From Escherichia coli (GTDB lineage: Bacteria > Pseudomonadota > Gammaproteobacteria > Enterobacterales > Enterobacteriaceae), in the NCBI RefSeq assembly GCF_041886205.1, contig NZ_CP169029.1: a stretch of DNA of 64,000 nucleotides. One strand, written 5' to 3'. The translations under genes were made by a program, and so were the position numbers. This document shows, piece after piece, positions 1 through 64,000 of this stretch. The notes under the pieces were generated by a model. That model was not told where the DNA came from and ran no database searches. It saw nothing but the letters and a program-made list of their open reading frames with translations. The stretch's first letter is position 1. The number at the start of each line of letters is the position of its first letter.

Positions 1-2
1 TA

Positions 3-1148
3 CTTTATTCGCCGGAATGGCTGGAAACCCAGCAGCAATTTAAAAAAAGAATGGCAGCAAGTGGGCTGGAAACACGTTTCGATGAAGTAGGGAATTTATA
101 CGGTCGCCTGAATGGTACCGAATATCCACAGGAAGTGATTCTGAGCGGTTCGCATATCGATACCGTGGTTAACGGCGGTAACCTCGACGGGCAATTCGGC
201 GCGCTGGCGGCGTGGCTGGCAATTGACTGGCTGAAAACGCAATACGGCGCACCGTTACGTACGGTCGAAGTGGTGGCGATGGCAGAAGAAGAAGGCAGCC
301 GCTTCCCGTATGTCTTCTGGGGCAGTAAAAATATCTTTGGGCTGGCGAATCCTGACGACGTGCGGAATATCTGTGATGCCAAAGGAAATAGTTTTGTCGA
401 TGCGATGAAGGCTTGCGGATTTACTCTGCCGGACGCCCCGCTAACTCCGCGTCAGGATATTAAAGCCTTTGTCGAACTGCATATCGAACAGGGCTGTGTG
501 CTGGAAAGTAATGGGCAATCAATTGGCGTGGTGAATGCAATTGTCGGGCAACGTCGCTATACGGTGACGCTGAACGGCGAATCAAACCATGCAGGCACCA
601 CGCCGATGGGTTATCGTCGTGATACGGTTTACGCTTTCAGTCGCATTTGCCATCAGTCGATCGAAAAAGCGAAAAAGATGGGCGATCCGCTGGTTCTGAC
701 CTTTGGGAAAGTAGAGCCGCGCCCGAATACGGTGAATGTGGTGCCGGGTAAAACCACGTTCACCATTGATTGTCGTCATACCGACGCCGCCGTGCTGCGT
801 GATTTCACCCAACAGTTAGAAAACGACATGCGGGCGATTTGCGATGAAATGGACATTGGTATTGATATCGATTTATGGATGGACGAAGAACCCGTGCCGA
901 TGAATAAGGACCTGGTCGCCACCCTGACAGAATTGTGTGAAAGTGAAAAACTGAATTACCGGGTGATGCACAGTGGTGCCGGGCACGACGCGCAAATTTT
1001 CGCGCCTCGCGTGCCGACCTGCATGATTTTCATTCCCAGCATCAACGGGATCAGCCATAACCCGGCGGAACGCACCAATATTACCGACCTTGCCGAAGGG
1101 GTCAAAACGTTGGCACTCATGCTTTATCAACTTGCCTGGCAGAAATAA
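3..1148 (+). CDS. allC: allantoate amidohydrolase, 5' end lies upstream of the window
   Basis: Frame 3 reads LYSPEWLETQQQFKKRMAAS... continuous with the 365-aa track ORF; M20 peptidase-like sequence; position next to allE. Confidence 0.9.
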   Translation, partial: LYSPEWLETQQQFKKRMAASGLETRFDEVGNLYGRLNGTEYPQEVILSGSHIDTVVNGGNLDGQFGALAAWLAIDWLKTQYGAPLRTVEVVAMAEEEGSRFPYVFWGSKNIFGLANPDDVRNICDAKGNSFVDAMKACGFTLPDAPLTPRQDIKAFVELHIEQGCVLESNGQSIGVVNAIVGQRRYTVTLNGESNHAGTTPMGYRRDTVYAFSRICHQSIEKAKKMGDPLVLTFGKVEPRPNTVNVVPGKTTFTIDCRHTDAAVLRDFTQQLENDMRAICDEMDIGIDIDLWMDEEPVPMNKDLVATLTELCESEKLNYRVMHSGAGHDAQIFAPRVPTCMIFIPSINGISHNPAERTNITDLAEGVKTLALMLYQLAWQK

Positions 1149-1158
1149 GGAGTCATAA

Positions 1159-1944
1159 ATGGGATATTTAAATAACGTCACCGGTTACCGCGATGATTTA
1201 CTGGCTAACCGTGCGATTGTGAAACACGGTAATTTCGCACTGTTAACCCCGGACGGTCTGGTAAAAAATATTATTCCGGGCTTTGAAAATTGTGACGCGA
1301 CAATCCTCTCCACGCCAAAGCTGGGTGCCTCTTTTGTTGATTATCTGGTCACACTGCATCAAAACGGCGGCAACCAACAGGGCTTCGGTGGCGAAGGCAT
1401 TGAAACGTTCCTGTATGTGATCACTGGAAATATCACTGCCAAAGCCGAAGGCAAAACATTTGCCTTAAGCGAAGGTGGCTATCTTTATTGCCCGCCAGGC
1501 TCCTTAATGACGTTTGTTAACGCCCAGGCCGAAGACAGCCAAATCTTTTTATATAAGCGCCGCTATGTTCCGGTAGAAGGCCATGCACCGTGGCTGGTTT
1601 CTGGCAATGCCAGCGAACTGGAACGCATTCACTATGAAGGTATGGATGATGTGATCCTGCTGGATTTTCTGCCCAAAGAGTTAGGTTTTGATATGAACAT
1701 GCATATCCTCTCTTTTGCACCAGGTGCCAGCCACGGTTATATCGAAACACATGTTCAGGAACACGGTGCCTATATTCTTTCCGGTCAGGGGGTTTATAAC
1801 CTCGACAATAACTGGATCCCGGTGAAAAAAGGCGATTACATCTTTATGGGCGCTTATTCTTTACAGGCTGGTTATGGTGTAGGGCGTGGTGAAGCGTTCA
1901 GCTATATTTACTCGAAAGATTGCAACCGCGACGTAGAGTTTTAA
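1159..1944 (+). CDS. allE: (S)-ureidoglycine aminohydrolase (cupin)
   Basis: 261-aa ORF, RBS aggagt upstream, synteny with allC. Confidence 0.88.
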   Translation: MGYLNNVTGYRDDLLANRAIVKHGNFALLTPDGLVKNIIPGFENCDATILSTPKLGASFVDYLVTLHQNGGNQQGFGGEGIETFLYVITGNITAKAEGKTFALSEGGYLYCPPGSLMTFVNAQAEDSQIFLYKRRYVPVEGHAPWLVSGNASELERIHYEGMDDVILLDFLPKELGFDMNMHILSFAPGASHGYIETHVQEHGAYILSGQGVYNLDNNWIPVKKGDYIFMGAYSLQAGYGVGRGEAFSYIYSKDCNRDVEF

Positions 1945-1986
1945 GTCATACCACTCGCCTGATTATTTTTAGCTATGTTGGATTTT

Positions 1987-2013
1987 GCCACGGTTTATAC
2001 CGTGGCTTTTTTT
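1987..2013 (+). terminator. rho-independent terminator after allE
   Basis: gccacgg/ccgtggc stem with tttata loop followed by T7 run. Confidence 0.6.
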
Positions 2014-2020
2014 GTAACAT

Positions 2021-2050
2021 TGCCTGATGCGCTTCGCTTATCAGGCCTAC
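2021..2050. repeat. REP element
   Basis: gcctgatgcg...cttatcaggcctac REP consensus. Confidence 0.7.
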
Positions 2051-2097
2051 ATGATCTCTGCAATATATAGAATTTGCGCGATTTTCAGGAAGGATAT

Positions 2098-2127
2098 AGT
2101 ACTCATGCCGCATCCGGCATGAGTACT
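2098..2127. repeat. perfect 13-bp-stem palindrome between convergent allE and glxK
   Basis: agtactcatgccg-catc-cggcatgagtact read directly. Confidence 0.6.
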
Positions 2128-2171
2128 GCGCTCTTATGCGATATACATCGCATCCACTTTAAAGGTAAGAG

Positions 2172-3317
2172 TCAGTTTTTAATTCCCTGACCTATTTTAA
2201 TGGCGCAGGCAATATTTCGCGCGCTGTTGAAGAGATTGGTTTCACCGCTGGCGAGCACTTCGGCTAAAGGTGCCAGACGTGGCAAAATGCTGAATACCGC
2301 ATCAATGCCGTACTGGTGCACCACTTCCACGCCATCACCCAATACGCCAGCAATCCCAATCACCGGTACATTAAACTGTTTCGCCACCGACGCCACACCC
2401 AGCGGCGCTTTACCGCCTGCCGTTTGCGAGTCGATGCGCCCTTCCCCGGTGATCACCAGTGCTGCCCCCTGCACCGCCTGCTCCAGGTTGACCGCCCGCA
2501 GTACAATCTCAATACCCGGTTTAATATCCGCATTGAGAAATACCGCCGCCGCAATACCCATACCGCCCGCAGCGCCGCCGCCCGCCATCTGGCAGACATT
2601 AATTTCAGTTTGCTGTTGTAAAACACGGGCGTAATTTTGCAGCCCCTGTTCCAGTTCTTCGACCATCTCCGGCGTTGCCCCTTTTTGCGGGCCAAACACC
2701 GCCGCCGCGCCGCGTGCCCCTACCAGCGGGTTATCAACGTCACATGCTACTTCAATATGGCAGTTCGCCAGACGCGGATCGCATTCCTCCATCTCAATGC
2801 TTGCCACGCGCGCTAAATTGCCGCCGTTAGCTGCCAGCACCTGACCGTCGGCATCAAGGAAACGCACACCGAGCGCCTGCGCCATGCCCATACCGCCGTC
2901 GACCGTCGCACTGCCGCCAATGCCGAGAATAATATGGCGAATGCCGTTATCCAGCGCATGACGAATTAACTCCCCCGTACCAAAACTGGAGGCCAGCAAC
3001 GGATTACGCTTTTCAGGCGCGACCAGCATCAGACCACTTGCTGCCGCCATCTCAATCACCGCTGTTTTCCCGTCGCCGTTAAGGCCATAAAAAGCATTCA
3101 CTTTTTCGCCCATCGGCCCGCAGACTTCAAGCGTCACGATGTTGCCGCCCGTCGCGGCGACCATCGCATCCACCGTTCCTTCGCCGCCATCCGCTATCGG
3201 CAAACAGATATAGTTCGCATCGGGAAAGAGGGCCGAAAACCCGGCTTTAATTGCCTGACAACATTTTTCTGCACTTAAGCTCTCTTTAAAAGAGTCTGGC
3301 GCAATGACAATCTTCAT
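2172..3317 (-). CDS. glxK: glycerate 2-kinase
   Basis: ORF starting [14 protein letters not shown] (381 aa from second Met), glycerate kinase family. Confidence 0.9.
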
Positions 3318-3338
3318 TATCAATCCTTTTTCAACAAA

Positions 3339-4640
3339 TTATTCGATGCGTTCCCACGGAATAAGGTTATCCATAAGAACAGCCAGTAAAATCCCGACCA
3401 ATAAGCCGTTACTGAGCAGAGGACGAAGCGTTAATGGAAGGTCTTGCAGATACACAGGCGGTAATGCCATTAAAAATATACCGACAAATAACGGCAATGC
3501 GAGTCGATAAATATTGCGAGCGGTAAAGGTTATTTGCTGGCTAAACACCAGCGCGGAAAAGAGTAAAGGCAGATAAGAAACCAGCATGACCGCACTACTC
3601 ACGGGTAAAGGGATACTGCAAAACAGTCGCGTGAGTGCCGGAACCAGCGCCACCAGCAGGCAAATAACGCTGCCATAAATAAACGAACGCCGCGTGTAAT
3701 CGCCAGTCTGGGTTAATAAACCAATGGATGAAACAAACGGTGAAAATGGAATTACCGCCAGCGGTACGGTTATCAGCGTCATAAATCCGGTCGCCACAAA
3801 GCTACGACGATAACGCGTATTCCCCGCGCCCTGCTGCGGATAAAAAACATCCGTGCCCCGAATCGCACCGTAGGTATTGCTGATATTTACCAGACCTGTA
3901 ATCACCGCCGTCAGAATAATTCCCGGCGACAAAGCACCGCCACTGCCGAGCGGGAACCACTGCCAGTGCAACTCACCGGAGAGCGAATGCGAAGAAGGAA
4001 AGCAAAAGTACCACAACAACCAGCCGGTTATCGTGCCGACCAGCAGGCCATAACGGGCAAAACGTTGCGGCAGGAAAATAATCATCGCCAGTACCAGGCA
4101 CATCACCGCCACCGAAAGCGCGAACGGTGGTAACTGAATTTTAAAATTTGGGTCGGCTATGCCAAACGGCAGCCCGAGCATACCTTTGAAAAAGATAGTG
4201 GTCAGCTGCGCGCCCAACATCAACATAAACAAGACCATCACCGACGGCGTAAATAACCGCGCCAGGCGATGGCCTAATCCGCTAAAACCAATCAACATCG
4301 TTAGCACGCCGGAGAGTGCAATCCCCACCGCCAGACTGGTAGCGATATCGTTGATCGGTGTCCCGCGCGATGCTTCGCCAAGGGTGATAGTAAGGATGGT
4401 TCCCCACCACAGGCCACCCGGCCCTTCCATAATAGCGCGACGATGACCGCAGAACGCCTGAGCGAAGCAGGCCAGTGCGGTAGCAAGAAAAGCATATTGC
4501 GTGAGCGTAAGCAGGCTACTTTGCGGCAACTGAAAAGCAGAAAGTAGCGTAGGAGGAACCACAACAGTGTTGCAAAAAATAAAGAAAAACCACTGAAATC
4601 CTGATAACAGGCTTTCGCGGCTGACTGCAAAATTGAACAT
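3339..4640 (-). CDS. ybbY: putative purine/xanthine-family permease (NCS2)
   Basis: 433-aa polytopic membrane ORF, synteny in the allantoin cluster. Confidence 0.85.
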   Translation of the reverse strand: MFNFAVSRESLLSGFQWFFFIFCNTVVVPPTLLSAFQLPQSSLLTLTQYAFLATALACFAQAFCGHRRAIMEGPGGLWWGTILTITLGEASRGTPINDIATSLAVGIALSGVLTMLIGFSGLGHRLARLFTPSVMVLFMLMLGAQLTTIFFKGMLGLPFGIADPNFKIQLPPFALSVAVMCLVLAMIIFLPQRFARYGLLVGTITGWLLWYFCFPSSHSLSGELHWQWFPLGSGGALSPGIILTAVITGLVNISNTYGAIRGTDVFYPQQGAGNTRYRRSFVATGFMTLITVPLAVIPFSPFVSSIGLLTQTGDYTRRSFIYGSVICLLVALVPALTRLFCSIPLPVSSAVMLVSYLPLLFSALVFSQQITFTARNIYRLALPLFVGIFLMALPPVYLQDLPLTLRPLLSNGLLVGILLAVLMDNLIPWERIE

Positions 4641-4696
4641 AAACACACCTTAACCGGAGAATGCCCGCCGCAAGGACGGGCATTGCAGGGGCCAGA

Positions 4697-6058
4697 TTAC
4701 TGCTGATGTTTAAGGATAAATTGACCTTTCGGCGCAACAGGGAAGCCCTGTTCAATGTCGTAAATCACATCACCACGTAAGATGGTTTTCGTGATACGCG
4801 CGCCAATGGTACGGCCAACATACGGGCTGACTTTGTGGCGATATTCCAGATCGTCATTGGTAAGAACATAGCTGCTATTCGGCTGAATGAAGACGAAGTC
4901 GGCATCTTTTCCTGGGGCGATACGGCCTTTTTGCTGCAGACCGAAAATATCTGCTGCGTTAGTCGCCATTAATTTGCCGAACATTGGCAGAGACATTCCG
5001 CGTTTCTGTACCGCTTCATCGAACATCACGTCCATACAGTTTTGCAGACCGGCAATACCGCCCCATGCTTCCATGATGTTGCCGGCTTTCATTTCCGGCG
5101 GGCATGGTGAGTGGTCGGAAACCAGGCAGTCGATTTCACCGTTAAACAGTTTTTCCCACATGCCTTTCTGGTTTTCCAGATCGCGGATCGGCGGTGAACA
5201 CTTCGCCAGAGTACCGATTTCTTCGAACTGATCGGTATCCAGTACAAAGTAATGCGGGCAGGATTCACAAGTAACGTCCTGACCTTCCTGACGTGCACGA
5301 GTCACTTCTTCAACGCCTTCCGGGCTGCTGATATGGCAAACGTGCAGACGGCAACCGGCAACTTTCGCCAGATACAGCACGCGGCGAATCGCTTCCACTT
5401 CGGTAAATACCGGACGCGAAGCCACATAGTCATGGGCAGTTACGCGACCTTCACGTTTCGCTTCTTCGCCCAGTGCGTCACAGATCAGCGCGTTTTCGCA
5501 GTGCACCAGCACCGGCTGCCCCAGTTCGCCCAGCTTCTGCGCACCTTTGAAGAACTGCCAGTCGTTTACATCACGGAAGTCGTTGTCGATACCGCGATCG
5601 CCACAGGTCGCAACGAAGCATTTGAAGCCGACAACGCCCACTTCATCCAGCTCATGCAGACGGTCGATGTTGTAAGACACCAGGCCACCGAGTTGTGCCG
5701 CATCGATAGTCAGCTTGCCTTTAGCGGCATCGAACTTCAGTTCAATTGAAGCGCGGTCAACCGTTGCAGGCAGCTGGTTGAGCGGCATTTCGATCATGGT
5801 GGTGATACCACCTTTTGCCGCTGCGCGAGTACCGTTTTCATAACCTTCCCAGTGGCTACGACCCGGTTCAGAAATATGGGTGTGCGCATCAACCATGCCC
5901 GGCGAAACCACCAGACCAGACGCATCCATAACTTCTTTTGCATCGCCCAGATCCTGACCGATAGCAGCAATTTTGCCGCCTTTAACGGCGATATCTACAA
6001 CGCGAGCTTCGTTTTCTAAAATAACGGTGCCGTTTTTAATGATTAAATCAAAAGACAT
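4697..6058 (-). CDS. allB: allantoinase
   Basis: [12 protein letters not shown]... amidohydrolase with DAHTH metal motif; 453 aa from internal Met. Confidence 0.9.
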
Positions 6059-6118
6059 AACAAACTCCTTGTAAAATACAGATTGGTTTTTTAACTCAAT
6101 GTTCAATATCGGGATTAA

Positions 6119-7573
6119 TTAACCTGTGACTTTTTGTTCTCCTGTTTTTTCTGCTGCTGTACGTTTTTTTAATAACGCGTAGGCAGCGAATGCGACAATA
6201 ACGCCGACAAACCATGAAACGCGAGATAAAGGCTCCATGAACGGAATAAATTTACCACCGAGAGATAAAATAACGGCGACCAAAGTTACTGAGAACGCGG
6301 TAAGATTAAAGCCGTTATCGTAATATTTGAAATCACCTGCTGCGGTATACAGTTCATCAAGATTAATTTGTCCGCGCATTACCACAAAATAATGCGCCAT
6401 CATGACACCAATTACCGGACCAAGCATTCCGCCGATAATATCGAGGAACAGATAAATACTGTCCTGATTTTCCATTAATTTCCACGGGCAGATCAGCAGG
6501 CTGATAATACTGGCAATCAGTACGCCGTTTTTATAGGTCAGTTTTGTCGGTGCAATGGCGGCAATCTGATAACCGGCCGGAATAATATTACCGGTGGCGT
6601 TAGTGGAAATGGTCGTCATCAGAATAACCAGTACCGCAAAGAACGAGGCAAACAGGCTGTCCCAACGCTGAACAATATCCAGCACGTTCCAGGTATCAGC
6701 GCCGTAGTGAATACTGGCTCCGGCAATAATACATACCCCAGCGACCGCAAACAGAATATAGGCCACAACTAAACCCAGCGTTTGCCCCAGCGCTTGCTCA
6801 CGAAACGAGTGGGCGTTTTGCGTAAAGTCGGATGCGCTCACCGCCGGTGCCGCCCAGACCGCAACTACCGCGTTAATCACTACCAGGAACAAGAATCCAC
6901 TGTTTTCTGCTTTCTGAATACCGCTCGGAATGTAGTCAAAGATTGGACCGAGCCCGACCAGCGAAATCGCCCAAATCGCCATACCGCCGAAAACGATATA
7001 GATGCACGGGTTAAGAATGGCAGTGAATTTATTTAAAACTTTGCCACCGCCAAAACCTATACCAACGTTGACCAGCCAGAAGAGTAAGAAAGTAATTAAG
7101 CCCGGTAGAGAAAGGCCTAACAGAGTGAAATCACCACCGAGAGTCAAAAATCCCGGCCAGATTTTGCCAATCAGAATCAAGCAGGCCAGTGACCCCGCGT
7201 AACATTGCAGGCCAAACCACATAATGGCAGCAATACCGCCTCTTAATAATCCGGGAAACAGTGCGCCACGTACGCCATAAGAAGCACGCAGGATCATGGC
7301 AAACGGTACGCCGTATTTACTGCCCGCAGCGCCGTTTAATACCATTACCGCGGCAATGAAAAAGGCGCTGAGGATAATTGCCAGCATAATACTAAAGGTA
7401 GACAAGCCGAGAATAAAAAAGCCGCCGACCATCACATAATTGGGAACGTTATGAACCGAACCCATCCATAAGGTAAAATAGTTAAATGTTTTCCAGGTCC
7501 GCTGGCTTTGCGTTTTCGGCAATAGATCTTCGCTATAGCCGCGTTGCTGGAATAGTTTTCTCTGATGTTCCAT
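6119..7573 (-). CDS. ybbW: allantoin permease (NCS1 family)
   Basis: 484-aa membrane transporter ORF, synteny. Confidence 0.85.
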   Translation of the reverse strand: MEHQRKLFQQRGYSEDLLPKTQSQRTWKTFNYFTLWMGSVHNVPNYVMVGGFFILGLSTFSIMLAIILSAFFIAAVMVLNGAAGSKYGVPFAMILRASYGVRGALFPGLLRGGIAAIMWFGLQCYAGSLACLILIGKIWPGFLTLGGDFTLLGLSLPGLITFLLFWLVNVGIGFGGGKVLNKFTAILNPCIYIVFGGMAIWAISLVGLGPIFDYIPSGIQKAENSGFLFLVVINAVVAVWAAPAVSASDFTQNAHSFREQALGQTLGLVVAYILFAVAGVCIIAGASIHYGADTWNVLDIVQRWDSLFASFFAVLVILMTTISTNATGNIIPAGYQIAAIAPTKLTYKNGVLIASIISLLICPWKLMENQDSIYLFLDIIGGMLGPVIGVMMAHYFVVMRGQINLDELYTAAGDFKYYDNGFNLTAFSVTLVAVILSLGGKFIPFMEPLSRVSWFVGVIVAFAAYALLKKRTAAEKTGEQKVTG

Positions 7574-7741
7574 AAATCCCTCTTAATTTCACGTATCGAA
7601 TAACGTTGTTTTAATCTAGCTATGAGGAACAAATAAAATAAAAATATTATTTTTAATACTGAAGCAACATCTTTGGCTGCTTTCTTTTTTAATATTGCTG
7701 GCCGATTCATTTTCTGATATCAGCCATTTTTATTGCGGGTA

Positions 7742-8620
7742 TCAGGCCAGTTTATGGTTAGCCATTAATTCCAGCGCCTGCACTAACGCAGAGTGATCCA
7801 ACTGGCTGCCACCGTTTGCCGCACAGGTATTAAATAACTCCTGGCAGGTCGCGGTGTTTGGCAGGTTCAGCGCCAGTGCCTTCGCACTTTGCAGTGCCAG
7901 GTTGAGATCTTTCTGGTGCAGAGCGATTTTGAAGCCCGGATTAAAGGTGCGTTTAATCATACGCTCGCCATGAACTTCCAGAATACGTGAGGAAGCAAAG
8001 CCGCCCATCAGCGCCTGGCGCACACGTACCGGGTCCGCACCGGCTTTTGAAGCAAATAGCAGGGCTTCAGAAACCGCTTCAATATTGAGCGCCACGATAA
8101 TCTGATTTGCCACTTTGCAGGTTTGACCATCGCCGTTACCGCCCACGAGGGTGATATTTTTACCGAGCAGTTCAAACAGCGGTTTAACACGTTCAAATAC
8201 CGCTTCATCACCGCCAACCATAATCGACAACGTCCCTTCACGCGCACCGATTTCACCGCCGGAGACTGGCGCATCGAGATAATCGCCGCCCAGTTCATTC
8301 ACCTGACGAGCGAAACGCTTAGTTTCAATCGGGGAAATGGAGCTCATATCAACAATGGTTTTGCCCTTCAGCGAGGCTTTGGTACAACCATTTTCACCGA
8401 ACAGAACTTCTTCAACCTGAGGTGTGTCCGGCACCATAATAAAAATGATGTCCGATGCTTCCGTTACCTGGCGAGCAGTTTCAACACTGACGGCACCCAG
8501 TGACAGTAATTCATCAGCAACCGGTCCAATGGTCGTGACATGTAATTGATGACCGGCACGCGCCAGATTAATGGCCATCGGTGTACCCATAATGCCTAAG
8601 CCAATAAATCCCAGTTTCAT
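7742..8620 (-). CDS. glxR: tartronate semialdehyde reductase
   Basis: MKLGFIGLGIMG NAD-binding N-terminus, 292 aa. Confidence 0.9.
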   Translation of the reverse strand: MKLGFIGLGIMGTPMAINLARAGHQLHVTTIGPVADELLSLGAVSVETARQVTEASDIIFIMVPDTPQVEEVLFGENGCTKASLKGKTIVDMSSISPIETKRFARQVNELGGDYLDAPVSGGEIGAREGTLSIMVGGDEAVFERVKPLFELLGKNITLVGGNGDGQTCKVANQIIVALNIEAVSEALLFASKAGADPVRVRQALMGGFASSRILEVHGERMIKRTFNPGFKIALHQKDLNLALQSAKALALNLPNTATCQELFNTCAANGGSQLDHSALVQALELMANHKLA

Positions 8621-8719
8621 AATTAACCTCTTTTAAATTTCGCTTTTCCTGAATTCAGACAACACGATCCCCTGCCAACTTAGCGGCCTAAAAAAGCATT
8701 GTCTGAATAGCGTTACGTT

Positions 8720-9496
8720 TTAACGGTACGGATCCATCCAGCGTAAACCGGCTTCCGTGGTGGTTTGGGGTTTATATTCACACCCAACCCAACCGTTGTA
8801 GTCAGAATTTTCGATTACCTTAAAGAGATAATCATAATTAATTTCTCCGGTTCCCGGTTCGCCGCGATGCGGATTATCGGCAATTTGCAGGTGACCAATT
8901 TTATCAGCCCACTGAGTCATGGTGTTGGTTAATTCACCTTCCATCCGCTGCATGTGATAAATGTCATACTGAATTTTCAAATTGCAGCAACCAACATCAT
9001 CAATCAATTTCAGCGCCTGCCGAGTTCCGGTGAGATGGAAACCAGGAATATCAAAATGGTTAATAGGTTCAATCAGTAATAAAATATCTTCTTTCATCAG
9101 CATATTCGCGGCATAACGCAGGTTTTCTACAAGCGTTGCGTGAATCTGTTCACTGCTGAAACCAGCCGGCGTTTTACCGACCAGACAGTTAATTTTTTTA
9201 TTACCCAGCGCACGGGCATAACGAATCGCTGCTGCTACGCCATCCCGAAACTCTTCTTCACGGCCAGGAATACAGGCAATACCGCGCTCCCCCGCCGCCC
9301 AGTCACCCGCCGGTAAATTGTGCAGCGTATGTTCGAGTTTATTACTCGCCAGCACCTGTTTTAATTCTTCAATGTCGTAGTCATAAGGAAACATAAATTC
9401 AACGCCGCGAAAACCACACTGCGCAGCTTTCTCAAAACGGGCGAGAAAATCATATTCTCCAAATAACATCGATAAATTAGCAGAGAAACGTAACAT
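8720..9496 (-). CDS. hyi: hydroxypyruvate isomerase
   Basis: 258-aa TIM-barrel isomerase ORF, synteny. Confidence 0.9.
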   Translation of the reverse strand: MLRFSANLSMLFGEYDFLARFEKAAQCGFRGVEFMFPYDYDIEELKQVLASNKLEHTLHNLPAGDWAAGERGIACIPGREEEFRDGVAAAIRYARALGNKKINCLVGKTPAGFSSEQIHATLVENLRYAANMLMKEDILLLIEPINHFDIPGFHLTGTRQALKLIDDVGCCNLKIQYDIYHMQRMEGELTNTMTQWADKIGHLQIADNPHRGEPGTGEINYDYLFKVIENSDYNGWVGCEYKPQTTTEAGLRWMDPYR

Positions 9497-9508
9497 TATT
9501 TATCTCCC

Positions 9509-11290
9509 TTATTCATAGTGCATGAAGCAGGTTTCAGTCGGTGCATCCGCTGCGTTATCGGCGATATCTTCAAATTCCATGACGTTATCCAGTTCGCTGC
9601 CCATCGAAATATTGGTCACACGCTCGAGAATAACTTCCACGACTACCGGTACCCGATATTGCGCCATTAAGGCTTTCGCCTGTTCAAAGGCTGGCGCAAT
9701 ATCTTCCGGTTTGAAGACGCGAATCGCTTTACAACCTAAACCTTCCGCTACTTTTACGTGGTCGACGCCGTAACCGTTCACTTCGCTGGAGTTGATATTC
9801 TCGAAAGCGAGTTGCACGCAGTAGTCCATATCAAACGCGCGCTGCGACTGGCGAATCAGCCCCAGATAAGCGTTGTTGACCAGCACATGGATGTACGGAA
9901 TGTTGAACTGCGCGCCAACAGCTAACTCTTCAATCAGGAACTGGAAGTCAAAGTCGCCAGAAATCGCCACCACATTGCGTTTCGGATCAGCGGCACAAAC
10001 CCCCAGCGCAGCCGGAATCGTCCAGCCTAACGGACCAGCCTGACCACAGTTGATCCAGTGGCGGTCTTTAAAGACATGCAGCATTTGTGCCGCAGCGATT
10101 TGTGACAGACCAATGGTGGTGACATAACAAACATCGCGACCAAAGGCTTTGTTCATCTCTTCATACACACGCTGCGGTTTCACCGGCACGTTGTCGAAGT
10201 GGGTTTTGCGCAGCAAAGTGCGTTTACGCTGCTGGCAGTCGGCGACCCATTCTTTACGACACGGCAGACGACCCGCTTTTTGCATCTCCTGCGCCACTTC
10301 AACCAGCAGTGTCAGCGCCGCTTTAGCATCAGAGACAATGCCGAGATCCGGACACAGCACGCGACCAATTTGCGTCGGCTCAATATCGATATGAACGATT
10401 TTGCGCCCTTCGGTGTATTTCTCTACCGAACCGGTATGACGGTTAGCAAAACGGTTACCGATACCAAACACCATGTCGGACGCCAGCAACGTTGCGTTAC
10501 CGTAACGATGCGCGGTTTGCAGACCGACCATCCCGGCCATCAGTTCATGATCGTCCGGGATACAGCCCCAGCCCATTAGCGTTGGGATCACCGGAACGCT
10601 GGTCAGTTCAGCAAACTGTTGTAACAGTGCAGCTGCGTCAGCATTAATTACCCCGCCCCCGGCAACAATCACCGGACGTTCGGCCTGGATTAACATTTCT
10701 ACAGCTTTTTCGATCTGCATACGGCTGGCAGCAGGTTTGTAGACCGGCAGCGGTTCGTACATGTCAGGATCAAACTCGATTTCCGCAACCTGAACGTCGA
10801 ACGGTAAATCCACCAGTACCGGACCCGGACGACCAGAACGCATCAGGTGAAATGCCTGTTGCAGCACGCGAGGCACCAGCGCCGCTTCACGAACTGTAAC
10901 CGCCATTTTGCTGACCGGTTTAGCAATTGCTTCAATATCTACGGCCTGAAAATCTTCTTTATGCAGACGGGCGCGCGGTGCCTGGCCGGTAATGCACAGA
11001 ATAGGAATGGAATCAGCAGAAGCGGAATAGAGCGCGGTGATCATGTCCGTGCCCGCAGGACCGGAAGTCCCCAGACATACGCCGATATTTCCTGCCGTTG
11101 CGCGGGTATAACCTTCCGCCATGTGCGAAGCACCTTCCACATGACGCGCCAGAATGTGACGAATACCGCCGTGCTTACGCATCGCTGAGTAGAACGGATT
11201 GATTGCAGCTCCCGGAACACCGAAGGCGGTGGTGATACCTTCTTTCTCCAGCACATACATTGCCGCGTCAACGGCTCTCATTTTTGCCAT
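9509..11290 (-). CDS. gcl: glyoxylate carboligase (TPP enzyme)
   Basis: [18 protein letters not shown]... 593 aa from internal Met; track ORF extends further upstream. Confidence 0.9.
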
Positions 11291-11379
11291 TTTATTCCTA
11301 CCTCTATTTATTGGAAAATTTTTCCAACTTTCAAATTTTGTCAAAAAAACCCGCTCCGCAGAGCGGGATGCGACAGACA

Positions 11380-12195
11380 TTATGGATGTGCTTTCAGTCC
11401 CAACGCCGTGCTGATATCGCGGGCGGTGTCTCTTACCAGCTCACCCTGACTGACAAAACGATCTTCTGTCAGTCTTGATGAAGGCCCGGAGATGGAGATA
11501 GCGGCAACAACACTACCGACATCATCGTAAATTGCTGAAGCTATGCAATTCAGACCTACAACATGCTCTTCTTTATCTACGGTATAGCCCAGTTCACGCG
11601 CTTGTTCCAGGTCCTTCAGCAAGGTGGGCATATCCACAAGCGTAGTTGGCGTAAACTGCTGCAAACCGGTTTGCAGAATGATGCTCATCAACTCCTCTTC
11701 CGCCAGCGGATAAAGCAGCGCTTTGCCCGCACCGGAAGCATGCAGTGGCAGACGACTGCCCAGTGGCGCACACATCCTGACCATCGATTTACACTCTAAC
11801 TGACCAATTAATACCGCTTCATTGCCGTTACGGATCGCGACATTGACCGTTTCGCCGGAAAGTAACATCAGGCGGCGCATAAACGGCCCGGCGACGGAGA
11901 GGACATCGCGGTTATGGATGTACGCCGCACCGACGTTAAAGACACCTAATCCTATATGCCACCAGCCTAATTGACTGTCCTGATAGACAAAATCCGCTGC
12001 CTGTAAAACCTTCAGCAAGCGAAAGGTCGTGGAGAGCGGCAAATCCAGATTGAGAGAAATATCGCTAACCGACGAACTTCCCCCACTTTTTTCCAAATAT
12101 TGCAGAATCGCAATTCCCCGCTCTAACGCCTGTGCGCCCTTCTGTACCACAGGCTCCGCCTGTCCTGGCCTGCCGCGCCGTCTAACTTCCGTCAT
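11380..12195 (-). CDS. allR: IclR-family repressor of allantoin/glyoxylate genes
   Basis: 271-aa ORF with IclR HTH and effector domain. Confidence 0.9.
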
Positions 12196-12272
12196 ACCTA
12201 CGTTAACTCCGACCTACAAGTGAGCATAAACAATGAACAATTAGTTTATCTTATGCAAGTCGGTTGCAGGCG

Positions 12273-12755
12273 TCACGCAAAACAGAGTTCCTGTTCAGGA
12301 ATACTTTCAACATCACAGTTGTCACTGCCGCCGCGATCGATGGTCAGAAAATCGGTGACGCGCTGCCAGGCGAAAAGTGGGTGATGCCAGACGTTACGAT
12401 GGTAATTCACTCCCTGTTCGCCGTTGGTGATAAACGCCCGCAGCGTTGACAGGTCTGGTTTGTCGTCACCTAACGCCACGACCACCACAAACACCTCACC
12501 TTTCATCGGGATAAAGGCCTGAGTACCCAGCGGATGACGTTCGAGTTCGTGAATGGTCAGCGGCAGATTCGCCGGTTGCGCGCGGTTAATGCTGATAAGC
12601 GTACGGTCTTGCTCAAGAATCTCAACCAGCGCCAAATCGTGGTAACGCTCCACCAGGCCATTGTTAATATGGAAAAAATCCCGTTGCTGCGTTTCGATTA
12701 CGTCGCCATAAGCACTAAAGGCTTCCTGACTTAACGGTAATACCTGAAGTTTCAT
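12273..12755 (-). CDS. allA: ureidoglycolate lyase
   Basis: 160-aa ORF, synteny. Confidence 0.9.
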
Positions 12756-12984
12756 CTTTTTGTCCTTGTAACATAATTCCGTTCAACCACCGCCGACCGG
12801 TCAGCTTGGTTTCAATAACAGGCAATCTAAAACCTTAAGAGAACAACATCAATACAAAAGTTGGAATATTTTTCCAAAACTAGATTTAGTCCACAAATTG
12901 AACAGGGTTATCATGTAAAAATACTGATAAATCAGAGGATAAGAAAATCACGCAACTTGCGGATTTAAAAGGGGATACCTGAAG

Positions 12985-13911
12985 ATGTTCGATCCAGAAA
13001 CCTTGCGGACTTTCATTGCGGTTGCTGAAACAGGAAGTTTTTCAAAAGCGGCAGAACGATTATGTAAAACCACGGCGACGATCAGTTATCGCATTAAACT
13101 TCTGGAAGAGAATACCGGAGTAGCGCTGTTTTTCCGTACGACTCGCAGCGTGACGTTGACAGCGGCTGGCGAGCATCTACTTTCCCAGGCCAGAGACTGG
13201 CTGAGCTGGCTGGAAAGTATGCCAAGCGAGCTGCAACAGGTGAATGATGGCGTGGAACGCCAGGTGAATATTGTCATCAACAACCTGCTCTACAACCCCC
13301 AGGCCGTCGCCCAGTTGCTGGCGTGGCTGAATGAGCGTTACCCCTTTACCCAGTTTCACATCTCCCGACAAATCTATATGGGCGTCTGGGACTCGCTATT
13401 GTACGAAGGTTTTTCGCTGGCTATCGGCGTCACGGGAACTGAGGCGCTGGCAAATACCTTTAGTCTTGATCCCTTAGGATCGGTGCAATGGCGCTTTGTC
13501 ATGGCGGCGGATCATCCGCTGGCGAACGTTGAAGAGCCGCTAACAGAAGCGCAGTTGCGGCGCTTTCCGGCGGTCAATATTGAAGACAGCGCCCGCACCT
13601 TAACCAAACGCGTCGCCTGGCGATTGCCAGGGCAAAAAGAGATTATTGTTCCCGATATGGAAACGAAAATCGCCGCCCATCTGGCGGGCGTTGGCATTGG
13701 TTTTTTGCCAAAATCGCTTTGCCAGTCAATGATCGATAATCAACAACTGGTCAGCCGGGTAATCCCAACGATGCGCCCTCCTTCGCCATTGAGTCTGGCA
13801 TGGCGCAAATTTGGCAGCGGCAAAGCGGTAGAAGATATTGTGACCTTGTTTACCCAGCGCAGGCCGGAAATCAGCGGATTTTTAGAAATTTTCGGCAACC
13901 CACGCAGTTAA
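12985..13911 (+). CDS. allS: LysR-family activator of allD operon
   Basis: 308-aa ORF with LysR HTH N-terminus, divergent from allA. Confidence 0.9.
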
Positions 13912-13964
13912 AAATCAAGTTTCCTTGCGCGTTGGCGCGTAAAATAGCGCGCAAGCTGATTTGA

Positions 13965-15074
<1,110 letters not shown>

Positions 15075-15137
15075 TGGGCGGTATTCTGAAACGGCGATTG
15101 TCGTGAGAACAGAATGGTTGCACCAGAATACAGATAT

Positions 15138-15167
15138 AAAAAAACCGACATGACAGTCGGTTTTTTT
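15138..15167. terminator. bidirectional rho-independent terminator (A7-ccgac-atgaca-gtcgg-T7)
   Basis: 5-bp GC-rich stem flanked by A-run and T-run, 64 bp downstream of selU stop. Confidence 0.6.
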
Positions 15168-15226
15168 ATTTTTTCCGCCCAAGACTTGGTGGTTCCGGGC
15201 AGAAATGAAACAGTCCTCATCTAGCA
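15138..15226 (-). ncRNA. putative antisense sRNA (candidate type I antitoxin); ends approximate
   Basis: Minus-strand TTGAAT-17bp-TATAAT promoter (15232-15260), predicted transcript contains UGCUAGAUGAGGACUG complementary to 15397-15412, ends at the bidirectional terminator. Confidence 0.35.
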
Positions 15227-15231
15227 AGTGA

Positions 15232-15260
15232 ATTATAAGTCAGGATGCCTCCATATTCAA
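15232..15260 (-). promoter_or_regulatory. candidate sigma70 promoter for the putative sRNA
   Basis: -35 ttgaat (15255-15260), 17-bp spacer, perfect -10 tataat (15232-15237) on the minus strand. Confidence 0.35.
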
Positions 15261-15376
15261 ACAGCTATGTTGGCGATACAATCCCGACGCTAGTAGTGAT
15301 ACTGCCTCAAGGGATTACCGCAGTGCGGAAAAGTACTTTTAAGTCCTGGTCAGGATACAGGTGGTGCTGATTCTGG

Positions 15377-15385
15377 TGCTCTAAT
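15377..15385 (+). promoter_or_regulatory. candidate extended -10 promoter for the small-peptide mRNA
   Basis: tgctctaat resembles TGnTATAAT; -35 is poor. Confidence 0.25.
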
Positions 15386-15485
15386 TTGGAGAGAGGCAGT
15401 CCTCATCTAGCACATGAAGAAAATCATAGTTACAGGCAACGTAAGGGTAAGCTGTGATTGTCTTTCTCCCTTAAGGGAGCAACGG

Positions 15486-15569
15486 ATGAAAACTTTTCTC
15501 GATAAAGTTCTCATCGTTCTTAAGGCGCTAATCGCGCTGCTGGAACTGATCCGTCAGTTTATTGAATAA
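15486..15569 (+). CDS. 27-aa hydrophobic peptide MKTFLDKVLIVLKALIALLELIRQFIE, DinQ/TisB-like candidate type I toxin
   Basis: ATG preceded by aagggag SD 7 nt upstream; single amphipathic helix; own hairpin terminator; in-frame upstream ATG at 15414 would give 51 aa. Confidence 0.5.
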   Translation: MKTFLDKVLIVLKALIALLELIRQFIE

Positions 15570-15587
15570 CTGAGGAAACGTAGCTAA

Positions 15588-15615
15588 GGCCGAAGGTTTA
15601 CCACCTTCGGTCTTT
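15588..15615 (+). terminator. hairpin terminator after the small ORF
   Basis: ccgaaggt-ttacc-accttcgg stem-loop followed by TCTTT. Confidence 0.5.
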
Positions 15616-15670
15616 AAAAAAACCGACATGACAGTTGGTTTCATATTTATTGCCAAAATGCACACTGTTC

Positions 15671-15771
<101 letters not shown>

Positions 15772-15786
15772 ATCTAACACCTGTCA

Positions 15787-18201
15787 TCACCCCGCAAACT
15801 GCCTGAACAGCGCCTTACCCTTAACCAGTCTCGCGCCCAGCCAGCCGCCGAAAAGCGACAGCAGCAGCGCACCGCTGCACGGCAGAACAATCCACAATCG
15901 CCAGTCTGGCTCCCACGGGAAATCAAACACTTTCGCCTGCAACACTGCCAGTGCCGTTTCCGCACCAATTGCGGCCACCAGGCCGGAAACAAACCCAAGC
16001 ATGGCGAACTCACACCACAATGTCGTGCGCAGCAGTTTTTTCCCCGCACCGAGTGTGCGCCATACCACCAGCTCCTGATGACGCTGGCGCATTCCCACCT
16101 GCACCTGTGCCAGCAACAGCAACATACCGCAGGCGGTGACCAGCACCACCATCACCTCCAGCGCCCGACTTACCTGCTCCAGCACCTGACCGACCTGTTT
16201 TAAAATCGCGCCAATATCTAACAGGCTAATGGTCGGGAACTGGCGGTTGAGTTGCGTCAACATGCCGTTGCCATTCTCCCAGCGGAAACTGGTAAGCCAG
16301 CTCTGCGGTTGCCCGTCTAATGCCCCTTCCGGGAAAATAAAATAGAAATTAGGCCGCAGACTTTCCCAGTCCACTTTGCGCAGGCTGGTCACTTTAGCGC
16401 GGAACTCCTGGGTATCGCCCATAAAAGTCACGGTATCACCGAGGGCAACGTTTAAGCGTTTCGCCAGCCCCTCTTCCATCGACACTTCATCGGCTTTTGG
16501 CGGCCAGTTACCGGCGACAATCGGATTATGATCGGGCCGCGTATTTTGCCAGGTAAGATTGAGTTCGCGATTAAGCGCCTCATCTTCATTACCTTCTGTC
16601 GGCTTATCGTTAATCGCCGTCAGCCGCGCCCGCACTACCGGATAAAATGATTCCGGGACTATATGATGTTCCGCGAGGAACGCTTTTAGCGGTGCTACCT
16701 GTTCTGTGGCGATGTTAATTAAAAAGTAGTTCGGGCTTTCTGGCGGTAGCTGCTGCTGCCAGCGGTCGAGCAGATCGCCACGCAATACCAGCAACAGCGC
16801 CAGCAGCATAAAGGAGAGCGAAAATGCCGAAAGCTGACTTAACGTTGACCACGGCTGACGTAACAGGCGGCTAACCGCCAGGCGCAGAGGCAGCGATTTC
16901 AGCGTCATGCGGCGAAGTACATTCAGCAGCATCCAGCCCAGCACACCGCACAGCAAAGCCAGTACTACCGCGCCAGCCAGCACCGCCCAAAGCAGCATGC
17001 TGCCACCCATTAATCCGGCGAGCAGCAGCACAACCACCACACTGACAATCGGCAGATAAAACTTCAGCGGCCAGACGTTCGCTACCACATCATTACGTAA
17101 TACGCGTAAAGGCTGCGTTGCCAGCAACAAGCGATATGGTCGTAGCCCCACCAGCAGCGAGATGACCGTCATGGTGCCCAGCGCCCACAACCACGGCCAG
17201 AGGCTGGCTGGCGGTAGTGCAGCAGGCAGAACGGGCTTGAGCAGCACCATCAACACGTTTTCGAACAACAGGCCTATGGCCCCACCGGTAACGGCTGAAA
17301 GCGCCAGCACCATCAACCACTGACCGACGATTAGCTTACGCAGTTGCGCTCGCCCTGCCCCCAGCGTTTTGAGGATCGCCACCAGATCGTAGCGACTGCG
17401 ACAGTAATGATTCATCGCCACCGCCACCGCTGCCACTGCCAGCAGCAAGGTCAGAAGCGCCGAAAGCAGCAGGAACTGCTGCGAGCGTTCCATCGATCGC
17501 CCCAGCGCGCCTTCGTCCTGTTCCAGACCGTACCAGCGTTGTTCGGGTTTAAGCTGGGGTAACAACCATTTCTCATAGCCGTCGAGCTGGTTCTCGTTGC
17601 CGCCGAATTTATAACGCCAGGTGACCCGACTCCCCGGCTGCACGGCTCCGGTTTTATCGACATCCGCCAGATTCATCATCAGACGCGGAGCCATCTGGAA
17701 GGGGTTAAAACCAGAATCCGGTTCCTGAATCACTTCTCCGGCAATCCGCAAGGTGGCATCGCCCACGTCGATGGTGTCGCCTGTTTTCAGGTTAAGCAGC
17801 GCCATCAGGCGTGGGGCCAGCAATACGCTGCCCGCCTGCGGTTTCAGGCCAGGGGGATTAGTTTGCAGATCGCCATACATCGGGTAGATATCATCCACCG
17901 CTTTGACGTTCGCCAGCTGCGGTGTGTCGCCTGCAAATGTCATGGTGGCGAAAGTCAGCTGCTTGCCGACTTTCAGGCCGCGCTTTTGCGCTTCCTCCAG
18001 CCACGCTTGCGGCACTTCGCGCGAACTGCGCAACGCCCGATCGCCCGCCATAAACTCACGGCTTTGCTGGCTTAAGCCCTTCTCCATGCGATCGCTGATA
18101 TTGCCCAGCGCCAGCACGCAGGCCACCGCCAGGCTTAGCGCCAGCCAGACAATTAATAGCGACGGCGAACGCCATTCGCGCCAGAACCAACGTGCAATCA
18201 T
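15787..18201 (-). CDS. ybbP: ABC transporter permease (FtsX-like)
   Basis: 804-aa ORF with two FtsX-type membrane domains, overlaps ybbA by 4 bp. Confidence 0.88.
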   Translation of the reverse strand: MIARWFWREWRSPSLLIVWLALSLAVACVLALGNISDRMEKGLSQQSREFMAGDRALRSSREVPQAWLEEAQKRGLKVGKQLTFATMTFAGDTPQLANVKAVDDIYPMYGDLQTNPPGLKPQAGSVLLAPRLMALLNLKTGDTIDVGDATLRIAGEVIQEPDSGFNPFQMAPRLMMNLADVDKTGAVQPGSRVTWRYKFGGNENQLDGYEKWLLPQLKPEQRWYGLEQDEGALGRSMERSQQFLLLSALLTLLLAVAAVAVAMNHYCRSRYDLVAILKTLGAGRAQLRKLIVGQWLMVLALSAVTGGAIGLLFENVLMVLLKPVLPAALPPASLWPWLWALGTMTVISLLVGLRPYRLLLATQPLRVLRNDVVANVWPLKFYLPIVSVVVVLLLAGLMGGSMLLWAVLAGAVVLALLCGVLGWMLLNVLRRMTLKSLPLRLAVSRLLRQPWSTLSQLSAFSLSFMLLALLLVLRGDLLDRWQQQLPPESPNYFLINIATEQVAPLKAFLAEHHIVPESFYPVVRARLTAINDKPTEGNEDEALNRELNLTWQNTRPDHNPIVAGNWPPKADEVSMEEGLAKRLNVALGDTVTFMGDTQEFRAKVTSLRKVDWESLRPNFYFIFPEGALDGQPQSWLTSFRWENGNGMLTQLNRQFPTISLLDIGAILKQVGQVLEQVSRALEVMVVLVTACGMLLLLAQVQVGMRQRHQELVVWRTLGAGKKLLRTTLWCEFAMLGFVSGLVAAIGAETALAVLQAKVFDFPWEPDWRLWIVLPCSGALLLSLFGGWLGARLVKGKALFRQFAG

Positions 18202-18884
18202 GCTTCCTCCTGCAACTGCCCGTTCACCAGCCGTAAGCAGCGGTCGCAGCGTGCCGCCAGTTGCAGGTCGTGGGTCACCATAATCAACGTGGTGCCATGT
18301 TCACGGTTGAGGGAAAACAGCAGGTCGGCAATTTTATCGCCCGTCTGGCGGTCAAGGTTGCCGGTGGGTTCGTCGGCAAACAGCACATCAGGTCGACCAT
18401 TAAAGGCTCGTGCCAGCGCCACTCGTTGCTGTTCACCGCCGGAAAGCTGTGCCGGAAGATGATCCAGACGTTTACCCAGCCCTAACTGTTCGAGCAACGC
18501 TTTCGCCCCGTTACGACTTTCCGCGCTACTCTCACCGCGCAGCAGAGCCGGAAGCTCGACGTTTTCCAGCGCGTTAAGGGTAGGAATTAACATAAATGAC
18601 TGAAAAACAAAGCCGACGTGCTTCGCGCGCAACTTTGCCCGCGCTTCTTCGTCCATATTATGTAGCGGTTGTCCCACCAGACTCACTTCGCCACTGCTGC
18701 CGTCATCAAGCCCGGCGAGGATCGCCAGCAAGGTTGACTTACCCGATCCCGACTCGCCCACCAGTGCGATGGTCTCGCCACGTTTGACAACCAGCTCAAC
18801 TCCGGTGAGGATGGAGAGTTCATGCTCCCCCTGACCGACGGACTTCTTAAGATGATGAACTTCAACAATGTTTTCCGCTGGCAT
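18198..18884 (-). CDS. ybbA: ABC transporter ATP-binding protein
   Basis: Walker A GESGSGKST, signature LSGGEQQRVALARA, 228 aa. Confidence 0.9.
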   Translation of the reverse strand: MPAENIVEVHHLKKSVGQGEHELSILTGVELVVKRGETIALVGESGSGKSTLLAILAGLDDGSSGEVSLVGQPLHNMDEEARAKLRAKHVGFVFQSFMLIPTLNALENVELPALLRGESSAESRNGAKALLEQLGLGKRLDHLPAQLSGGEQQRVALARAFNGRPDVLFADEPTGNLDRQTGDKIADLLFSLNREHGTTLIMVTHDLQLAARCDRCLRLVNGQLQEEA

Positions 18885-19478
18885 TTGCCCTTCCTGTTCC
18901 TGGTCCTGTTAACCTTCCGTGCCGCCGCAGCGGACACGTTATTGATTCTGGGTGATAGCCTGAGCGCCGGGTATCGAATGTCTGCCAGCGCGGCCTGGCC
19001 TGCCTTGTTGAATGATAAGTGGCAGAGTAAAACGTCGGTAGTTAATGCCAGCATCAGCGGCGACACCTCGCAACAAGGACTGGCGCGCCTTCCGGCTCTG
19101 CTGAAACAGCATCAGCCGCGTTGGGTGCTGGTTGAACTGGGCGGCAATGACGGTTTGCGTGGTTTTCAGCCACAGCAAACCGAGCAAACGCTGCGCCAGA
19201 TTTTGCAGGATGTCAAAGCCGCCAACGCTGAACCATTGTTAATGCAAATACGTCTGCCTGCAAACTATGGTCGCCGTTATAATGAAGCCTTTAGCGCCAT
19301 TTACCCCAAACTCGCCAAAGAGTTTGATGTTCCGCTGCTGCCCTTTTTTATGGAAGAGGTCTACCTCAAGCCACAATGGATGCAGGATGACGGTATTCAT
19401 CCCAACCGCGACGCCCAGCCGTTTATTGCCGACTGGATGGCGAAGCAGTTGCAGCCTTTAGTAAATCATGACTCATAA
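18852..19478 (+). CDS. tesA: acyl-CoA thioesterase I / lysophospholipase L1 (SGNH hydrolase)
   Basis: MMNFNNVFRW... signal peptide then GDSLSAG motif; 208 aa from internal Met. Confidence 0.9.
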   Translation: MMNFNNVFRWHLPFLFLVLLTFRAAAADTLLILGDSLSAGYRMSASAAWPALLNDKWQSKTSVVNASISGDTSQQGLARLPALLKQHQPRWVLVELGGNDGLRGFQPQQTEQTLRQILQDVKAANAEPLLMQIRLPANYGRRYNEAFSAIYPKLAKEFDVPLLPFFMEEVYLKPQWMQDDGIHPNRDAQPFIADWMAKQLQPLVNHDS

Positions 19479-20277
19479 AGCAACGGAGATCCTGACAGGT
19501 AAAGTTATGCAAAAATCGGTCTTAATTACCGGATGTTCCAGTGGAATTGGCCTGGAAAGCGCGCTCGAATTAAAACGCCAGGGTTTTCATGTGCTGGCAG
19601 GTTGCCGAAAACCGGATGATGTTGAGCGTATGAACAACATGGGATTTACCGGCGTGTTGATCGATCTGGATTCACCAGAAAGTGTTGATCGCGCAGCAGA
19701 CGAGGTGATCGCCCTGACCGATAATTGTCTGTATGGGATCTTTAACAATGCCGGATTCGGCATGTATGGCCCCCTTTCCACCATCAGCCGTGCGCAGATG
19801 GAACAGCAGTTTTCCGCCAACTTTTTCGGCGCACACCAGCTCACCATGCGCCTGTTACCCGCGATGTTACCGCACGGTGAAGGGCGTATTGTGATGACAT
19901 CATCGGTGATGGGATTAATCTCCACGCCGGGTCGTGGCGCTTACGCGGCCAGTAAATATGCGCTGGAGGCGTGGTCAGACGCGCTGCGCATGGAGCTACG
20001 CCACAGCGGAATTAAAGTCAGCCTGATCGAACCCGGTCCCATTCGTACTCGCTTCACCGACAACGTCAACCAGACGCAAAGTGATAAACCAGTCGAAAAT
20101 CCCGGCATCGCCGCCCGCTTTACGTTGGGACCGGAAGCGGTGGTGGACAAAGTACGCCATGCTTTTATTAGCGAGAAGCCGAAGATGCGCTATCCGGTAA
20201 CGCTGGTGACCTGGGCAGTAATGGTGCTTAAGCGCCTGCTGCCGGGGCGCGCGATGGACAAAATATTGCAGGGGTGA
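19468..20277 (+). CDS. ybbO: short-chain dehydrogenase/reductase
   Basis: TGCSSGIG NAD(P)-binding motif, YxxxK, 269 aa. Confidence 0.88.
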   Translation: MTHKATEILTGKVMQKSVLITGCSSGIGLESALELKRQGFHVLAGCRKPDDVERMNNMGFTGVLIDLDSPESVDRAADEVIALTDNCLYGIFNNAGFGMYGPLSTISRAQMEQQFSANFFGAHQLTMRLLPAMLPHGEGRIVMTSSVMGLISTPGRGAYAASKYALEAWSDALRMELRHSGIKVSLIEPGPIRTRFTDNVNQTQSDKPVENPGIAARFTLGPEAVVDKVRHAFISEKPKMRYPVTLVTWAVMVLKRLLPGRAMDKILQG

Positions 20278-20295
20278 GTTGAAGCGCGCGCTTAA

Positions 20296-21192
<897 letters not shown>

Positions 21193-21221
21193 TATTCCGT
21201 TGATCGGCACATGAACCACAA

Positions 21222-21252
21222 CGCCGGATGCGATGCTGCGCATCCGGCATCG
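21222..21252. terminator. REP-like palindrome between convergent cnoX and fetB
   Basis: gccggatgcg-atgct-gcgcatccggc inverted repeat. Confidence 0.55.
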
Positions 21253-21254
21253 CA

Positions 21255-22034
21255 TCATTTCTTCTTCAATTGCGTCACCACCAACTGGTGGCGCGAATTA
21301 TAAAACTTACGATAGGTTAAATAGCAGGCAATAATGGTCGACAAGCTGGCGGTTGAGAGCAGCATAAAGGTCACCATAATCTGATATTTAATCGCCTTCA
21401 CCGGATCAATCCCGGCAAATATCAGCCCGGACATCATTCCTGGTAAACTCACTAAGCCAACCGTTTTTGCTGAATCGACCGTCGGAATTAAAGCCGCGCG
21501 AATACTGTCGCGAATCAATATCGCTGAAGCCTGCTTCGGCGTCGCACCAAGACTCAGTTTCTCCTGAATCTGTTGCTGTTCGCTAATGACCCGTTGCCCT
21601 AAATTGTTGTAACACAACCCCACCGCTACCATGGCGTTACCGGCAATCATCCCGGCGATAGGGATCACCTGCATCGGGATAAATTCAATCGACCCTGAGA
21701 GAATCAGCACCGCCAGGGTAATTCCCGCCCCGACCGTAATGGCAACAAACGATGAGATAAAAGCTTTAGCAATATATTTACTGCGTTTTTGCGCGTTCCA
21801 CGCCGCATTAAAGCAGATAAATAACACCATCAATAATGTCAGGCTGGCATCATCCACGCTGAAAATATACTTCAGCACATAGCCGACAATAATCAGCTGA
21901 ATTATCGCTCGCCCGACGCTCCAGAGAATATCTTTCTCCAGCGCCAGTTTTTCTTTATGGCTAATTAAGATTGCCACCACCACCAGCATTAATGCCAGTG
22001 CTAATGATTCGTTAGTAATATTATGCGAGTTCAT
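21255..22034 (-). CDS. fetB: iron export ABC permease
   Basis: 259-aa membrane ORF from MNSHNITNE, overlaps fetA stop. Confidence 0.85.
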   Translation of the reverse strand: MNSHNITNESLALALMLVVVAILISHKEKLALEKDILWSVGRAIIQLIIVGYVLKYIFSVDDASLTLLMVLFICFNAAWNAQKRSKYIAKAFISSFVAITVGAGITLAVLILSGSIEFIPMQVIPIAGMIAGNAMVAVGLCYNNLGQRVISEQQQIQEKLSLGATPKQASAILIRDSIRAALIPTVDSAKTVGLVSLPGMMSGLIFAGIDPVKAIKYQIMVTFMLLSTASLSTIIACYLTYRKFYNSRHQLVVTQLKKK

Positions 22035-22698
22035 AGCGTGCTTCCTGCATTTCTCCGGCATGCGGTTGCAGTGTAATCACTTTATCCGCATGATTAATTT
22101 CGTCTTTATCGTGTGTCACCCACAGCACGGCAATATTTTGCTCGCGCACATAACGATGGATCATCTCATTGACGTTATGTTTATTACTTTCATCCAGCGC
22201 ACTGGTTATTTCATCCAGCAATAAAACCTTCGGCATAAATTGCAGGTTACGAATCAATGAGATGCGTTGTTTTTCACCACCAGATAGCTCGGCGATATTC
22301 TTCGTCAAAATGCTGTCCGGCAAAGCGAAGCGTTCGAGAAAATCGAGAAAAATGGCCGGGTCAGGCTGCCGGTTACGGATCTGCCAGGGAAAGATCAGAT
22401 TATCGTATACCGTATCGCCAAACAGCGTCGGCGTCTGGGCGCAGTAAGAGACTTGTTGGCGGTAGATTTCTGGCTTTAGTGTGCTGACATCCTCACCTTC
22501 AAACAGTAACGTTCCGCTGGTTGGGCTGATCAATGAAGCAACTATTTTTAGCAGCGTACTTTTGCCACAACCAGAAGGACCGGTAATTAACTTAAATTCG
22601 CCAGCACGCAGCGAAAAATTGATGTTATTAAGAATCTTCGCATCACCCGCCAGATATCCTACGTTTTGTAGCTGAAGCAAAGGACTATTTTCCTGCAT
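22021..22698 (-). CDS. fetA: iron export ABC ATP-binding protein
   Basis: Walker A GPSGCGKST and LSGGEKQR signature. Confidence 0.88.
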   Translation of the reverse strand: MQENSPLLQLQNVGYLAGDAKILNNINFSLRAGEFKLITGPSGCGKSTLLKIVASLISPTSGTLLFEGEDVSTLKPEIYRQQVSYCAQTPTLFGDTVYDNLIFPWQIRNRQPDPAIFLDFLERFALPDSILTKNIAELSGGEKQRISLIRNLQFMPKVLLLDEITSALDESNKHNVNEMIHRYVREQNIAVLWVTHDKDEINHADKVITLQPHAGEMQEARYELA

Positions 22699-22843
22699 CG
22701 CTGTTCCCTTTTTCTGATTTTTACTAAAAACAGTTTATCCTTCGCAGGAATAAGGGGGAACTCTCTTTCAGTAATCAGGTATAATTTGTTTAATCAAGCA
22801 GCAATTTTGCTGATTATGGACGGTACAACAGGAGGTTTTTCCG

Positions 22844-23761
22844 ATGCTTATCTTTATCCCGATTCTCATTTTTGTCGCGCTGGTCATTGTCGGCGCGGGT
22901 GTCAAAATCGTACCGCAGGGCTATCAGTGGACAGTAGAACGCTTTGGTCGCTATACCAAAACGTTACAGCCGGGGCTCAGTCTGGTGGTGCCGTTTATGG
23001 ATCGCATTGGTCGCAAGATCAATATGATGGAGCAAGTGCTCGATATCCCTTCCCAGGAAGTTATCTCGAAAGATAACGCCAACGTTACCATCGACGCCGT
23101 GTGCTTTATTCAGGTGATTGACGCGCCGCGCGCGGCTTATGAAGTCAGCAATCTGGAGCTGGCGATCATCAACCTGACCATGACTAACATCCGTACCGTG
23201 CTGGGTTCAATGGAACTTGACGAAATGCTCTCTCAGCGCGACAGCATCAACTCACGCCTGCTGCGTATTGTCGATGAAGCCACCAACCCGTGGGGGATTA
23301 AAGTCACCCGTATTGAAATTCGCGACGTGCGCCCACCGGCAGAGCTTATCTCTTCAATGAACGCGCAGATGAAAGCGGAACGTACCAAACGCGCTTACAT
23401 TCTTGAAGCGGAAGGGATCCGTCAGGCGGAAATCCTCAAAGCCGAAGGTGAAAAACAGTCGCAAATCCTGAAAGCGGAAGGCGAACGTCAGTCGGCGTTT
23501 TTACAGGCTGAAGCGCGTGAACGTTCCGCCGAAGCAGAAGCCCGCGCCACCAAAATGGTGTCTGAAGCCATCGCCTCCGGTGATATTCAGGCGGTGAACT
23601 ACTTCGTAGCGCAGAAATACACCGAAGCGTTACAGCAGATCGGTTCCTCCAGTAACAGCAAAGTAGTGATGATGCCATTAGAGGCCAGCAGCCTGATGGG
23701 GTCGATTGCCGGGATTGCCGAGCTGGTGAAAGACAGCGCCAACAAGCGGACTCAGCCATGA
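22844..23761 (+). CDS. qmcA: SPFH/stomatin-family membrane protein
   Basis: 305-aa ORF with N-terminal TM and band-7 domain. Confidence 0.88.
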
Positions 23762-24216
23762 TGGAGTTAATGGTCGTTCATCCACATATTTTCTGGCTCA
23801 GTCTCGGCGGTTTGCTGCTGGCAGCCGAGATGCTGGGCGGAAATGGTTATTTGTTGTGGAGCGGCGTGGCAGCGGTGATTACCGGCCTGGTGGTCTGGCT
23901 GGTGCCGCTGGGTTGGGAGTGGCAAGGGGTAATGTTTGCCATCCTGACGCTGCTCGCCGCCTGGCTGTGGTGGAAATGGTTGTCGCGGCGGGTGCGCGAA
24001 CAAAAGCACAGCGATAGTCATTTAAACCAGCGCGGGCAGCAGCTGATTGGCCGACGTTTTGTGCTGGAATCTCCGCTGGTCAACGGGCGCGGTCATATGC
24101 GCGTCGGTGACAGTTCATGGCCTGTCAGCGCCAGCGAGGATCTCGGTGCAGGTACGCATGTTGAAGTCATTGCGATAGAAGGGATAACCCTACATATCCG
24201 AGCCGTCTCGTCTTAA
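23758..24216 (+). CDS. ybbJ: NfeD-like inner membrane protein
   Basis: 152-aa ORF overlapping qmcA stop by 4 bp (ATGA). Confidence 0.85.
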
Positions 24217-24624
24217 TCACCCTGCCCGATGATGACAGCAGCCGGAGAGATTTTCGATAATCGGGCAGTCGGCGCTGTCATCGCCAGGGCAGGCATTCGC
24301 CAGTGCCAGCAGCTGGTCGCGCATGGATTGCAGCTCCTCAATGTGTCGTTCGATCTCCGCCACCTTCTCCAGCGTGCGCCGTTTGACGTCGGCGCTGTGC
24401 CGCTGCGGGTCGTTAAACAGATTCACCAGCTCGCCGCTCTCTTCCAGGTTAAAGCCCACCTGCCGTGCCTGGCGCAGTAAGGTCAGTTCGTTGAGATGCT
24501 GCTGCGTGTAGGTGCGATAACCGTTTTCGCTGCGCATCGGCGGCGTCACCAGCCCCTTCTCTTCATAGAAGCGAATGGCTTTGCTGGTCAGGCCGGTAAT
24601 TTTTGCTACATCGCTGATGTTCAT
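24217..24624 (-). CDS. cueR: MerR-family copper-responsive regulator
   Basis: [24 protein letters not shown] and C-terminal Cys pair, 135 aa. Confidence 0.92.
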
Positions 24625-24748
24625 CGTTCGCGCAACGCCTCCTGTGCTTTGTTAAAGGGTTTCAACAGATATTCAAGCACGTTTTTTTGCCAGTGCGAAT
24701 ATCGACCGCCACCACAATAATACAGGAAGTACTGCGCACAGAGAGATG

Positions 24749-26041
24749 TTATACGGTTTTATTGCGCTTCATGACCATTGCCACAATAAGGCTGAGTAAG
24801 AGTGAGCCAATAATCCATATCAACGCACGGCTACCCTGGGACCACAGACTGTAGATAAAGCCAACGATCACCAACAACATCACCAACGTACCAACGATAA
24901 GAATCGGCAACGAGGCGTGAATATCATGACGCAGGCGGATCGCCACCACAAACACCGCCAGGTAGCAAATCAAAAAGGTGGCGCTGGCAACGCTGGCGAG
25001 TGAGCCTAAATTCAGTGCCGCCGTCATCAGCATAATCAACACCACGACAATAATGTTGCCCCAGGTACTCTGCCGCCACAGGGATTTATTCATTAGCTTC
25101 GGCAGTTCGCGTTCGCTGCCCATGTTGTCCATGATGTTAAACACGGCGAACAGGTTCGCGTTAATGGCTGAAGCCGTCGCCAGTAAAGCGCCGATGACGA
25201 CGATCACATAACCCACATGCCCGAGCAGCGGAGAAGCAGCCTGCGCTACGGCGGTATCGGCATATTTTTCTAACTCTAATGCCGATACATCGCTAAGCAA
25301 AACCAGTGCCAGCGAGATATAAAGCAACGTGGTAACGCCAATCGCCACCAGAAACGCCCGCGGCATAATGACCTGCGGATCTTTCACTTTATCCGCCGCG
25401 TTCGCCATCATGCCAAAGCCCGCATAGGCAAGGAAAGTTATCCCAATACAGGAGAAGAACGCACCGGAGCTGGGGGGCGCAGAGACGGAAATATGCGCCG
25501 GTTGCAGCGACCAGACACCGGCAATAATCAGCAATAACAGGATCATCATTTTAATGCCGACGAGGATCACTTCCAGCCGCCCTACCGCATGGTTGCTTAA
25601 GGAGTTGAAAAGCGTCATCACCGCAATGATCCCCAACGCGTAGAGCAAAATAAGGTGCTCCTCCTGGCTGCCTTCATGCAAAAACTGCACGGCATAAGCG
25701 CCAAAAGCACGGGCGACCATGGCGATGCTCACCGCCAGCGTCAACAGGTACAGTAACGAGAGCGCCAGCGAAAAGACGCCGTTACCTAATCCGCGACGAA
25801 AGAAGTCGATAATGCCGCCATTGCTGGGATAGCTCGCCCCCAGGCGCGCATAGGCATAACCGGAAAACATCGCCACAATACCGCCAAAAGCAAAGGCGAC
25901 CCAGGTCGAGGCTTCCATTAGCAATGCAGCCTGCCCCAGCAGCGCGAAGATCCCCGCCCCCACCATTGCCCCAATGCCGATGGAAACGACGTTCCATAGA
26001 CCGAGAGGTTTGTTACCGTTATTACCTTCCGTGTTCATCAT
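24749..26041 (-). CDS. ybaT: APC-family amino-acid transporter
   Basis: 430-aa polytopic membrane ORF, directly downstream of glsA. Confidence 0.85.
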   Translation of the reverse strand: MMNTEGNNGNKPLGLWNVVSIGIGAMVGAGIFALLGQAALLMEASTWVAFAFGGIVAMFSGYAYARLGASYPSNGGIIDFFRRGLGNGVFSLALSLLYLLTLAVSIAMVARAFGAYAVQFLHEGSQEEHLILLYALGIIAVMTLFNSLSNHAVGRLEVILVGIKMMILLLLIIAGVWSLQPAHISVSAPPSSGAFFSCIGITFLAYAGFGMMANAADKVKDPQVIMPRAFLVAIGVTTLLYISLALVLLSDVSALELEKYADTAVAQAASPLLGHVGYVIVVIGALLATASAINANLFAVFNIMDNMGSERELPKLMNKSLWRQSTWGNIIVVVLIMLMTAALNLGSLASVASATFLICYLAVFVVAIRLRHDIHASLPILIVGTLVMLLVIVGFIYSLWSQGSRALIWIIGSLLLSLIVAMVMKRNKTV

Positions 26042-26043
26042 GA

Positions 26044-26976
26044 TCAGCCCTTAAACACGTTATAGCCGAGTTGCTTAGCGACCGATGCCACCATTTTTTG
26101 ACCGCGAACACTGTTGCCTTCTTCGTCCAGCGGTGGTGAGAACGCGGCAATTCCCATCACGCCAGGGACGACCGCCAGAATACCGCCACCTACACCGCTT
26201 TTGCCCGGTAAACCAACGCGATACGCCCAGTCACCGGAGCGACCATACAGCCCTTCCATCATCATTTCGGCCAGAATATACGGCACGTTGTCGGCCTGAA
26301 GAACGCGTTCATGCGTCAGCGGATTCACCCCCCCCGCCGCCAGCGTCGCGCCAAGCGTTGCTAGTTCAACAGTATTGATGAGCGTGGAGCACTGACGGGT
26401 ATACACGTCACAGGCTTCCATTGCATCACAATAGAGATATCCGGCGGAGTACAGCAGCCAGGCAATGGCCCGGTTATGGAAGTTGGTTGTTTGTTCCGAC
26501 AGGTTGACTTCGTCAGAGAGCGCTACCAGCTCACCAGCCAGTTGCTGTTGGATATGTAAAATTCGCTGCCAGCGTTGTTCGGCATTTTCAGCGTTAATCA
26601 GGCTGGTGGTGGCAATAGCGCCAGCATTTACCAGTGGCGAAAGCGGTTTGCCGCCATGCAACTCTAAGGCGATAACTGAGTTAAAGGGCAATCCGGTCGG
26701 GTCAGCGCCAATTTTGTCCTGTACCGCCTGCGGGCCGACATCTTCTAACGCGAGGGCTAACGTACAGACTTTCGAGATGGATTCCAGCGCAAAGCGGTAA
26801 TCACTGTCACCCGCACTATAGACGTTGCCATCGCTGGTCACGATAGCCACTGCTGCCAGTTGACCAGGCACATTCGCCAGAAAGGGAATGTAATCGGCAT
26901 TTTGTCCGCCGTTAAGTGAGTGAAATTGGGTGTGAGCCTGATCCACTGCCTGCTGTAATTTGTTTGCATCTAACAT
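26044..26976 (-). CDS. glsA: glutaminase 1
   Basis: 310-aa serine-dependent glutaminase ORF. Confidence 0.9.
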   Translation of the reverse strand: MLDANKLQQAVDQAHTQFHSLNGGQNADYIPFLANVPGQLAAVAIVTSDGNVYSAGDSDYRFALESISKVCTLALALEDVGPQAVQDKIGADPTGLPFNSVIALELHGGKPLSPLVNAGAIATTSLINAENAEQRWQRILHIQQQLAGELVALSDEVNLSEQTTNFHNRAIAWLLYSAGYLYCDAMEACDVYTRQCSTLINTVELATLGATLAAGGVNPLTHERVLQADNVPYILAEMMMEGLYGRSGDWAYRVGLPGKSGVGGGILAVVPGVMGIAAFSPPLDEEGNSVRGQKMVASVAKQLGYNVFKG

Positions 26977-27167
26977 CTTTTGTTAACTCCTTTTTATAGA
27001 TGCGGGAGGTAATTCCTCACCCCGGTGCCGATTTTCAGGCATCCTGATTTAACTTAGCACCCGCAACTTAACTACAGGAAAACAAAGAGATAAATGTCTA
27101 ATCCTGATGCAAATCGAGCCGATTTTTTAATCTTTACGGACTTTTACCCGCCTGGTTTATTAATTTC

Positions 27168-27198
27168 TTGACCTTCCCCTTGCTGGAAGGTTTAACCT
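27168..27198 (+). promoter_or_regulatory. CueR-dependent copA promoter (MerR-type, 19-bp spacer with dyad)
   Basis: ttgacc -35 followed by inverted repeat ccttccccttgctggaagg, about 45 bp upstream of copA ATG. Confidence 0.7.
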
Positions 27199-27237
27199 TT
27201 ATCACAGCCAGTCAAAACTGTCTTAAAGGAGTGTTTT

Positions 27238-29742
27238 ATGTCACAAACTATCGACCTGACCCTGGACGGCCTGTCCTGCGGTCACTGCGTTAAACGCGTG
27301 AAAGAAAGTCTTGAACAGCGTCCGGATGTTGAGCAGGCGGATGTGTCTATCACTGAAGCGCACGTTACCGGGACTGCCAGTGCAGAACAGCTGATCGAAA
27401 CCATCAAACAAGCGGGTTATGACGCATCTGTAAGCCACCCAAAGGCTAAACCGCTGGCGGAGTCATCAATCCCGTCGGAAGCACTGACAGCGGTTTCTGA
27501 GGCGCTTCCGGCAGCGACCGCCGATGACGATGACAGCCAGCAGTTGCTGCTGAGCGGCATGAGCTGCGCCAGCTGTGTCACCCGCGTACAAAATGCGTTG
27601 CAAAGCGTACCGGGCGTCACTCAGGCACGGGTAAACCTGGCGGAGCGTACTGCGCTGGTGATGGGCAGTGCCTCCCCACAAGATTTAGTGCAGGCGGTGG
27701 AAAAAGCGGGCTACGGTGCGGAAGCGATTGAAGATGACGCTAAACGCCGCGAGCGCCAGCAAGAAACCGCCGTAGCTACGATGAAGCGCTTCCGCTGGCA
27801 GGCAATTGTTGCACTGGCTGTGGGTATCCCGGTAATGGTCTGGGGGATGATCGGCGATAACATGATGGTCACCGCTGACAACCGCAGCTTGTGGTTAGTT
27901 ATCGGCCTGATAACCCTGGCAGTGATGGTTTTCGCCGGCGGCCATTTTTACCGCAGTGCATGGAAAAGCCTGCTGAACGGTGCAGCGACGATGGATACGC
28001 TGGTGGCGCTGGGAACGGGTGTGGCGTGGCTCTATTCGATGAGCGTCAACCTGTGGCCGCAGTGGTTCCCGATGGAAGCGCGGCATCTTTACTATGAAGC
28101 CAGTGCGATGATTATCGGTCTGATTAATCTCGGCCATATGCTGGAAGCGCGCGCACGTCAGCGTTCTTCTAAGGCGCTGGAGAAATTACTCGATTTAACC
28201 CCACCGACGGCGCGAGTGGTCACCGCAGAGGGTGAAAAAAGCGTGCCGCTGGCGGAAGTTCAGCCAGGGATGTTACTGCGCCTGACGACCGGCGATCGCG
28301 TGCCGGTAGATGGCGAGATTACCCAGGGCGAAGCATGGCTGGATGAAGCGATGCTGACGGGCGAACCAATCCCACAGCAAAAAGGCGAAGGCGAAAGCGT
28401 CCATGCCGGGACAGTGGTACAGGACGGCAGTGTGCTGTTTCGTGCCAGTGCGGTTGGCAGCCATACCACGCTGTCACGGATCATTCGCATGGTGCGCCAG
28501 GCCCAGAGCAGCAAGCCAGAAATCGGTCAGCTGGCGGATAAAATCTCAGCCGTATTTGTACCTGTGGTGGTGGTGATTGCGCTGGTCAGTGCGGCAATCT
28601 GGTACTTCTTTGGTCCGGCACCGCAAATTGTTTATACCCTGGTGATTGCCACCACGGTACTGATTATCGCCTGTCCGTGTGCGCTGGGGCTGGCGACGCC
28701 GATGTCGATTATTTCCGGCGTCGGGCGGGCGGCTGAGTTTGGCGTGCTGGTGCGGGACGCCGACGCGCTGCAACGCGCCAGTACACTCGATACCGTCGTG
28801 TTCGATAAAACCGGGACGCTGACCGAAGGGAAGCCGCAGGTTGTCGCAGTGAAAACGTTTGCTGATGTTGATGAAGCGCAGGCATTGCGTCTGGCGGCGG
28901 CACTGGAGCAAGGTTCCAGCCATCCGCTGGCACGGGCGATCCTCGATAAAGCAGGTGATATGCAGCTGCCGCAGGTCAACGGTTTCCGCACATTGCGCGG
29001 GCTGGGCGTGAGCGGTGAAGCTGAAGGTCATGCGTTATTGCTGGGCAATCAGGCGCTGTTAAATGAGCAACAGGTTGGTACCAAAGCTATCGAAGCGGAG
29101 ATTACTGCTCAGGCATCGCAAGGAGCAACGCCTGTGCTGCTGGCGATTGACGGGAAAGCAATAGCCCTGCTGGCTGTACGCGATCCGTTGCGTAGTGATA
29201 GCGTGGCGGCGCTGCAACGCCTGCATAAAGCGGGATATCGTCTGGTGATGTTGACCGGGGATAACCCAACCACCGCCAATGCGATCGCCAAAGAAGCCGG
29301 GATTGATGAGGTGATAGCCGGGGTGCTGCCGGACGGTAAAGCCGAAGCGATCAAACGTCTGCAAAGTGAAGGACGTCAGGTGGCAATGGTGGGCGACGGC
29401 ATTAACGATGCGCCAGCGCTGGCCCAGGCAGATGTCGGCATTGCAATGGGCGGCGGCAGTGATGTTGCCATTGAAACCGCGGCGATTACCCTGATGCGCC
29501 ATAGCCTGATGGGCGTTGCGGATGCGCTCGCTATTTCCCGCGCAACGCTGCGCAACATGAAGCAGAACCTGCTCGGCGCGTTTATCTACAACAGTATCGG
29601 TATTCCGGTCGCCGCCGGTATTTTGTGGCCGTTTACTGGAACACTGCTTAACCCGGTGGTTGCCGGAGCGGCAATGGCGCTCTCGTCGATTACCGTAGTG
29701 AGTAACGCCAACCGGTTGCTGCGGTTTAAACCGAAGGAATAA
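27238..29742 (+). CDS. copA: Cu(I)-exporting P1B-type ATPase
   Basis: Two GMSCxxC metal-binding domains, [16 protein letters not shown] motifs, 834 aa. Confidence 0.95.
27438..27444 (+). promoter_or_regulatory. copA programmed -1 frameshift slippery site
   Basis: CCCAAAG at codons 68-69; -1 frame reads GGC then TAA stop, giving the short CopA(Z) product. Confidence 0.6.
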
Positions 29743-29749
29743 GTACGTC

Positions 29750-30038
<289 letters not shown>

Positions 30039-30057
30039 ATGAAGCGATGTTTTGGCC

Positions 30058-30399
30058 TTACGCGACCTTTTTTGCACGCTCTTCACGGCGTGCCAAATAT
30101 TCAGCCACTGTTTCAATCCGTCCCAATTCTTCCTGGGTGCGCATGTTGTTTTCAACTTCCCAAAGATCAACTGCCGCCTGGAGGTTTAGCCTAAAATCGA
30201 CTGTGGTATCAAAAACTTTCGCCAGACGGAATGCCATCTCAGTGGTGAGTTTACGATTGTTATTGATCAGTGCACTGACGCTATTACGATGAACATGCAG
30301 CAACTCTGCTAACTCATTGATTTTCAAATCGAGCGGTTCCAGATATTCATAGAGAAGAATATCTCCGGGTGTCGTCGGTTTTCTTGTTGCCTGTTTCAT
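30058..30399 (-). CDS. ybaQ: XRE-family HTH protein (HigA-like)
   Basis: MKQATRKPTTPGDILLYEYL... 113 aa from internal Met. Confidence 0.85.
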   Translation of the reverse strand: MKQATRKPTTPGDILLYEYLEPLDLKINELAELLHVHRNSVSALINNNRKLTTEMAFRLAKVFDTTVDFRLNLQAAVDLWEVENNMRTQEELGRIETVAEYLARREERAKKVA

Positions 30400-30536
30400 G
30401 GTTTTTAACTGTTGCTTCCTTGTGAATAGCGATGCAAGAACATACTGAATCATACAAACACATTAAACAAGTCCCCAACTCCATTTGCGCCATCCCTCAC
30501 CGCGCGCTAGCATGATATTTCACAAAGGGAGGTCGT

Positions 30537-31331
30537 ATGGATCTGTTGTACCGGGTAAAAACGCTTTGGGCCGCGCTGCGCGGTAATCATTACACCTGGC
30601 CTGCCATCGATATCACCCTCCCCGGCAATCGCCATTTTCATCTGATTGGCAGTATTCATATGGGTAGCCACGATATGGCTCCCCTGCCCACCCGTTTGCT
30701 CAAAAAGCTCAAAAACGCCGATGCGCTGATCGTCGAGGCGGATGTTTCCACCAGTGATACGCCTTTTGCTAATTTGCCTGCCTGCGAGGCGCTGGAAGAG
30801 CGCATTAGCGAGGAGCAACTCCAAAACCTGCAGCACATTAGCCAGGAGATGGGCATTTCTCCCTCGCTCTTTTCTACCCAACCGCTGTGGCAAATCGCGA
30901 TGGTTCTTCAGGCGACGCAGGCACAAAAACTGGGGCTGCGGGCAGAATACGGTATCGATTACCAGCTATTGCAGGCGGCGAAGCAACAACATAAACCCGT
31001 GATTGAACTGGAAGGGGCTGAAAACCAGATTGCCATGTTGCTCCAGCTCCCTGACAAAGGACTGGCGCTGCTGGACGATACGCTGACCCACTGGCATACC
31101 AACGCACGGTTGCTGCAACAAATGATGAGCTGGTGGCTGAATGCACCGCCGCAAAATAATGATATAACGCTGCCCAATACGTTCAGTCAGTCGCTGTACG
31201 ATGTGCTGATGCATCAGCGAAATCTCGCCTGGCGGGATAAATTACGCGCCATGCCGCCGGGGCGATATGTGGTCGCGGTCGGTGCACTACACCTGTATGG
31301 AGAAGGGAATTTGCCGCAAATGTTGCGCTAA
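30537..31331 (+). CDS. ybaP: TraB-family protein
   Basis: 264-aa ORF, synteny. Confidence 0.85.
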   Translation: MDLLYRVKTLWAALRGNHYTWPAIDITLPGNRHFHLIGSIHMGSHDMAPLPTRLLKKLKNADALIVEADVSTSDTPFANLPACEALEERISEEQLQNLQHISQEMGISPSLFSTQPLWQIAMVLQATQAQKLGLRAEYGIDYQLLQAAKQQHKPVIELEGAENQIAMLLQLPDKGLALLDDTLTHWHTNARLLQQMMSWWLNAPPQNNDITLPNTFSQSLYDVLMHQRNLAWRDKLRAMPPGRYVVAVGALHLYGEGNLPQMLR

Positions 31332-31413
31332 AAAAATGGCCAATATCGCTATTGGCCCGTCAAAGAGGAATTTCATTTTTTTATTATTATGCCGTCACTT
31401 TAAGCGACGGTGT
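31331..31413 (-). ncRNA. chiX: sRNA ChiX (MicM/SroB)
   Basis: Minus-strand sequence acaccgtcgcttaaagtgacggcataataataaaaaaatgaaattcctctttgacgggccaatagcgatattggcc + U-run matches ChiX from memory; terminator hairpin ggccaata/tattggcc. Confidence 0.85.
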
Positions 31414-31533
31414 AACTCGATTGTCGCTCAATCTCACCATCCTGCCAATACTCTTAGGCAAGATGACTCTTTTTTTGGACCGCCATCAGGCGTATGCTTG
31501 CTTCGTTTTTTTGTTTAAGGCAGGAAAATTACC

Positions 31534-32013
31534 ATGACACCCGCAGTTAAATTACTCGAAAAAAACAAGATTTCGTTTCAAATCCATACCTACGAGCACG
31601 ATCCGGCTGAAATCAATTTTGGCGATGAAGTCGTCAAAAAATTAGGTTTGAATCCGGATCAGGTCTACAAAACGCTGCTGGTGGCAGTGAACGGTGATAT
31701 GAAACACCTTGCCGTGGCCGTTACGCCGGTCGCAGGTCAACTGGATCTTAAAAAAGTAGCAAAAGCGCTGGGTGCCAAGAAAGTTGAGATGGCCGATCCG
31801 ATGGTCGCGCAGCGTTCGACGGGATACCTGGTTGGAGGGATTAGCCCACTGGGGCAGAAAAAACGTCTGCCAACGATTATCGACGCCCCCGCACAAGAAT
31901 TTGCCACTATTTATGTTTCCGGCGGCAAGCGCGGACTGGATATCGAACTGGCGGCAGGCGATCTGGCAAAGATCCTCGATGCCAAATTTGCTGATATCGC
32001 CCGCCGCGATTAA
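31534..32013 (+). CDS. ybaK: Cys-tRNA(Pro) deacylase
   Basis: 159-aa ORF, YbaK-type editing domain. Confidence 0.88.
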
Positions 32014-32018
32014 GCATT

Positions 32019-32042
32019 GTGCCGGATGCAAACATCCGGCAC
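32019..32042. terminator. bidirectional hairpin between convergent ybaK and ushA
   Basis: gtgccggatg-caaa-catccggcac. Confidence 0.6.
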
Positions 32043-32049
32043 TTTCGGA

Positions 32050-33702
32050 TTACTGCCAGCTCACCTCACCTTTCGGTTCATAAACACTCACATCCAGCGG
32101 CGAGCTTTTCTGGATATACGCTTTCAGCACTTCGGCATCAATAAAGCCGGTATTCACATAGCCCGGTTTGTTATCAAGGCGCGGATATCCATCACCGCCG
32201 GTGGCATTGAAGTTTAATGTCGCCATACGGTAAGTTTTCGCTGGATCGACCGGTTCGCCTTTGATTTTAAGGTCGTTCAGTTTGCCGTCTTTCGCCACAA
32301 AGCTAACGTTGGCAAATTGCGGGTAGGCACCTGAATCTGGCTTCATCTGCGCGACGGCGGTCAGGTAATCAATCACCTCTTTACCGGTCATGTCGGCATA
32401 CACCACCACATTGCCGAATGGCTGCACTTTCAGTACGTTTTTATAGCTGATATCGCCTGCTTCGATAGAATCACGAATTCCTCCTCCACTCATCACCGCA
32501 AAGTCGGCACCAGTGCGATCCATTTGGGCTGCCAGAATCAACCGCCCCATATTGGTCTGTACAAAACGCACTTTGTCACGATCGCCTTCCAGACGACCAT
32601 TGGTTTCGCCTATTTTCACTTCCAACTGCGCTTTGCCTTTGTTCTGGAACGGCGATAACAGCGAGATCATTTGCTGGTTTTCAGCGATTTCAGGGGTGTA
32701 CAGCACGCGCTCGCTTTTCCCGTCTTCCCAGGTCACTTTCTTCTTCAGGTTCACCGGAATCAGCTGGTAGTTAACCATTTTCATTTCGCCATTACGAAAC
32801 TCAAAATCAGCCCGTCCCACGTATTTGCCCCACTCATGCGCCTGCACAATCCAGATGCCGTTTTGTTGATCTGGTTTGCATGGCGTACCCGGCACGTAAT
32901 CGACCTGTTTTTTGTTTTCTGCCGCCATGCAGACCGGATCTTGCGAGTGACCACCGACGATCATCGCCAGCGATCCGGCAGGCAGCGCGCGTGCCATCTC
33001 CACATCGCCCGGTGCGTTAGAGCCGTGCTCACCATTATCGTAATGCCCCATATGGGTCGCCGCGATAATAATGTCTGGCTTTTCTGTCTGTTGCAGCTCC
33101 TGAATCACCAGCTTCGCTTCATCGGCGGGCTTACGAAATTCGATATCAGTGAAGTATTCCGGGTTACCAATTTTTGCTGTGTCATCGGTTGTCAGCCCAA
33201 TAACGGCAATTTTCAGATCCTGACGCTTAAACAGCGCCCACGGTTTAAACAGGCGCTCGCCAGTACTTTTCTGGTAGATATTCGCGGAAAGCAACGGGAA
33301 CTTGGCCCACTTTTCCTGCTGGCGTAATACGGTGAGCGGATTATCAAATTCATGATTACCGATCGCCATCGCGTCATAGCCCACCAGATTCATACCGCGA
33401 AAATCAGGTTCGGCATCCTGTAAGTCAGACTCGGGCACGCCAGTGTTAATGTCGCCACCGGAAAGTAGCAGCACGCTACCGCCTTCAGCCGCAACCTCTT
33501 TGCGGATACCATCCACCAGCGTTTTTTGCGCCGCCAGACCATATTCGCCATATTCATTGCGCCAAAAATGCCCATGATGATCATTGGTATGCAGAACTGT
33601 AATTTTGTAGGTTTTATCCTGCTCATACGCCAGAGCAGTTTCACTCGCCAGTGTAAATGTGGTTAACAGCGCTAACGCCACGCCCCGCTGCAATAATTTC
33701 AT
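32050..33702 (-). CDS. ushA: periplasmic 5'-nucleotidase / UDP-sugar hydrolase
   Basis: 550-aa ORF with signal peptide and metallophosphatase motifs (DHH, GNHEFD). Confidence 0.92.
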   Translation of the reverse strand: MKLLQRGVALALLTTFTLASETALAYEQDKTYKITVLHTNDHHGHFWRNEYGEYGLAAQKTLVDGIRKEVAAEGGSVLLLSGGDINTGVPESDLQDAEPDFRGMNLVGYDAMAIGNHEFDNPLTVLRQQEKWAKFPLLSANIYQKSTGERLFKPWALFKRQDLKIAVIGLTTDDTAKIGNPEYFTDIEFRKPADEAKLVIQELQQTEKPDIIIAATHMGHYDNGEHGSNAPGDVEMARALPAGSLAMIVGGHSQDPVCMAAENKKQVDYVPGTPCKPDQQNGIWIVQAHEWGKYVGRADFEFRNGEMKMVNYQLIPVNLKKKVTWEDGKSERVLYTPEIAENQQMISLLSPFQNKGKAQLEVKIGETNGRLEGDRDKVRFVQTNMGRLILAAQMDRTGADFAVMSGGGIRDSIEAGDISYKNVLKVQPFGNVVVYADMTGKEVIDYLTAVAQMKPDSGAYPQFANVSFVAKDGKLNDLKIKGEPVDPAKTYRMATLNFNATGGDGYPRLDNKPGYVNTGFIDAEVLKAYIQKSSPLDVSVYEPKGEVSWQ

Positions 33703-33919
33703 ACTTCTCTCCCTGACCTGATTTCAACGTGTTGAAAAATAGTATGACGCGACATCATAGACAAGTCTGCGTCCGGTGAAGATAAATCTGCATCCAGATT
33801 AGAAATTCTGTATTCGGCGTTGAGACTTCCTTCAGACGACGCATACAGGTATGTTAGTCGGGTAATAATCACAAATAAGATCATTCTTTACATCGCAACC
33901 CTGAAAAAGTGACTTTCCT

Positions 33920-35140
33920 ATGGCAATGAGTGAACAACCCCAGCCTGTGGCGGGCGCGGCTGCGTCAACGACCAAGGCCCGAACATCGTTTGGTATTTTA
34001 GGTGCTATCAGCCTCTCGCATCTGCTGAACGACATGATCCAATCGCTGATTCTGGCGATTTATCCGCTGCTTCAGTCAGAATTTTCTCTGACATTTATGC
34101 AGATTGGCATGATAACCCTCACCTTCCAGCTCGCCTCTTCGCTACTGCAACCAGTGGTCGGCTACTGGACCGATAAATATCCGATGCCGTGGTCGTTGCC
34201 AATTGGCATGTGCTTTACCTTAAGTGGTCTGGTGCTGCTTGCGCTGGCGGGCAGTTTTGGCGCAGTTCTGCTGGCGGCGGCGCTGGTCGGTACCGGTTCA
34301 TCGGTCTTTCATCCGGAATCTTCTCGCGTGGCCCGTATGGCTTCCGGCGGGCGGCATGGCCTGGCACAATCTATCTTTCAGGTCGGCGGCAACTTTGGCA
34401 GTTCCCTGGGACCCTTGCTGGCGGCGGTGATTATCGCGCCTTATGGCAAAGGCAACGTTGCCTGGTTTGTGCTTGCGGCACTGCTGGCGATCGTGGTGTT
34501 GGCACAAATCAGCCGTTGGTACTCGGCACAGCACCGAATGAATAAAGGAAAACCCAAAGCGACGATAATCAATCCACTGCCGCGCAACAAAGTGGTACTG
34601 GCAGTCAGCATTCTGTTAATCCTCATTTTCTCGAAATATTTCTATATGGCGAGCATCAGCAGCTATTACACCTTTTATCTGATGCAAAAATTCGGATTAT
34701 CTATCCAGAATGCCCAGCTTCATCTGTTTGCCTTCCTGTTTGCCGTTGCGGCAGGTACGGTGATCGGCGGGCCTGTAGGGGATAAAATTGGACGGAAATA
34801 TGTGATTTGGGGCTCTATCCTCGGCGTTGCGCCGTTTACGCTGATTTTACCCTACGCCAGCCTGCACTGGACGGGGGTTTTAACGGTGATTATTGGATTT
34901 ATCCTCGCTTCGGCATTCTCTGCCATTCTGGTCTACGCTCAGGAGCTACTTCCGGGACGTATCGGTATGGTTTCTGGACTCTTTTTCGGTTTTGCTTTTG
35001 GCATGGGAGGTCTGGGAGCGGCAGTTCTGGGGCTTATCGCCGATCACACCAGCATCGAGTTAGTCTATAAAATCTGTGCTTTCCTGCCACTATTGGGGAT
35101 GTTGACCATATTCCTGCCTGATAACCGGCATAAAGACTGA
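33920..35140 (+). CDS. fsr: MFS transporter (fosmidomycin resistance)
   Basis: 406-aa 12-TM MFS ORF. Confidence 0.88.
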   Translation: MAMSEQPQPVAGAAASTTKARTSFGILGAISLSHLLNDMIQSLILAIYPLLQSEFSLTFMQIGMITLTFQLASSLLQPVVGYWTDKYPMPWSLPIGMCFTLSGLVLLALAGSFGAVLLAAALVGTGSSVFHPESSRVARMASGGRHGLAQSIFQVGGNFGSSLGPLLAAVIIAPYGKGNVAWFVLAALLAIVVLAQISRWYSAQHRMNKGKPKATIINPLPRNKVVLAVSILLILIFSKYFYMASISSYYTFYLMQKFGLSIQNAQLHLFAFLFAVAAGTVIGGPVGDKIGRKYVIWGSILGVAPFTLILPYASLHWTGVLTVIIGFILASAFSAILVYAQELLPGRIGMVSGLFFGFAFGMGGLGAAVLGLIADHTSIELVYKICAFLPLLGMLTIFLPDNRHKD

Positions 35141-35147
35141 TTTCATT

Positions 35148-35180
35148 GCAGCCAAAGGCAAACTTTGGCTGCATCGTTTT
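35148..35180 (+). terminator. rho-independent terminator after fsr
   Basis: gcagccaaag/ctttggctgc 10-bp stem then T-run. Confidence 0.6.
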
Positions 35181-35377
35181 ACAGTCGCCATAAGCCTTTC
35201 CTCTGTTAAACCGCCTTCTGTTTTCCGATCCGTGCTTTTTTTGCAGCTAATTCCATTTTTCTGCAAAATTCAATAATTATTCATGAACATCATCAATGAA
35301 ATTGTCATAAACTATTACCTGTAATTTTGGTTTTCCCGGCCAAAAATGGACAATAACCACCAGGAAAAGGAGACGGA

Positions 35378-37054
35378 ATGCATCACGCCACCCCGCTTAT
35401 CACCACCATTGTTGGCGGCCTTGTGCTCGCCTTTATCCTCGGCATGCTGGCCAATAAACTACGTATTTCTCCTCTGGTGGGATATCTGTTAGCGGGTGTG
35501 CTGGCAGGACCATTCACTCCGGGCTTTGTTGCCGATACCAAGCTTGCCCCGGAACTGGCTGAACTGGGCGTCATTCTGTTGATGTTTGGCGTCGGTTTGC
35601 ACTTTTCGCTGAAGGATTTGATGGCGGTAAAGGCCATCGCCATTCCCGGTGCGATCGCCCAGATAGCCGTGGCGACGCTGCTGGGTATGGCGCTCTCTGC
35701 CGTGCTGGGCTGGTCGTTAATGACCGGTATCGTGTTCGGTTTATGTCTTTCCACCGCCAGTACCGTGGTGTTACTGCGCGCACTTGAAGAACGGCAATTA
35801 ATTGACAGTCAGCGTGGGCAAATCGCCATCGGTTGGTTGATTGTGGAAGACCTGGTAATGGTTCTGACGCTGGTGTTGCTGCCCGCAGTGGCAGGAATGA
35901 TGGAACAGGGCGATGTGGGCTTTGCCACTCTTGCAGTCGATATGGGGATCACCATCGGCAAAGTGATCGCATTTATCGCCATTATGATGCTGGTAGGTCG
36001 CCGTCTGGTGCCGTGGATTATGGCACGCAGCGCGGCAACCGGTTCTCGCGAGCTGTTTACCCTGTCGGTGCTGGCGCTGGCGTTAGGGGTTGCCTTTGGT
36101 GCGGTAGAGCTGTTTGATGTCTCCTTTGCACTCGGTGCGTTCTTTGCCGGGATGGTACTGAACGAGTCTGAACTGAGTCACCGTGCCGCCCACGATACGC
36201 TGCCATTGCGCGACGCGTTTGCGGTGCTGTTTTTTGTCTCCGTCGGGATGTTGTTTGATCCGTTAATTCTGATTCAGCAACCGCTGGCAGTGCTGGCGAC
36301 GCTGGCGATTATTCTGTTTGGTAAGTCGTTAGCCGCATTTTTCCTGGTGCGACTGTTTGGTCACTCCCAACGTACGGCATTAACCATCGCCGCCAGCCTG
36401 GCGCAGATTGGTGAGTTCGCGTTTATCCTGGCGGGACTGGGAATGGCATTGAATTTACTGCCGCAGGCCGGACAAAACCTGGTACTGGCAGGGGCGATCC
36501 TGTCGATTATGCTCAACCCGGTACTGTTCGCACTACTGGAGAAATATCTGGCGAAGACCGAAACGCTGGAAGAGCAGACGCTGGAAGAGGCAATCGAAGA
36601 AGAGAAGCAGATCCCAGTGGATATTTGCAACCATGCGCTACTGGTGGGTTACGGTCGTGTAGGCAGCCTGCTGGGGGAGAAATTGCTCGCCTCTGATATT
36701 CCGCTGGTGGTGATTGAGACGTCACGAACCCGTGTTGATGAGCTGCGAGAGCGCGGGGTCCGCGCAGTATTGGGCAATGCGGCGAACGAAGAAATTATGC
36801 AACTGGCGCATCTGGAATGTGCAAAATGGCTGATCCTGACGATTCCCAACGGTTATGAAGCGGGTGAGATTGTGGCATCTGCCCGCGCGAAAAATCCGGA
36901 TATTGAGATTATTGCCCGCGCCCATTATGACGATGAAGTGGCGTATATCACCGAACGTGGTGCGAATCAGGTAGTGATGGGCGAGCGTGAAATCGCCCGT
37001 ACCATGCTGGAACTGCTGGAAACGCCACCGGCGGGTGAGGTGGTGACGGGGTAA
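35378..37054 (+). CDS. ybaL: CPA2-family cation:proton antiporter with TrkA-N domain
   Basis: 558-aa ORF; membrane domain plus GYGRVG Rossmann motif. Confidence 0.88.
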   Translation: MHHATPLITTIVGGLVLAFILGMLANKLRISPLVGYLLAGVLAGPFTPGFVADTKLAPELAELGVILLMFGVGLHFSLKDLMAVKAIAIPGAIAQIAVATLLGMALSAVLGWSLMTGIVFGLCLSTASTVVLLRALEERQLIDSQRGQIAIGWLIVEDLVMVLTLVLLPAVAGMMEQGDVGFATLAVDMGITIGKVIAFIAIMMLVGRRLVPWIMARSAATGSRELFTLSVLALALGVAFGAVELFDVSFALGAFFAGMVLNESELSHRAAHDTLPLRDAFAVLFFVSVGMLFDPLILIQQPLAVLATLAIILFGKSLAAFFLVRLFGHSQRTALTIAASLAQIGEFAFILAGLGMALNLLPQAGQNLVLAGAILSIMLNPVLFALLEKYLAKTETLEEQTLEEAIEEEKQIPVDICNHALLVGYGRVGSLLGEKLLASDIPLVVIETSRTRVDELRERGVRAVLGNAANEEIMQLAHLECAKWLILTIPNGYEAGEIVASARAKNPDIEIIARAHYDDEVAYITERGANQVVMGEREIARTMLELLETPPAGEVVTG

Positions 37055-37088
37055 ACGGTGGTTGCCGGATGTAAAATATGAAAAATAT

Positions 37089-37173
37089 GTAGGCATGATA
37101 AGACGCGCCAGCGTCGCATCAGGCATCGAGAGCCAAATGCCAGATGCGGCGTGAACGCCTTATCTGGCCTACG
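37089..37173. repeat. BIME (REP pair)
   Basis: gtaggcatgataagacgcg...catcaggca and tgccagatgcggcgtgaacgccttatctggcctac. Confidence 0.75.
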
Positions 37174-37186
37174 AACCGACGATAAC

Positions 37187-38491
37187 TTAACGATCCCAGT
37201 AAGACTCTTCCAGGCTGTCTTCACGCTCCGGCAAGCCGCGCGTTAAACGAGGTGAATGCTGGTTCAGTACCTGATAGCTCACACGGTTAGCATATTTACA
37301 CACCTGCGCTAACGATGAATAAGTTAACCAGGTGAATTTATGTTTGCTGGAGTTTGGTACGTTGCTACGATGGTAGCTGTTGGCGGTAATGTCATGCAGC
37401 AACGCTGCCAATGCGCCATCCCCCGCTCCATTAGTGTTCATGATTTTTTCCGGCCCGCCCATGTACGGCGCAATGTGCGAATATACACGCAGCGGATTCT
37501 GGCAATCCTTGTGGCGCATGGCGCGGCTAAACTCATACTGGTTGAATTCCGCTATAGCGCCCGGCAGCAGCGGATGCTGGGTTTTACGTTTCGCTTCGTC
37601 TTCGGTAAAGCCCGCCATATACAAGCCGATTGGCCCTGCAGTGCACAGCACCAGATCAACCCAGTCCAGCGCCTTGTCAGATGCTAACAACGGATCGCTT
37701 TCTCCGGTCAACGCTTCGGCTTCATCTTCGTTCATCGCAAGGATAGAGACGTGGTCTTTGAGGAATTGCTGCCACCACTGCGGATTCTCGGCAATGACAA
37801 ACTTGGTGCCCAGCGTCAGCACCACCGGTACGTTATATTTCTTCGCGTACTCAATGGCTTTCATGGTTGCTTCCGGCATGGGTTCACCCGGCTTGCAACG
37901 CACCAGATAAGAGGTGAGAACCAGTGCCGAGGCTCCGGCAATCACATCTTCCGGAATGCTTTCAGCCCGCAGCTGGTTCATGTGGCCAGGACTGATAGCA
38001 AAGGTACGTTCCCCGGACTCGCCAATCAGCGTAAAGCAACGACCAATCGGACCATCCACGCCTTGTAGATAGTTAAGATCGGTACGGCTGGAGGTGTTAC
38101 ACAGGTAACGATAGGCATAGCTGCCAATTTCAATATTGCTGCACATCACACCCAGCAGCACCGAACGGTCGTCCGCGAGCACCGAGTAGTTGTGCATGGT
38201 GTTGCCAATGGTGCCACCCGCAAACTGATGGGTAATCAGGTTTTTCTGTTTTAGTTCCTGATAAAGCGCTTCGGCTACGTCATCCTCAATCACCAGTGAA
38301 TGCCCGGCGCTTAATCCATAACGCTCAATGAATTCATCATCCACTTTCGCTTCAATATCGACCAGCGTCTGGTCAATACCTACGACCCAGGCGGCGCTGG
38401 TTTCGTTTTCTGGCTGGAATTGCTGAAGCAGCGGATCGCGTGCATTTACAGGGAAGTAATGTTTGGATTTACGTTTACCGGGAAATTTCAT
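37187..38491 (-). CDS. gsk: inosine-guanosine kinase
   Basis: 434-aa PfkB-family ORF. Confidence 0.9.
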   Translation of the reverse strand: MKFPGKRKSKHYFPVNARDPLLQQFQPENETSAAWVVGIDQTLVDIEAKVDDEFIERYGLSAGHSLVIEDDVAEALYQELKQKNLITHQFAGGTIGNTMHNYSVLADDRSVLLGVMCSNIEIGSYAYRYLCNTSSRTDLNYLQGVDGPIGRCFTLIGESGERTFAISPGHMNQLRAESIPEDVIAGASALVLTSYLVRCKPGEPMPEATMKAIEYAKKYNVPVVLTLGTKFVIAENPQWWQQFLKDHVSILAMNEDEAEALTGESDPLLASDKALDWVDLVLCTAGPIGLYMAGFTEDEAKRKTQHPLLPGAIAEFNQYEFSRAMRHKDCQNPLRVYSHIAPYMGGPEKIMNTNGAGDGALAALLHDITANSYHRSNVPNSSKHKFTWLTYSSLAQVCKYANRVSYQVLNQHSPRLTRGLPEREDSLEESYWDR

Positions 38492-38642
38492 GGTTGTTTT
38501 TACGGGTGGTTAACTGAGCGGCGAATGTTAACACAATCTGACGGGAGCGCGCGAGACGCAGCCAGTTTCAATATCAGCAGGCGGGATCGCATTTTCATGG
38601 CAGTGGTTCCTTACAATGACCTCATTTGAAAGGAGTTTTTGC

Positions 38643-39602
38643 ATGAAGCCGGAAAACAAATTACCCGTTCTGGACCTTATCTCTGCTGAAATGAAGACCG
38701 TTGTGAATACTCTTCAGCCGGATTTACCGCCCTGGCCTGCAACGGGAACGATTGCTGAGCAACGACATTATTACACGCTTGAGCGCCGATTCTGGAATGC
38801 GGGCGCTCCAGAAATGGCAACCAGCGCTTACATGGTTCCAACAAAATATGGGCAGGTGGAAACACGTCTCTTTTGTCCGCAGCCAGATAGTCCGGCGACG
38901 CTATTTTATTTGCATGGCGGCGGTTTTATTCTCGGCAATCTCGATACCCACGATCGCATCATGCGCCTTTTGGCAAGCTACAGCCAATGTACGGTGATTG
39001 GCATTGATTACACCCTTTCACCTGAAGCGCGTTTTCCGCAAGCGATAGAGGAAATTGTGGCTGCCTGTTGTTATTTCCACCAGCAGGCGGAGGATTATCA
39101 AATCAATGTGTCCCGCATTGGCTTTGCCGGTGATTCCGCAGGTGCCATGCTGGCGCTCGCCAGTGCGTTGTGGTTGCGTGATAAACAGATCGATTGCGGT
39201 GAAGTTGCGGGCGTTTTGCTGTGGTATGGGCTTTACGGATTACGGGATTCCGTGACACGTCGTCTGTTGGGCGGTGTCTGGGATGGCTTAACGCAACAGG
39301 AGTTGCAGATGTATGAAGAGGCGTATTTAAGCAACGACGCGGACCGCGAGTCGCCGTATTACTGTCTGTTTAATAACGATCTCACTCGCGAAGTTCCGCC
39401 CTGTTTTATTGCCGGGGCGGAGTTCGATCCGCTGCTGGATGACAGTCGTCTGCTTTACCAGACGTTAGCGGCGCATCAGCAGCCCTGTGAGTTCAAACTC
39501 TATCCAGGCACGCTGCACGCCTTTTTGCATTATTCACGGATGATGAAAACCGCCGACGAGGCTCTTCGCGACGGCGCTCAGTTCTTTACCGCTCAGCTTT
39601 AG
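38643..39602 (+). CDS. aes: acetyl esterase (HSL family)
   Basis: [12 protein letters not shown]..., HGGGF oxyanion motif and GDSAG nucleophile; 319 aa from internal Met. Confidence 0.9.
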
Positions 39603-40561
39603 CGATACGCGGCAACAAGATTAGCCATCATTTCAATATGTTCCGGCGTGGCATTAAGCGACGGAATATACTCATATTTTTTCCCGCCCGCACCGAGGAA
39701 GACCTCACGGTTTTGCTCAGCAATCTCTTCCAGCGTCTCCAGACAATCCGCAGCAAAGCCCGGGCACATCACCTGAATATGACCTACGCCTTTTTCTCCG
39801 AGCATTTTCAGCGTTTCGTCGGTATAAGGCATCAGCCAGGGTTCCCGACCAAAGCGCGACTGAAAGGTCATCATCACTTTTTCCGGTGCCATCCCCAGTG
39901 CGGAAGCCAGTTCGCGAGTCGTTGTGCGGCAACGTTGCGGGTAATCATCGCCTTCATCGGCATAACGCTGGGGAATGCCATGATAAGAGAGCAGCAGCAG
40001 ATCCGGTTCGCCATGTTTGGCAAAAGAAGCGCGTACGCTGTTCGCCAGTGCATTAATGTAATCGTGGTTATCGGCGTAATCACGAATAAACGATATGCCC
40101 GGAATGCTACGTTTGCGCGCCAGAATGCGTGCCAGTTCATCCCATACCGCACCGACCGTAGAACAGGAGAATTGCGGATAAAGCGGCAGCACCACAATAT
40201 GATCTACATGCTCTGCCAGGAGTTCATCTACGGCGCTTTCCAGTGATGGCGAGCCGTAGCTCATTCCCAGCGCTACGGGCGTCTCCGGTAAACGTTGTGC
40301 CAGCGCCTGCTGTTGCTGGCGGCTGTAAACCATCAGCGGCGAGCCACCTTCCATCCAGACAGAGGCATACAGCTTCGCCACACGCGGCGAGCGCAGCGGC
40401 AAAATCACGCCGCGTAATAAGGGCCACCATAACAGTCGTGAGGTATCGACCACACGTCTGTCGCTTAAAAATTGTTTCAGGTAGCGTTTTACCGCTTCAG
40501 GAGTGGGGGCATCGGGTGTACCCAGGTTTGCCAGCAGAATACCAGTTTTAGTCTGACGCAT
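39599..40561 (-). CDS. hemH: ferrochelatase
   Basis: 320-aa ORF, synteny next to adk. Confidence 0.9.
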
Positions 40562-40692
40562 TACCGCCTCTTATCGATTCAACTTGTTGATAATTGTAGC
40601 GGAAAAGTGAAGAAGAAGAACTAATTGCTGTAAGAGGTATTGCCTGAGGAGGATGAGCAGACCTGCCCGAAAGCAGATCTGCTGCGGCTTGA

Positions 40693-41409
<717 letters not shown>

Positions 41410-41517
41410 TCAAGAAAGGCACCTGGGGCTGAAACGGTTAATGGCGAGATAAATTGCGGAAAGTGCAGATGATGAAAAGAAAAATGCCGGATGACACGAA
41501 GGTCATCCGGCATGACA

Positions 41518-43392
41518 TCAGGAAACCAGCAGCTGGTTCATACGACGAATAAACAGGTTCGGATCTTCCAGCGTGCCGCGTTCTGCCAGCAGCGCCTGAT
41601 CCAGCAGCAGTTCTACCCACTCGCTGAACTTCGCTTCATCTTCAGTATCTGCCGCACGTTTCACCAGTACGTGATCCGGGTTCAGTTCGAAGATGTATTT
41701 CACTTCCGGCACTTTCTGGCCCGCTGCGGCAAACAGTTTCGCCATCTGAGTGCTCATTTCGTCCGCATCGGTAGAGACAATCGCTGGCGTATCGGTCAGA
41801 CGGTGAGTCAGACGGACATCTTTCACGCGCTCGCCGAGCAGGGCTTTCACACGGTCGATGAACGGAGTCAGTGCTTTCTCCGCTTCTTTCGCGCTCTCAT
41901 CAACTTCGTCAGCCAGTTTTTCCAGCGACTCGTCAACTTTAGACACCGACTGGAACGGTTTACCGTCGAACTCAGTCAGATAGTTCATCATCCACTCATC
42001 GATGCGGTCGGAAAGCAGCAGAACTTCGATGCCTTTCTTACGCAGCAGTTCCAGGTGCGGGCTGCTCTTCGCTGCCGCATAGCTGTCTGCAGTGATGTAG
42101 TAGATTTTCTCCTGCCCTTCTTTCATGCGGGAAACGTAGTCTTCCAGAGACACGGTCTGCGCAGAAGAATCGGTATGAGTAGAAGCAAAACGCAGCAGTT
42201 TGGCGATCGCTTCCTGGTTAGCGAAATCTTCCGCCGGACCTTCTTTCAGTACCAGGCCAAACTGTTGCCAGAAGGTCTGGTATTTTTCCGCGTCGTCTTT
42301 GGCCAGTTTTTCCAGCATTTGCAACACACGCTTGGTCAGCGCATTGCGCAGGTTACGCGTTACCGTGCTGTCCTGGAGGATTTCACGGGAAACGTTCAGC
42401 GGCAGATCGCTGGAGTCAATCAGACCACGCACGAAGCGCAGATAGTTCGGCATGAACTGTTCTGCGTCGTCCATGATGAACACGCGCTGGACGTACAGTT
42501 TCAGGCCGTGTTTATGATCGCGGTTCCACATATCCCACGGAGCCTGGGACGGGATGTACAGCAGGCTGGTGTACTCCTGCTTACCTTCAACACGGTTGTG
42601 GCTCCAGGTCAGCGGATCGTTAAAGTCGTGGGCGATGTGTTTGTAGAACTCTTTGTACTCTTCATCGGTGATTTCCGACTTGTTACGAGTCCACAGCGCC
42701 TGCGCTTTGTTAATTTTCTCCCAGGAGATAACGGTTTCGCCGTCTTTCTCTTCGCGTTTTTCGATCTCTACCGGCAGCGCGATATGGTCGGAGTATTTGC
42801 TGATGATGGAACGCACACGCCAGTCATCGAGGAACTCGTCTTCGCCTTCACGCAGATGCAGGGTGATTTCAGTACCACGATCTTCTTTGGTGATGTCGGC
42901 AACGGTGTATTCACCTTCGCCAGCCGATTCCCAGAACACGCCATTTTCTGGTTTTTCGCCTGCCGCGCGAGTACGCACGGTCACTTTGTCGGCCACGATA
43001 AACGCAGAGTAGAAGCCAACACCAAACTGACCGATCAGCTGGCTGTCTTTCGCCTGGTCAGAACCCAGCGATTCAAGGAATGATTTGGTGCCGGATTTAG
43101 CGATAGTCCCCAGATGGTCAATCACTTCGTCGCGGGTCATCCCCACGCCGTTATCGGAGATGGTCAGCGTACGCTTGTCTTTATCGAAAGAGACACGAAC
43201 GCGTAGTTCGCCATCACCTTCGTACAGGTCCGGGTTAGAGAGCGCGCGGAAACGCAGCTTGTCCGCCGCATCGGAGGCGTTAGAGATAAGCTCACGCAGG
43301 AAGATTTCTTTATTGGAATAGAGAGAATGGATCATCAGGTGCAGAAGCTGTTTCACTTCTGACTGAAAACCACGAGTTTCTTGTCCTTTCAT
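41518..43392 (-). CDS. htpG: Hsp90-family chaperone
   Basis: 624-aa ORF with GHKL ATPase N-terminus. Confidence 0.95.
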
Positions 43393-43501
43393 GTAGGTCT
43401 ACCTCAATAATGCCATTTTAAGGTTAAAAACAGGATGAGGGAGAGATGGGGACAAGGGAGAATAATTTCAAGCGAGAGCAGGTGATCCTGCTCTCGTTTG
43501 C

Positions 43502-44106
43502 TTAAAAACGAATCTTATGACGCCCGGCAAGGGAGTGTGACAGCGTGGTGCCATCGACCATTTCCAGTTCGCCGCCAACCGGTACGCCATGAGCGATTCG
43601 GCTGGCTTCCACGTCATATTGCGCGCAAAGCTCGGCAATGTAGTTAGCGGTAGCTTCACCTTCAACCGTGGGATTGGTGGCGAGGATCACTTCAGTGATT
43701 TTTTCCTCTGCCAGACGCTGTTCCAGACGATCAAGCCCGATATCATCCGGACCGATGCCGTCCAGCGGTGACAGATGCCCCATCAACACAAAATAACGAC
43801 CTGAAAACTGCCCCGTCTGCTCAATGGCGTAAATGTCCGCCGGACTCTCCACCACACAGATTTGACCGTTTTCCTGACGACGCGGATTCGAACAGATGTT
43901 ACAGACTTCCTGTTCGGTGAAAGTGCGGCAATCGGCGCAGTGGCCGATTTCCGACATCGCCCGGGTGAGCGCCTGCGCCAGACGCATCCCGCCGCTACGA
44001 TCGCGCTGAAGCAGCGTGAACGCCATACGCTGCGCCGACTTCGGGCCAACGCCCGGCAGACAGCGCAGTGCTTCCATAAGCTGTGTTAACAGCGGGCTGG
44101 TTTGCA

Positions 44107-44107
<1 letters not shown>
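43502..44107 (-). CDS. recR: recombination protein RecR
   Basis: 201-aa ORF with C4 zinc finger and Toprim domain. Confidence 0.92.
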
Positions 44108-44451
<344 letters not shown>

Positions 44452-44488
44452 TCACGTTAAGGATGACGAACGTAAGCTGTGCTTACGA

Positions 44489-46420
44489 TCAAATGGGGCG
44501 GATACTTTCTTCATCCAGCTCCGCATCGAAAAACCGACGCAGGGTCTGAATATTATTATCCGCAATAATGGACTCGCGCGCCTGCGCAAGTTTTTCTTCG
44601 TATATCGCCTGACGCCACTCCAGCGGCGTACGCACCGCGGGATTATCATCTTCAACGATAGTCAGTTCAACCGTTGAACCTTTTAACATGCTCAACGCTT
44701 CAGCCAGTTTTTGCTGTGCACCGCGGTTGTTCAAATGCCGCTGAGAGGAGCGCAAATGCAGACATACTGCGTTGTCGCTCTCCTCTTTCCAGGCATTTAA
44801 CGCCACCTGTTCGACCAGTTTTGGTAGCGAAAGTTGGCTCACCTGTGCCGCCCACGGGTCGCGCTCAATGGCTTCTGCCGCCAGCTTCGCCGCCAGTTCC
44901 GGCGTTTTTTCATGTTCCAGCGCTTTTTTCAGCGCCTTCGGCGTGGCGACCACTTCTTTTTGCTGCATCACTGGAGTGGTAGCCTTCCAGCGATACGCTT
45001 CTTTTTTGGCTGGCGCTTTTTCCAGCGCCGATGGCACCGGACGCGCCTGAACGCGATCGGTGACCGAAGCCAGTCTTTCCAGCGCAGCGTTATTCACCGG
45101 CCGCGCGCGGGTAGCGGCTGCCGGTTCACTCTTTTTTGCTTTGGTTGCTCCCTGCACGCGCTGCAACTGCTGGCGCGCCGCCAGCACCTGGCTGGTGGTT
45201 TCCGGGAGCGGTACAGTCGGTGCCTGCTGCGGCGCTGATTGCGGTTGCGGCGGCACCTGGGTTGGCGTCATTACTGCCGTTGGCGCGACGGGCGCAAAGG
45301 ACTGGCGTGGCACTTCTGGCTCAGGCAGAGGCATACGTGGATGGAACGCCAGCGCGCGCAGCAGCGTCATCTCAACGCCCATGCGGCGGTCCGGCGCATA
45401 CGGTAATTCTTTGCGACCAATCAACAGCGTCTGATAGTAAAGCTGAATATCCGTCGGCGGTATGGTGCGCGCCAGTTCACGCATCCGCAGCTCAATGGCG
45501 GCCATGTCGTTGCCAAGTGCAGCAGGCGAAAGTTGTACCATCGCAATACGATGCAACAGGCCGAGCATTTCCACCAGCAACGCTTCCCACTCGATACCAC
45601 GGGCAGCGGCTTCATTAATCAGCGCCATTACGCGCTCGCCGTTGGCCTCGACCATCGCTTCAACCAGCGACAGCGCCTGATCGTCATCAAGCGTACCCAG
45701 CATCGCACTGACTGCCTGGGTTGAAACCTGGCCGTCACCGCTGGCAATCGCCTGGTCGGTCAGACTTAAGGCATCTCGCAGGCTGCCTTCAGCGGCGCGC
45801 GCCAGCAATTGCAACGCCCGCGGCTCGTGAGCGATATGTTCTTCGTTGAGGATGTGCTCAAGTTGATGGCGAATTTGCTCGACATCCAGCGCCTTGAGAT
45901 GAAATTGCAAACAGCGCGACAAAATCGTCACCGGCAATTTCTGTGGATCGGTCGTCGCCAGCAGAAACTTAACGTGCTCCGGCGGCTCTTCAAGGGTTTT
46001 TAACAGTGCGTTAAAGCTGTGGCGCGACAGCATATGCACTTCGTCGATCAGATAAACTTTGAAACGACCACGCGCCGGAGCGTACTGGACGTTATCCAGC
46101 AGGTCGCGGGTATCTTCAACTTTGGTGCGCGAGGCGGCGTCGATTTCAATCAGATCGACAAAGCGCCCCTGCTCGATTTCACGACAGTTATCGCACACGC
46201 CGCACGGCGTCGCGGTAATGCCGGTTTCGCAGTTTAGCCCCTTCGCCAGCAGTCGGGCGATAGAGGTTTTTCCGACGCCACGGGTGCCGGAAAAAAGATA
46301 AGCATGATGAATACGCCCTAACGACAAGCCGTTCGCCAGTGCGGTCAGCACATGTTCCTGGCCGACGACGTCAGCAAAGGTTTGTGGGCGCCATTTTCGG
46401 GCTAAGACCTGATAACTCAT
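44489..46420 (-). CDS. dnaX: DNA polymerase III tau/gamma subunits
   Basis: 643-aa ORF with AAA+ Walker A GTRGVGKT. Confidence 0.95.
   Translation of the reverse strand: MSYQVLARKWRPQTFADVVGQEHVLTALANGLSLGRIHHAYLFSGTRGVGKTSIARLLAKGLNCETGITATPCGVCDNCREIEQGRFVDLIEIDAASRTKVEDTRDLLDNVQYAPARGRFKVYLIDEVHMLSRHSFNALLKTLEEPPEHVKFLLATTDPQKLPVTILSRCLQFHLKALDVEQIRHQLEHILNEEHIAHEPRALQLLARAAEGSLRDALSLTDQAIASGDGQVSTQAVSAMLGTLDDDQALSLVEAMVEANGERVMALINEAAARGIEWEALLVEMLGLLHRIAMVQLSPAALGNDMAAIELRMRELARTIPPTDIQLYYQTLLIGRKELPYAPDRRMGVEMTLLRALAFHPRMPLPEPEVPRQSFAPVAPTAVMTPTQVPPQPQSAPQQAPTVPLPETTSQVLAARQQLQRVQGATKAKKSEPAAATRARPVNNAALERLASVTDRVQARPVPSALEKAPAKKEAYRWKATTPVMQQKEVVATPKALKKALEHEKTPELAAKLAAEAIERDPWAAQVSQLSLPKLVEQVALNAWKEESDNAVCLHLRSSQRHLNNRGAQQKLAEALSMLKGSTVELTIVEDDNPAVRTPLEWRQAIYEEKLAQARESIIADNNIQTLRRFFDAELDEESIRPI
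45129..45135 (-). promoter_or_regulatory. dnaX programmed -1 frameshift site (A AAA AAG)
   Basis: Plus-strand cttttttt = minus-strand AAAAAAG; -1 frame reads GAG then UGA. Confidence 0.8.
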
Positions 46421-46548
46421 TGGCAGGCTCTGAAACGCTGGAAGGTGGATTCACGAAGGGGTAATGCTAACACAGCCCCGTCAGAACGGCGAGGCTGAAT
46501 GCACATCTTGTGCTGTCCGTAGCGTGGGCAGCACAAGACTGGCGATAA

Positions 46549-47100
46549 TTAATGGCCCGGGAACGGGACAAGGCTGTAGCTGGTAATGCCCTGTTTTTCG
46601 AGACGCTGTTCGCCGCCGAGATCGAACAGGTTGATAATGAACGCAGCGTCAGCCACTTCACCACCCAGACGACGGATCAGTTTAACGGTCGCTTCAATAG
46701 TGCCGCCGGTTGCCAGCAGATCGTCCACCACCAGAACTTTGTCGCCCGGTTTGATGGCATCAACGTGGATCTCCAGCTGATCGGTGCCGTATTCCAGATC
46801 GTAAGTTTCACTGATAGTTTCACGCGGCAGTTTGCCCGGTTTACGGACCGGCACAAAGCCAACGCCCAGACCCAGAGCTACCGGAGCGCCAAACAAGAAG
46901 CCACGCGCTTCGGTGCCGACAACTTTGGTAATGCCCGCATTTTTGTAACGCTCAACCAGCAAGTCGATGCTGAGAGCGTAAGCTTTCGGGTCTTCCAGTA
47001 AGCTGGTGACATCGCGGAAAAGAATGCCGGGTTTTGGGTAGTCCTGAATGCTTTTGATGCTATTTTTGAGATACTCAAGCTGCTGTGCAGTCGCGGTCAT
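46549..47100 (-). CDS. apt: adenine phosphoribosyltransferase
   Basis: [16 protein letters not shown]... PRPP motif [11 protein letters not shown]; 183 aa. Confidence 0.92.
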
Positions 47101-47252
47101 AAGTGTATGCCTGCTTGTTACGGTGGTACTCACGGCGCGTTTTAAACGTATCAAAAGTAACAGTTGTTTAACCTTTGACCGCCTGCGCCTGTGCTCGAAA
47201 ACGCCAGAATGTACTGGCTGTACGCAATAATTGCAACTGCGATTGTTGTGCT

Positions 47253-47630
47253 TCAGTGCTTTTCTTGCTTTTCATCAATCACCGGAATTCGCCACATATA
47301 GAAAAGCAAACAGGCGAGAATTACCAGCAACATGATGCGCACCCATGGCATCTGGACGAACCACAGAGAAATGGCAAACGTGAGCAAAATAAGCAAAATC
47401 GCCCGCGGTTTGACGCCGCGCGGCATCGCATGATGTTTCTGCCAGAAACGTAGATAGCTGCCAAACCATGAGCGGTACAGCAACCAGGCGTGAAAGCGCG
47501 GGGAAGAACGGGCAAAGCACCAGGCCGCCAGCAGGATAAACGGCGTCGTCGGTAATACCGGTAATACCACGCCCAGCGTACCCAGCACTACCGCCAGCCA
47601 GCCAATGATGATTAAAATGATTCGTTGCAT
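47253..47630 (-). CDS. ybaN: DUF454 inner membrane protein
   Basis: 125-aa hydrophobic ORF. Confidence 0.8.
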
Positions 47631-47699
47631 ATTGAGTGTTGTCAGCTTACAGAGTGGCTACTTTAGCATAACAATTATCATTTTCATTGAGGTCTTATC

Positions 47700-48227
47700 G
47701 TGAAAACCGCCCTGCTGCTGGAAAAACTGGAAGGACAGCTCGCTACGCTGCGTCAGCGTTGTGCCCCGGTGTCACAGTTCGCCACGCTAAGTGCTCGTTT
47801 CGACAGGCATCTTTTTCAGACTCGTGCGACAACACTACAGGCTTGTCTCGACGAGGCGGGCGATAATCTGGCTGCGCTTCGTCATGCAGTTGAGCAGCAA
47901 CAGCTGCCGCAAGTGGCCTGGCTGGCGGAACATCTGGCGGCACAACTGGAAGCCATCGCGCGTGAAGCCTCCGCCTGGTCATTGCGCGAGTGGGACAGTG
48001 CGCCACCGAAAATTGCCCGCTGGCAGCGTAAACGTATTCAGCATCAGGATTTTGAGCGGCGGCTACGTGAGATGGTTGCCGAACGCAGAGCCCGCCTGGT
48101 GCGGGTGACCGATCTCGTGGAACAGCAAACGCTGCATCGTGAAGTGGAAGCCTATGAAGCGCGCCTGGCACGCTGCCGCCATGCGCTGGAAAAAATCGAA
48201 AACAGGCTAGCGCGCTTAACCCGCTAG
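47700..48227 (+). CDS. priC: primosomal replication protein N''
   Basis: 175-aa ORF, synteny. Confidence 0.85.
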
Positions 48228-48240
48228 CAATGGAGAGAGT

Positions 48241-48402
48241 ATGTCACTTGAAAATGCCCCTGACGATGTCAAACTGGCTGTCGATTTGATTGTGCTGCTG
48301 GAAGAAAATCAGATCCCAGCCCGCACCGTGCTGCGCGCGCTGGATATTGTAAAACGCGATTATGAAAAGAAATTAACGCGCGATGATGAGGCGGAAAAGT
48401 GA
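48241..48402 (+). CDS. ybaM: small protein YbaM (53 aa)
   Basis: [31 protein letters not shown]... found by manual translation, SD ggagag upstream. Confidence 0.75.
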
Positions 48403-48455
48403 GAAATAAATGGGGCCGCTAAATGTCCCCTAAGATTGTGGGCAAACGCAAAACT

Positions 48456-48554
48456 GCCTGATGCGCTACGCTTATCAGGCCTACACCGCTCCTGCAATAT
48501 ATTGAATTCTTGCGGTTTCGTAGGCCGGATAAGGCGGTCACGCCGCATCCGGCA
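48456..48554. repeat. BIME (REP pair)
   Basis: gcctgatgcgctacgcttatcaggcctac and gtaggccggataaggcg...catccggca. Confidence 0.75.
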
Positions 48555-48613
48555 TGAACAACGCGCACTTTGTCAGTAATCTCGGGGCAACTAAATGTCG
48601 CCCCCTTTGGTTA

Positions 48614-51600
48614 TTACCCAACCGCTGGTGTCGGATCGTCGCCTTTGTAGTCGCGTTTTACTTCCGTCACCTCATCGCCCTTCTCGTTGTGCAGATGCAC
48701 TTCAAGCTGGTTAAAGGCAATGTTGATGTCGTTTTCACGGCACAGCTGATCGATAGTACGGTTCAGCTCATCGACAGTACGACTACGGTCACGCAGTTCA
48801 CGCACATACAGACGCAGCTCATGATCCAACGTGCTGGCACCAAACGCCGTAAAGAAGACTTCCGGCATTGGTTCGTGCATCACTCTTGGGTGCTCAGTCG
48901 CCGCCTTCAGTAACACTTTACGCACTTTTTCCAGATCGGAGCCATAGGCCACGCCGAGACGGATCACCAGACGCGTAGTAGTGTCAGTCAACGACCAGTT
49001 GATCAGACGCTCGGTAACAAACGCTTTGTTCGGGATGATCACTTCTTTGCGATCGAAATCGGTAATCGTTGTCGCACGAATACGGATCTTACTTACCGTC
49101 CCCGAGAAGCTACCAATGGTTACCGTATCGCCAATACGCACCGGACGTTCGAATAGAATGATCAAACCGGAGACGAAGTTACCGAAAATTTCTTGTAAAC
49201 CAAAACCAAGACCTACGGATAATGCTGCGGCCAGCCACTGGAGTTTATCCCAAGAGACGCCCAGCGATCCGAACACCGTCATCGCACCAACAGCAATAAT
49301 GATGTAGTTAAGGATGGTAGTAATGGCATACGACGCGCCCTGGCGCATATTCAGTCGCGAGAGCACCAGCACTTCCAGTAAACCAGGCAGGTTGCGAATC
49401 AACGCCCAGGCCACCATTGAGGCGATAATCGCAAACAACAGACTGCCCATGGTGACGTTTTTCACCACCGCAGCGCCAGCTTCAGTGCCGTTGTAATGCC
49501 AGAGCGTGATGCTGTCGAGATAGCTGAACACGGTGATCAAATCGGACCAAATTGCCCAGAACATGACACCGAACAGCGCAAACATCAGCAACATGGTAAT
49601 ACGCAGCGTCTGCTGGTTAACTTGCTCCAGTGCAATGGTGGGTTCTTCCGGCGGTTCAGCACCTTCTGCGCCCTCTTTCACCAGATTCTGCCGACGCGCC
49701 AGCGCACGACGCCAGGCGATACGCCGCGCCGCTACGCTTAAGCCACGCAGTACCGTCTGGTACAGCAGGTTCCAGATGATCACCAGATAAACGGTTTCAA
49801 TCCAGCGTCCTGCCAGACGCAGCGTAGTGTAGAAGTAGCCTGTAGCAGTCAGCACCATCAGCGCAATCGGGATTATCGACAGCACGGTAATGGTGACCAG
49901 TCGCATGGTGTGCGACTCTTTATCACGCCAGCTTTCGCGGCACATCGGCCATACCAGGAAGGCAATCAGCAGCAGGTTGAAGAAAATCATCGCTTGCCCC
50001 AGCACATCATCCATCAGATGCAGCGGGGAAAGTTCTGCCACCACAGACCAGAAATGGATAGGCAGCAATGCGAGACTGATGCGGACAATTTGCCGACGCC
50101 AGTGGCTGGTCTGCTGTTCCGGCATGCCGAAGTGACGTACGGCAACGCCGTTTTTCTCCAGTACCTTCCAGCACAGGCCAAACACCAGCCAGAATATCGC
50201 CAGTTTTTTGCTGAACGACCATAGCAGTTCGCTGATGTTGAGCTGCATGGTCAACAGAATCAGGCCAACCGCGAGAATAATCAGGCACACCGGCAGCGCA
50301 CGGATCAGGTCGATAAGGATCGCTTTTGGTGTGTTGAGCTGGCTGTCGTTACGCAGGGAACCCACAGCGGAAGCCAGTTTTTGTTGATACGCTTTCAGCC
50401 AGCCCAGACGCCAGTGGATCAGCCCGGCAATCAACAGCAGCGGCAAACCAGCGAGGAAAGCGATAAAAACGGCGGGCCAGGCTTTTTGCCAGTTCACCGT
50501 GATTTTCATCGACTTAAATTCATCTTTCAGGCTTTGCGGGAACGCTTTGATCCAGTCCCAGTCCATTGGACGGTTACTGTTCACCCAAAAGATTTGCTGA
50601 GTCAGGATGGATTTCAGGTTTTTCGACACACTCATTAACTGCTGCTGGTTGATTTGCAGGTTAATGGCCATCATCAGCTGGTTACCCAACTGTTTGTTGA
50701 GTTGATCCAGCAATTCGCGACGCATATCAACCACTTGCAATAACGCATCGTGAACTTCGCTGTTGACTTCGTTGGTGTGACCTTCTTCCAGTTTGTTGAC
50801 GAACGCATCGCTCTGGAAGAGTGCATCACGCTGCTGGTTAACTTCAAACTGTTCGAGACGCAAATCCGCGATGCGGTTGGTCATGTTTTCCAGTTCATCC
50901 GCCGAGGGCAGCGTTTGTTGTTGCTGGTAAAGGATACGAGACAACAGCAGGCTGCCCTTCAGGACGGCAATCTGCTCTTTAATATTGCGTTCCGATTGCA
51001 GCGCCCGCTCCAGCCAGTTTTTGACTTTAATGTTTTGCTGCATCAACTGATTACCGTTTTCAGTCGCGGTAATCAGACGCTGACTTAACTGCTGGTTAAT
51101 TTCCAGTTCCTGCTTCACCAGCGGATTAGCCTGAATACGCGCGGCTTCATCCGGGGAGACGGCTTCCTGCGCCGTTTTTTCGGTTAAAGTCAGGCGCTTG
51201 CTGTTTACCGCTTCTTGCAACAGTTGTAACTGGTGCTCCAGACGAGCGCTGTTCGCCGTCACGTAATCACGTTGCTTTTGCAAGGTATCCTGCAAGACGG
51301 TGTTCCCTTCCAGGCTTTTACGCTGCTGGTCAATCTCCGCATTCAGCAACGCCTGCTGGGCCTGCATTAACACTTTCTGGCTGGGACGTAAGGCTGTCTC
51401 GCCGACATCAGTCCCATCCAGACGACTGCGAATTTGTTGCAGCTGCTGCGAAGCGTTATACATCGCATTTTGCACGCGTTCGGGCTGCGTCTGTAACGAA
51501 ACCAGCTGGCTGTTATAAGACGCCAGATCGTTTTGTGCGTTTTGCAAATCGTCCAGCGCCTGGGCAACGCGAGTTTCCAGCTGGCGCAACGAAAGCGTGC

Positions 51601-51976
51601 TCAGAATTTTGCGCGTTTCTTCGTCGTTATCGACATCGCTAAGTGCTGTTAACGCCGCGGTCGCCTGGCGCATTTTTTCCGGCGCTTCAGCGACTTTTTG
51701 CCGTAGCTGAACTGTCTCTTCTTTTATGCGATCGATTTTATCGAGGGTGGCTAATGTATCTGTCAGATCCTGCTGCACCAGTTTGTCCTGAGCAGAAAGA
51801 TCTTTTTGTTTATTTAGTGAGTCAAGTTGCGCCTGCAGGTCCGCTTTTGTCGGCAGATCACCATTCGATGACGCCCGCGCAAACGCCGTGTTCTGGCATA
51901 ACAAGACAAAAACAAAAGCAATAAATGCTGAAAAAACAAAATGCCGTGATCGTTTGTAATACTGGAACATAGTCAT
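48614..51976 (-). CDS. mscK: potassium-dependent mechanosensitive channel
   Basis: 1120-aa ORF with signal peptide, coiled-coil periplasmic region and MscS-like C-terminal domain. Confidence 0.92.
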   Translation of the reverse strand: MTMFQYYKRSRHFVFSAFIAFVFVLLCQNTAFARASSNGDLPTKADLQAQLDSLNKQKDLSAQDKLVQQDLTDTLATLDKIDRIKEETVQLRQKVAEAPEKMRQATAALTALSDVDNDEETRKILSTLSLRQLETRVAQALDDLQNAQNDLASYNSQLVSLQTQPERVQNAMYNASQQLQQIRSRLDGTDVGETALRPSQKVLMQAQQALLNAEIDQQRKSLEGNTVLQDTLQKQRDYVTANSARLEHQLQLLQEAVNSKRLTLTEKTAQEAVSPDEAARIQANPLVKQELEINQQLSQRLITATENGNQLMQQNIKVKNWLERALQSERNIKEQIAVLKGSLLLSRILYQQQQTLPSADELENMTNRIADLRLEQFEVNQQRDALFQSDAFVNKLEEGHTNEVNSEVHDALLQVVDMRRELLDQLNKQLGNQLMMAINLQINQQQLMSVSKNLKSILTQQIFWVNSNRPMDWDWIKAFPQSLKDEFKSMKITVNWQKAWPAVFIAFLAGLPLLLIAGLIHWRLGWLKAYQQKLASAVGSLRNDSQLNTPKAILIDLIRALPVCLIILAVGLILLTMQLNISELLWSFSKKLAIFWLVFGLCWKVLEKNGVAVRHFGMPEQQTSHWRRQIVRISLALLPIHFWSVVAELSPLHLMDDVLGQAMIFFNLLLIAFLVWPMCRESWRDKESHTMRLVTITVLSIIPIALMVLTATGYFYTTLRLAGRWIETVYLVIIWNLLYQTVLRGLSVAARRIAWRRALARRQNLVKEGAEGAEPPEEPTIALEQVNQQTLRITMLLMFALFGVMFWAIWSDLITVFSYLDSITLWHYNGTEAGAAVVKNVTMGSLLFAIIASMVAWALIRNLPGLLEVLVLSRLNMRQGASYAITTILNYIIIAVGAMTVFGSLGVSWDKLQWLAAALSVGLGFGLQEIFGNFVSGLIILFERPVRIGDTVTIGSFSGTVSKIRIRATTITDFDRKEVIIPNKAFVTERLINWSLTDTTTRLVIRLGVAYGSDLEKVRKVLLKAATEHPRVMHEPMPEVFFTAFGASTLDHELRLYVRELRDRSRTVDELNRTIDQLCRENDINIAFNQLEVHLHNEKGDEVTEVKRDYKGDDPTPAVG

Positions 51977-52103
51977 GATGAATGAAGGTTTCTGAACCTG
52001 AAGAACGACCTGAAAAAGTCAAACCGCAAGAATATCACGACGCAGTGAACCAGAATAGCAACGACGAAAATGTCCAGGAAAAATCCTGGAGTCAGATTCA
52101 GGG

Positions 52104-52751
52104 TTATTCGTTAGTGGCAGGATTACGAAGCGTGGGGCACAGGAGATACATCTCCAGTAAGATGGCAACGTAATCGCGGGCTTCTTTTTTAAGATCAAAA
52201 GATTGCGGGGCAAAGAGCCAGTTTTCCATCAGGCCGGAAATATAGCCGCGCATAATAATTGCTGCGCGACGCGTCATTAAATCCGCAGGCAACATTTTCG
52301 CTTCAATACAATGTTTTAACGTTTGTTCTATACGGTCATAACTTTCCAGACAGAGATTACGTTGTGCCTGTTGCACAACAGCCATTTCTCCGACAAATTC
52401 GCATTTGTGGAATATAATCTCCATCAATAATCGACGCCGTTCTTCTGTCACCGTGGATTCAAGAACATGAATTAATATCTCTCTTAATACTGAGAGTGGA
52501 TCGCCAGGGAATTTTGCCTGATACTCAAGCTCTAGTTCACCAATATTGGATTCTGACAGTTCCCAGATCTCACTGAACAAATCCGACTTGTCTTTAAAAT
52601 GCCAGTAGATTGCACCGCGCGTAACGCCAGCTGCTTTTGCAATCTCGCCCAGCGAGGTGGATGATACCCCCTGCTGTGAGAAAAGACGTAGAGCCACATC
52701 GAGGATGTGTTGGCGCGTTTCTTGCGCTTCTTGTTTGGTTTTTCGTGCCAT
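52104..52751 (-). CDS. acrR: TetR-family repressor of acrAB
   Basis: 215-aa ORF with TetR HTH, divergent from acrA. Confidence 0.92.
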
Positions 52752-52779
52752 ATGTTCGTGAATTTACAGGCGTTAGATT

Positions 52780-52803
52780 TACATACATTTGTGAATGTAT
52801 GTA
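52780..52803. promoter_or_regulatory. AcrR operator (24-bp inverted repeat)
   Basis: tacatacatttgtgaatgtatgta palindrome in the acrR-acrA intergenic region. Confidence 0.75.
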
Positions 52804-52892
52804 CCATAGCACGACGATAATATAAACGCAGCAATGGGTTTATTAACTTTTGACCATTGACCAATTTGAAATCGGACACTCGAGGTTTACAT

Positions 52893-54086
52893 ATGAACAA
52901 AAACAGAGGGTTTACGCCTCTGGCGGTCGTTCTGATGCTCTCAGGCAGCTTAGCCCTAACAGGATGTGACGACAAACAGGCCCAACAAGGTGGCCAGCAG
53001 ATGCCCGCCGTTGGCGTAGTAACAGTCAAAACTGAACCTCTGCAGATCACAACCGAGCTTCCGGGTCGCACCAGTGCCTACCGGATCGCAGAAGTTCGTC
53101 CTCAAGTTAGCGGGATTATCCTGAAGCGTAATTTCAAAGAAGGTAGCGACATCGAAGCAGGTGTCTCTCTCTATCAGATTGATCCTGCGACCTATCAGGC
53201 GACATACGACAGTGCGAAAGGTGATCTGGCGAAAGCCCAGGCTGCAGCCAATATCGCGCAATTGACGGTGAATCGTTATCAGAAACTGCTCGGTACTCAG
53301 TACATCAGTAAGCAAGAGTACGATCAGGCTCTGGCTGATGCGCAACAGGCGAATGCTGCGGTAACTGCGGCGAAAGCTGCCGTTGAAACTGCGCGGATCA
53401 ATCTGGCTTACACCAAAGTCACCTCTCCGATTAGCGGTCGCATTGGTAAGTCGAACGTGACGGAAGGCGCATTGGTACAGAACGGTCAGGCGACTGCGCT
53501 GGCAACCGTGCAGCAACTTGATCCGATCTACGTTGATGTGACCCAGTCCAGCAACGACTTCCTGCGCCTGAAACAGGAACTGGCGAATGGCACGCTGAAA
53601 CAAGAGAACGGCAAAGCCAAAGTGTCACTGATCACCAGTGACGGCATTAAGTTCCCGCAGGACGGTACGCTGGAATTCTCTGACGTTACCGTTGATCAGA
53701 CCACTGGGTCTATCACCCTACGCGCTATCTTCCCGAACCCGGATCACACTCTGCTGCCGGGTATGTTCGTGCGCGCACGTCTGGAAGAAGGGCTTAATCC
53801 AAACGCTATTTTAGTCCCGCAACAGGGCGTAACCCGTACGCCGCGTGGCGATGCCACCGTACTGGTAGTTGGCGCGGATGACAAAGTGGAAACCCGTCCG
53901 ATCGTTGCAAGCCAGGCTATTGGCGATAAGTGGCTGGTGACAGAAGGTCTGAAAGCAGGCGATCGCGTAGTAATAAGTGGGCTGCAGAAAGTGCGTCCTG
54001 GTGTCCAGGTAAAAGCACAAGAAGTTACCGCTGATAATAACCAGCAAGCCGCAAGCGGTGCTCAGCCTGAACAGTCCAAGTCTTAA
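52893..54086 (+). CDS. acrA: RND efflux periplasmic adaptor
   Basis: MNKNRGFTPLAVVLMLSGSLALTGC lipobox; 397 aa. Confidence 0.95.
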   Translation: MNKNRGFTPLAVVLMLSGSLALTGCDDKQAQQGGQQMPAVGVVTVKTEPLQITTELPGRTSAYRIAEVRPQVSGIILKRNFKEGSDIEAGVSLYQIDPATYQATYDSAKGDLAKAQAAANIAQLTVNRYQKLLGTQYISKQEYDQALADAQQANAAVTAAKAAVETARINLAYTKVTSPISGRIGKSNVTEGALVQNGQATALATVQQLDPIYVDVTQSSNDFLRLKQELANGTLKQENGKAKVSLITSDGIKFPQDGTLEFSDVTVDQTTGSITLRAIFPNPDHTLLPGMFVRARLEEGLNPNAILVPQQGVTRTPRGDATVLVVGADDKVETRPIVASQAIGDKWLVTEGLKAGDRVVISGLQKVRPGVQVKAQEVTADNNQQAASGAQPEQSKS

Positions 54087-54105
54087 CTTAAACAGGAGCC
54101 GTTAA

Positions 54106-57258
<3,153 letters not shown>

Positions 57259-57277
57259 TACAACGTGTAATCACTAA

Positions 57278-57299
57278 GGCCGCGTAAGCGGCCTTTTTT
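57278..57299 (+). terminator. rho-independent terminator after acrB
   Basis: ggccgc-gtaa-gcggcc followed by T6. Confidence 0.7.
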
Positions 57300-57447
57300 A
57301 TGCATAACCTACGAACATTAAGGAGTAATTGAACCACCAACTCAGGATCTCATACGAAAACCAGTATTAACCTCGCATAAAATTCATAAAAAATACTGAT
57401 TGTTAGTTAATTTATATTAAGTAGCGCTAATAGGTAATGACTCCAAC

Positions 57448-57951
57448 TTATTGATAGTGTTTTATGTTCAGATAATGCCCGATGACTTTGTCATGCAGCT
57501 CCACCGATTTTGAGAACGACAGCGACTTCCGTCCCAGCCGTGCCAGGTGCTGTCTCAGATTCAGGTTATGCCGCTCAATTCGCTGCGTATATCGCTTGCT
57601 GATTACGTGCAGCTTTCCCTTCAGGCGGGATTCATACAGCGGCCAGCCATCCGTCATCCATATCACCACGTCAAAGGGTGACAGCAGGCTCATAAGACGC
57701 CCCAGCGTCGCCATAGTGCGTTCACCGAATACGTGCGCAACAACCGTCTTCCGGAGCCTGTCATACGCGTAAAACAGCCAGCGCTGGCGCGATTTAGCCC
57801 CGACATAGCCCCACTGTTCGTCCATTTCCGCGCAGACGATGACGTCACTGCCCGGCTGTATGCGCGAGGTTACCGACTGCGGCCTGAGTTTTTTAAATGG
57901 CGGAAAATCGTGTTGAGGCCAACGCCCATAATGCGGGCGGTTGCCCGGCAT
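57448..57951 (-). CDS. insB: IS1 InsB (expressed as InsAB' by -1 frameshift at A6C, 57888-57894)
   Basis: 167-aa ORF overlapping insA; AAAAAAC motif on the minus strand. Confidence 0.9.
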
Positions 57952-58145
57952 CCAACGCCATTCATGGCCATATCAATGATTTTCTGGTGCGTACCGGGTT
58001 GAGAAGCGGTGTAAGTGAACTGCAGTTGCCATGTTTTACGGCAGTGAGAGCAGAGATAGCGCTGATGTCCGGCGGTGCTTTTGCCGTTACGCACCACCCC
58101 GTCAGTAGCTGAACAGGAGGGACAGCTGATAGAAACAGAAGCCAC
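57870..58145 (-). CDS. insA: IS1 InsA
   Basis: 91-aa [46 protein letters not shown]... Confidence 0.92.
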
Positions 58146-58580
58146 TGGAGCACCTCAAAAACACCATCATACACTAAATCAGTAAGTTGGCAGCATCACC
58201 GCGCTAATAGATTTAATAATCCATAATCATTTAGAGGCTATTCTTAATTATTTGCGGTAATTCTTTATTCATTCCTCGGTTATTACGTCATATTCAGAGC
58301 AATCCTGGTATTAGTGTCACCAATGTCATCTGGCGATAATCCTGAAATGTTATGAACTGTTCGAGCAAACTGCTTTTACCTACTGCGGGTTGGTGCTAGT
58401 ATGAAAAAGTGAGTCCTGTCCTGCTTCCTTCCTAATTGTAATTTTTCGTAATAATGCGATGAAAACCTGCAAAGAGTGGCTTATAGTTAAGCTAACAAAC
58501 GAGAGGGCAAGTCTAGGTCAGTAAGTTTTTTCCATCCCGAAAGGTGTCCGTTAGTTCAACCACTAAGAAGGGGACGCGTT

Positions 58581-58955
58581 ATGGATGAATACTCACCCAA
58601 AAGACATGATATCGCACAGCTTAAGTTTCTCTGTGAAACCCTGTATCATGACTGCCTTGCAAACCTTGAAGAAAGCAATCATGGCTGGGTAAACGACCCA
58701 ACCTCGGCGATCAACCTCCAGTTGAATGAACTGATTGAGCATATTGCGACCTTCGCACTTAATTACAAAATTAAGTATAATGAAGACAATAAGCTCATTG
58801 AGCAGATCGACGAATATCTGGATGACACCTTTATGTTGTTCAGTAGTTATGGTATTAATATGCAGGATCTTCAGAAATGGCGGAAGTCAGGTAATCGACT
58901 ATTCCGTTGTTTTGTCAATGCGACGAAAGAGAATCCTGCGAGTTTATCTTGTTAG
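58581..58955 (+). CDS. tomB: Hha toxicity modulator TomB
   Basis: 124-aa [28 protein letters not shown]..., directly upstream of hha. Confidence 0.9.
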
Positions 58956-58980
58956 AATTATTACAACCATGGGTAGAAGT

Positions 58981-59199
58981 ATGTCCGAAAAACCTTTAAC
59001 GAAAACCGATTATTTAATGCGTTTACGTCGTTGCCAGACAATTGACACGCTGGAGCGTGTTATCGAGAAAAATAAATACGAATTATCAGATAATGAACTG
59101 GCGGTATTTTACTCAGCCGCAGATCACCGCCTCGCCGAATTGACCATGAATAAACTGTACGACAAGATCCCTTCCTCAGTATGGAAATTTATTCGCTAA
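58981..59199 (+). CDS. hha: haemolysin expression modulator Hha
   Basis: [39 protein letters not shown]...; 72 aa from internal Met of the longer track ORF. Confidence 0.92.
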
Positions 59200-59370
59200 T
59201 AAATAATTCGCTTTCGGAGCTATAACCGGCTGTTTATTAAGAATTTTATACTTTTTCGCCATGAAGACATACCCTATGTGATCTTTATCACACAGATGTA
59301 ATGGGAACGTTCTCTTCACTGACTTTTCGTCTTACTGTGTTGCCGCATTTTCAGCAACCAGAGGTCAGTA

Positions 59371-59958
59371 ATGAGCACAGAAAAAGAAAAGATGATTGCT
59401 GGTGAGTTGTATCGCTCGGCAGATGAGGCGTTATCTCGCGATCGCCTGCGCGCTCGTCAGCTTATTCACCGATACAATCATTCCCTGGCGGAAGAGCACA
59501 CATTACGCCAGCAAATTCTCGCTGATCTATTCGGTCAGGTGACAGAGGCTTATATTGAGCCAACGTTTCGCTGTGACTATGGCTATAACATCTTTCTCGG
59601 CAATAATTTTTTCGCCAACTTCGATTGCGTGATGCTTGATGTCTGCCCTATTCGCATCGGTGATAACTGTATGCTGGCACCAGGCGTTCATATCTACACG
59701 GCAACACATCCCATCGACCCTGTAGCACGTAATAGCGGTGCTGAACTGGGGAAACCCTTCACCATCGGTAATAACGTCTGGATTGGCGGACGCGCGGTCA
59801 TTAACCCTGGTGTGACCATTGGTGATAACGTCGTGGTAGCCTCAGGTGCAGTTGTCACAAAAGATGTCCCGGACAACGTTGTCGTGGGCGGTAATCCAGC
59901 CAGAATAATTAAAAAATTGCAATCGGTTTTTCGCAACTGTTATGCAAAATTGTGGTAA
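59371..59958 (+). CDS. maa: maltose O-acetyltransferase (hexapeptide repeat)
   Basis: [21 protein letters not shown]...; ORF is 195 aa here. Confidence 0.88.
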
Positions 59959-60037
59959 ATCTGTTACTTTCCCTCTACTATTCCCACGTTAAAATAGGGT
60001 GTTCCCTAGAAAGTTGCAGATACCACGAAGGCAAACG

Positions 60038-60508
60038 ATGACCGAAATACAACGCCTGCTGACCGAAACGATTGAGTCTCTGAATACCCGCGAAAAACGC
60101 GATAACAAACCCCGCTTTAGTATCAGTTTTATCCGTAAACATCCGGGGCTGTTTATCGGTATGTATGTTGCTTTTTTTGCCACCCTGGCGGTGATGTTGC
60201 AGTCCGAAACGCTTTCAGGCTCTGTCTGGTTACTGGTTGTATTATTTATCCTGCTTAATGGTTTCTTCTTTTTCGATGTCTACCCACGCTACCGCTATGA
60301 AGATATCGACGTGCTGGATTTCCGCGTTTGCTATAACGGCGAATGGTACAACACGCGCTTTGTACCTGCCGCGCTGGTTGAAGCCATCTTGAACTCTCCG
60401 CGTGTCGCGGATGTTCAAAAAGAACAACTGCAAAAAATGATCGTCCGTAAAGGTGAATTGTCTTTTTACGATATTTTTACCCTTGCTCGCGCCGAATCAA
60501 CATCTTAA
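60038..60508 (+). CDS. ylaC: inner membrane protein YlaC
   Basis: [27 protein letters not shown]...; 156 aa from internal Met. Confidence 0.85.
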
Positions 60509-60665
60509 GTTAGAGTTACATACCAGGCGTAAAGCTCTGCGCCTGGTCAAATGACAACGTTCGTTTCCACCCATCACTTCATGAAATACCGGTTCTACCT
60601 CCTTATCTCCTGCCAGCCTTTTTCCACAATCGGATATACTTTCTCTACACTGTGTTAATAAGGAT

Positions 60666-62222
60666 ATGCTGGTGAGAACACGACATCTGGTCGGCCTTAT
60701 TTCGGGAGTACTGATTCTTTCAGTATTGCTGCCTGTCGGCTTAAGCCTCTGGCTGGCCCATCAGCAGGTAGAAACATCATTTATTGAAGAGCTGAATACC
60801 TATTCCTCCCGCGTCGCTATTCGGGCCAATAAGGTGGCGATACAAGGGAAAGATGCGCTGCAAGAGCTGGAAAGATGGCAAGGCGCTGCCTGTAGCGAAG
60901 CCCATCTCATGGAAATGCGTCGGGTATCTTACAGTTATCGCTATATTCAGGAAGTGGTTTATATCGATAACAACGTTCCCCAGTGTTCGTCTCTGGAGCA
61001 TGAAAGCCCGCCCGATACCTTCCCCGAGCCAGGTAAAATTTCGAAAGATGGTTATCGTGTCTGGTTAACATCGCATAACGATTTAGGCATTATCCGTTAC
61101 ATGGTCGCCATGGGAACGGCACATTATGTCGTCATGATCGACCCCGCTTCCTTTATTGATGTCATTCCCTATAGCTCATGGCAAATTGATGCCGCCATTA
61201 TTGGCAATGCCCATAACGTTGTGATAACCAGCAGCGATGAAATTGCTCAGGGAATTATTACCAGGCTACAAAAAACACCCGGTGAGCATATCGAAAATAA
61301 TGGAATCATTTACGATATCCTGCCCTTCCCGGAGATGAATATTTCGATCATCACCTGGGCTTCAACGAAAATGTTGCAGAAAGGCTGGCATTGGCAAGTC
61401 TTTATTTGGTTACCGCTCGGGTTGGTGATTAGCCTGCTGGCAGCGATGTTTGTGCTGCGTATTTTGCGCCGTATCCAGTCACCGCATCATCGGCTGCAGG
61501 ATGCTATCGAAAATCGTGATATTTGCGTGCACTATCAGCCAATTGTCTCCTTAGCCAATGGCAAAATTGTCGGTGCTGAGGCACTGGCGCGCTGGCCGCA
61601 GACAGACGGTAGTTGGTTGTCACCAGATAGTTTTATTCCGCTGGCACAGCAAACGGGCCTTTCTGAGCCATTGACGCTACTGATTATAAGAAGCGTCTTT
61701 GAAGATATGGGCGACTGGCTGCGTCAGCATCCACAGCAGCATATTTCGATCAATCTTGAATCCACCGTGCTCACCTCGGAAAAAATCCCGCAATTGCTGC
61801 GTGAAATGATCAATCACTATCAGGTTAATCCCAGACAGATCGCGCTTGAACTCACTGAACGCGAGTTTGCCGATCCGAAGACAAGCGCCCCGATAATTTC
61901 TCGCTACCGGGAGGCGGGCCATGAAATTTATCTTGATGATTTTGGTACGGGATATTCAAGTTTAAGTTATTTACAGGATCTGGATGTCGACATTCTGAAG
62001 ATCGATAAATCTTTCGTTGATGCGCTGGAATATAAAAATGTCACGCCGCATATCATCGAAATGGCAAAAACACTGAAACTGAAAATGGTAGCGGAGGGAA
62101 TCGAAACCAGTAAACAAGAAGAGTGGCTACGCCAGCATGGCGTGCACTACGGTCAGGGCTGGCTCTACAGCAAGGCATTACCGAAAGAAGATTTCTTACG
62201 CTGGGCCGAGCAACATTTGTGA
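60666..62222 (+). CDS. pdeB: c-di-GMP phosphodiesterase (CSS-motif sensor plus EAL domain)
   Basis: N-terminal TM and periplasmic domain, C-terminal EAL domain (EGIET, DDFGTG). Confidence 0.88.
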   Translation: MLVRTRHLVGLISGVLILSVLLPVGLSLWLAHQQVETSFIEELNTYSSRVAIRANKVAIQGKDALQELERWQGAACSEAHLMEMRRVSYSYRYIQEVVYIDNNVPQCSSLEHESPPDTFPEPGKISKDGYRVWLTSHNDLGIIRYMVAMGTAHYVVMIDPASFIDVIPYSSWQIDAAIIGNAHNVVITSSDEIAQGIITRLQKTPGEHIENNGIIYDILPFPEMNISIITWASTKMLQKGWHWQVFIWLPLGLVISLLAAMFVLRILRRIQSPHHRLQDAIENRDICVHYQPIVSLANGKIVGAEALARWPQTDGSWLSPDSFIPLAQQTGLSEPLTLLIIRSVFEDMGDWLRQHPQQHISINLESTVLTSEKIPQLLREMINHYQVNPRQIALELTEREFADPKTSAPIISRYREAGHEIYLDDFGTGYSSLSYLQDLDVDILKIDKSFVDALEYKNVTPHIIEMAKTLKLKMVAEGIETSKQEEWLRQHGVHYGQGWLYSKALPKEDFLRWAEQHL

Positions 62223-62262
62223 ATTTTTGGGCTGACGGCACGCCGCACAGCCCGTCCGCTAC

Positions 62263-62616
62263 CTATTCGTCGATGATTGACTCGAATCCGCCATAGATCA
62301 TTCGCTTGCCGTCAAACGGCATGGACTCGCCGAACTCTTTCATCCGTGGGTCCGACATCATCTTTTGATTAGCAGCGTCGCGGACCTCTTTTGAAGGGTA
62401 TTCAATCCAGCTAAAGACAACCTCTTCATTCTCTTCCGCTTTCACCGCCATACGAAAATCGGTCACTTTGCCATCCGGTACATCGCTGGCCCAGCATTCG
62501 ACAATACGAAGCGCGCCAAACTCTTTAAACAATGGCGCAGCCTTAGCGGCCATTTCCCGATAGGCATCCTTTTTATCGGCAGGAACGGCAACCACAAAAC
62601 CATCAACATACTTCAT
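62263..62616 (-). CDS. ybaA: DUF1428 protein
   Basis: 117-aa ORF MKYVDGFVVAVPADKK... Confidence 0.85.
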   Translation of the reverse strand: MKYVDGFVVAVPADKKDAYREMAAKAAPLFKEFGALRIVECWASDVPDGKVTDFRMAVKAEENEEVVFSWIEYPSKEVRDAANQKMMSDPRMKEFGESMPFDGKRMIYGGFESIIDE

Positions 62617-62726
62617 CAGACATACCTCCGAAGCGTACTGCGCAGCCAGACAATTCTTGCGACGTCAGTTGTGGTTAAAGTTTAGCCATGTTGGGATTTT
62701 TTGACGAAACGGTGGGAGGCAGAAAT

Positions 62727-62840
62727 GGGTGGGGGCCCTGCCAGCTACATCCCGGCACACGCGTCATCTGCCTTGGCTGCTTCCTTCCGGACCTGACCTG
62801 GTAAACAGAGTAGCGTTGCGGGAGAACCAACAGAGCCCCC
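62727..62840 (-). ncRNA. ffs: 4.5S RNA (SRP RNA)
   Basis: Reverse complement reads GGGGGCUCUGUUGGUUCUCCCGCAACGC...GGCAGGGCCCCCACCC, 114 nt, matching 4.5S RNA from memory. Confidence 0.95.
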
Positions 62841-62916
62841 ATTGAGAGCGTTGAGAACCAACGCGCAGGCGCATTATCACTGCTGCCCCGGCTAATTGCA
62901 ACCCATCGCGTGCCAG

Positions 62917-63306
62917 ATGCTGGTTTCTTGCGCAATGCGACTTCACTCGGGCGTTTTTCCAGATTATGCTGAAAAATTACCTCAGGAAGAAAAGATGGAA
63001 AAAGAAGATTCATTTCCCCAACGCGTCTGGCAAATCGTCGCCGCTATTCCCGAAGGCTATGTCACCACTTACGGTGATGTGGCGAAACTGGCGGGATCGC
63101 CCCGCGCCGCGCGCCAGGTGGGCGGTGTGTTAAAGCGTCTCCCTGAAGGCAGCACCTTACCCTGGCACCGGGTGGTTAATCGCCACGGCACAATTTCGCT
63201 AACCGGACCGGATTTACAGCGTCAGCGACAGGCATTACTGGCAGAAGGTGTGATGGTATCGGGAAGCGGGCAAATCGACTTGCAGCGTTATCGCTGGAAC
63301 TACTAA
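62917..63306 (+). CDS. atl: alkyltransferase-like protein (MGMT-like DNA-binding domain)
   Basis: MLVSCAMRLHSG... with VWQIVAAIPEGYVTTYGDVA and PWHRVV motifs; 129 aa. Confidence 0.85.
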   Translation: MLVSCAMRLHSGVFPDYAEKLPQEEKMEKEDSFPQRVWQIVAAIPEGYVTTYGDVAKLAGSPRAARQVGGVLKRLPEGSTLPWHRVVNRHGTISLTGPDLQRQRQALLAEGVMVSGSGQIDLQRYRWNY

Positions 63307-63336
63307 CCCTCTCCGGGCGGAGAGGGTTAACGTCGC

Positions 63337-63909
63337 TTAATATTGCGTAGGAGCTGGAACTGCCGAAGACGGATTCACCTGAGTTGGTGAAGTCGAAGGT
63401 ACGGTAGTCGTTGCACCACCGCTGGCCTGAACCGGCACGGCGGTTTGCTGCACCGGCACCAATGTCAGGTCGGCTTTAGTTCCGCCCTTGTTGATCACCG
63501 GCTGAACGGTATCGGTAATAAATACCAGTTTGTCATTCACGGTAATCGCCGCACTCAACAGAATACGCGCGTTCGGCTGAACATCTGCCGGGTTAAATGG
63601 CAGAACAAAGCTGAATGGTGACTGTTTACCTTCGGTACGCACCGCTTTCTGCGCCAGCACTTTTGACGGTGCATCGGCTAACGACGCGTCAGAAAGTGTC
63701 ACGGTCAGCACAGCATCAGGCGGCAGTGCGACTTTCTGACGGATCCAGACGGTACCGGAGACATTCGGTTGCTGGATAGCAGGTTGTTGTGTTGCTGAAA
63801 TAGACGTATTTGCAGCCGGGGCTGGCGTCTGAATATCCGCGCTTTTATCTGCGCAAGCCGCCAACGCAATCGCAACCGCTAAACCACTGGCCATGTGCAC
63901 GAGTTTCAT
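63337..63909 (-). CDS. ybaY: lipoprotein YbaY
   Basis: 190-aa ORF with lipobox LAACA and Pro/Ala/Thr-rich tail. Confidence 0.85.
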   Translation of the reverse strand: MKLVHMASGLAVAIALAACADKSADIQTPAPAANTSISATQQPAIQQPNVSGTVWIRQKVALPPDAVLTVTLSDASLADAPSKVLAQKAVRTEGKQSPFSFVLPFNPADVQPNARILLSAAITVNDKLVFITDTVQPVINKGGTKADLTLVPVQQTAVPVQASGGATTTVPSTSPTQVNPSSAVPAPTQY

Positions 63910-64000
63910 TCATTTCTCCTTATTATCAATGCACCAGCGGGCTAACTTTCCTCGCCGGAAGAGTGGTTAACAAAATAGTAACGTCAATAAGTGTGGCACA

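Follow-up and report, generated by a model that had tools for sequence, protein, structure and literature searches.

A perfect hairpin between the convergent Escherichia coli genes allE and glxK is very probably the remodelled end of a BIME-1 repeat

REP hairpins are known to stabilise the 3' ends of mRNAs, for example in the case of the malE-malF REPs. A REP is typically recognised by a GTAG or CTAC foot at the base of its stem, by an imperfect palindrome with a two-base mismatch, and by a high copy number. In an intrinsic terminator, on the other hand, the hairpin is directly followed by a run of T/U residues. In BIME-1 elements, a z1 and a y REP are split by a long L linker, which frequently contains an IHF site (PMC3333891). 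Binding and cleavage by TnpA-REP (the REP-associated tyrosine transposase) need the GTAG as well as the two-base mismatch in the stem, and a perfect stem abolishes both activities (PMC3333891). Furthermore, the non-coding DNA of E. coli is about 150-fold enriched in long perfect inverted repeats, and a proposed explanation is that imperfect repeats undergo templated correction (PMC5941160).

The window, i.e., the whole 64-kb stretch of E. coli DNA that was analysed, contains the convergent genes allE (1159-1944, plus strand) and glxK (2172..3317, minus strand, encoding glycerate 3-kinase), both assigned from the list of open reading frames and the RefSeq annotation of the homologous K-12 locus and separated by a spacer of 227 nt. 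An intrinsic terminator of allE with an 8-bp stem and a T7 run was found by a terminator scan at 1987..2013 (plus strand), just upstream of the repeat discussed below. The palindrome, AGTACTCATGCCG-CATC-CGGCATGAGTACT, is located at positions 2098-2127 and has no inherent strand. Its two arms (2098-2110, AGTACTCATGCCG, and 2115-2127, CGGCATGAGTACT) form 13 bp with 100% complementarity around a 4-nt CATC loop, and the stop codon of glxK lies 44 nt away, upstream in the glxK sense. No T-run follows the palindrome on either strand, and the sole call of the terminator scan in its vicinity is the allE terminator, the palindrome itself not being called. The first-pass annotation of this DNA had described a perfect 13-bp-stem hairpin with a catc loop and without a U-tract, situated between convergent allE and glxK beside a REP unit and the allE terminator; this description proved accurate in each of these points, the REP unit being a Y-type REP at 2021-2050.

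Two further features of the spacer were noted. A 46-codon open reading frame (1973-2113, minus strand), which starts in the loop of the palindrome, was set aside on context because it traverses the REP, the linker, and the terminator and because only the long form of the spacer contains it. Moreover, positions 1951-2017 (minus strand) match the Rfam family STnc480 (an enterobacterial sRNA) with 87.6 bits (gathering score 72) and overlap the allE terminator. The core of this match, TTTAGCTATGTTGGATTTTGCCACGG..CCGTGGCTTTTTTT, is kept downstream of allE in Citrobacter, Klebsiella, Raoultella, and Superficieibacter despite diverged flanks, and on the plus strand the region looks like a 3'-UTR-derived sRNA (seed, hairpin, and U-run). 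A literature search for STnc480 found no mention of it.

The 30-mer of the palindrome occurs once in the 64-kb window, where shuffled sequences give an expectation of zero, and a 13-bp stem was reached in only 1 of 200 Markov-1 randomisations of the window. Among the perfect hairpins with loops of 3-8 nt in the 64 kb it ranks second, the top position being held by a 14-bp hairpin at 15136-15169. The palindrome hairpin is the dominant predicted RNA structure on both strands (-25.9 and -25.6 kcal/mol); on the glxK-sense strand, folded in a 61-nt context, the minimum free energy of -25.9 kcal/mol corresponds to z = -5.45. No Rfam family matches the palindrome, the sole match there being a meaningless miRNA model (E = 6.9).

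Three more perfect palindromes of 10-12 bp that contain the REP motif CCGGATG/CATCCGG are found at 41484-41513, 32019-32042, and 21223-21248, so that REP-derived perfect hairpins are not rare in this region. The longest perfect hairpin of the window (14 bp, ATAAAAAAACCGAC..GTCGGTTTTTTTAT, within 15136-15224, minus strand) has the shape of a bidirectional terminator and lies under a match to Rfam AgrB (an antisense RNA of the dinQ region; 53.6 bits, gathering score 40), which is unexpected for this chromosomal location.

A BIME-1, composed of Y REP, L linker, Z1 REP, and tail, lies between allE and glxK, and the palindrome is very probably its Z1-REP end in remodelled form. The first relative was detected as a megablast side match to a block in the glnS-chiP spacer with 84% identity, and positions 2017-2135 of the window can be aligned over their full length with six canonical BIME-1 copies, namely those at about 15.7 kb and 48.5 kb of the window and those at glnS-chiP, uspB-pitA, nagD-asnB, and rlmB-rnr. 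BIME-1 is thus a multi-copy element with two further copies in the window itself, and matches to Z1 plus tail number at least 40 per genome across 5,425 genomes. In all copies, a short conserved left flank is followed by a Y-type REP, the 35-nt linker, a Z1-type REP in inverted orientation (GTAGGCCGGATAAGGCGTTCACGCCGCATCCGGCA), and a conserved tail (TGAACAAAGCGCACTTTGTCAGCAATCTG). Since these shared modules match the BIME-1 architecture, the REP unit next to the palindrome and the palindrome itself are the two ends of one repeat. The earlier suggestion of a REP-related structural element was therefore correct as to the REP derivation, but it had treated the palindrome as separate from the adjoining REP, whereas both are halves of the same BIME-1.

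The whole element (RIP/RIB-type; 2017..2135, plus strand, delimited by alignments) comprises 119 nt. Its Y-type REP (TGCCTGATGCGCTTCGCTTATCAGGCCTAC, 2021..2050, plus strand) has an intact CTAC foot and differs from the consensus of the six copies at 1 of 30 positions. The conserved long L linker follows at 2051..2085 (35 nt, plus strand), with 2 of 27 comparable positions differing from the consensus. The Y REP and the Z1 REP stand in inverse orientation, as in BIME-1, the latter being recognisable by its position and its identical 3' arm. The module order, spacing, sequence, and conserved flanks are those of BIME-1, and the element is likewise extragenic and located just past a terminator. 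It differs from BIME-1 in that its Z1 part has neither a GTAG nor a REP stem, its tail is truncated, and its IHF core carries two mismatches. This degenerate IHF-like core (ATTCTATATATTG, 2061..2073, minus strand, read from the sequence) departs twice from the consensus WATCAANNNNTTR; by scanning, the exact consensus is present only at 15719-15731, in the BIME-1 copy of that region, and absent from the allE-glxK linker. The IHF site is not an obligatory feature, BIME-1 being described as carrying it "frequently" (PMC3333891).

Over the linker, positions 2043-2085 (minus strand) match Rfam ES036/CssrF with 38.1 bits (gathering score 37.6), and the two other BIME-1 copies of the window (15.7 kb and 48.5 kb) fall below the threshold. 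ES036/CssrF therefore appears to represent a subfamily of BIME-1 linkers rather than a unique sRNA gene.

The Z1 half of the element (2086..2119, plus strand, placed by alignment) is decayed. Its canonical head GTAGGCCGG has changed to CAGGAAGG, with the head at allE-glxK reading TCAGGAAGG, and the GTAG foot has been lost and replaced by CAGG. The 5' arm and the loop have diverged as well, and the stem in the REP register is gone (by inspection, about 7 of 13 Watson-Crick pairs remain), while the 3' arm GCCGCATCCGGCA is intact and identical to that of a canonical Z1-type REP at the homologous position. From such a REP the palindrome differs in having no GTAG foot, no 13-position stem with a two-base mismatch, and no TTCA loop context, and its exact sequence is single-copy. 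As indicated by hairpin search, folding, and alignment, the palindrome is a hairpin in a shifted register: its left arm consists of the apical part of Z1 and the start of the Z1 3' arm, its loop and core are GCCG-CATC-CGGC, and its right arm is made up of the end of Z1 and the BIME-1 tail. The tail itself (2120..2135, plus strand) is remodelled and truncated, reading TGAGTACTGCGCTCTT versus the canonical TGAACAAAGCGCACTTTGTCAGCAATCTG.

Divergence from the BIME-1 consensus is concentrated in the Z1 head and in the outer arms of the palindrome. The Z1 head plus 5' arm differ from the six-copy consensus at 4 of 12 positions, the outer left arm at 5 of 9, and the outer right arm at 3 of the 8 positions that have a consensus; the core GCCGCATCCGGC shows no difference (0/12), and the rest of the tail shows one (1/7). 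Every canonical BIME-1 carries a weaker latent hairpin, GTTCAcGCCG-CATC-CGGCaTGAAC, to which the Z1 loop, the 3' arm of Z1, and the beginning of the tail contribute. In canonical copies the predicted fold is nevertheless the REP hairpin (-21.6 to -23.4 kcal/mol), whereas the allE-glxK copy adopts the shifted one. Compared with BIME-1, the dominant fold has moved about 17 nt tailward and is perfect rather than mismatched. The comparison demonstrates that the latent quasi-palindrome of BIME-1 was extended and perfected to 13 bp at this locus by coordinated changes in both arms. Changes at 8-9 of the 18 outer-arm positions end in full complementarity, raising the pairing of the outer arms from 5/9 in the ancestral state to 9/9, with both arms altered at stem positions 9 and 10. 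When nine random substitutions were simulated 2,000,000 times, 9/9 pairing was reached with P = 4.5e-6; the symmetry is accordingly a product of coordinated change and not of drift.

The 227-nt spacer varies among strains. Of 5,426 complete E. coli genomes, 2,360 match it at >=80% coverage, and in most of the others the match is limited to the initial ~72 nt, up to and including the allE terminator. A common alternative is a short allele with a 128-nt spacer, which may be ancestral or may have arisen by deletion, and the 119-nt block at 2017-2135 is what distinguishes the long from the short allele. The long allele is present in about 44% of the 5,426 genomes and the short one in about 53%. 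The genome-wide search for the palindrome that had been proposed earlier was performed with 55- and 66-nt queries on the 5,426 E. coli genomes. It recovered the full palindrome at allE-glxK only, as a single copy restricted to the long allele and present in about 2,367 of 5,426 genomes, together with a 28-nt partial match at ycjW-ompG. The high copy number of a REP unit is accordingly not found for the palindrome. The objection that it may be just one copy of a common REP subclass thus applies to the family, since BIME-1 is present in high copy number, but not to the 13-bp perfect form, which is single-copy and locus-specific.

Four haplotypes of the palindrome were seen, for which genome counts derived from identity bands are approximate. 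The perfect 13-bp form occurs in this window, in O121:H19, and in strain HN68; the majority form (about 1,800 genomes, including K-12 and O55:H7) has 12 bp and an outer G.T pair; a third, in roughly 400 genomes, has A.C at stem position 10 (G.U on the glxK-sense RNA); and a fourth, in about 48 genomes and Escherichia sp. E1V33, combines G-C at position 10 with a loop-adjacent mismatch. Hence, on the glxK-sense strand, G-C, G.U, and A-U are all found at stem position 10. The palindrome retains 12-13 of 13 pairs in all haplotypes seen. Perfect pairing is not strictly maintained, because haplotypes with a stem mismatch (~400 genomes) or a loop-adjacent mismatch exist. Covariation across the four haplotypes is limited to one compensated pair and is not significant, as 251 of 500 shuffles do as well.

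Outside E. coli, the allE-glxK spacer of E. whittamii contains the Y REP, a linker shortened by a 15-nt deletion, the mutated head (CAGGACGG) as in the window, and an unmodified tail; most of Z1 is deleted from its BIME-1, and the palindrome is absent. A different spacer arrangement with remnants of the BIME-1 tail is found in the divergent E. coli strain E69, where a terminator-like hairpin is duplicated and a G/C-rich palindromic insert (CCCCTCGCCCCTTTGGGGAGAGGGG) is present. No BIME is found at this site in Citrobacter, Klebsiella, Raoultella, or Superficieibacter. Given these relatives without the BIME and E. whittamii without the palindrome, the gain of the BIME is specific to Escherichia and the palindrome is a later product of the E. 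coli lineage. On the evidence of these alignments, the allE-glxK spacer is a hotspot of repeat turnover. A simple-insertion model, in which TTCAGGTAAAAAAAG of the short allele was read as homologous to TTCAGGAAGGATATAG, had implied two separate insertions; it was dropped because further BIME-1 copies show the whole 119-nt block to be one unit and also because E. whittamii and strain E69 keep remnants of the BIME-1 tail.

The perfect symmetry may have arisen by point substitutions, with or without selection for an RNA stem, and/or by templated correction, i.e., template switching during replication or conversion between repeat copies; on these routes it would not reflect use as a protein-binding site. 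Templated correction fits the clustered changes in the right arm. As in the quasi-palindrome correction described for E. coli hotspots (PMC7202029, PMC5941160, PMC8794818), an imperfect repeat was made perfect at allE-glxK by clustered complementary changes in its arms. The locus differs from these cases in that a single switch between the ancestral arms cannot yield the palindrome: a one-step template switch between canonical arms is ruled out, as neither arm contains AGTAC/GTACT. In addition, the extant A.C/G.U intermediate with its single mismatch suggests that at least one pair was changed by stepwise substitution. A C-to-T change at stem position 5 of an otherwise canonical copy would be the simplest way to perfect the hairpin; it is found in 10 of 5,426 genomes, a rarity that is expected because this C belongs to the REP stem in an intact REP. 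One such case was observed at uspB-pitA in strain 2013C-3342, where the C-to-T change in a canonical BIME-1 turns the latent hairpin into a perfect 10-bp palindrome; the Y REP of that copy has decayed at the same time (GGCC to GTAT).

The AGTAC cluster is also found in a degenerate REP at ycjW-ompG. By hand calculation, the chance that two loci share this derived cluster is P ~4e-5, and some exchange between the allE-glxK and ycjW-ompG loci, in either direction, is therefore likely to have left this trace. At ycjW-ompG, other E. coli strains carry the degenerate REP as GGATAAAGTACTCG(C/T)GCCGCATCCGGCA, its AGTAC cluster being shared with the left arm of the palindrome. The segment TAAAGTACTCG of this REP is a 10/11 inverted copy of the 3' coding end of ompG (CGAGTAATTTA), located 31 nt away, and these features may represent a template-switch or conversion link between the two loci. 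In strain E57, a single ordinary REP is found at the site instead.

The long and short alleles also differ at the 3' end of glxK. In the short allele, the glxK terminator GGATGCGATTTATATCGCATCT is followed by a run of 6-7 T and was called terminator-like on the glxK strand. The long allele retains the hairpin as a remnant (ATGCGAT-ATAC-ATCGCAT, 2136..2153, minus strand, identified by comparison with the short allele), which abuts the BIME tail that replaces the T-run, and the scan of the long allele found no terminator-like site on the glxK strand. With the T-run missing, transcription of glxK in the long allele is inferred to continue into the BIME, where the hairpin of about -25 kcal/mol would act in the RNA like a REP, as a barrier to 3'-to-5' exonucleases, and this barrier would set or stabilise the 3' end of the glxK mRNA. 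We consider this role a tentative one, its probability lying somewhat below an even chance. Like the REP stabilisers of the malE-malF type, the palindrome is a GC-containing hairpin without a U-tract in a 3' UTR, downstream of a stop codon; it differs from them in that its stem is perfect and not a canonical REP stem, and its stabilising role is putative.

A similarly plausible reading, again somewhat below even, is that the hairpin is a neutral relic, i.e., a mutational by-product of templated perfecting in a dead REP that has no effect on the expression of glxK or allE. The frequency of mismatch-bearing haplotypes, the lack of significant covariation, and the absence of the element from about half of the E. 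coli genomes are in line with neutrality, as is the general enrichment of perfect inverted repeats in non-coding DNA, which possibly has mutational reasons. Against it stands the prediction that a stem of ~-25 kcal/mol placed 44 nt past the stop codon of a gene whose terminator T-run is lost would almost inevitably form and impede exonucleases. Moreover, the orphaned hairpin next to it at 2136-2153 decays, with 3 of its 7 pairs broken without compensation in one haplotype group of the long allele, whereas the palindrome still forms 12-13 of its 13 pairs in all haplotypes seen.

The stabiliser reading can be extended to an exaptation, which we regard as unlikely in its full form. The BIME-1 would have removed the U-tract of glxK, the dead Z1 REP would then have been recruited, and its arms would have co-evolved by templated correction and/or selection (G-C to G.U to A-U), until a new perfect hairpin defined and stabilised the 3' end of glxK. 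If this were true, the ~44/53% polymorphism of long and short alleles would constitute a natural experiment in which the insertion of a repeat broke and then rebuilt the 3' end of a gene.

Less probable still is a replacement terminator of glxK, acquired after the BIME insertion, in which the hairpin drives termination or pausing together with the weak U-containing tract AUAUCCUUCC. A canonical glxK terminator is present in the short allele and absent from the long one, and the hairpin is strong, correctly placed, and, like an intrinsic terminator, a stable stem-loop shortly past a stop codon. However, a hairpin directly followed by a T/U run is not found: just 4 of the first 8 bases are U, which makes a true terminator role less likely. 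The scan makes no call, the 13-bp stem exceeds those of typical terminators, and the genuine terminator of glxK is that of the short allele. Transcription could equally well end by Rho-dependent termination or read on into the Y REP.

The suggestion made at first pass that the palindrome binds a protein, be it as operator for a dimeric regulator or as a nucleoid-protein site, found no support and is now highly improbable. Nothing other than the perfect dyad symmetry with its 4-bp centre speaks for it. The site lies between convergent 3' ends and away from promoters (the one weak promoter-like site of the scan is elsewhere and at chance level), the homology to BIME-1 accounts for every base, and the outer arms vary among strains, with mismatches in the common haplotypes. 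The element is furthermore missing from about half of E. coli and from the loci of the all genes in Citrobacter, Klebsiella, and Raoultella, and the IHF core of the adjoining L linker is itself degraded.

Equally improbable is an active REP, either as substrate of TnpA-REP or as member of a distinct mobile REP subclass. The palindrome is REP-derived and a part of its left arm recurs at ycjW-ompG, but the Z1 half has no GTAG/CTAC at the stem foot, the stem that forms is perfect and lacks the two-base mismatch, and the full palindrome is single-copy. As TnpA-REP needs the GTAG as well as the mismatch and perfect stems abolish its binding, this role is excluded. Finally, a chance palindrome, for which the one randomised window in 200 that reached 13 bp could be cited, is effectively refuted by the P of ~4.5e-6 for 9/9 outer pairs from canonical arms and by the retention of the structure in divergent haplotypes and in Escherichia sp. 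E1V33.

Taken as a whole, the palindrome has the architecture of BIME-1 and the properties of neither a functional REP nor an intrinsic terminator. It is already known in kind, as a degenerate member of the long-known REP/BIME-1 family in the best studied of all bacterial genomes, so that no new category is needed, and its sole unusual feature is the register-shifted, perfected hairpin. Its broader biological weight is little. The locus illustrates that, once the REP stem has decayed, the latent hairpin of canonical BIME-1 (Z1 loop, 3' arm, and tail) can become the dominant structure. Its natural alleles comprise a form with the canonical terminator and BIME forms with a perfect stem, a G.U intermediate, or a mismatch, and they can be used to study the effects of REP-derived hairpins on mRNA 3' ends as well as the genesis of perfect inverted repeats. 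Literature searches on the locus (glxK together with REP, the supplement of a 3'-end mapping study, and the RepRanger supplements) found nothing, and neither glxK nor allE is listed in the supplements of the 3'-end mapping paper.

Elsewhere in the window, matches to Rfam naRNA4 (CssrE) on both strands at 29854-30032 and 37092-37169 correspond to BIME-2-type REP arrays. The minus strand furthermore carries sroB (31330-31413), the dnaX frameshift element (45092-45156), and 4.5S RNA (62736-62832).

Follow-up and report, generated by a model that had tools for sequence, protein, structure and literature searches.

A probable dql/Agr toxin-antitoxin locus between selU and ybbP of Escherichia coli, bracketed by two copies of an Agr-type terminator hairpin

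Two nearly identical hairpins bracket a small sRNA/peptide module between selU and ybbP in the 64-kb window of Escherichia coli DNA analysed here, the window being the whole stretch at its full length. Taken together, the evidence makes it probable that this module is an old dql/Agr locus, that the two repeats are copies of the terminator of its Agr sRNA, and that they act as a substrate for deletion and not as an integration site. Judged by its sequence, the module belongs to the 'dql' family and represents a paralogue, on the chromosome, of dinQ-agrAB, a type I toxin-antitoxin locus of E. coli. Among complete E. coli genomes, this locus is visibly decaying by a 108-bp deletion that kills the toxin gene, a 568-bp deletion of the full locus, a precise loss of 478 bp and replacement by rhs.

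Results

The module has the architecture of dinQ/agrB

The positions of all features are given in Table 1. On the minus strand, the Rfam model for AgrB (RF02891) matches positions 15224 to 15136 over its entire length (1-84 of 84) with 53.6 bits, the gathering score being 40, and, to judge from the promoter-like site, the putative sRNA would begin about 7 nt before the 5' end of this match at 15224. The 27-aa peptide encoded on the plus strand reaches 40.9 bits with the NCBIfam model NF041472 (toxin_DinQ; cutoff 30) and remains, with 24.5 against 35, below the cutoff of the DqlB model (NF041473); relatives of the peptide carry the Pfam domain PF28061 (DinQ). The resulting arrangement is the one expected for DinQ/AgrB: the predicted toxin is a small, hydrophobic single-pass peptide that fits the DinQ profile, the AgrB-type sRNA gene lies divergent and 5' of the toxin gene without overlapping it, and the 5' end of the sRNA is complementary to the 5' UTR of the toxin mRNA. 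For the duplex of the Agr-like RNA and the toxin mRNA, RNAduplex returned -73.7 kcal/mol, compared to -44.7 +/- 3.7 kcal/mol when the 5' part of the sRNA was shuffled.

Table 1 Features of the selU-ybbP junction. Positions refer to the 64-kb window; +, plus strand; -, minus strand.
Feature	Position	Strand	Basis or remark
selU / mnmH, tRNA 2-selenouridine synthase, upstream flank	13980-15074	+	364-aa ORF; mnmH in matching RefSeq genomes
Left flank of copy 1	15091-15137		Missing from B2-type empty allele; present in solo alleles
Hairpin repeat copy 1	15138-15163; full palindrome 15136-15169	both	14-bp stem, A7/T7 arms; 3' end of Rfam AgrB match
AgrB-like antitoxin sRNA gene (putative), 89 nt	15136-15224	-	Rfam RF02891; aligns with K-12 agrA
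Antisense repeat, Agr side	15211-15232		22 nt, 91% identical (20/22) to 15397-15418
Promoter-like site of Agr-like sRNA	15232-15260	-	TTGAAT-17-TATAAT
Putative toxin mRNA promoter	15254-15282	+	TATTCA-17-TACAAT; relaxed scan; aligns with dinQ promoter region
Antisense repeat, target site in toxin mRNA 5' UTR	15397-15418	+	Repeat search
DinQ-family type I toxin ORF, 27 aa, MKTFLDKVLIVLKALIALLELIRQFIE	15487-15569	+	NCBIfam NF041472; RefSeq dinQ
Terminator hairpin of toxin mRNA	15586-15614	+	GGCCGAAGG...CCTTCGGTC + TTT; fold; homologous to K-12 dinQ terminator
Hairpin repeat copy 2	15616-15641; extended similarity 15615-15654		Repeat search, shuffle test, fold
REP element pair	15667-15770		Sub-threshold naRNA4 and ES036 matches
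ybbP, ABC transporter permease, downstream flank, convergent with selU	15787-18201	-	804-aa ORF; RefSeq annotation

RefSeq already names the 27-aa ORF dinQ in the matching genomes, and the Agr-like sRNA is missing from the RefSeq feature tables of the genomes examined. Many gene callers report an in-frame, upstream-extended toxin ORF of 51 aa (15414-15569; a cluster of 51 sequence variants); it is the 27-aa form, not the 51-aa form, that fits the DinQ profile and the experimentally defined length of DinQ. The -35 elements of the two putative promoters, TATTCA of the toxin (15254-15259) and TTGAAT of the divergent Agr gene (15260-15255), overlap back to back.

The LexA operator that marks the promoter of dinQ proper as a member of the SOS regulon was not found at this locus: the toxin promoter region contains no CTG-N10-CAG, and its best site agrees with the LexA consensus in 11 of 20 positions, compared to 15 of 20 for CTGTATGATTATCCAG of K-12 dinQ, which served as positive control. 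Since there is no LexA box, the label 'damage-inducible' in RefSeq was probably inherited from the name of the profile.

The two hairpins are copies of an Agr terminator

Copy 1 (AAAAAAACCGACATGACAGTCGGTTT) and copy 2 (AAAAAAACCGACATGACAGTTGGTTT) of the 26-mer differ by one C/T mismatch (25 of 26 bases identical) and start 478 bp apart. When up to three mismatches were allowed, the 64-kb window contained no match other than these two, and no match was obtained in 100 dinucleotide-preserving shuffles of the window. With two copies in 64 kb, the repeat does not show, within this window, the many copies of a dispersed (REP/BIME-like) family. In the repeat search, the similarity of the pair extended to 40 nt at 83% identity (15137-15176 versus 15615-15654). 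The first-pass annotation of this DNA had described such a pair of 26-bp terminator hairpins, 478 bp apart and with one mismatch, bracketing an sRNA/peptide unit with selU upstream and a REP pair and ybbP downstream. This description holds in all its parts: the ORFs identify both flanking genes, REP-type matches lie at 15667-15703 and 15707-15749, and the bracketed unit consists of the AgrB-like sRNA and the DinQ-family toxin.

The folds of the two copies are of different quality. Copy 1 forms the centre of a palindrome with 14 perfectly paired bp, ATAAAAAAACCGAC / GTCGGTTTTTTTAT, and scores as an intrinsic (Rho-independent) terminator, with a GC-containing stem and a U-tract, on both the plus and the minus strand. 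Copy 2 forms an 8-bp stem and has these properties only in part: on the plus strand, the variant base gives rise to a G.U pair and the tail reads CAUAUUUAUU, so that the U-tract is interrupted, and on the minus strand, where the tail is U7, the variant base leads to an A.C mismatch in the stem. At this diagnostic base, position 22 of the repeat, 8 of 8 module alleles sampled had a C in copy 1, whereas their copy 2 had a T. Copy 2 starts 1 nt past the terminator hairpin of the toxin mRNA itself, the U-tract of which consists only of UUU and is followed by A7.

By its fold and its place within the Rfam match, copy 1 is the predicted terminator of the module's own Agr-like sRNA and, because it is a perfect palindrome with A7 and T7 arms, it probably terminates selU on the plus strand as well. 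The same stem, AAAAAAACCGAC/GTCGGTTTTTTT, is present in K-12 agrA and agrB, in the Agr gene of E. albertii, in one Salmonella conjugative-element locus and in one Yersiniaceae dql/Agr locus. The loops of the Agr terminators differ, being AAAGTGAAT in a distant enterobacterial relative (contig L149, see below) and 5 nt long in K-12 agrA/B; both E. coli copies of the repeat have the 6-nt loop ATGACA. Approximately 12 nt of the outer flank of copy 1 resemble the flanks of the K-12 agr genes (GAATaCaGATaT versus GAATcCgGATgT). A second hairpin downstream of the toxin gene was seen in none of the eight other dinQ/dql loci that we compared, namely those of K-12 and E. albertii, two IncX1 plasmid dql loci, an integrase-linked and a conjugative-element locus of Salmonella, and two loci of Yersiniaceae. 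Because the loop ATGACA is common to both copies and copy 2 is without counterpart elsewhere, copy 2 is, on this comparison, a lineage-specific duplicate of copy 1, or a hairpin kept identical to it by gene conversion, and no independent resident terminator.

Hairpins composed of an A-run, CCGAC and a T-run are common, and two unrelated terminators could look alike by chance or convergence; the loose motif AAAAAACCGAC-N4-7-GTYGGTTT indeed occurs at at least 120 unrelated loci across bacteria of many phyla, and the native agr locus of E. albertii was the one relevant locus among the matches listed. However, the likeness of the two copies covers 25 of 26 bases including the whole loop, the shuffled windows yielded nothing comparable, and the loop differs in every other Agr terminator examined. 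The identity of the loops in effect refutes a chance resemblance, whose probability we regard as practically nil.

Copy 2 may have arisen by a small local duplication or may be a relic of a tandem array. The latter would mean that two [Agr-toxin] units once lay head to tail, comparable to agrA/agrB of K-12 or zorO/zorP of O157, with copy 2 and approximately 13 nt behind it representing the surviving 3' end of the second Agr gene, the remainder of which was deleted; this concerns the origin of copy 2 only and is compatible with the dql/Agr reading given at the outset. The extension of the similarity past the hairpin to 40 nt and the orientation of copy 2, which is the one that a second Agr gene would give, are in line with such an array, as are a 231-bp tandem duplication of the Agr unit in K-12 (agrA/agrB), where the same terminator occurs twice, and the end of the B2-type deletion (see below) 4 nt past the extended repeat. 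On the other hand, the additional 13 nt are T-rich and of low information, with 7 of 13 positions matching, an Rfam search detected no Agr-like signal to the right of copy 2, and neither a two-unit allele nor the reciprocal junction of a tandem duplication was present in any of 5426 complete genomes. We consider a tandem origin possible, albeit rather unlikely. Upstream of an IncX1 plasmid dql gene, a 15-nt repeat at a distance of 476 bp looked like a further tandem relic but proved to be a chance resemblance.

As to its function, copy 2 most likely gives the toxin mRNA a second, back-up terminator, or halts transcripts that leave ybbP and would otherwise enter the toxin gene in antisense, or does both. 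A further reading, which appears highly improbable, is that toxin transcripts read through to copy 2, end there and thereby acquire a second antisense target for the Agr sRNA, since their 3' hairpin would be an exact sense copy of the terminator hairpin of that sRNA. The loops AUGACA and UGUCAU of the two hairpins would be complementary and could form a kissing complex, and the full duplex of the two hairpins is calculated to be 17 kcal/mol more stable than the two folded monomers. If true, such kissing hairpins would place the dql locus under two-site (5' and 3') antisense control, which to our knowledge is not known for dinQ/agrB.

The module occupies a single chromosomal site

The distribution of the module was assessed in 5426 complete E. 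coli genomes, with the 568-bp segment 15091-15658 as query. The module was detected in 1332 genomes, in 1314 of them at a coverage of at least 80%, always at the chromosomal selU-ybbP locus; the median number of places per genome was one, and the identity was at least 95% except in a single record. The one full-length match examined in a record labelled as plasmid belongs to a 1.2-Mb record carrying allS-mnmH-ybbP. Several sites, carriage by mobile elements or a recombinase would be expected of a mobile unit; the module was found at one locus in 1332 genomes, and the ORFs of the window include no recombinase gene between selU and ybbP. Citrobacter and Salmonella have a different ABC-transporter operon after selU and are therefore unusable as comparators for this junction. 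On a metagenome contig with an intact module (L152, 1342-4074), purE-purK lies directly upstream of selU in place of allS; the allantoin region of this lineage appears to be missing or rearranged.

In 549 of the 5426 genomes, including S88, selU and ybbP are adjacent and there is not a single copy of the 26-mer. The junction of this hairpin-less (B2-type) allele reads ...attctg|tgcacgctg..., and the gap comprises 15091-15658, reaching past copy 1 by 47 bp on the left and past copy 2 by 17 bp on the right; NRG 857C gave the same short match on the ybbP side. The REP content of hairpin-less alleles (L001-L003, 790-1010) varies, with none in AH21F008, one pair in isolate 127 and two pairs in CREC7837.

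A synthetic junction made of the left flank, one 26-mer and the right flank was found in exactly five of the 5426 genomes (AR_0077, PapM-32-1, PapRG-04-4, GF131 and LR-28), which thus carry a solo hairpin and no module. The diagnostic base of the solo hairpin is C in AR_0077 and GF131, and T in PapM-32-1, PapRG-04-4 and LR-28. The variants in their right flanks (cagattt/catattt; gccggatg/gccagatg) match combinations that segregate among the module alleles. Over 1.5 kb, the solo alleles are 98.3-98.7% identical to the nearest module allele (1.3-1.7% diverged), and their flanks are mosaic.

In 190 of the 5426 genomes, all of them counted among the carriers of the module, 108 bp are deleted between the 10-bp direct repeats agt(c/t)ctcatc (window approximately 15399-15515). 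Through this deletion (L004, 1090-1110; L005, 1090-1105), the toxin gene loses its Shine-Dalgarno sequence, its ATG and the codons that follow, and the two hairpins as well as the Agr-like gene are spared. A 'dinQ' CDS nevertheless continues to be annotated at this place in some RefSeq records.

Alleles bearing rhs, which the first-pass annotation had suggested looking for at this junction together with single-copy sites, do exist (O157, K-12), and they diverge from the window at varied points, O157 after 15123 and K-12 at the selU stop codon. On the ybbP side, the rhs-bearing alleles examined (O157 and K-12) share sequence with the window only from 15781 onward. The ST131 allele diverges inside the 3' end of selU: in genomes of this type (L009, 1665-3165; L153), the last approximately 10 codons of selU are replaced, three DUF2931-family genes follow, and neither the module nor rhs is found after selU.

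The solo sites fit deletion between the repeats

One distant enterobacterial relative was available for comparison, a contig (L149) that has itself lost the stretch in which copy 2 would be expected; its selU and ybbP are approximately 82-83% identical to those of the window at the nucleotide level, and its MnmH protein is 89% identical. Downstream of selU, one collinear BLAST match, which reaches to 15250, shows that this contig has the left flank in diverged form, followed by the hairpin with the Agr-like gene; after that, it joins ybbP directly. This orphan Agr-like gene (L149, 1221-1405; hairpin loop AAAGTGAAT) abuts the stop codon of ybbP; the toxin gene, the second hairpin and the REP elements are absent, and the -35 box of the sRNA is lost.

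As the left flank and the Agr gene occupy this site in the relative as well, the locus is old at selU-ybbP. The hairpin-less allele, without the left flank that is kept in the relative and, up to 15123, in O157, is a derived deletion. Solo alleles of both the C type and the T type, on flanks like those of module alleles, fit recurrent deletion between the two repeats. Crossovers within the repeat, to one or the other side of the diagnostic base, would yield such alleles, in at least two and probably three events. The number of events is uncertain, because some of these sites could instead go back to a single older solo allele that recombination has spread, and the reciprocal junction of a tandem duplication was absent from the 5426 genomes.

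These data bear on the proposal of the first-pass annotation that the module is a cassette duplicated or inserted at a terminator. In that case, a resident terminator between selU and ybbP would have been the target, duplicated by a cassette of approximately 480 bp in the manner of a target site or att site, and the solo alleles would be ancestral sites. Five genomes with exactly the left flank, one 26-mer and the right flank are what this proposal predicts, and the solo alleles are no very close kin of the module alleles sampled. However, the hairpin, which is conserved at other dinQ/dql loci, and its outer flank are Agr-derived and not derived from the target; the distant relative has the hairpin together with the Agr gene; and the solo alleles carry the base of either copy 1 or copy 2 on the flanks of different module haplotypes. 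Furthermore, the abundant empty allele lacks the hairpin altogether and its gap ends outside both repeats, and the module is confined to one locus in 1332 genomes, with neither a plasmid or phage copy nor a recombinase. A duplication of 26-40 bp is also a poor fit to the target-site duplications of transposons. The single-copy sites that had been sought do exist, and we find them better explained by secondary deletion; insertion of a cassette is thus very unlikely.

A 5-bp target-site duplication, TGCAC at 15119-15123 and 15659-15663, was considered and rejected, as the synthetic true-empty junction was present in 0 of 5426 genomes and the left flank continues unbroken into the Agr gene in the distant relative. 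The rhs-side junction of O157 lies at 15123/15124 (L007, 1533/1534), immediately past the left TGCAC.

Discussion

A model for the locus and its decay

By analogy with dinQ/agrB, we propose that an 89-nt AgrB-like sRNA is made from the minus strand and that its 5' end would pair with the 5' UTR of the divergent mRNA for a 27-aa membrane peptide, which would block translation of the toxin and trigger cleavage of the mRNA. Copy 1 would stop both the Agr-like sRNA and selU. Copy 2, presumably a duplicate of copy 1 that arose in the E. coli lineage, lies behind the weak terminator of the toxin (a stem and then UUU only), where it may back up this terminator or halt convergent transcription from ybbP before it runs antisense through the toxin gene. 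The two hairpins also act as short direct repeats: now and then, the 478-bp unit is lost with precision and one hybrid hairpin is left behind, presumably through slipped misalignment or short-homology recombination.

Approximately one in four complete E. coli genomes has, under the name 'dinQ', a toxin gene that is in fact a distinct paralogue and probably not SOS-responsive. The alleles at this junction offer a natural decay series of a chromosomal type I locus, comprising intact, toxin-dead, solo-hairpin, fully deleted, orphan-antitoxin and rhs-replaced forms. They also provide a small worked example of terminator hairpins as deletion substrates, and no new kind of mobile cassette; the importance of the finding is modest.

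Comparison with known systems

The architecture of dinQ/agrB consists of a divergent Agr sRNA and the DinQ toxin (Weel-Sneve 2013, PMC3567139; Kristiansen 2016, PMC5066626). The whole unit described here, from the Agr terminator to the dinQ terminator, is approximately 70% identical to K-12 dinQ-agrA at the nucleotide level. Shared with K-12 dinQ-agrAB are the divergent, non-overlapping Agr sRNA, the conserved stem of its terminator and the repeat-based antisense pairing of its 5' end to the 5' UTR of the toxin mRNA. The 27-aa hydrophobic peptide likewise resembles K-12 DinQ; ALIALLELIR is present in both, and the toxin terminator is in both cases a stem followed by CUUUAA. The differences from K-12 lie in the site, which is selU-ybbP here and arsR-gor in K-12, in the number of Agr genes, with one here and agrA plus agrB in K-12, in the LexA box, absent here and present at K-12 dinQ, and in the terminator of the Agr gene, an additional copy of which follows the toxin gene here but not in K-12.

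DinQ-like (dql) genes, dqlA and dqlB, have been described from chromosomes and plasmids of Enterobacteriaceae (Kristiansen 2016, PMC5066626). Like these, the DinQ paralogue of the present locus has a putative sigma-70-type promoter, occurs in strains other than K-12 and has already been annotated automatically. The plasmid dqlB loci are only 67-77% identical to it, over part of the mRNA, and, unlike this locus, none of the dql loci examined has a bracketing hairpin repeat. The peptide closest to the toxin, VKALLDKVLIVLKALVALLELIRQFID, is encoded in Salmonella next to an integrase. On either side of the Agr-dql unit of this closest relative (L143), which lies beside the phage-type integrase, there is a copy of an AT-rich direct repeat of 23 nt (2183-2205 and 2785-2807), with a spacing of 602 bp; these repeats could be due to chance in AT-rich DNA or be a real boundary. 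We found no description of a bracketing hairpin duplication in the papers that we searched.

The locus also resembles known cases of deletion between short direct repeats, in that the precise loss of 478 bp yields a single repeat of hybrid origin, the crossover lying now to the left and now to the right of the diagnostic base, and in that the 108-bp toxin deletion at the same locus took place between 10-bp repeats. It differs from them in that the repeats here are themselves RNA hairpins. Altogether, the module belongs to the DinQ/AgrB-dql family, which is known, and its protein is already annotated; the duplication of its hairpin is an architectural detail, not a new system.

What the first reader, a model, noticed from the sequence alone, without database searches (positions are those of the whole stretch)
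15211..15412. Perfect 16-nt direct repeat implying a divergent antisense sRNA targeting the peptide mRNA leader
The 16-mer cagtcctcatctagca occurs at 15211-15226 and again at 15397-15412. A minus-strand promoter (ttgaat-17bp-tataat, -10 at 15232-15237) would start a leftward transcript of about 85-90 nt that carries the reverse complement of copy 1 at its 5' end and stops at the bidirectional terminator at 15138-15167. That RNA would pair perfectly over 16 nt with copy 2, which lies about 75-90 nt upstream of the peptide start codon and just downstream of a candidate extended -10 element (tgctctaat, 15377-15385). This is the geometry of IstR-1/tisB and AgrB/dinQ, where a divergent sRNA pairs with the toxin mRNA leader. 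I found no LexA box, so SOS control is not supported.
Basis: inference. Interest (0 to 1): 0.75.

Follow-up and report, generated by a model that had tools for sequence, protein, structure and literature searches.

The report
Second DinQ/AgrB toxin-antitoxin locus
The repeated 16-mer is real and marks a second, LexA-box-free copy of the known E. coli DinQ/AgrB type I toxin-antitoxin module, in which a small antisense RNA pairs with the leader of a toxic-peptide mRNA; it is an ordinary member of a known family.

Summary
The 16-mer CAGTCCTCATCTAGCA is exact at 15211-15226 and 15397-15412 and is not a chance repeat. It lies in the mnmH(selU)-ybbP intergenic region of E. coli.

Copy 1 is the 5' end of a minus-strand sRNA gene (15136-15224). 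This gene passes Rfam's AgrB threshold at 53.6 bits against a cut-off of 40. Copy 2 lies in the 5' UTR of a 27-aa peptide gene (15486-15569). The peptide passes NCBIfam's DinQ model, and PGAP already annotates it as dinQ.

Across 27 distinct family loci from chromosomes and plasmids, the sRNA 5' end and the leader target co-vary. 93.7% of cells pair and 19 of 24 pairs show changes on both sides.

Two corrections follow from homology:
- The toxin mRNA most likely starts near 15289 (-10 TACAAT 15277-15282, about 325 nt), not at the "tgctctaat" motif.
- The sRNA probably starts at 15224, giving 14 perfect pairs within a 22-bp duplex over 23 nt.

About 24% of complete E. coli genomes carry the module, and several alleles have the toxin disrupted.

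Verdict: a new, uncharacterised member of a known kind, of low to moderate interest.

The parts
15136..15224 (-). AgrB-like antitoxin sRNA gene (~89 nt). It has a single-stranded 5' tail, a stem-loop with a CCACCAA loop, and a terminator hairpin.
   Evidence: Rfam RF02891 AgrB, 53.6 bits (gathering score 40), model positions 1-84 of 84. Predicted fold. The same element sits at the same relative position in 7 plasmid dql loci and in K-12.
15232..15260 (-). sRNA promoter: -35 TTGAAT (15260..15255), 17-nt spacer, -10 TATAAT (15237..15232).
   Evidence: It is the only sigma-70-like site reported in 15000-15850, with 10 of 12 matches. A -10-like hexamer follows the repeat at the same distance in all family loci.
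15136..15169 (.). Bidirectional intrinsic terminator, shared by mnmH (+) and the sRNA (-).
   Evidence: Terminator scan on both strands, 14-bp stem. Inverted repeat I1, 100% complementary.
15211..15226 (+). 16-mer copy 1. Its reverse complement is the 5' end of the sRNA. Positions 15225-15226 lie upstream of the homology-inferred +1.
   Evidence: The +1 at 15224 is inferred from the Rfam alignment and the K-12 agrB start.
15254..15282 (+). Inferred toxin-mRNA promoter: weak -35 TATTCA (15254-15259) and -10 TACAAT (15277-15282). It stands back-to-back with the sRNA -35 and overlaps it.
   Evidence: The -10 aligns with the conserved (G)TATAAT of plasmid dql loci and with the -10/LexA-box region of K-12 dinQ. 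This is inferred by homology, not tested.
15289..15614 (+). Inferred full-length toxin mRNA (~326 nt), from +1 G15289 to the terminator.
   Evidence: Alignment to K-12 dinQ +1 (GTTAGCTC...). Terminator hairpin I5, 15586-15614.
15289..15308 (+). 5'-terminal 'lock' sequence of the mRNA. It is predicted to pair with the sRNA target region (15393-15411) in the unprocessed transcript.
   Evidence: In the minimum-free-energy fold of 15289-15614, the target's mean P(unpaired) is 0.21 in the full-length form and 0.50 after removing the first 44 nt. This is analogous to the sequence 1:2 pairing of dinQ (PMC5066626).
15341..15382 (+). Family-invariant leader block AAGTCCTG...GGTGGTGC...TGCTCT, a stem-loop with a GUGGUG loop.
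   Evidence: Invariant columns in alignment A2. A pattern built from this block retrieved 25 genuine family loci from species genomes.
15388..15412 (+). sRNA target in the 5' UTR. The 16-mer copy 2 is 15397-15412. The predicted duplex with sRNA nt 1-23 spans 15388-15410: 22 bp including 4 G.U, with one A.A mismatch.
   Evidence: RNAduplex gives -31.5 kcal/mol for the first 22 nt of the sRNA, against -13.2 +/- 2.3 for 500 shuffles (minimum -24.1).
15466..15479 (+). Shine-Dalgarno hairpin CUCCC-UUAA-GGGAG. The SD AAGGGAG (15473-15479) lies 6 nt before the ATG.
   Evidence: Direct reading of the sequence, inverted repeat I8 and the fold. The hairpin is conserved, with covarying flanking pairs, in A2.
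15486..15569 (+). 27-aa toxin ORF MKTFLDKVLIVLKALIALLELIRQFIE (DinQ paralogue). An in-frame upstream ATG at 15414 would give 51 aa.
   Evidence: ORF list. PGAP CDS 'dinQ' WP_349808740.1 at the identical position in strain VE-T9. NCBIfam NF041472, 40.9 bits against a cut-off of 30. 15 of 19 residues identical to DinQ.
15586..15614 (+). Toxin mRNA terminator hairpin.
   Evidence: Inverted repeat I5. Conserved in A2.
15615..15654 (.). Degenerate second copy (83% over 40 nt) of the sRNA terminator region. With 15137-15176 it brackets the module.
   Evidence: Direct repeat D1, spacing 478.

Best explanation
The region is a complete type I toxin-antitoxin module of the DinQ/AgrB family. It is a second, paralogous copy lying between mnmH(selU) and ybbP, in addition to the canonical arsR-gor locus.

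Inferred mechanism:
1. A strong constitutive promoter drives an ~89-nt AgrB-like sRNA leftward.
2. A weaker divergent promoter drives a ~325-nt mRNA for a 27-aa hydrophobic DinQ-like peptide.
3. The single-stranded 5' tail of the sRNA pairs with the mRNA leader 75-100 nt upstream of the start codon. The duplex is 14 perfect pairs extended to 22 bp.
4. By analogy with AgrB/dinQ, this pairing prevents formation of the translatable mRNA form and exposes the duplex to RNase III.
5. The primary transcript is probably self-locked. Its 5' end folds onto the same target sequence and the SD sits in a hairpin, so it needs 5' processing to become both translatable and sRNA-sensitive.
6. Unlike canonical dinQ, there is no LexA operator, so expression is not expected to be SOS-controlled.

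What is shown here: sequence homology of all parts, the conserved architecture, and covariation of the pairing. What is inferred: the transcripts themselves, processing, toxicity and repression.
For: - Rfam AgrB match above the gathering score, full length.
- NCBIfam DinQ match above its cut-off. PGAP annotates the ORF as dinQ in identical loci.
- The 5' UTR aligns with K-12 dinQ and plasmid dql leaders, including the -10, the invariant blocks, the SD hairpin and the terminator.
- Every relative examined has an AgrB-family sRNA gene upstream on the opposite strand, and a locus-specific direct repeat linking that gene to the leader.
- Intermolecular covariation over 27 distinct loci: 93.7% of cells paired against 41-43% for slid controls, 19 of 24 pairs changed on both sides, 0 of 500 shuffles reaching the observed score.
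- Cognate duplexes are the most stable in the cross-matrix: -31.5 kcal/mol here, against -14.8 for K-12 AgrB on this leader.
- The predicted fold shows the 5'-end lock on the target and SD sequestration.
- Experimental precedent exists for the family: dinQ/agrB (PMC3567139, PMC5066626) and plasmid DqlB/AgrB (PMC12365149, PMC12317039).
- The module is 99.3% identical between this window and Escherichia sp. E1V33, while the flanking genes are 94.9-97.0% identical.
Against: - No transcript, toxicity or repression data exist for this locus, and none could be generated here.
- Complementarity is shorter than in the canonical pair (about 22 bp with 4 G.U, against 30 of 31). The distal half of the canonical duplex has degenerated.
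- K-12 AgrA, with 25 of 31 complementarity, does not protect against DinQ (PMC3567139), so reduced pairing can mean loss of function.
- The toxin promoter has a weak -35 and was not picked up by the consensus scan.
- A sizeable minority of carrier genomes have toxin-disrupting alleles, so the toxin may be dispensable or decaying.
- In the covariation test, the sRNA-side copy was chosen as the best ungapped match, which biases the count slightly toward pairing.
Confidence: 0.85

Rival explanations
1. The module is a decaying relic. The sRNA and/or the toxin are no longer functional, as AgrA is in K-12, and the 16-mer is residual homology from the duplication that created the family architecture rather than an actively used pairing site.
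For: - The distal half of the canonical ~34-nt duplex has degenerated here.
- Toxin-disrupting alleles are common. The 108-bp deletion removing the SD and start codon is the most likely reading for 138 genomes. A 186-bp deletion removes both promoters in at least 3 genomes. An IS element splits the toxin promoter in one isolate.
- AgrA shows that family sRNAs can lose function (PMC3567139).
Against: - About 85% of carriers keep the full module (1124 of 1325 genomes cover at least 80% of it).
- Both promoters, both terminators, the SD hairpin and the ORF are intact here.
- The contiguous 18-bp 5' duplex is unlike AgrA's interrupted pairing.
- The module is far more conserved than its flanks between Escherichia lineages: 4 differences in 566 nt, against 3-5% divergence in the flanking genes.
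Confidence: 0.1
2. One reading: the toxin mRNA starts just upstream of copy 2, from the extended -10-like TGCTCTAAT (15377-15385), giving a ~220-nt mRNA with the target at its extreme 5' end.
For: - TGnTCTAAT resembles an extended -10.
- The GG-to-AA change that creates it is specific to this sub-lineage.
- A transcript starting at 15392 would have a moderately accessible target (P unpaired 0.48).
Against: - The hexamer lacks the critical -11 A, and the scan did not report it.
- The motif lies inside the family-invariant leader block that is transcribed in K-12 dinQ (PMC3567139).
- The conserved -10 of all relatives aligns to 15277-15282.
- The sequence 15289-15308 forms the family-typical 5' lock on the target. 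That feature would be pointless if it were not transcribed.
Confidence: 0.08
3. The sRNA's main role is in trans, on the canonical dinQ mRNA elsewhere in the genome or on other targets, rather than on the adjacent peptide mRNA.
For: Through G.U pairs, the sRNA's first 22 nt can pair with the homologous site of K-12-type dinQ at -25.1 kcal/mol. This is more stable than all 500 shuffles tested against the sRNA's own leader (minimum -24.1) and similar to AgrA on dinQ (-23.0).
Against: - The cognate duplex is stronger (-31.5), and the cognate pair co-varies across the family.
- AgrA, at a similar energy, does not protect against DinQ (PMC3567139).
- Canonical dinQ target sequences differ between lineages, so any cross-pairing depends on the allele.
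Confidence: 0.05
4. The 16-mer is a chance repeat or a pure recombination scar with no RNA-level meaning.
For: The repeat is used as a recombination substrate: strain PE164 has lost exactly the 186 bp between the two copies.
Against: - 0 of 100 shuffles give two copies.
- The equivalent repeat exists at the same two positions in every family locus, with matched sequence changes.
Confidence: 0.01

Closest known systems
dinQ-agrAB type I toxin-antitoxin locus of E. coli K-12 (arsR-gor intergenic region; Weel-Sneve et al. 2013, Kristiansen et al. 2016)
   Same: - The toxin is homologous: 27 aa, 15 of 19 aligned residues identical, and it passes NCBIfam DinQ.
- The sRNA is homologous: it passes Rfam AgrB.
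- The arrangement is the same divergent, non-overlapping one, with the sRNA 5' end complementary to the leader about 80-100 nt upstream of the start codon.
- The leader blocks, SD hairpin, 5'-end lock and terminators are conserved.
   Different: - The chromosomal site is different (mnmH-ybbP).
- There is a single agr gene rather than an agrA/agrB tandem.
- There is no LexA operator.
- The duplex is shorter, about 22 bp with 4 G.U, against 30 of 31.
- The specificity sequence is different, and K-12 AgrB is predicted not to pair with this leader (-14.8 kcal/mol).
- The start codon is ATG rather than GTG.
dql (dinQ-like) genes and plasmid DqlB/AgrB addiction modules (Kristiansen 2016; pOXA-48 and IncX3 studies 2025, PMC12365149, PMC12317039)
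   Same: - There is no LexA box, and a single AgrB-like sRNA lies about 180-245 nt upstream.
- The leader architecture is the same.
- The C-terminal motif ELIRQFI(D/E) is shared with DqlB.
   Different: - The peptide lacks the insertion that makes DqlB 31 aa long, and it scores below the NCBIfam DqlB cut-off (24.5 against 35).
- It is chromosomal and sits at a fixed site in about 24% of E. coli genomes, rather than on plasmids.
- Only 3 of 72,556 plasmid-collection records carry it, and the one listed among them is a 1.2-Mb record.
- The plasmid members have been tested experimentally; this one has not.
tisB/istR-1 and zorO/orzO type I systems
   Same: In all of these a divergently encoded trans-acting sRNA pairs with a long 5' UTR of a small membrane-toxin mRNA that needs processing to become active. 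This is a functional analogy.
   Different: - No sequence homology was detected here. The only Rfam hit to OrzO-P is a sub-threshold match to the terminator (24.1 bits against 60).
- tisB is LexA-controlled, whereas this locus has no LexA box.

Membership tests
DinQ/AgrB type I toxin-antitoxin family | Small hydrophobic single-helix toxin homologous to DinQ | tested here: met
   NCBIfam NF041472 toxin_DinQ, 40.9 bits against a curated cut-off of 30. BLASTP against K-12 DinQ gives 15 of 19 identities, E = 3e-8. PGAP annotates it as dinQ.
DinQ/AgrB type I toxin-antitoxin family | AgrB-type antisense sRNA (5' tail, stem-loop, intrinsic terminator) | tested here: met
   Rfam RF02891, 53.6 bits against a gathering score of 40, full model length, at 15136-15224 on the minus strand.
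DinQ/AgrB type I toxin-antitoxin family | sRNA encoded divergently upstream without overlap, with its 5' end complementary to the toxin 5' UTR | tested here: met
   Exact 16-mer repeat with spacing 186. Predicted 22-bp duplex at -31.5 kcal/mol. Covariation of this pairing across 27 loci.
DinQ/AgrB type I toxin-antitoxin family | Conserved dinQ-type 5' UTR: invariant leader blocks, SD-sequestering hairpin, and a 5' sequence that pairs with the sRNA target | tested here: met
   Alignment A2, pattern recovery of family loci and the predicted fold. The structural switch itself is only predicted.
DinQ/AgrB type I toxin-antitoxin family | Toxicity of the peptide and its neutralisation by the sRNA | not testable with these tools
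   This has been shown for K-12 dinQ/agrB (PMC3567139) and for plasmid dqlB/agrB (PMC12365149, PMC12317039), but not for this locus.
Canonical dinQ (SOS regulon member, 'damage-inducible') | LexA operator at the toxin promoter | tested here: not met
   There is no CTG-N10-CAG in 15075-15786. The best 20-mer matches the LexA consensus at only 11 of 20 positions, against 14-15 of 20 in all canonical arsR-gor-type loci. The locus should therefore not be filed as the SOS gene dinQ itself, whatever the PGAP product name says.
Canonical dinQ (SOS regulon member, 'damage-inducible') | Location in the arsR-gor intergenic region with tandem agrA and agrB | tested here: not met
   The locus lies between mnmH and ybbP and has one agr gene. 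Carrier genomes have the canonical locus as well: 2 places in VE-T9, and both L031 and L032 in E1V33.
DqlB (NCBIfam NF041473) | Score above the DqlB model cut-off (31-aa peptide with the RAVAALANA-type insertion) | tested here: not met
   24.5 bits against a cut-off of 35. The insertion is absent in the alignment.

The most novel reading that the evidence does not exclude
This LexA-independent chromosomal DinQ paralogue may not be insulated from the canonical SOS-controlled dinQ-agrAB locus.

- Its sRNA carries G where AgrB carries A, so it can pair through G.U with some canonical dinQ alleles, whereas AgrB cannot pair with its mRNA. This would give a one-way, hierarchical cross-regulation between two toxin-antitoxin loci in about a quarter of E. 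coli strains.
- The direct repeats that the pairing requires also act as a built-in deletion route, which repeatedly disarms the module.
Probability: 0.12. Interest if true: 0.45.

Novelty: new member of a known kind. Interest (0 to 1): 0.25.

Why it matters
The result adds a strain-variable DinQ-type membrane toxin with its own dedicated antisense RNA to the E. coli type I toxin-antitoxin inventory. About 24% of complete genomes carry it, and K-12 does not.

It shows that the PGAP product name 'damage-inducible' is probably wrong for this copy, because there is no LexA box. It also shows that the AgrB-like partner is left unannotated in the RefSeq records examined.

For the field it is a natural experiment in three respects:
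- a shorter 5'-tail-only duplex;
- specificity that is predicted to be largely orthogonal to the canonical locus;
- several independent toxin-disrupting alleles.

It does not reveal a new principle.

Tried and rejected
- **Chance repeat.** Rejected by shuffles and by family-wide conservation of the repeat's positions.
- **ZorO/OrzO or another type I family.** Only a sub-threshold Rfam OrzO-P hit on the terminator, so rejected.
- **K-12 as an 'empty site'.** This was meant to define the insertion boundaries. It failed because K-12 has the RhsD island between ybbP and selU, and homology breaks at the selU stop codon.
- **Within-species covariation.** Not informative. Nearly all E. coli copies are at least 99% identical, so I used the wider family instead.
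- **Counting deletion alleles with junction-spanning queries.** Only partly successful, because the tool joins split pieces. The 108-bp deletion count (138 genomes with at least 99% identity) is the most likely reading. For the 186-bp deletion, only 3 single-piece exact matches can be asserted.
- **Supplementary files of Kristiansen 2016.** They are not held, so I could not check whether this exact locus is one of their 14 dql genes or belongs to 'dqlA'.
- **Literature search for dinQ plus ybbP.** Nothing relevant was found.
- **Pattern hits outside the family.** Two Streptomyces hits were chance matches and were excluded.
- **Technical failures.** One repeat finder failed on a strand argument, and two scripts failed on missing files.

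Full report
**Observation**

The 16-mer CAGTCCTCATCTAGCA is present exactly twice in the window, at 15211-15226 and 15397-15412. No further copies appear with up to two mismatches, and none of 100 dinucleotide shuffles gave two copies. The repeat extends to 22 nt at 91% identity (15211-15232 and 15397-15418).

The minus-strand promoter TTGAAT-17-TATAAT was the only sigma-70-like site found by the scan in 15000-15850. The hairpin at 15136-15169 scores as a terminator on both strands.

**Context**

The window is E. coli. The repeat lies in the 712-bp spacer between mnmH/selU (13980-15074, +) and ybbP (15787-18201, -).

A 27-aa ORF, MKTFLDKVLIVLKALIALLELIRQFIE (15486-15569), follows copy 2 by 74 nt. 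In strain VE-T9, which is 100% identical over the spacer, PGAP annotates this ORF as 'damage-inducible type I toxin DinQ'. The exact peptide carries that name as a MULTISPECIES RefSeq protein.

**What the parts are**

- **sRNA.** The predicted leftward RNA is a full-length match to Rfam AgrB (RF02891) at 15136-15224 on the minus strand. It scores 53.6 bits against a gathering score of 40, in both the local scan and the whole-window scan.
- **Toxin.** The peptide scores 40.9 bits on NCBIfam toxin_DinQ (cut-off 30) and stays below the DqlB cut-off (24.5 against 35). It shares 15 of 19 aligned residues with K-12 DinQ.
- **Leader and surroundings.** I aligned the locus with the K-12 dinQ-agrAB locus and with seven plasmid dql loci. 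The whole architecture is conserved: the sRNA terminator and stem-loop, the sRNA 5' end, the sRNA -10, the toxin -10, the invariant leader blocks AAGTCCTG / GGTGGTGC / TGCTCT, the target, a GACAGGCA block, the SD hairpin, the ORF and the terminator.
- **Relatives.** Every one of those relatives has an AgrB-family hit above threshold on the opposite strand upstream of the toxin gene.

**Is the pairing real?**

A leader pattern retrieved 25 genuine family loci from species-representative genomes. These came from Escherichia, Citrobacter, Hafnia, Photorhabdus, Pantoea, Cedecea, Kosakonia, Leminorella and Buttiauxella, plus a few contigs filed under unrelated taxa. Two Streptomyces hits were chance matches.

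In every true locus, the sequence just downstream of TGCTCT recurs 179-245 nt upstream (430 nt in K-12, where agrA intervenes). There it lies next to the AgrB-type stem-loop and is followed by a -10 on the other strand. The repeated sequence differs from locus to locus but matches within each locus.

I scored this as an intermolecular helix of 24 pairs over 27 distinct loci:

| Measure | Observed | Control |
|---|---|---|
| Cells forming a standard pair | 93.7% | 41-43% with partners slid by 1-3 columns |
| Pairs with a change on both sides | 19 of 24 | 9-10 with slid partners |
| Covariation score | 0.619 | 0.24 in shuffles |
| Shuffles reaching the observed score | 0 of 500 | |

One caveat applies. 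The sRNA-side copy was chosen as the best ungapped match, which biases the count slightly, although its position is fixed by the flanking conserved elements.

The repeat is conserved in the E. coli copies examined, and it varies co-ordinately across the family.

**The duplex here**

By homology with the K-12 agrB start, mapped by primer extension in PMC3567139 and annotated in RefSeq, the sRNA starts at 15224. On that basis 14 of the 16 repeat bases are transcribed.

Pairing then continues with 4 more pairs (2 of them G.U), one A.A mismatch, and 4 more pairs (2 G.U). The total is 22 bp over 23 nt, on mRNA positions 15388-15410.

| Pair (first 22 nt of sRNA, against a 5' UTR) | RNAduplex energy (kcal/mol) |
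|---|---|
| This sRNA on its own leader | -31.5 |
| 500 shuffles of the 22-mer on this leader | -13.2 +/- 2.3 (minimum -24.1) |
| K-12 AgrB on K-12 dinQ | -35.8 |
| K-12 AgrB on this leader | -14.8 |
| This sRNA on K-12 dinQ | -25.1 |
| K-12 AgrA on K-12 dinQ | -23.0 |

In the canonical pair, the duplex also consumes the 5' arm of the sRNA stem-loop. That distal half has degenerated in this locus.

In the cross-matrix of sRNA tails against leaders, cognate or same-specificity pairs are the strongest.

The motif TGCTCTAAT (15377-15385) is unlikely to be the toxin promoter.
- Its hexamer has C at -11, and the scan did not report it.
- It sits inside the family-invariant TGCTCT block, which is part of the transcribed leader in K-12.

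The -10 conserved in the relatives, (G)TATAAT, aligns with TACAAT at 15277-15282. In K-12 the same position holds the -10 overlapped by the LexA box. The K-12 +1 (G of GTTAGCTC) aligns with G15289. This gives a ~326-nt mRNA, like the ~330-nt dinQ-a transcript.

The predicted fold of 15289-15614 supports this start.
- The first 20 nt pair with the sRNA target region (15393-15411). This is the equivalent of the dinQ 'sequence 1:2' lock (PMC5066626).
- The SD is buried in the hairpin CUCCC-UUAA-GGGAG.
- Removing the first 44 nt raises the target's mean unpaired probability from 0.21 to 0.50.

These are predictions, not measurements.

**LexA**

There is no CTG-N10-CAG anywhere in the spacer. Across the family, the operator TACTGTATGATTATCCAGTT (14-15 of 20 matches to the consensus) occurs only in the canonical arsR-gor-type loci of Escherichia and Citrobacter. 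The window and all dql-type loci lack it.

The product name 'damage-inducible' is probably inappropriate for this paralogue.

**Distribution and alleles**

- 1325 of 5426 complete E. coli genomes carry the module, always on the chromosome. 1124 of them have at least 80% of it in one piece.
- Carriers also keep the canonical locus.
- K-12 lacks the module and has the RhsD island between ybbP and selU instead.
- Strain PE164 and at least two others have lost exactly the 186 bp between the two 16-mers, leaving one hybrid copy and no promoters.
- A 108-bp deletion runs between AGTCCTCATC in copy 2 and AGTTCTCATC in the ORF and removes the SD and start codon. It appears to be present in 138 genomes.
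- In isolate 362 an IS element separates the -35 from the -10 of the toxin promoter, leaving the sRNA promoter intact.
- In Escherichia sp. E1V33 the module sits at the same site and is 99.3% identical (sRNA 100%), while mnmH is 94.9% and ybbP 97.0% identical. This points to strong constraint or to recent exchange.

**Comparison with the literature**

The dinQ-agrAB system was characterised in 2013 (PMC3567139). Its RNA switch and the 'dql' (dinQ-like) gene family on chromosomes and plasmids were described in 2016 (PMC5066626). T1TAdb later predicted antisense RNAs for these loci (PMC8594479). Plasmid DqlB/AgrB modules were shown to be toxic and to stabilise plasmids in 2025 (PMC12365149, PMC12317039).

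I found no paper dealing with the mnmH-ybbP copy. I could not check whether it is among the 14 dql genes of the 2016 paper, because the supplements are not held.

**Verdict**

I file it as a new, experimentally uncharacterised member of a known kind.

It differs from the canonical locus in several ways: its site, a single sRNA gene, no LexA operator, a shorter 5'-tail-only duplex, and a different specificity sequence.

Confidence that it is a DinQ/AgrB-family module whose sRNA pairs with the leader is 0.85. Interest is 0.25.

Noticed in passing
window 15211-15412; L006 (strain PE164) 1507-1596: The two 16-mer copies act as a recombination substrate. PE164, E105 and F2_81 have lost exactly the intervening 186 bp. 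One hybrid copy remains, and both divergent promoters are gone.
   Followed up: partly
window 15397-15515; L005, L042: A 108-bp deletion runs between AGTCCTCATC (copy 2) and a third, 80%-similar copy inside the ORF (AGTTCTCATC, 15505-15515). It removes the SD and start codon and appears to be present in 138 complete genomes. Some of these are still annotated 'dinQ' by PGAP.
   Followed up: partly
L041 (E. coli isolate 362) 1397-2443, equivalent to window ~15266: An IS element (integrase core domain protein) is inserted between the -35 and the -10 of the inferred toxin promoter, with ACAGCT at both junctions. The sRNA gene and its promoter are left intact.
   Followed up: partly
window 15137-15176 and 15615-15654: The sRNA terminator region is repeated (83% over 40 nt) immediately after the toxin terminator, so the ~478-bp module is bracketed by direct repeats. 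This could be an insertion scar or the remnant of a second tandem unit. It is unresolved because no empty site was found.
   Followed up: partly
L031 (Escherichia sp. E1V33) 2061-6459 against window 13900-18300: The module is 99.3% identical (4 differences in 566 nt, sRNA identical), while the flanking mnmH and ybbP are 94.9% and 97.0% identical. This suggests strong constraint or recent lateral exchange of the spacer.
   Followed up: partly
L003/L004 (K-12 MG1655 519.5-534 kb): In K-12 the ybbP-selU spacer holds the RhsD element (rhsD, ybbC, ylbH, ybbD, ylbI, ylbG) in place of the toxin-antitoxin module. The spacer is therefore a variable hotspot.
   Followed up: partly
L002, L014, L018, L020, L026, L027, L032 (canonical dinQ loci): The canonical arsR-gor dinQ locus itself has several specificity alleles of the target/AgrB pair, for example GAGAGAGTTCTTATCTAA, GAGATAGTCGTCATCTAA and GAGAATGCCATTATCTAA. 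The 'non-functional' AgrA of K-12 (GAGATAGCCATCATCTAA) closely resembles the sRNA-gene copy that best matches the dinQ leader in other lineages.
   Followed up: no
window 15136-15224 (-) against K-12 dinQ leader: Cross-pairing is predicted to be asymmetric. This sRNA on K-12 dinQ gives -25.1 kcal/mol through G.U pairs, whereas K-12 AgrB on this leader gives only -14.8. K-12 AgrA on this leader gives -20.5.
   Followed up: partly
window 15188-15194 (sRNA loop CCACCAA) and 15359-15365 (mRNA loop GGUGGUG): The loop of the sRNA stem-loop (ACCACC) is complementary to the loop of the conserved leader hairpin (GGUGGU). Both are near-invariant in the family, so they could form a kissing contact. The Kosakonia locus L036 is an exception. 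Because both sequences are invariant, no covariation test is possible.
   Followed up: no
L016, L017 (Haemophilus sputorum), L018, L030 (Lachnospiraceae MAGs), L033 (Chryseobacterium sp.): dinQ/dql loci typical of Enterobacteriaceae appear on short contigs assigned to unrelated taxa. L016 is identical in the target region to an IncX1 plasmid locus. These are probably plasmid contamination or mis-binned contigs rather than true hosts.
   Followed up: no
window 15667-15749: REP-type palindromes lie between the module and ybbP, giving sub-threshold Rfam naRNA4 and ES036 hits. They explain the thousands of partial BLAST hits of the spacer throughout E. coli genomes.
   Followed up: no
window 1951-2017, 29854-30032, 31330-31413, 37092-37169, 45092-45156, 62736-62832: Other Rfam families pass their gathering scores in the window: STnc480, naRNA4 (REP) copies, sroB, the dnaX frameshift element and the SRP RNA. 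All are expected for this part of the E. coli chromosome.
   Followed up: no

Follow-up and report, generated by a model that had tools for sequence, protein, structure and literature searches.

The tesA–ybbA locus

In the 64-kb window (the whole stretch of Escherichia coli DNA that was analyzed), tesA and ybbA, which are b0494 and b0495 in NC_000913.3, lie head to head, and their 5' ends share nucleotides on opposite strands. Direct reading of positions 18600–19140 and the list of open reading frames agree that 33 bp are held in common, such that the first 11 codons of each gene are encoded by the same DNA, with codon position 1 of tesA opposite position 3 of ybbA. An earlier note on this DNA had claimed an overlap of this extent and had given the same arrangement for K-12. 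Both statements are borne out by the K-12 reference NC_000913.3, in which tesA is annotated at 519139..519765 (−) and ybbA at 519733..520419 (+), an overlap of exactly 33 bp. Over a 1.5-kb query, the sequence matches E. coli K-12 with 100% identity, and, of 5426 complete E. coli genomes, 5418 contain the locus. RefSeq/PGAP records begin tesA one codon later, at window position 18855, giving a protein of 207 amino acids and, counted from this ATG, an overlap of 30 bp (18855–18884). Conservation was assessed across 80 loci, each from a different Enterobacteriaceae species, with TesA identities of 86–100%, which together with the window gave 81 aligned sequences. The features of the locus are collected in Table 1.

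Table 1. Features of the tesA–ybbA locus, in window coordinates
Feature	Position	Strand	Basis or remark
Head-to-head CDS overlap	18852..18884	both	33 bp in K-12 annotation; 18855–18884 (30 bp) conserved
ybbP, permease partner	15787..18201	−	4-nt ATGA overlap with ybbA, translationally coupled
ybbA CDS, 228 aa, ATPase subunit of the YbbAP type VII ABC transporter	18198..18884	−	ORF list, annotation, PDB identity
ybbA Shine-Dalgarno (SD) AGGAAGG	18889..18895	−	Within tesA signal-peptide codons 12–14; 3–7 nt upstream of ATG
Candidate ybbA TSS	19039	−	2 reads; 155 nt upstream of ATG, inside tesA; low confidence
Second candidate ybbA TSS	19271	−	2 reads; 387 nt upstream of ATG, inside tesA; low confidence
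tesA promoter −35, TTGACA	18784..18789	+	Inside ybbA codons 32–34; PWM scan, invariant in 81/81
tesA promoter −10, GAGGAT	18807..18812	+	17-nt spacer; inside ybbA codons 25–26
tesA TSS	18820	+	NC_000913.2 519021 (−), 45 reads; 5' UTR of 32 nt to the 18852 ATG
tesA 5' UTR	18820..18854	+	Antisense to ybbA codons 11–22; weak SD-like GGA at 18840–18842; unstructured
tesA CDS from universal ATG, 207 aa	18855..19478	+	K-12 annotation begins at 18852, 208 aa
ybbO, same direction, downstream of tesA	19468..20277	+	Likely true start 19507

The components of the YbbAP-TesA system are all present. The ATPase is 100% identical over residues 1–228 to the YbbA chains of PDB entries 9ge6, 9ge7, and 9ge8, it is encoded next to an FtsX-type permease, and its partner is an SGNH/GDSL hydrolase, with precomputed Pfam GDSL/SGNH matches on tesA homologs and Pfam ABC_tran, FtsX, and Lipase_GDSL on the neighboring genes of related loci. 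YbbAP and TesA have been reported to form a physical complex, in a paper that describes the operons as partially overlapping and uses the co-location of tesA and ybbAP as support for the physical interaction (PLoS Biol 2025, PMC12646458). The locus considered there and in NC_000913.3 is the one described here, without any difference in DNA, although that paper does not go into the mapping of starts and promoters or into conservation. The arrangement of tesA and ybbA is thus already annotated and published, and its biological novelty is low.

Two of the flanking junctions also drew our attention. At 18198–18201, the stop of ybbA and the start of ybbP share the four minus-strand nucleotides ATGA, a classic translational-coupling junction of which the ATG is present in 80 of the 81 species. 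At the far end of tesA, the ATG from which ybbO is annotated in K-12 (19468) makes the two genes share 11 nt; this codon is ATG in only 45 of 81 species and ACG in 34. The internal ATG at 19507 (MQKSVLITG...) is ATG in 79 of 81, with a conserved GGAGATCCTGACAGGTAAAGTT before it, and ybbO calls in Salmonella and Winslowiella are 256–257 amino acids long compared with 269 in K-12. From this comparison of sequences, the annotated ybbO start, and with it the tesA–ybbO overlap, is probably an annotation artifact.

Where the two coding sequences begin

Comparative evidence places the start of ybbA at the ATG at 18884, with its SD sequence inside the tesA signal-peptide codons. The CAT at 18882–18884 is a minus-strand ATG, reading MPAENIVEVHHL... 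and opening the protein MPAENIVEVHHLKKSVGQGEHELS...GESGSGKS, the N terminus of which is expected to be PAENIVEVHHLK after removal of the Met. No start farther upstream is possible, because an in-frame TAA lies 27 nt before the ATG. The codon is ATG in 81 of 81 Enterobacteriaceae sequences, and positions 18871–18884 are invariant in their alignment. The earlier note had named a downstream Met as the alternative to this start and had seen no obvious one before the Walker A region, an observation that holds for other start codons too, as no in-frame ATG, GTG, or TTG occurs before the GTG of codon 42, right beside Walker A. Furthermore, the structures of LolD, MacB, and other relatives align with YbbA from residue 5–9 onward, so that a downstream start would lose the first strand of the ATPase domain. 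The predicted anti-SD duplex of the ybbA SD has an energy of −7.0 kcal/mol (the 5th percentile of random 20-mers from the window being −6.4), and the core (C)AGGAA is retained in 79 of the 81 species, with AAGGAA in 2.

The start of tesA is less readily read from annotation. Gene callers disagree on the length of TesA, giving 194–197, 204–208, 218, or even 347 amino acids and, in Klebsiella pneumoniae, a call that is 33 nt shorter, which shows the ambiguity to be one of annotation and not of biology. From 18852/18855, the frame reads MMNFNNVF... (MMNFNNVFRWHLPFLFLVLLTFRAAAADTLLILGDSLSAG...). The ATG at 18855 is ATG in 81 of 81 sequences and that at 18852 in 65 (ACG in 16), each with an anti-SD duplex of −3.2 kcal/mol; the upstream codon at 18822 is ATG in 42, GTG in 28, CTG in 9, and TTG in 2 (−8.4 kcal/mol), and the non-overlapping codon at 18885 is TTG in 67, GTG in 4, TGG in 6, and CTG in 4 (−1.5 kcal/mol). 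On this comparison and the TSS evidence discussed below, tesA starts at the ATG at 18855, and E. coli may also use 18852. Because only the 18855 ATG is universal, the conserved overlap is the 30 bp counted from the second Met of tesA, the 33 bp being the K-12 annotation. The invariance of the 18855 ATG is confounded by His10 of ybbA on the opposite strand.

Were tesA truly to start at the TTG at 18885 (codon 12), right after the start of ybbA, the two coding sequences would merely abut, and the overlap would be an artifact of annotation. In support of such a start, tesA of K. pneumoniae MGH78578 (KPN_00472) is annotated at 594 nt compared with 627 nt in E. coli, and many gene-caller products of 194–197 amino acids begin MPFLFL or MAFLFL. 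Divergent coding overlaps are also very rare in E. coli annotation: in a census of 663 overlapping pairs, given without names, 586 were co-oriented and 75 convergent, and the divergent ones numbered only 2. However, the codon is a non-start TGG or CTG in 10 of the 81 species and is essentially without an SD, and the signal peptide that would result has no positively charged n-region, since the only charge, the R of MNFNNVFRWH, lies upstream of it; every distant homolog examined has K or R before the hydrophobic core. The ATG at 18855, by contrast, extends beyond the aligned set to Salmonella and Winslowiella, and we regard a start at 18885 as very unlikely.

A start upstream at the 18822 ATG (MLPLTDGLLKMMNFNN..., 218 amino acids), which would lengthen the overlap to 63 bp, is more improbable still: the frame is open from this point (MLPLTDGLLK), several gene callers return the 218-residue product, and the SD match is the best available, with GGAG 5–6 nt upstream, but the codon is not conserved as ATG, positions 18822, 18825, and 18828 are as variable as unconstrained wobble sites of ybbA in spite of being first codon positions in this frame, and a transcript begun at the mapped TSS (18820) would have a leader of only 2 nt, so that the SD-like GAGGATGGAGAG falls outside the transcript and is promoter DNA of the −10 region. 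The reading frame of tesA runs on without a stop far beyond its 5' end, on the strand opposite ybbA, which gives rise to automated TesA calls of 218, 347, and 402 amino acids. Such over-extended calls (18822–18851; proteins P0024, P0042, and P0121) run through the opposite strand of ybbA and pollute protein databases.

With the 18885 and 18822 candidates both failing, tesA starts at 18855 (in E. coli perhaps also at 18852), and its overlap with ybbA is unavoidable. Comparative and TSS evidence thus support both starts, and neither gene has a viable alternative that would avoid the other. The divergent class, to which tesA/ybbA belongs, is the rarest orientation of overlap (Huvet & Stumpf 2014, PMC4161906). 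Whereas many divergent overlaps in databases are suspected start-site errors, tesA/ybbA survives the tests of conservation and TSS mapping.

Transcription and the synonymous-codon footprint

tesA is transcribed from a sigma-70-type promoter, all of whose elements, together with the TSS, are embedded in ybbA codons 22–34. That the tesA promoter must lie within the coding sequence of ybbA had been argued in the earlier note, which looked to TSS mapping as a check, and the published data uphold the argument. Kim et al. 2012 (PMC3415461), the sole source of TSS rows for tesA and ybbA, gives in its Table S1 a TSS for E. coli tesA (Table 1), with the upstream sequence TGGTCTCGCCACGTTTGACAACCAGCTCAACTCCGGTGAGGATGGAGAGTT. 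Coordinates were converted by way of the reported 51-nt sequence (−50..+1), which ends at window position 18820, 64 nt inside ybbA.

A strict consensus scan of 18400–19300 found no promoter, that of tesA included, and was replaced by a position weight matrix (PWM) scan. In the latter, the tesA promoter is the one strong plus-strand candidate and scores 10.5, a value reached by only 14 sites on the two strands of the 64-kb window, and the TSS that it predicts, at ~18819, matches the published one, of which it is independent. The two hexamers stand upstream of the mapped TSS at a spacing within the 16–18 nt of sigma-70 promoters. The −35 hexamer also falls within the stretch from −50 to +1 that Kim et al. 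list for this TSS, and its invariance extends to three ybbA wobble sites. The −10 hexamer is a poor match (3/6), reads AAGGAT in 55 of the 81 species, and ends 8 nt before the mapped TSS. As the base at the mapped TSS is T, which is unusual, its position could be off by 1–2 nt.

The tesA leader, with an anti-SD duplex of −3.2 kcal/mol, is if anything unstructured: folding of the tesA 5' region showed no excess of structure over shuffled controls (z-score +0.96), as would suit initiation at a weak SD. The 5' region of ybbA likewise folded no better than its shuffled controls, and a conserved regulatory RNA structure at either 5' region was rejected on these grounds. A separate observation concerns the 5' UTR at 18829–18851, where CCCTGACCGACGGA(C/T)TTCTTAAG is almost invariant in the 81 species, ybbA wobble sites included, and the SD-like GGA is minimal. 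Candidates for the origin of this constraint include a non-SD ribosome-binding determinant and a regulator binding site.

The extent to which each gene is constrained by its partner was followed through synonymous-codon entropy over the 81 species, counting codons only where the amino acid is retained and degenerate and comparing each segment with the rest of the gene by the Mann-Whitney test. In ybbA, entropy is 0.14 bits in codons 1–10, opposite the tesA CDS (p = 2e-6), 0.44 bits in codons 11–22, opposite the tesA 5' UTR (p = 4.5e-5), and 0.42 bits in codons 23–34, opposite the tesA promoter (p = 2e-4). In codons 35–46, which face nothing identified, it is 1.11 bits (p = 0.57), the reference being 1.14 bits in codons 47–228, also opposite nothing identified. 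Synonymous suppression in ybbA therefore covers codons 1–34, and the return to background coincides exactly with the upstream border of the −35 hexamer. In tesA, the corresponding values are 0.02 bits in codons 1–10, opposite the ybbA CDS (p = 2.6e-6), 0.61 bits in codons 11–16, opposite the ybbA SD (p = 0.052), 1.11 bits in codons 17–62, up to the 19039 TSS (p = 0.79), and 0.94 bits in codons 63–75, the site of a weak ybbA promoter candidate (p = 0.29), with 1.02 bits in the remaining codons 76–205, opposite nothing identified, as reference. The footprint is thus asymmetric, with a conserved tesA promoter inside ybbA and no conserved ybbA promoter inside tesA, and this asymmetry fits the 45 reads at the tesA TSS as against 2 at those of ybbA, all counted under one set of conditions. 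In essence, codons 1–34 of ybbA carry a second layer of information, comprising the coding sequence, 5' UTR, and promoter of tesA, and their synonymous sites are frozen as a consequence.

The only ybbA TSSs given by Kim et al. 2012 are 518802 and 518570, which correspond to window positions 19039 and 19271. Upstream of 19039 is a weak TTGCGA-17-TGGCAT. A search for the ybbA promoter by way of synonymous-site conservation in tesA gave no significant signal beyond codon 16, the 19039 site included. Because the TSSs are of 2 reads each and tesA shows no synonymous constraint beyond that codon, the ybbA promoter was not located with any confidence, and none is named here. The companion claim of the earlier note, that the promoter of ybbA lies within the tesA coding sequence, holds as well, on weak evidence: both starts recorded for ybbA are inside tesA, but the promoter itself could not be placed confidently. 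In the constitutive-promoter list of Shimada 2014, ybbA/ybbP appear only in connection with the downstream rhsD promoter, which is irrelevant here.

Two further observations belong to this region. Synonymous dips occur in tesA within 18933–18965, at codons 27–28 (D, T) and 35–37 (S, L, S of the GDSLS catalytic motif), where no convincing minus-strand promoter hexamers were found. Antisense ORFs of 50–127 amino acids also run opposite tesA and ybbA, an example being a 127-residue ORF at 18683..19066 (−), as is expected by chance in GC-rich coding DNA.

Phylogenetic depth and possible consequences of the overlap

The overlap is present in all 81 Enterobacteriaceae sequences and in orthologs beyond them. 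Start-to-start distances, as called, are −30 nt in Salmonella (TesA identity ~88%), −30 nt in Winslowiella of the Erwiniaceae (78%), and −33 nt in a metagenomic relative (70%), each with a divergent ABC ATPase and FtsX-type permease. At TesA identities of 41–53%, the overlap of 30–33 nt is not conserved, six representatives with divergent ABC and FtsX genes having distances, again as called, of −8, −2, 0, +21, +25, and +52 nt. One short contig (44%) is without the divergent ABC and FtsX neighbor. Even +52 nt is too short for two promoters and two leaders. We infer that the tight head-to-head packing of tesA and ybbAP is old and ancestral to the pair, and that the 30-nt coding overlap is an Enterobacterales feature, which would have arisen there by N-terminal extension of both proteins; the N termini of TesA and YbbA are slightly longer in Enterobacterales than in distant relatives.

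In the distant tesA loci (L086–L091), the divergent ABC and FtsX neighbor is constant and the genes downstream of tesA vary by lineage, being a ybbO-like SDR and cnoX in Enterobacterales and a fabV-like enoyl reductase, ETF-QO, HPPK, or OmpW elsewhere. The conserved unit would thus be tesA<>ybbAP and not tesA-ybbO.

It is, in our judgment, highly probable that the head-to-head overlap of tesA and ybbA is genuine and conserved and that it joins two transcription units with linked functions, tesA(-ybbO) and ybbA-ybbP. What follows from this geometry is a matter of graver doubt. ybbA would be transcribed at a low level from weak starts 155–387 nt inside tesA. Initiation of ybbA inside tesA would leave the two promoters firing toward each other and the mRNAs complementary in their 5' regions, over at least about 80 nt, or about 220 nt were the 19039 TSS used. 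Facing promoters of this kind would make room for transcriptional interference and for antisense pairing of the mRNAs, an arrangement called a "divergent excludon."

The excludon concept was first described in Listeria, and the outcome by which excludons are defined is mutually exclusive expression with RNase III processing. ExcludonFinder (NAR 2025, PMC12288877) places tesA–ybbA among 16 divergent excludons of MG1655, on the strength of overlapping RNA-seq coverage seen in 50% or more of 58 samples, an assignment that for this pair means transcript overlap alone. The position of the tesA TSS within ybbA confirms this overlap of 5' ends. Unlike excludons in general, tesA and ybbA overlap in their coding sequences themselves and not in UTRs alone. 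A second parallel is with pR/pL of coliphage 186, a convergent ("face-to-face") promoter pair that causes transcriptional interference. Polymerases leaving P(tesA) (18784–18812) rightward and the ybbA starts at or beyond 19039 leftward would similarly meet head-on, although interference at tesA/ybbA, unlike that at pR/pL, is putative, as is the ybbA promoter.

Alternatively, the overlap may be real but neutral, a product of start-codon drift in a packed divergent pair that has no regulatory consequence and in which antisense pairing and interference are negligible. Distances of −8 to +52 nt in distant relatives show that, outside Enterobacterales, the exact spacing is not kept. In addition, ybbA transcription is very low, with TSSs of 2 reads compared with 45 for tesA, folding of both 5' regions revealed no conserved RNA structure, and double coding together with the embedded tesA promoter and UTR fully explains the strong conservation. 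Against neutrality is the report of overlapping transcription in at least half of the 58 RNA-seq samples. Distant relatives also retain the divergent adjacency, and TesA and YbbAP assemble into one complex, which argues for a value in co-location, though not in overlap as such. Weighing these points, we would put neutrality at slightly short of an even chance, and tight packing without regulatory effect is about as likely as a regulatory reading.

A more ambitious form of the regulatory reading is that the head-on geometry constitutes a built-in dosage controller, setting or switching the TesA:YbbAP ratio without a transcription factor. A moderately strong P(tesA) in ybbA codons 25–34 would oppose the weak ybbA starts inside tesA, such that its firing would either occlude ybbAP transcription or lead to collisions with it, and the mRNAs would pair through their complementary 5' regions; the 30-nt CDS overlap specific to Enterobacterales would then be selected for locking this geometry in place. 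We consider such a controller unlikely. If it does exist, interference and antisense pairing would govern how much of the periplasmic hydrolase TesA there is relative to YbbAP, its membrane dock.

The genuineness of the tesA/ybbA overlap has practical consequences. It should not be "corrected" away, as is done by pipelines that produce TesA of 194–197 or 218 amino acids. The gene is also widely deleted or replaced in engineering for fatty-acid production, and edits in the first ~35 codons of ybbA or the first ~16 of tesA affect the coding sequence, ribosome-binding site, or promoter of the partner. The tesA/ybbA pair is one of very few true divergent overlaps of coding sequences in E. coli, and the products of the two units come together in the YbbAP-TesA complex.

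Follow-up and report, generated by a model that had tools for sequence, protein, structure and literature searches.

The CCCAAAG slippery site of Escherichia coli copA: a known programmed frameshift and the conservation of its downstream RNA pseudoknot

Organization of the copA Locus

The window analyzed in this work is a stretch of 64,000 nucleotides of Escherichia coli DNA (GCF_041886205.1, NZ_CP169029.1), and all positions are counted from its first letter. The gene copA occupies positions 27238–29742 of its plus strand as an open reading frame of 834 codons, the product of which is matched by the Pfam families HMA (twice), E1-E2_ATPase, and Hydrolase. Of 5426 complete E. coli genomes, 5422 contain a match to the 601 bases surrounding the site under study (27100–27700), and each of these labels the region copA. 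Direct inspection of the sequence locates the heptamer CCCAAAG at 27438–27444 on the plus strand, inside copA. The features that are referred to below are as follows.

27168..27198, plus strand: copA promoter region (inverted-repeat search)
27238..29742, plus strand: copA zero-frame product, an 834-aa Cu(I)-exporting P1B-type ATPase (open reading frame, Pfam, genome annotation)
27238..27449, plus strand: CopA(Z) recoded CDS, 27238..27444 joined to 27444..27449, base 27444 being read twice (identity with K-12, HMA match)
27277..27288, plus strand: CGHC copper-binding motif of the first metal-binding domain (MBD1), codons 14–17 (translation; within the HMA match)
27438..27444, plus strand: slippery heptamer C CCA AAG, made up of the final base of codon 67 and of codons 68–69 (invariance among orthologues)
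27444..27449, plus strand: Gly70 (GGC) and stop (TAA) of the -1 frame (translation; position of the -1 stop in orthologues)
27445..27450, plus strand: 6-nt spacer between heptamer and stem S1, holding the -1 stop (same length in all orthologues)
27451..27460, plus strand: 5' arm of pseudoknot stem S1, CCGCUG-G-CGG (pairs with 27484–27493)
27474..27482, plus strand: 5' arm of pseudoknot stem S2, GUCGGAAGC, within the S1 loop (pairs with 27504–27512)
27484..27493, plus strand: 3' arm of pseudoknot stem S1, CUG-A-CAGCGG (pairing in the alignment; frozen synonymous sites)
27504..27512, plus strand: 3' arm of pseudoknot stem S2, GCUUCCGGC (pairing in the alignment; P91 is CCG in 57/58)

Upstream of the gene, the -35 element of the copA promoter is TTGACC (27168–27173), and TAACCT, which follows after a 19-nt spacer, is its probable -10 element. 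A perfect 7-nt inverted repeat, ACCTTCC-N7-GGAAGGT (27171–27177 and 27185–27191), is present in this region, and on the basis of established knowledge we take it to be a putative CueR-type dyad. A sigma-70 scan limited to spacers of 16–18 nt returned no promoter at 27168..27198, as is expected where the promoter is of the MerR type.

Counting from the ATG start codon of copA at 27238, codon 67 is CAC (27436–27438), codon 68 is CCA (27439–27441), and codon 69 is AAG (27442–27444), which sets the heptamer in the X XXY YYZ register of a canonical -1 programmed ribosomal frameshifting (PRF) cassette, and C CCA AAG is able to re-pair as CCC AAA. The codons that follow a slip into the -1 frame are GGC (27444–27446) and TAA (27447–27449), and the resulting product consists of 70 aa (MSQ...SVSHPKG). 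This product contains an entire HMA domain (Pfam residues 8–62; E = 1.2e-13; score of 51.7 bits, the cut-off being 24.8), and its CGHC motif lies at residues 14–17; the frameshift thus severs the protein neatly behind MBD1. The original prediction, made from the sequence of the window, had placed CCCAAAG in register at codons 68–69, with GGC TAA next in the -1 frame and a copper chaperone of roughly 70 aa, derived from the first metal-binding domain, as the outcome; the coordinates and the count from the ATG agree with the register, and the -1 codons and the HMA match bear out the remainder.

Identity with the K-12 Reference and Its Annotation

In the K-12 MG1655 reference genome, a two-piece joined CDS (511168..511379; YP_009518752.1), described as "soluble Cu(+) chaperone," is annotated in addition to copA (b0484). 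Positions 27238–27449 of the window are identical to this joined CDS at 212 of 212 nucleotides. Over the whole gene, the first 360 nt of the present copA allele are identical to those of K-12, and 72 differences, resulting in 7 aa changes, are found in the other 2145 nt. The 212-nt span of the K-12 join ends at the -1 stop, in a position that agrees with a heptamer at codons 68–69; these join coordinates fix the position of the slip independently. They also agree with the identity of the heptamer itself, CCCAAAG being what we take to be the published copA slippery sequence. The copA site is, hence, the already known CopA(Z) programmed frameshift and does not constitute a new finding.

The prediction had described the site as known biology that could be checked against the published frameshift, and both the K-12 annotation and the literature on -1 frameshifting in copA uphold this description, the comparison with the published site being the 212-nt identity given above. 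It had also claimed that a gene-only annotation hides the site, which is correct for annotation produced by PGAP, the record of strain LHM10-1 (100% identical over 27100–27700) listing a single copA CDS, but not for K-12, in which the product is annotated. The LHM10-1 record does mark an IS1 "programmed frameshift" and a "DnaX frameshifting element." The window is collinear with LHM10-1 for about 3 kb on either side only, and a search for the IS1 "programmed frameshift" within the window found it to be absent.

Conservation of the Slippery Site

The heptamer by itself is not enriched in the window: CCCAAAG occurs 8 times on the two strands, as compared to 8.82 ± 3.04 occurrences expected from shuffled sequences. 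The copA copy is the only one of these 8 that is in register within a long open frame (848 codons) and that has a -1 stop one codon farther on.

Orthologous sequences were assembled in three sets. A genome scan with full-length CopA, which was dominated by the universal MVGDGIND motif, yielded three Enterobacterales loci, and the first set is comprised of L001 (Citrobacter) and L002 (Enterobacter). The second set consists of seven loci (L081–L087) recovered with divergent homologues of the N-terminal 190 aa; these stem from truncated gene calls (<=333 aa), with a possible bias toward disrupted copA genes, and an independent metagenome set gives the same result. The third set consists of 56 metagenome loci retrieved by means of the degenerate pattern C-G-H-C-[V/I]-K-R-V-K-E-[A/V], which cannot bias the slip site because it lies about 150 nt upstream of it.

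CCCAAAG is present in all 63 of the orthologous loci that reach the site and is in register in 61 of them. The two out-of-register loci are E. coli-type contigs of 0.7–1.4x coverage that carry a one-base deletion inside the search pattern. Among the 54 unique sequences the heptamer is invariant, and the positions around it are constrained in a manner that does not follow the encoded protein. Codon 67 specifies nine different amino acids (viz. H, S, L, Y, R, F, N, P, and D) but always ends in C; codon 70 specifies A, T, P, or S but is always NCT; and codon 71 specifies K, N, D, or E but is always RAN. Because codon 70 is NCT and codon 71 is RAN, a -1 stop is found one codon past the slip in every one of the 54 sequences (TAA in 9 and TGA in 45). 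Codon choice within the heptamer points in the same direction, Lys69 being AAG in 58/58 sequences, whereas the other conserved Lys residues are AAA in 57/58, and Pro68 being CCA in 58/58, whereas other conserved Pro residues favor CCG. Within E. coli, a 36-mer around the site was found in 5417 of 5426 complete genomes and is exact in 5351; in the one single-mismatch genome that was inspected, the difference is a synonymous change (G27459T) outside the heptamer.

This constraint extends beyond the heptamer. The mean entropy of four-fold codons is 0.26 bits for codons 68–92 (n = 12) vs. 1.42 bits for MBD1 (n = 24), a difference with a Mann-Whitney p of 1.5e-6 that leaves the synonymous sites of the former region nearly frozen. 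These patterns show that the heptamer, the -1 stop, and both pseudoknot stems (S1 and S2) are under strong purifying selection at the RNA level.

The RNA Pseudoknot Downstream of the Site

The prediction had suggested folding of 27445–27520 as a check for a stimulatory structure. The nested minimum free energy fold of this interval has an energy of -26.9 kcal/mol and a z-score of -1.05, which is no better than that of a shuffled sequence, so that the suggested check, although carried out, is uninformative by itself. Because nested folding cannot represent a pseudoknot, it was replaced by the counting of base pairs in the orthologue alignment. This revealed two interleaved helices, S1 and S2, that form an H-type pseudoknot beginning 6 nt past the heptamer. 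The spacer between heptamer and S1 is 6 nt in all 54 sequences, within the range of about 5–9 nt of a canonical -1 PRF cassette, and a single nucleotide (A27483) separates the 5' arm of S2 from the 3' arm of S1, as in the classical H-type geometry. Evaluated alone, S1 has an energy of -9.2 kcal/mol and S2 of -14.2 kcal/mol. Since the sequence is that of K-12, the published pseudoknot is present here by identity.

Stem S1 of E. coli (27451–27460/27484–27493) is made up of 6 bp, a G x A mismatch (27457/27487), and a further 3 bp. Its 6-bp core is paired in 100% of the 54 sequences and the extension pairs are formed in 54/54, 54/54, and 53/53; taken together, the ten pairs of S1, nine of which form in E. 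coli, are 97.6% paired over the 54 sequences, as compared to 22–54% in slid controls. Three S1 pairs change on both sides (viz. C-G to A-U; U-A in 37, C-G in 13, and U.G in 4 sequences; and A-U in 51, G.U in 2, and G-C in 1), although the sequences are related and these changes hence represent few independent events. The paired percentage and covariation score of S1 were reached in 0 of 500 shuffles. Within the 3' arm of S1, synonymous codons are frozen, T84 being ACA in 53/53 and T85 ACG in 41/41 sequences. A further extension of S1 by AAA/UUU (27448–27450/27494–27496) was considered and rejected, as it is found in E. coli only and is unconserved in L001 and L002.

The support for stem S2 (27474–27482/27504–27512) consists of conservation almost without covariation. 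Its outer 5-bp core is 98–100% paired and nearly invariant, and the Pro codons that it includes are frozen as CCG (P79 in 44/44, P80 in 52/52, and P91 in 57/58 sequences). Pairing at the inner four positions is seen chiefly in E. coli-like sequences, and these positions are unpaired in 20, 36, 2, and 28 of about 52 sequences, respectively. A search of 27000–28000 against Rfam 15 recovered no family above noise (best hit 14.5 bits, E = 4.9); this is not evidence against the copA element because no copA model exists in Rfam.

Distribution and Lineage Variation of the Cassette

In a sample of 53 CopA genes from distant prokaryotes, in-register heptamers following MBD1 were found in 11 loci vs. 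about 10.6 expected, and none of them is CCCAAAG; a wider conservation of the site among distant CopA proteins was accordingly rejected, heptamers occurring there at the background rate only. Photorhabdus (L003) and several other CopA proteins are without the linker between MBD1 and MBD2 and without the site. The cassette is confined, in this sample, to CopA of the Enterobacteriaceae type and to Erwiniaceae-like CopA. Stem S2 differs by lineage within this range, being 9 bp in E. coli and 5–6 bp in Pantoea-like sequences, and in the locus L118 a plain 11-bp hairpin is present instead.

One reading of these observations, which we put forward tentatively and would not rate as the likelier one, is that the cassette is older and more modular than the description from E. 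coli conveys, with an invariant core common to Enterobacteriaceae and Erwiniaceae-like lineages (viz. the heptamer, the -1 stop held in the spacer by the NCT and RAN codons, and S1) and a lineage-variable S2. If this reading is true, the ratio of chaperone to pump would be tuned lineage by lineage, and the stop codon might be held ahead of the structure to spare slipped ribosomes the need to unwind it. The constancy of the wobble base in codons 67 and 70, the longer S1 with its covariation, and the variation of S2 between lineages may represent a modest addition to what is known of the element.

Proposed Mechanism and Alternative Explanations

The CopA(Z) frameshift was reportedly described by Meydan et al. 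(2017 Mol Cell 65:207) and Drees et al. (2017 Mol Microbiol 106:635). Published work on E. coli copA documents efficient -1 frameshifting that yields a 70-aa chaperone (PMC5009743, PMC6771820), and the literature on this frameshift describes CopA(Z) as protective against copper. The frameshift is stimulated jointly by the slippery sequence, the mRNA pseudoknot, and the nascent chain (PMC7558416), and the nascent CopA peptide encoded here has the K-12 sequence. Single-molecule assays found that ribosomes stall at the copA pseudoknot, which induces -1 PRF (PMC6182138), and in ribosome profiling a drop in density follows the copA -1 stop (PMC9548414); the latter source also states that Drees 2017 independently confirmed the frameshift. 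We regard it as virtually certain that the site in the window is this established -1 programmed ribosomal frameshift, and none of the results speaks against it.

In the mechanism that we envisage, a ribosome whose P site holds CCA (Pro68) and whose A site holds AAG (Lys69) would meet the RNA structure 6 nt downstream, and the pseudoknot, from what is generally known of -1 PRF in E. coli, would resist unwinding at the mRNA entrance. The P-site tRNA-Pro would then re-pair from CCA to CCC and the A-site tRNA-Lys from AAG to AAA, after which the slipped ribosome would read GGC and the TAA of the spacer and release the 70-aa CopA(Z), a soluble Cu(I) chaperone, while ribosomes that do not slip would yield the 834-aa pump. 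A single copA mRNA would in this manner give rise to pump and chaperone at a set ratio. With the -1 stop placed before S1, slipped ribosomes probably leave the pseudoknot folded when they terminate.

That the heptamer is present by chance, with no recoding and with the short product arising by proteolysis or transcriptional slippage, would fit the ordinary frequency of CCCAAAG in the window (8 vs. 8.8 expected) and the unremarkable nested fold downstream, but a run of three A residues is too short for efficient transcriptional slippage. Nor would chance leave the heptamer conserved in 54/54 sequences with critical bases fixed while flanking amino acids vary, or Lys69 and Pro68 fixed as the otherwise avoided codons AAG and CCA; the K-12 reference moreover annotates the join, and ribosome profiling and an independent study confirm the frameshift (PMC9548414). 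In view of the conservation pattern and the published experiments, this explanation is refuted in practice, and we give it next to no credence. A different proposal accepts the frameshift but assigns its stimulation to the S1 stem-loop alone, as in dnaX, with S2 being dispensable or lineage-specific. S1 is paired everywhere and covaries, the inner four pairs of S2 are often unpaired and its core shows no changes on both sides, and L118 has deleted the 5' arm of S2 and possesses a perfect 11-bp S1 hairpin (z = -5.4), so that stimulation by S1 alone is plausible in some lineages. As a general account it is unlikely: the outer 5 bp of S2 remain 98–100% paired across protein divergence of up to about 50%, the Pro codons of S2 (P79, P80, and P91) are frozen as CCG, and in stem-1 and stem-2 variants the induction of -1 PRF tracked ribosome stalling (PMC7558416, PMC6182138).

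The conserved downstream RNA could also have another or an additional role, e.g., in forming or stabilizing the 3' end of a short copA(Z) transcript or in the stability or regulation of the mRNA. Differential transcript formation is named beside frameshifting in the title of Drees 2017 (cited in PMC7558416), the synonymous freezing runs to codon 92, well beyond the slip site, and L118 has two strong hairpins past the site. Against this, no site resembling an intrinsic terminator is found in or just past the element, the sole match within 27000–27900 lying at 27035–27047, upstream of copA. The constant 6-nt spacer between heptamer and S1 fits the spacing that a frameshift stimulator should have, and the stalling of ribosomes by the pseudoknot is proportional to frameshifting (PMC6182138). 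We consider such a role quite unlikely, and it would in any case be compatible with the frameshift rather than exclusive of it.

Significance for Annotation

The frameshift allows one mRNA to supply a membrane copper pump and a soluble chaperone in a fixed ratio, and very few other non-mobile genes of bacteria employ -1 frameshifting. The 70-aa CopA(Z) is missing from most E. coli proteomes, pipelines of the PGAP type listing a single copA CDS, and for the window the copA site matters only as a point of annotation. The fixed arrangement NNC / C CCA AAG / NCT RAN, followed by S1 after the 6-nt spacer, is a possible rule for annotating CopA(Z) across the Enterobacterales, and the comparative signature could seed the alignment for a covariance model across this group.

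Comparison with Known Systems

The element described here is the same as the CopA(Z) site of K-12, with the heptamer, the GGC TAA codons, the 70-aa product, and the pseudoknot region all identical, and the differences between the two copA alleles (72 nt, 7 aa) are located only after nt 360. A second chromosomal system, dnaX, is represented in the same window at 45092–45156 on the minus strand by the only Rfam frameshift element that was matched (RF00382). Its slippery sequence is A AAA AAG, which is accompanied by a simple stem-loop and, on its upstream side, by an internal Shine-Dalgarno sequence and gives rise to the gamma and tau subunits. Both dnaX and copA are chromosomal, non-mobile cases of -1 PRF with an AAG Lys codon in the A site and a structure after a short spacer, and frameshifting in either gene yields a shortened, N-terminal form of the protein, with translation stopping almost immediately in the -1 frame. 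Unlike dnaX, copA employs C CCA AAG and a pseudoknot, and no motif resembling a Shine-Dalgarno sequence is seen upstream by eye. Rfam includes a model of the dnaX element and PGAP marks it, whereas neither holds for copA.

In terms of its product, CopA(Z) resembles the chaperones of the CopZ/Atx1 type (e.g., CopZ of Enterococcus hirae and Bacillus subtilis), which likewise consist of about 70 aa with an HMA fold and a CXXC motif. For both the CopZ-type chaperone and CopA(Z), delivery of Cu(I) to the CopA pump has been proposed (PMC7558416). The two differ in origin, CopZ having its own gene, whereas CopA(Z) is recoded from the pump mRNA and, apart from its C-terminal Gly, has the same sequence as the pump's MBD1.

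For human ATP7B, the orthologue of copA, an analogous -1 frameshift is said to have been proposed in the same 2017 paper as the bacterial one. Loughran et al. (2022) concluded that the ATP7B frameshift is a reporter artefact, the human gene showing no synonymous-site conservation and a variable heptamer (PMC9548414). Bacterial copA differs from ATP7B on both of these tests, displaying in the present analysis both conservation at synonymous sites and a constant heptamer.

Conservation and variation of the copA frameshift site

The first 360 nt of copA (window 27238-29742), which comprise MBD1, the frameshift cassette and the start of MBD2 (MBD1 and MBD2 being metal-binding domains of CopA), show no differences from the K-12 sequence, and the remaining 2145 nt carry 72 differences (3.4%); a uniform rate would predict about 10 differences in the first 360 nt. 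The invariance of this segment could be caused by a constraint at the RNA level, or it could reflect a recombination boundary. Natural variation at the site within E. coli includes the synonymous change G27459T (GCG to GCT; window numbering) in strain GN4738 (NZ_CM177114.1), which converts a G.U pair in the extension of the pseudoknot stem S1 to U x U and leaves the heptamer, the -1 stop, the S1 core and the second stem, S2, unaltered. A 36-mer around the slip site was matched with a single mismatch in at least 66 of 5426 complete E. coli genomes and was unmatched in 5 genomes, although copA is present in them.

A more extensive change was identified in a metagenome locus (L118):

Contig Ga0209463_1001340, ~100 nt after its CCCAAAG: variant frameshift cassette

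The heptamer, the -1 stop and the 6-nt spacer of this cassette are unchanged, and the 5' arm of S2 has been lost through a 9-nt deletion. S1 is here a perfect 11-bp hairpin, followed on its 3' side by a second hairpin of 10 bp (GGCCUUUGAU...GUCAAAGGCC), and folding of the cassette gives an MFE of -40.2 kcal/mol (z = -5.4). Hence, in this lineage the pseudoknot appears to have been replaced by a plain stem-loop.

Among 53 distant prokaryotic CopA genes scanned for in-register heptamers after MBD1, one paralogue (L060) is of note:

Propionigenium maris NZ_BSDY01000033.1, ~residue 69: CopA paralogue

The GY motif closing MBD1 is immediately followed by an in-register A AAA AAA, and the -1 frame meets a stop one codon further on; this slip-site geometry is the same as that of E. 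coli copA. Such heptamers occur at the background rate in these AT-rich genes and, therefore, this arrangement may be due to chance.

Promoter and gene organization of copA

Window 27168-27198, + strand: copA promoter region, perfect dyad ACCTTCC-N7-GGAAGGT (arms 27171-27177 and 27185-27191)

The dyad overlaps the -35 element TTGACC. A sigma-70 scan of this region was negative, as a promoter here would have a 19-nt spacer, a length typical of MerR/CueR-activated promoters. In Klebsiella and Erwiniaceae-like loci (L081, L084, L085 and L086), copA and a MerR-family (CueR-like) gene are adjacent and divergent, whereas in E. coli (window ~24200-27238) copA is separated from cueR by glsA and ybaT.

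Gene calling splits copA into two ORFs in L081 and L083-L086: the first, of 250-314 aa, holds the N-terminal HMA part and the second the ATPase part. The position of the break varies from locus to locus and the sample was selected for short proteins; thus, the likely cause is selection bias together with assembly errors or pseudogenes.

Other RNA elements in the window

29854-29931 and 29955-30032, both strands: two copies of naRNA4 (RF02564), REP-derived, copA-ybaQ intergenic region
31330-31413, - strand: sroB
37092-37169: third copy of naRNA4 (RF02564)
45092-45156, - strand: dnaX -1 frameshift element (Rfam RF00382, 96.8 bits, E = 5.8e-20)
62736-62832, - strand: SRP RNA

The dnaX element and the copA site are separated by ~17.6 kb, both inside the 64-kb window. 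PMC10861913 names three frameshift genes of E. coli that are well characterised and non-mobile, viz. dnaX, prfB and copA, and two of these are therefore neighbours here.

Follow-up and report, generated by a model that had tools for sequence, protein, structure and literature searches.

The ybaP-ybaK spacer holds an intact chiX gene

Is the 202-bp spacer between ybaP and ybaK empty, or does it contain a gene of its own? We addressed this question in a stretch of 64,000 nt of Escherichia coli DNA (hereafter, the window), for which a first-pass annotation had proposed that the ChiX small RNA (sRNA) is encoded on the minus strand, convergently with ybaP. When the entire window was searched with cmscan against Rfam 15, RF00368 matched at 31330..31413 on the minus strand, with a score far above the chance level (82.1 bits for a gathering threshold of 44; E value, 1.8e-10). 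The match is untruncated and full-length, covering positions 1 to 83 of the 83-position model, and thus includes the interval 31331-31413 for which an Rfam hit had been called for. The family carries the name sroB, and ChiX, RybC, MicM, and SroB are synonyms of one RNA (PMC4098024).

We then compared the window with the curated K-12 record, in which chiX (b4585) is annotated as an ncRNA of 84 nt (507204..507287) between ybaK and ybaP. The window presents the K-12 chiX region as the reverse complement, and its 84-nt chiX matches the K-12 gene at every position (100% identity), as expected if the spacer harbors the known sRNA that had been recognized there. The two also share the ybaK and ybaP neighbors, the orientation, a 2-nt overlap with ybaP, the promoter, the seed, and the terminator. 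In contrast to the gene itself, where we found no difference, the flanking 7 kb are 98.6% identical (97 mismatches; 1.4% differing), and the window therefore comes from an E. coli strain other than K-12. Altogether, we assign 31330..31413 on the minus strand to chiX, an 84-nt trans-acting, Hfq-dependent sRNA with its own sigma-70 promoter and its own intrinsic terminator, with a probability of about 0.97; nothing that we found speaks against this identity. The gene is already known, and the copy in the window is intact and the same as the characterized one, with nothing novel about it. The features of the locus are given below; RNA positions are numbered such that the window coordinate equals 31414 minus the nucleotide number.

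30537..31331, plus strand: ybaP (TraB/GumN family protein), 264 aa, stop codon TAA at 31329-31331; ORF list, K-12 and PGAP annotation
31330..31413, minus strand: chiX (sroB/micM/rybC) sRNA gene, 84 nt, transcription start at 31413, last U of the tail at 31330; RF00368, K-12 identity, Term-seq
31330..31336, minus strand: U7 tail (RNA nt 78-84), end of the intrinsic terminator; sequence, terminator scan, Term-seq
31338..31357, minus strand: terminator stem-loop (RNA nt 57-76), GGCCAAUA-GCGA-UAUUGGCC, an 8-bp GC-rich stem followed by A and U7; terminator scan
31356..31369, minus strand: seed or target-pairing region (RNA nt 45-58), UCCUCUUUGACGGG
31370..31391, minus strand: A/U-rich linker (RNA nt 23-44), single-stranded according to the centroid fold
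31392..31410, minus strand: 5' stem-loop of 8 bp (RNA nt 4-22), CCGUCGCU-UAA-AGUGACGG; minimum free energy fold
31420..31425, minus strand: predicted -10 hexamer of the chiX promoter, GACAAT, separated by 6 nt from the 5' A of the RNA (31413); consensus scan
31443..31448, minus strand: -35 hexamer of the chiX promoter, TTGGCA, predicted function; consensus scan
31534..32013, plus strand: ybaK (Cys-tRNA(Pro) deacylase); ORF list, K-12 annotation

The absence of the sRNA from the ORF track, which had also been pointed out, agrees with current annotation practice, since PGAP-annotated genomes carry ybaP alone under the matching sequence. Automated annotation thus commonly leaves chiX out, and annotating the spacer is of value because the sRNA encoded there ranks among the most abundant sRNAs bound by Hfq in enteric bacteria.

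Promoter and transcript ends

The putative promoter, TTGGCA-17-GACAAT at 31448..31420, is of the sigma-70 type with 9 of 12 consensus matches, and it was the sole promoter-like site within the 450-bp region scanned. GACAAT is aligned across Enterobacteriaceae in the ortholog alignment, and the hexamer pair is identical in 57 of the 115 species among the matches listed. At the other end of the gene, the terminator scan found an 8-bp stem at 31357..31338 followed by A and U7, in line with the intrinsic terminator ascribed to the sRNA at the outset. Term-seq detected a very strong "primary" chiX 3' end at K-12 position 507287 under all three conditions (PMC7815308, supplementary file 1), which corresponds to position 31330 of the window. 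In Salmonella, cDNAs span SroB (84 nt) from the start site to the terminator (PMC2515195). The sequence signals in the window are therefore those of an independent unit of ∼84 nt with its own promoter and a Rho-independent terminator, the ends of which are mapped in K-12 and Salmonella. This mapping concerns identical or near-identical sequence, and transcription in the window strain is predicted from it.

The first-pass annotation had the 3' end meet the ybaP stop codon at 31331. The overlap with the stop codon holds, but both the K-12 annotation and Term-seq put the end at 31330, so the interval proposed earlier was one U short and the RNA covers the last two bases of the stop codon (31330-31331). 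The same 2-nt overlap exists in K-12, where ybaP extends over 507286..508080. chiX lies opposite to both of its neighbors, convergent with ybaP and divergent from ybaK, as in K-12; Salmonella SroB likewise sits between ybaK and ybaP (PMC2515195).

Since the hairpin directly follows the ybaP stop codon and ybaP has no other conserved intrinsic terminator on the plus strand, we considered that the hairpin and A/T run at 31330-31357 could be the terminator of ybaP, or a bidirectional one, with no separate sRNA gene. On the plus strand, however, the hairpin is followed by CGTCAAAGAGG, which is not a T-run, and the terminator scan calls it on the minus strand only. Moreover, 111 of 113 species among the matches listed show nothing terminator-like on the ybaP strand within the part antisense to chiX. 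A promoter lies at the proper distance upstream of chiX on the minus strand, the sRNA model is matched by the whole 84 nt rather than by the hairpin alone, and the very strong 3' end seen by Term-seq is on the chiX strand (PMC7815308). We consider the ybaP terminator reading effectively refuted and give it next to no weight; the hairpin belongs to chiX.

Fold and Hfq-binding elements of the RNA

The chiX RNA folds with −24.1 kcal/mol, compared to −12.85 ± 2.9 kcal/mol for shuffled sequences (z score, −3.88), and only 1 of 200 shuffles was as stable. Nucleotides 23 to 56, between the two hairpins, are unpaired in the centroid fold. The linker carries four tandem A-R-N triplets (AAU AAU AAA AAA, nt 26-37), which are presumed to bind the distal face of Hfq, and the proximal face presumably contacts the U7 tail. 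The U7 tail and the four ARN triplets are the sequence prerequisites of a Class II Hfq-dependent sRNA, the class to which ChiX was assigned on account of its use of both the proximal and the distal faces (bioRxiv 10.1101/2021.05.11.443692). CyaR, McaS, and MgrR belong to the same class and share the ARN motifs, the U-rich tail, and both Hfq faces with ChiX (bioRxiv 10.1101/2021.05.11.443692), but their sequences, targets, and regulation are unrelated. Unlike these three, ChiX is constitutive and controlled mainly by decoy or sponge RNAs, not at the promoter.

Distribution, synteny, and covariation

chiX is present as a single copy in 5,422 of 5,426 complete E. coli genomes; 5,011 have it at ≥99% identity, which means identical over the 84 nt, and 411 have 1 to 4 differences. 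Four complete genomes gave no match, and two of the 5,422 matches are on plasmid-labelled records. An ortholog scan with the exact pattern AAATTCCTCTTTGACNGGCC, taking one genome per species, recovered at least 120 loci in species-representative genomes of Enterobacterales. The genera comprise Escherichia, Citrobacter, Enterobacter, Klebsiella, Kluyvera, Serratia, Yersinia, Rahnella, Pantoea, Erwinia, Hafnia, and Proteus. We discarded the match in a "Lindowbacteria" MAG (L062), which has the 19-base pattern only, with neither hairpin, U-tail, ybaP, nor ybaK, as an expected chance match.

Among the matches listed, 117 loci with sufficient flank yielded 103 distinct 84-mers. RNA nucleotides 41 to 60 are invariant in these sequences because the search pattern imposes it, and this invariance is thus not independent evidence for seed conservation. 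A ybaP homolog lies convergently downstream in 107 of the 108 loci with room for it, and 98 of 100 loci have a ybaK homolog upstream (both among the matches listed). The end-to-end spacing of chiX and ybaP seen in E. coli recurs in at least 42 loci of other genera, and gaps of 8 to 238 nt separate the two genes in Serratia, Yersinia, Pantoea, and Rahnella.

Alignment of the 103 orthologs with MAFFT followed by RNAalifold recovered the terminator helix alone. The 5' hairpin was missed because of indels and of full sequence turnover outside Enterobacteriaceae, and we therefore assessed it by per-sequence folding and by a pair count on the named structure. Folded individually, all 103 orthologs have a 5' hairpin beside an AU-rich linker (mean z score, −2.56; z < −1 in 91%). 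The sequence of this hairpin in other genera differs from that of E. coli, and the stems are wholly different between orthologs, for example, CCGUCGC/GUGACGG, CCGAAGG/CCUUCGG, and CCAGCAA/UUGCUGG. In the pair count, 86.7% of the cells were paired, versus 78.4% in shuffles (reached by 0 of 500) and 24 to 44% with slid partners, and changes on both sides of a pair occurred in 134 cells for 53 expected from shuffles (0 of 500). Compensatory changes were found in 7 of 14 pairs, namely, 5 of the 6 tested pairs of the 5' stem-loop and 2 pairs of the terminator. Helix 1 appears just 68% paired in this count because the rows from outside Enterobacteriaceae are misaligned, and 98.7% of the terminator cells are paired across the 103 orthologs. 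The 5' hairpin, the unpaired middle part, and the terminator hairpin thus make up a conserved structure.

The same comparison bears on whether the region instead codes for a small protein. Candidate ORFs exist mechanically, on the plus strand at 31267..31518 (83 aa) and 31352..31537 (61 aa), and on the sense strand from an AUG at RNA nt 38 (MKFLFDGPIAILAIF...). Of the 115 species among the matches listed, 74 have one uninterrupted sense frame through the 84-nt core, a count that cannot discriminate because windows this short are often open. On the other hand, the sense frame has no stop codon before the end of the transcript, and its AUG is preceded by an A-run and lacks a Shine-Dalgarno sequence. 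The ATG is kept in 74 of the 115 species and absent from 41 (among the matches listed), reading AAC in Pantoea and Erwinia and AAG in Serratia. Indels between orthologs in the linker and the 5' hairpin are not multiples of three and would break a conserved frame on either strand, and the variation consists of compensatory base pair changes and is not codon-like. Because the ATG is not conserved, the sense frame lacks both a stop codon and a Shine-Dalgarno sequence, and the indels are frame-breaking, we rejected coding, which we regard as extremely improbable, and retained the assignment to a noncoding RNA, chiX.

Pairing of the seed with known targets

We then analyzed the ability of the window copy to pair with published targets. 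The chiP leader, the chbB-chbC spacer, and the dpiB leader were taken from K-12, as the window strain's own loci lie outside the window. CGUCAAAGAG is the seed stretch whose complement is expected in the chiP leader and the chbBC spacer. RNAduplex runs with the full-length sRNA gave unrealistically long duplexes that opened both hairpins, with weak z scores for chiP and dpiB. Because these runs unfold both hairpins, pairing was limited to the unstructured nt 23-58, and each energy was compared to those of 500 shuffles of the target. With K-12 chiP, nt 45-56 form a perfect Watson-Crick run of 12 nt (CGUCAAAGAGGA; −21.0 kcal/mol) located 8 to 19 nt upstream of the AUG, which covers the Shine-Dalgarno region in the K-12 sequence. 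Nucleotides 47-58 form a perfect 12-nt run with the K-12 chbB-chbC spacer (CCCGUCAAAGAG), and the adjacent UUAUUUCAU extends this duplex to −28.1 kcal/mol (z score, −7.8). The K-12 dpiB leader pairs with nt 46-57, again through a perfect 12-nt run (CCGUCAAAGAGG; −22.0 kcal/mol). None of the three energies was reached by any of the 500 shuffles. The window copy thus has a single-stranded seed complementary to the ribosome-binding site of chiP (ybfM) and to the chbB-chbC decoy of K-12, and with it the sequence prerequisite of the published mechanism. The chiP 5' untranslated region of K-12 (locus L002, 2237-2334, outside the window) is annotated as the sRNA ChiZ (b4808), and the ChiX site lies inside it.

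dpiB was included as a target on the strength of our 12-nt pairing test and of the regulation of DpiA-DpiB by RybC, which PMC7602753 cites from Mandin and Gottesman (2009). The other functions are documented more extensively. ChiX, which is expressed constitutively, is a strong repressor of chiP, in that deletion of chiX lifts a chiP reporter 30- to 74-fold, and its overproduction titrates Hfq from other sRNAs (bioRxiv 10.1101/2021.05.11.443692). In Salmonella, SroB (84 nt) was enriched 57-fold by coimmunoprecipitation with Hfq and ranked among the most abundant Hfq-bound RNAs (PMC2515195). Without chitosugars, the chitoporin mRNA is bound and repressed by ChiX; in the presence of chitobiose, ChbR induces chb, pairing with the chbBC spacer then causes ChiX to decay, and chiP is derepressed (PMC4098024). 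ChiZ, an RNA from the chiP 5' untranslated region, sponges ChiX, and Rho is involved in the regulation of chiP (PMC7815308). ChiX is thus already published as an RNA that gates chitosugar uptake, as a classic sRNA controlled by an mRNA decoy, and as an Hfq competitor.

Transposed to the window strain, this mechanism would proceed as follows. Hfq would hold ChiX with the U-tail on its proximal face and the ARN motifs on its distal face, and pairing with the chiP 5' untranslated region would block translation, promote decay of the mRNA, and increase the Rho-dependent regulation of chiP, so that the chitoporin would be silent in the absence of chitosugars. Once induced, the chbBC spacer RNA would act as a decoy that triggers ChiX decay and frees chiP, and ChiZ may serve as a further sponge of ChiX.

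The orthologs of Salmonella (SroB/ChiX) and Proteus mirabilis (MicM) have the same seed, AAAUUCCUCUUUGAC, the same terminator, and the same order of 5' hairpin, AU-rich linker, and seed (PMC2515195; PMC4355480). They also operate in the same chiP(ImpR)/chbBC decoy circuit (PMC2515195; PMC4355480), which in P. mirabilis affects carbapenem susceptibility (PMC4355480). In contrast to the E. coli gene, Proteus micM adjoins copA and is not located between ybaK and ybaP (PMC4355480; our synteny analysis).

Possible interplay of chiX with ybaP and ybaK

We also weighed whether the locus acts in cis in addition to its role in trans. Either chiX read-through would be antisense to the 3' end of ybaP, or an mRNA reading through from ybaP to ybaK would contain a perfect 84-nt complement of ChiX, with mutual antisense or transcriptional interference in both cases. 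The end of the RNA within the ybaP stop codon and the same spacing in at least 42 loci of other genera are compatible with this idea. Besides, the Term-seq table has an entry for a 3' end antisense to ybaP, at position 507468 (+) of K-12 and thus 181 nt past the chiX terminator (PMC7815308, supplementary file 2); this position, at about 31149 of the window on the chiX strand, suggests some chiX read-through antisense into ybaP.

We also searched the plus strand from 31332 to 31533 for a conserved intrinsic terminator of ybaP and found none, neither between ybaP and the chiX-antisense segment nor beyond; a weak site at 31487-31510 occurs in 13 of 113 species among the matches listed and is probably not a conserved terminator. 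Since ybaP has no conserved terminator, its transcripts may run antisense through chiX towards ybaK. However, no experiment in the literature that we searched ties ChiX to the expression of ybaP or ybaK. Serratia, Yersinia, Pantoea, and Rahnella do not have the overlap (gaps of 8 to 238 nt), which is not conserved outside Enterobacteriaceae, and the Proteus gene is located elsewhere while its chiP/chb circuit still works (PMC4355480). The arrangement is therefore not required for function. We regard a cis effect as unlikely, and mutual regulation between chiX and the ybaP-ybaK transcript as slightly more doubtful still, for instance, with ybaP read-through acting as a ChiX sponge or chiX read-through dampening ybaP. 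If true, such cis regulation would give a textbook sRNA a second, so far undescribed layer of regulation.

E. coli, E. albertii, and Citrobacter share the conserved block CAGGCGTATGCTTG (31487-31500, plus strand) upstream of ybaK, from which Enterobacter and Klebsiella deviate at one or two positions. From its sequence, the block may contain the -10 element (TATGCT) of a candidate ybaK promoter.

Other features of the window

The Rfam scan returned further matches at or above the gathering threshold, as follows.

1951-2017, minus strand: STnc480, 87.6 bits
2043-2085, minus strand: ES036, 38.1 bits, barely over the gathering threshold
45092-45156, minus strand: DnaX programmed-frameshift element, 96.8 bits
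62736-62832, minus strand: 4.5S/SRP RNA, 68.1 bits

Three naRNA4 matches (REP/BIME-type palindromic repeats) were found, on both strands, at 29854-29931, 29955-30032, and 37092-37169, the first two being in tandem between copA and ybaQ. For copA itself (27238-29742, plus strand), the K-12 record gives a second, joined product, namely, the soluble Cu(+) chaperone that the 5' portion of the gene encodes, and this 5' region is present in the window.

The canonical dinQ/agrB site is arsR-gor. The window has an AgrB match at 15136-15224 (minus strand; 53.6 bits for a gathering threshold of 40) that adjoins mnmH, and in genomes identical at this match, PGAP gives "dinQ damage-inducible type I toxin." The whole 1-kb segment from 14700 to 15700 is present in 1,319 of the 5,426 complete E. 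coli genomes. The region at 15136-15224 resembles an additional type I toxin-antitoxin locus of the dinQ/agrB-like kind, which varies in its presence between genomes and lies apart from the canonical site.
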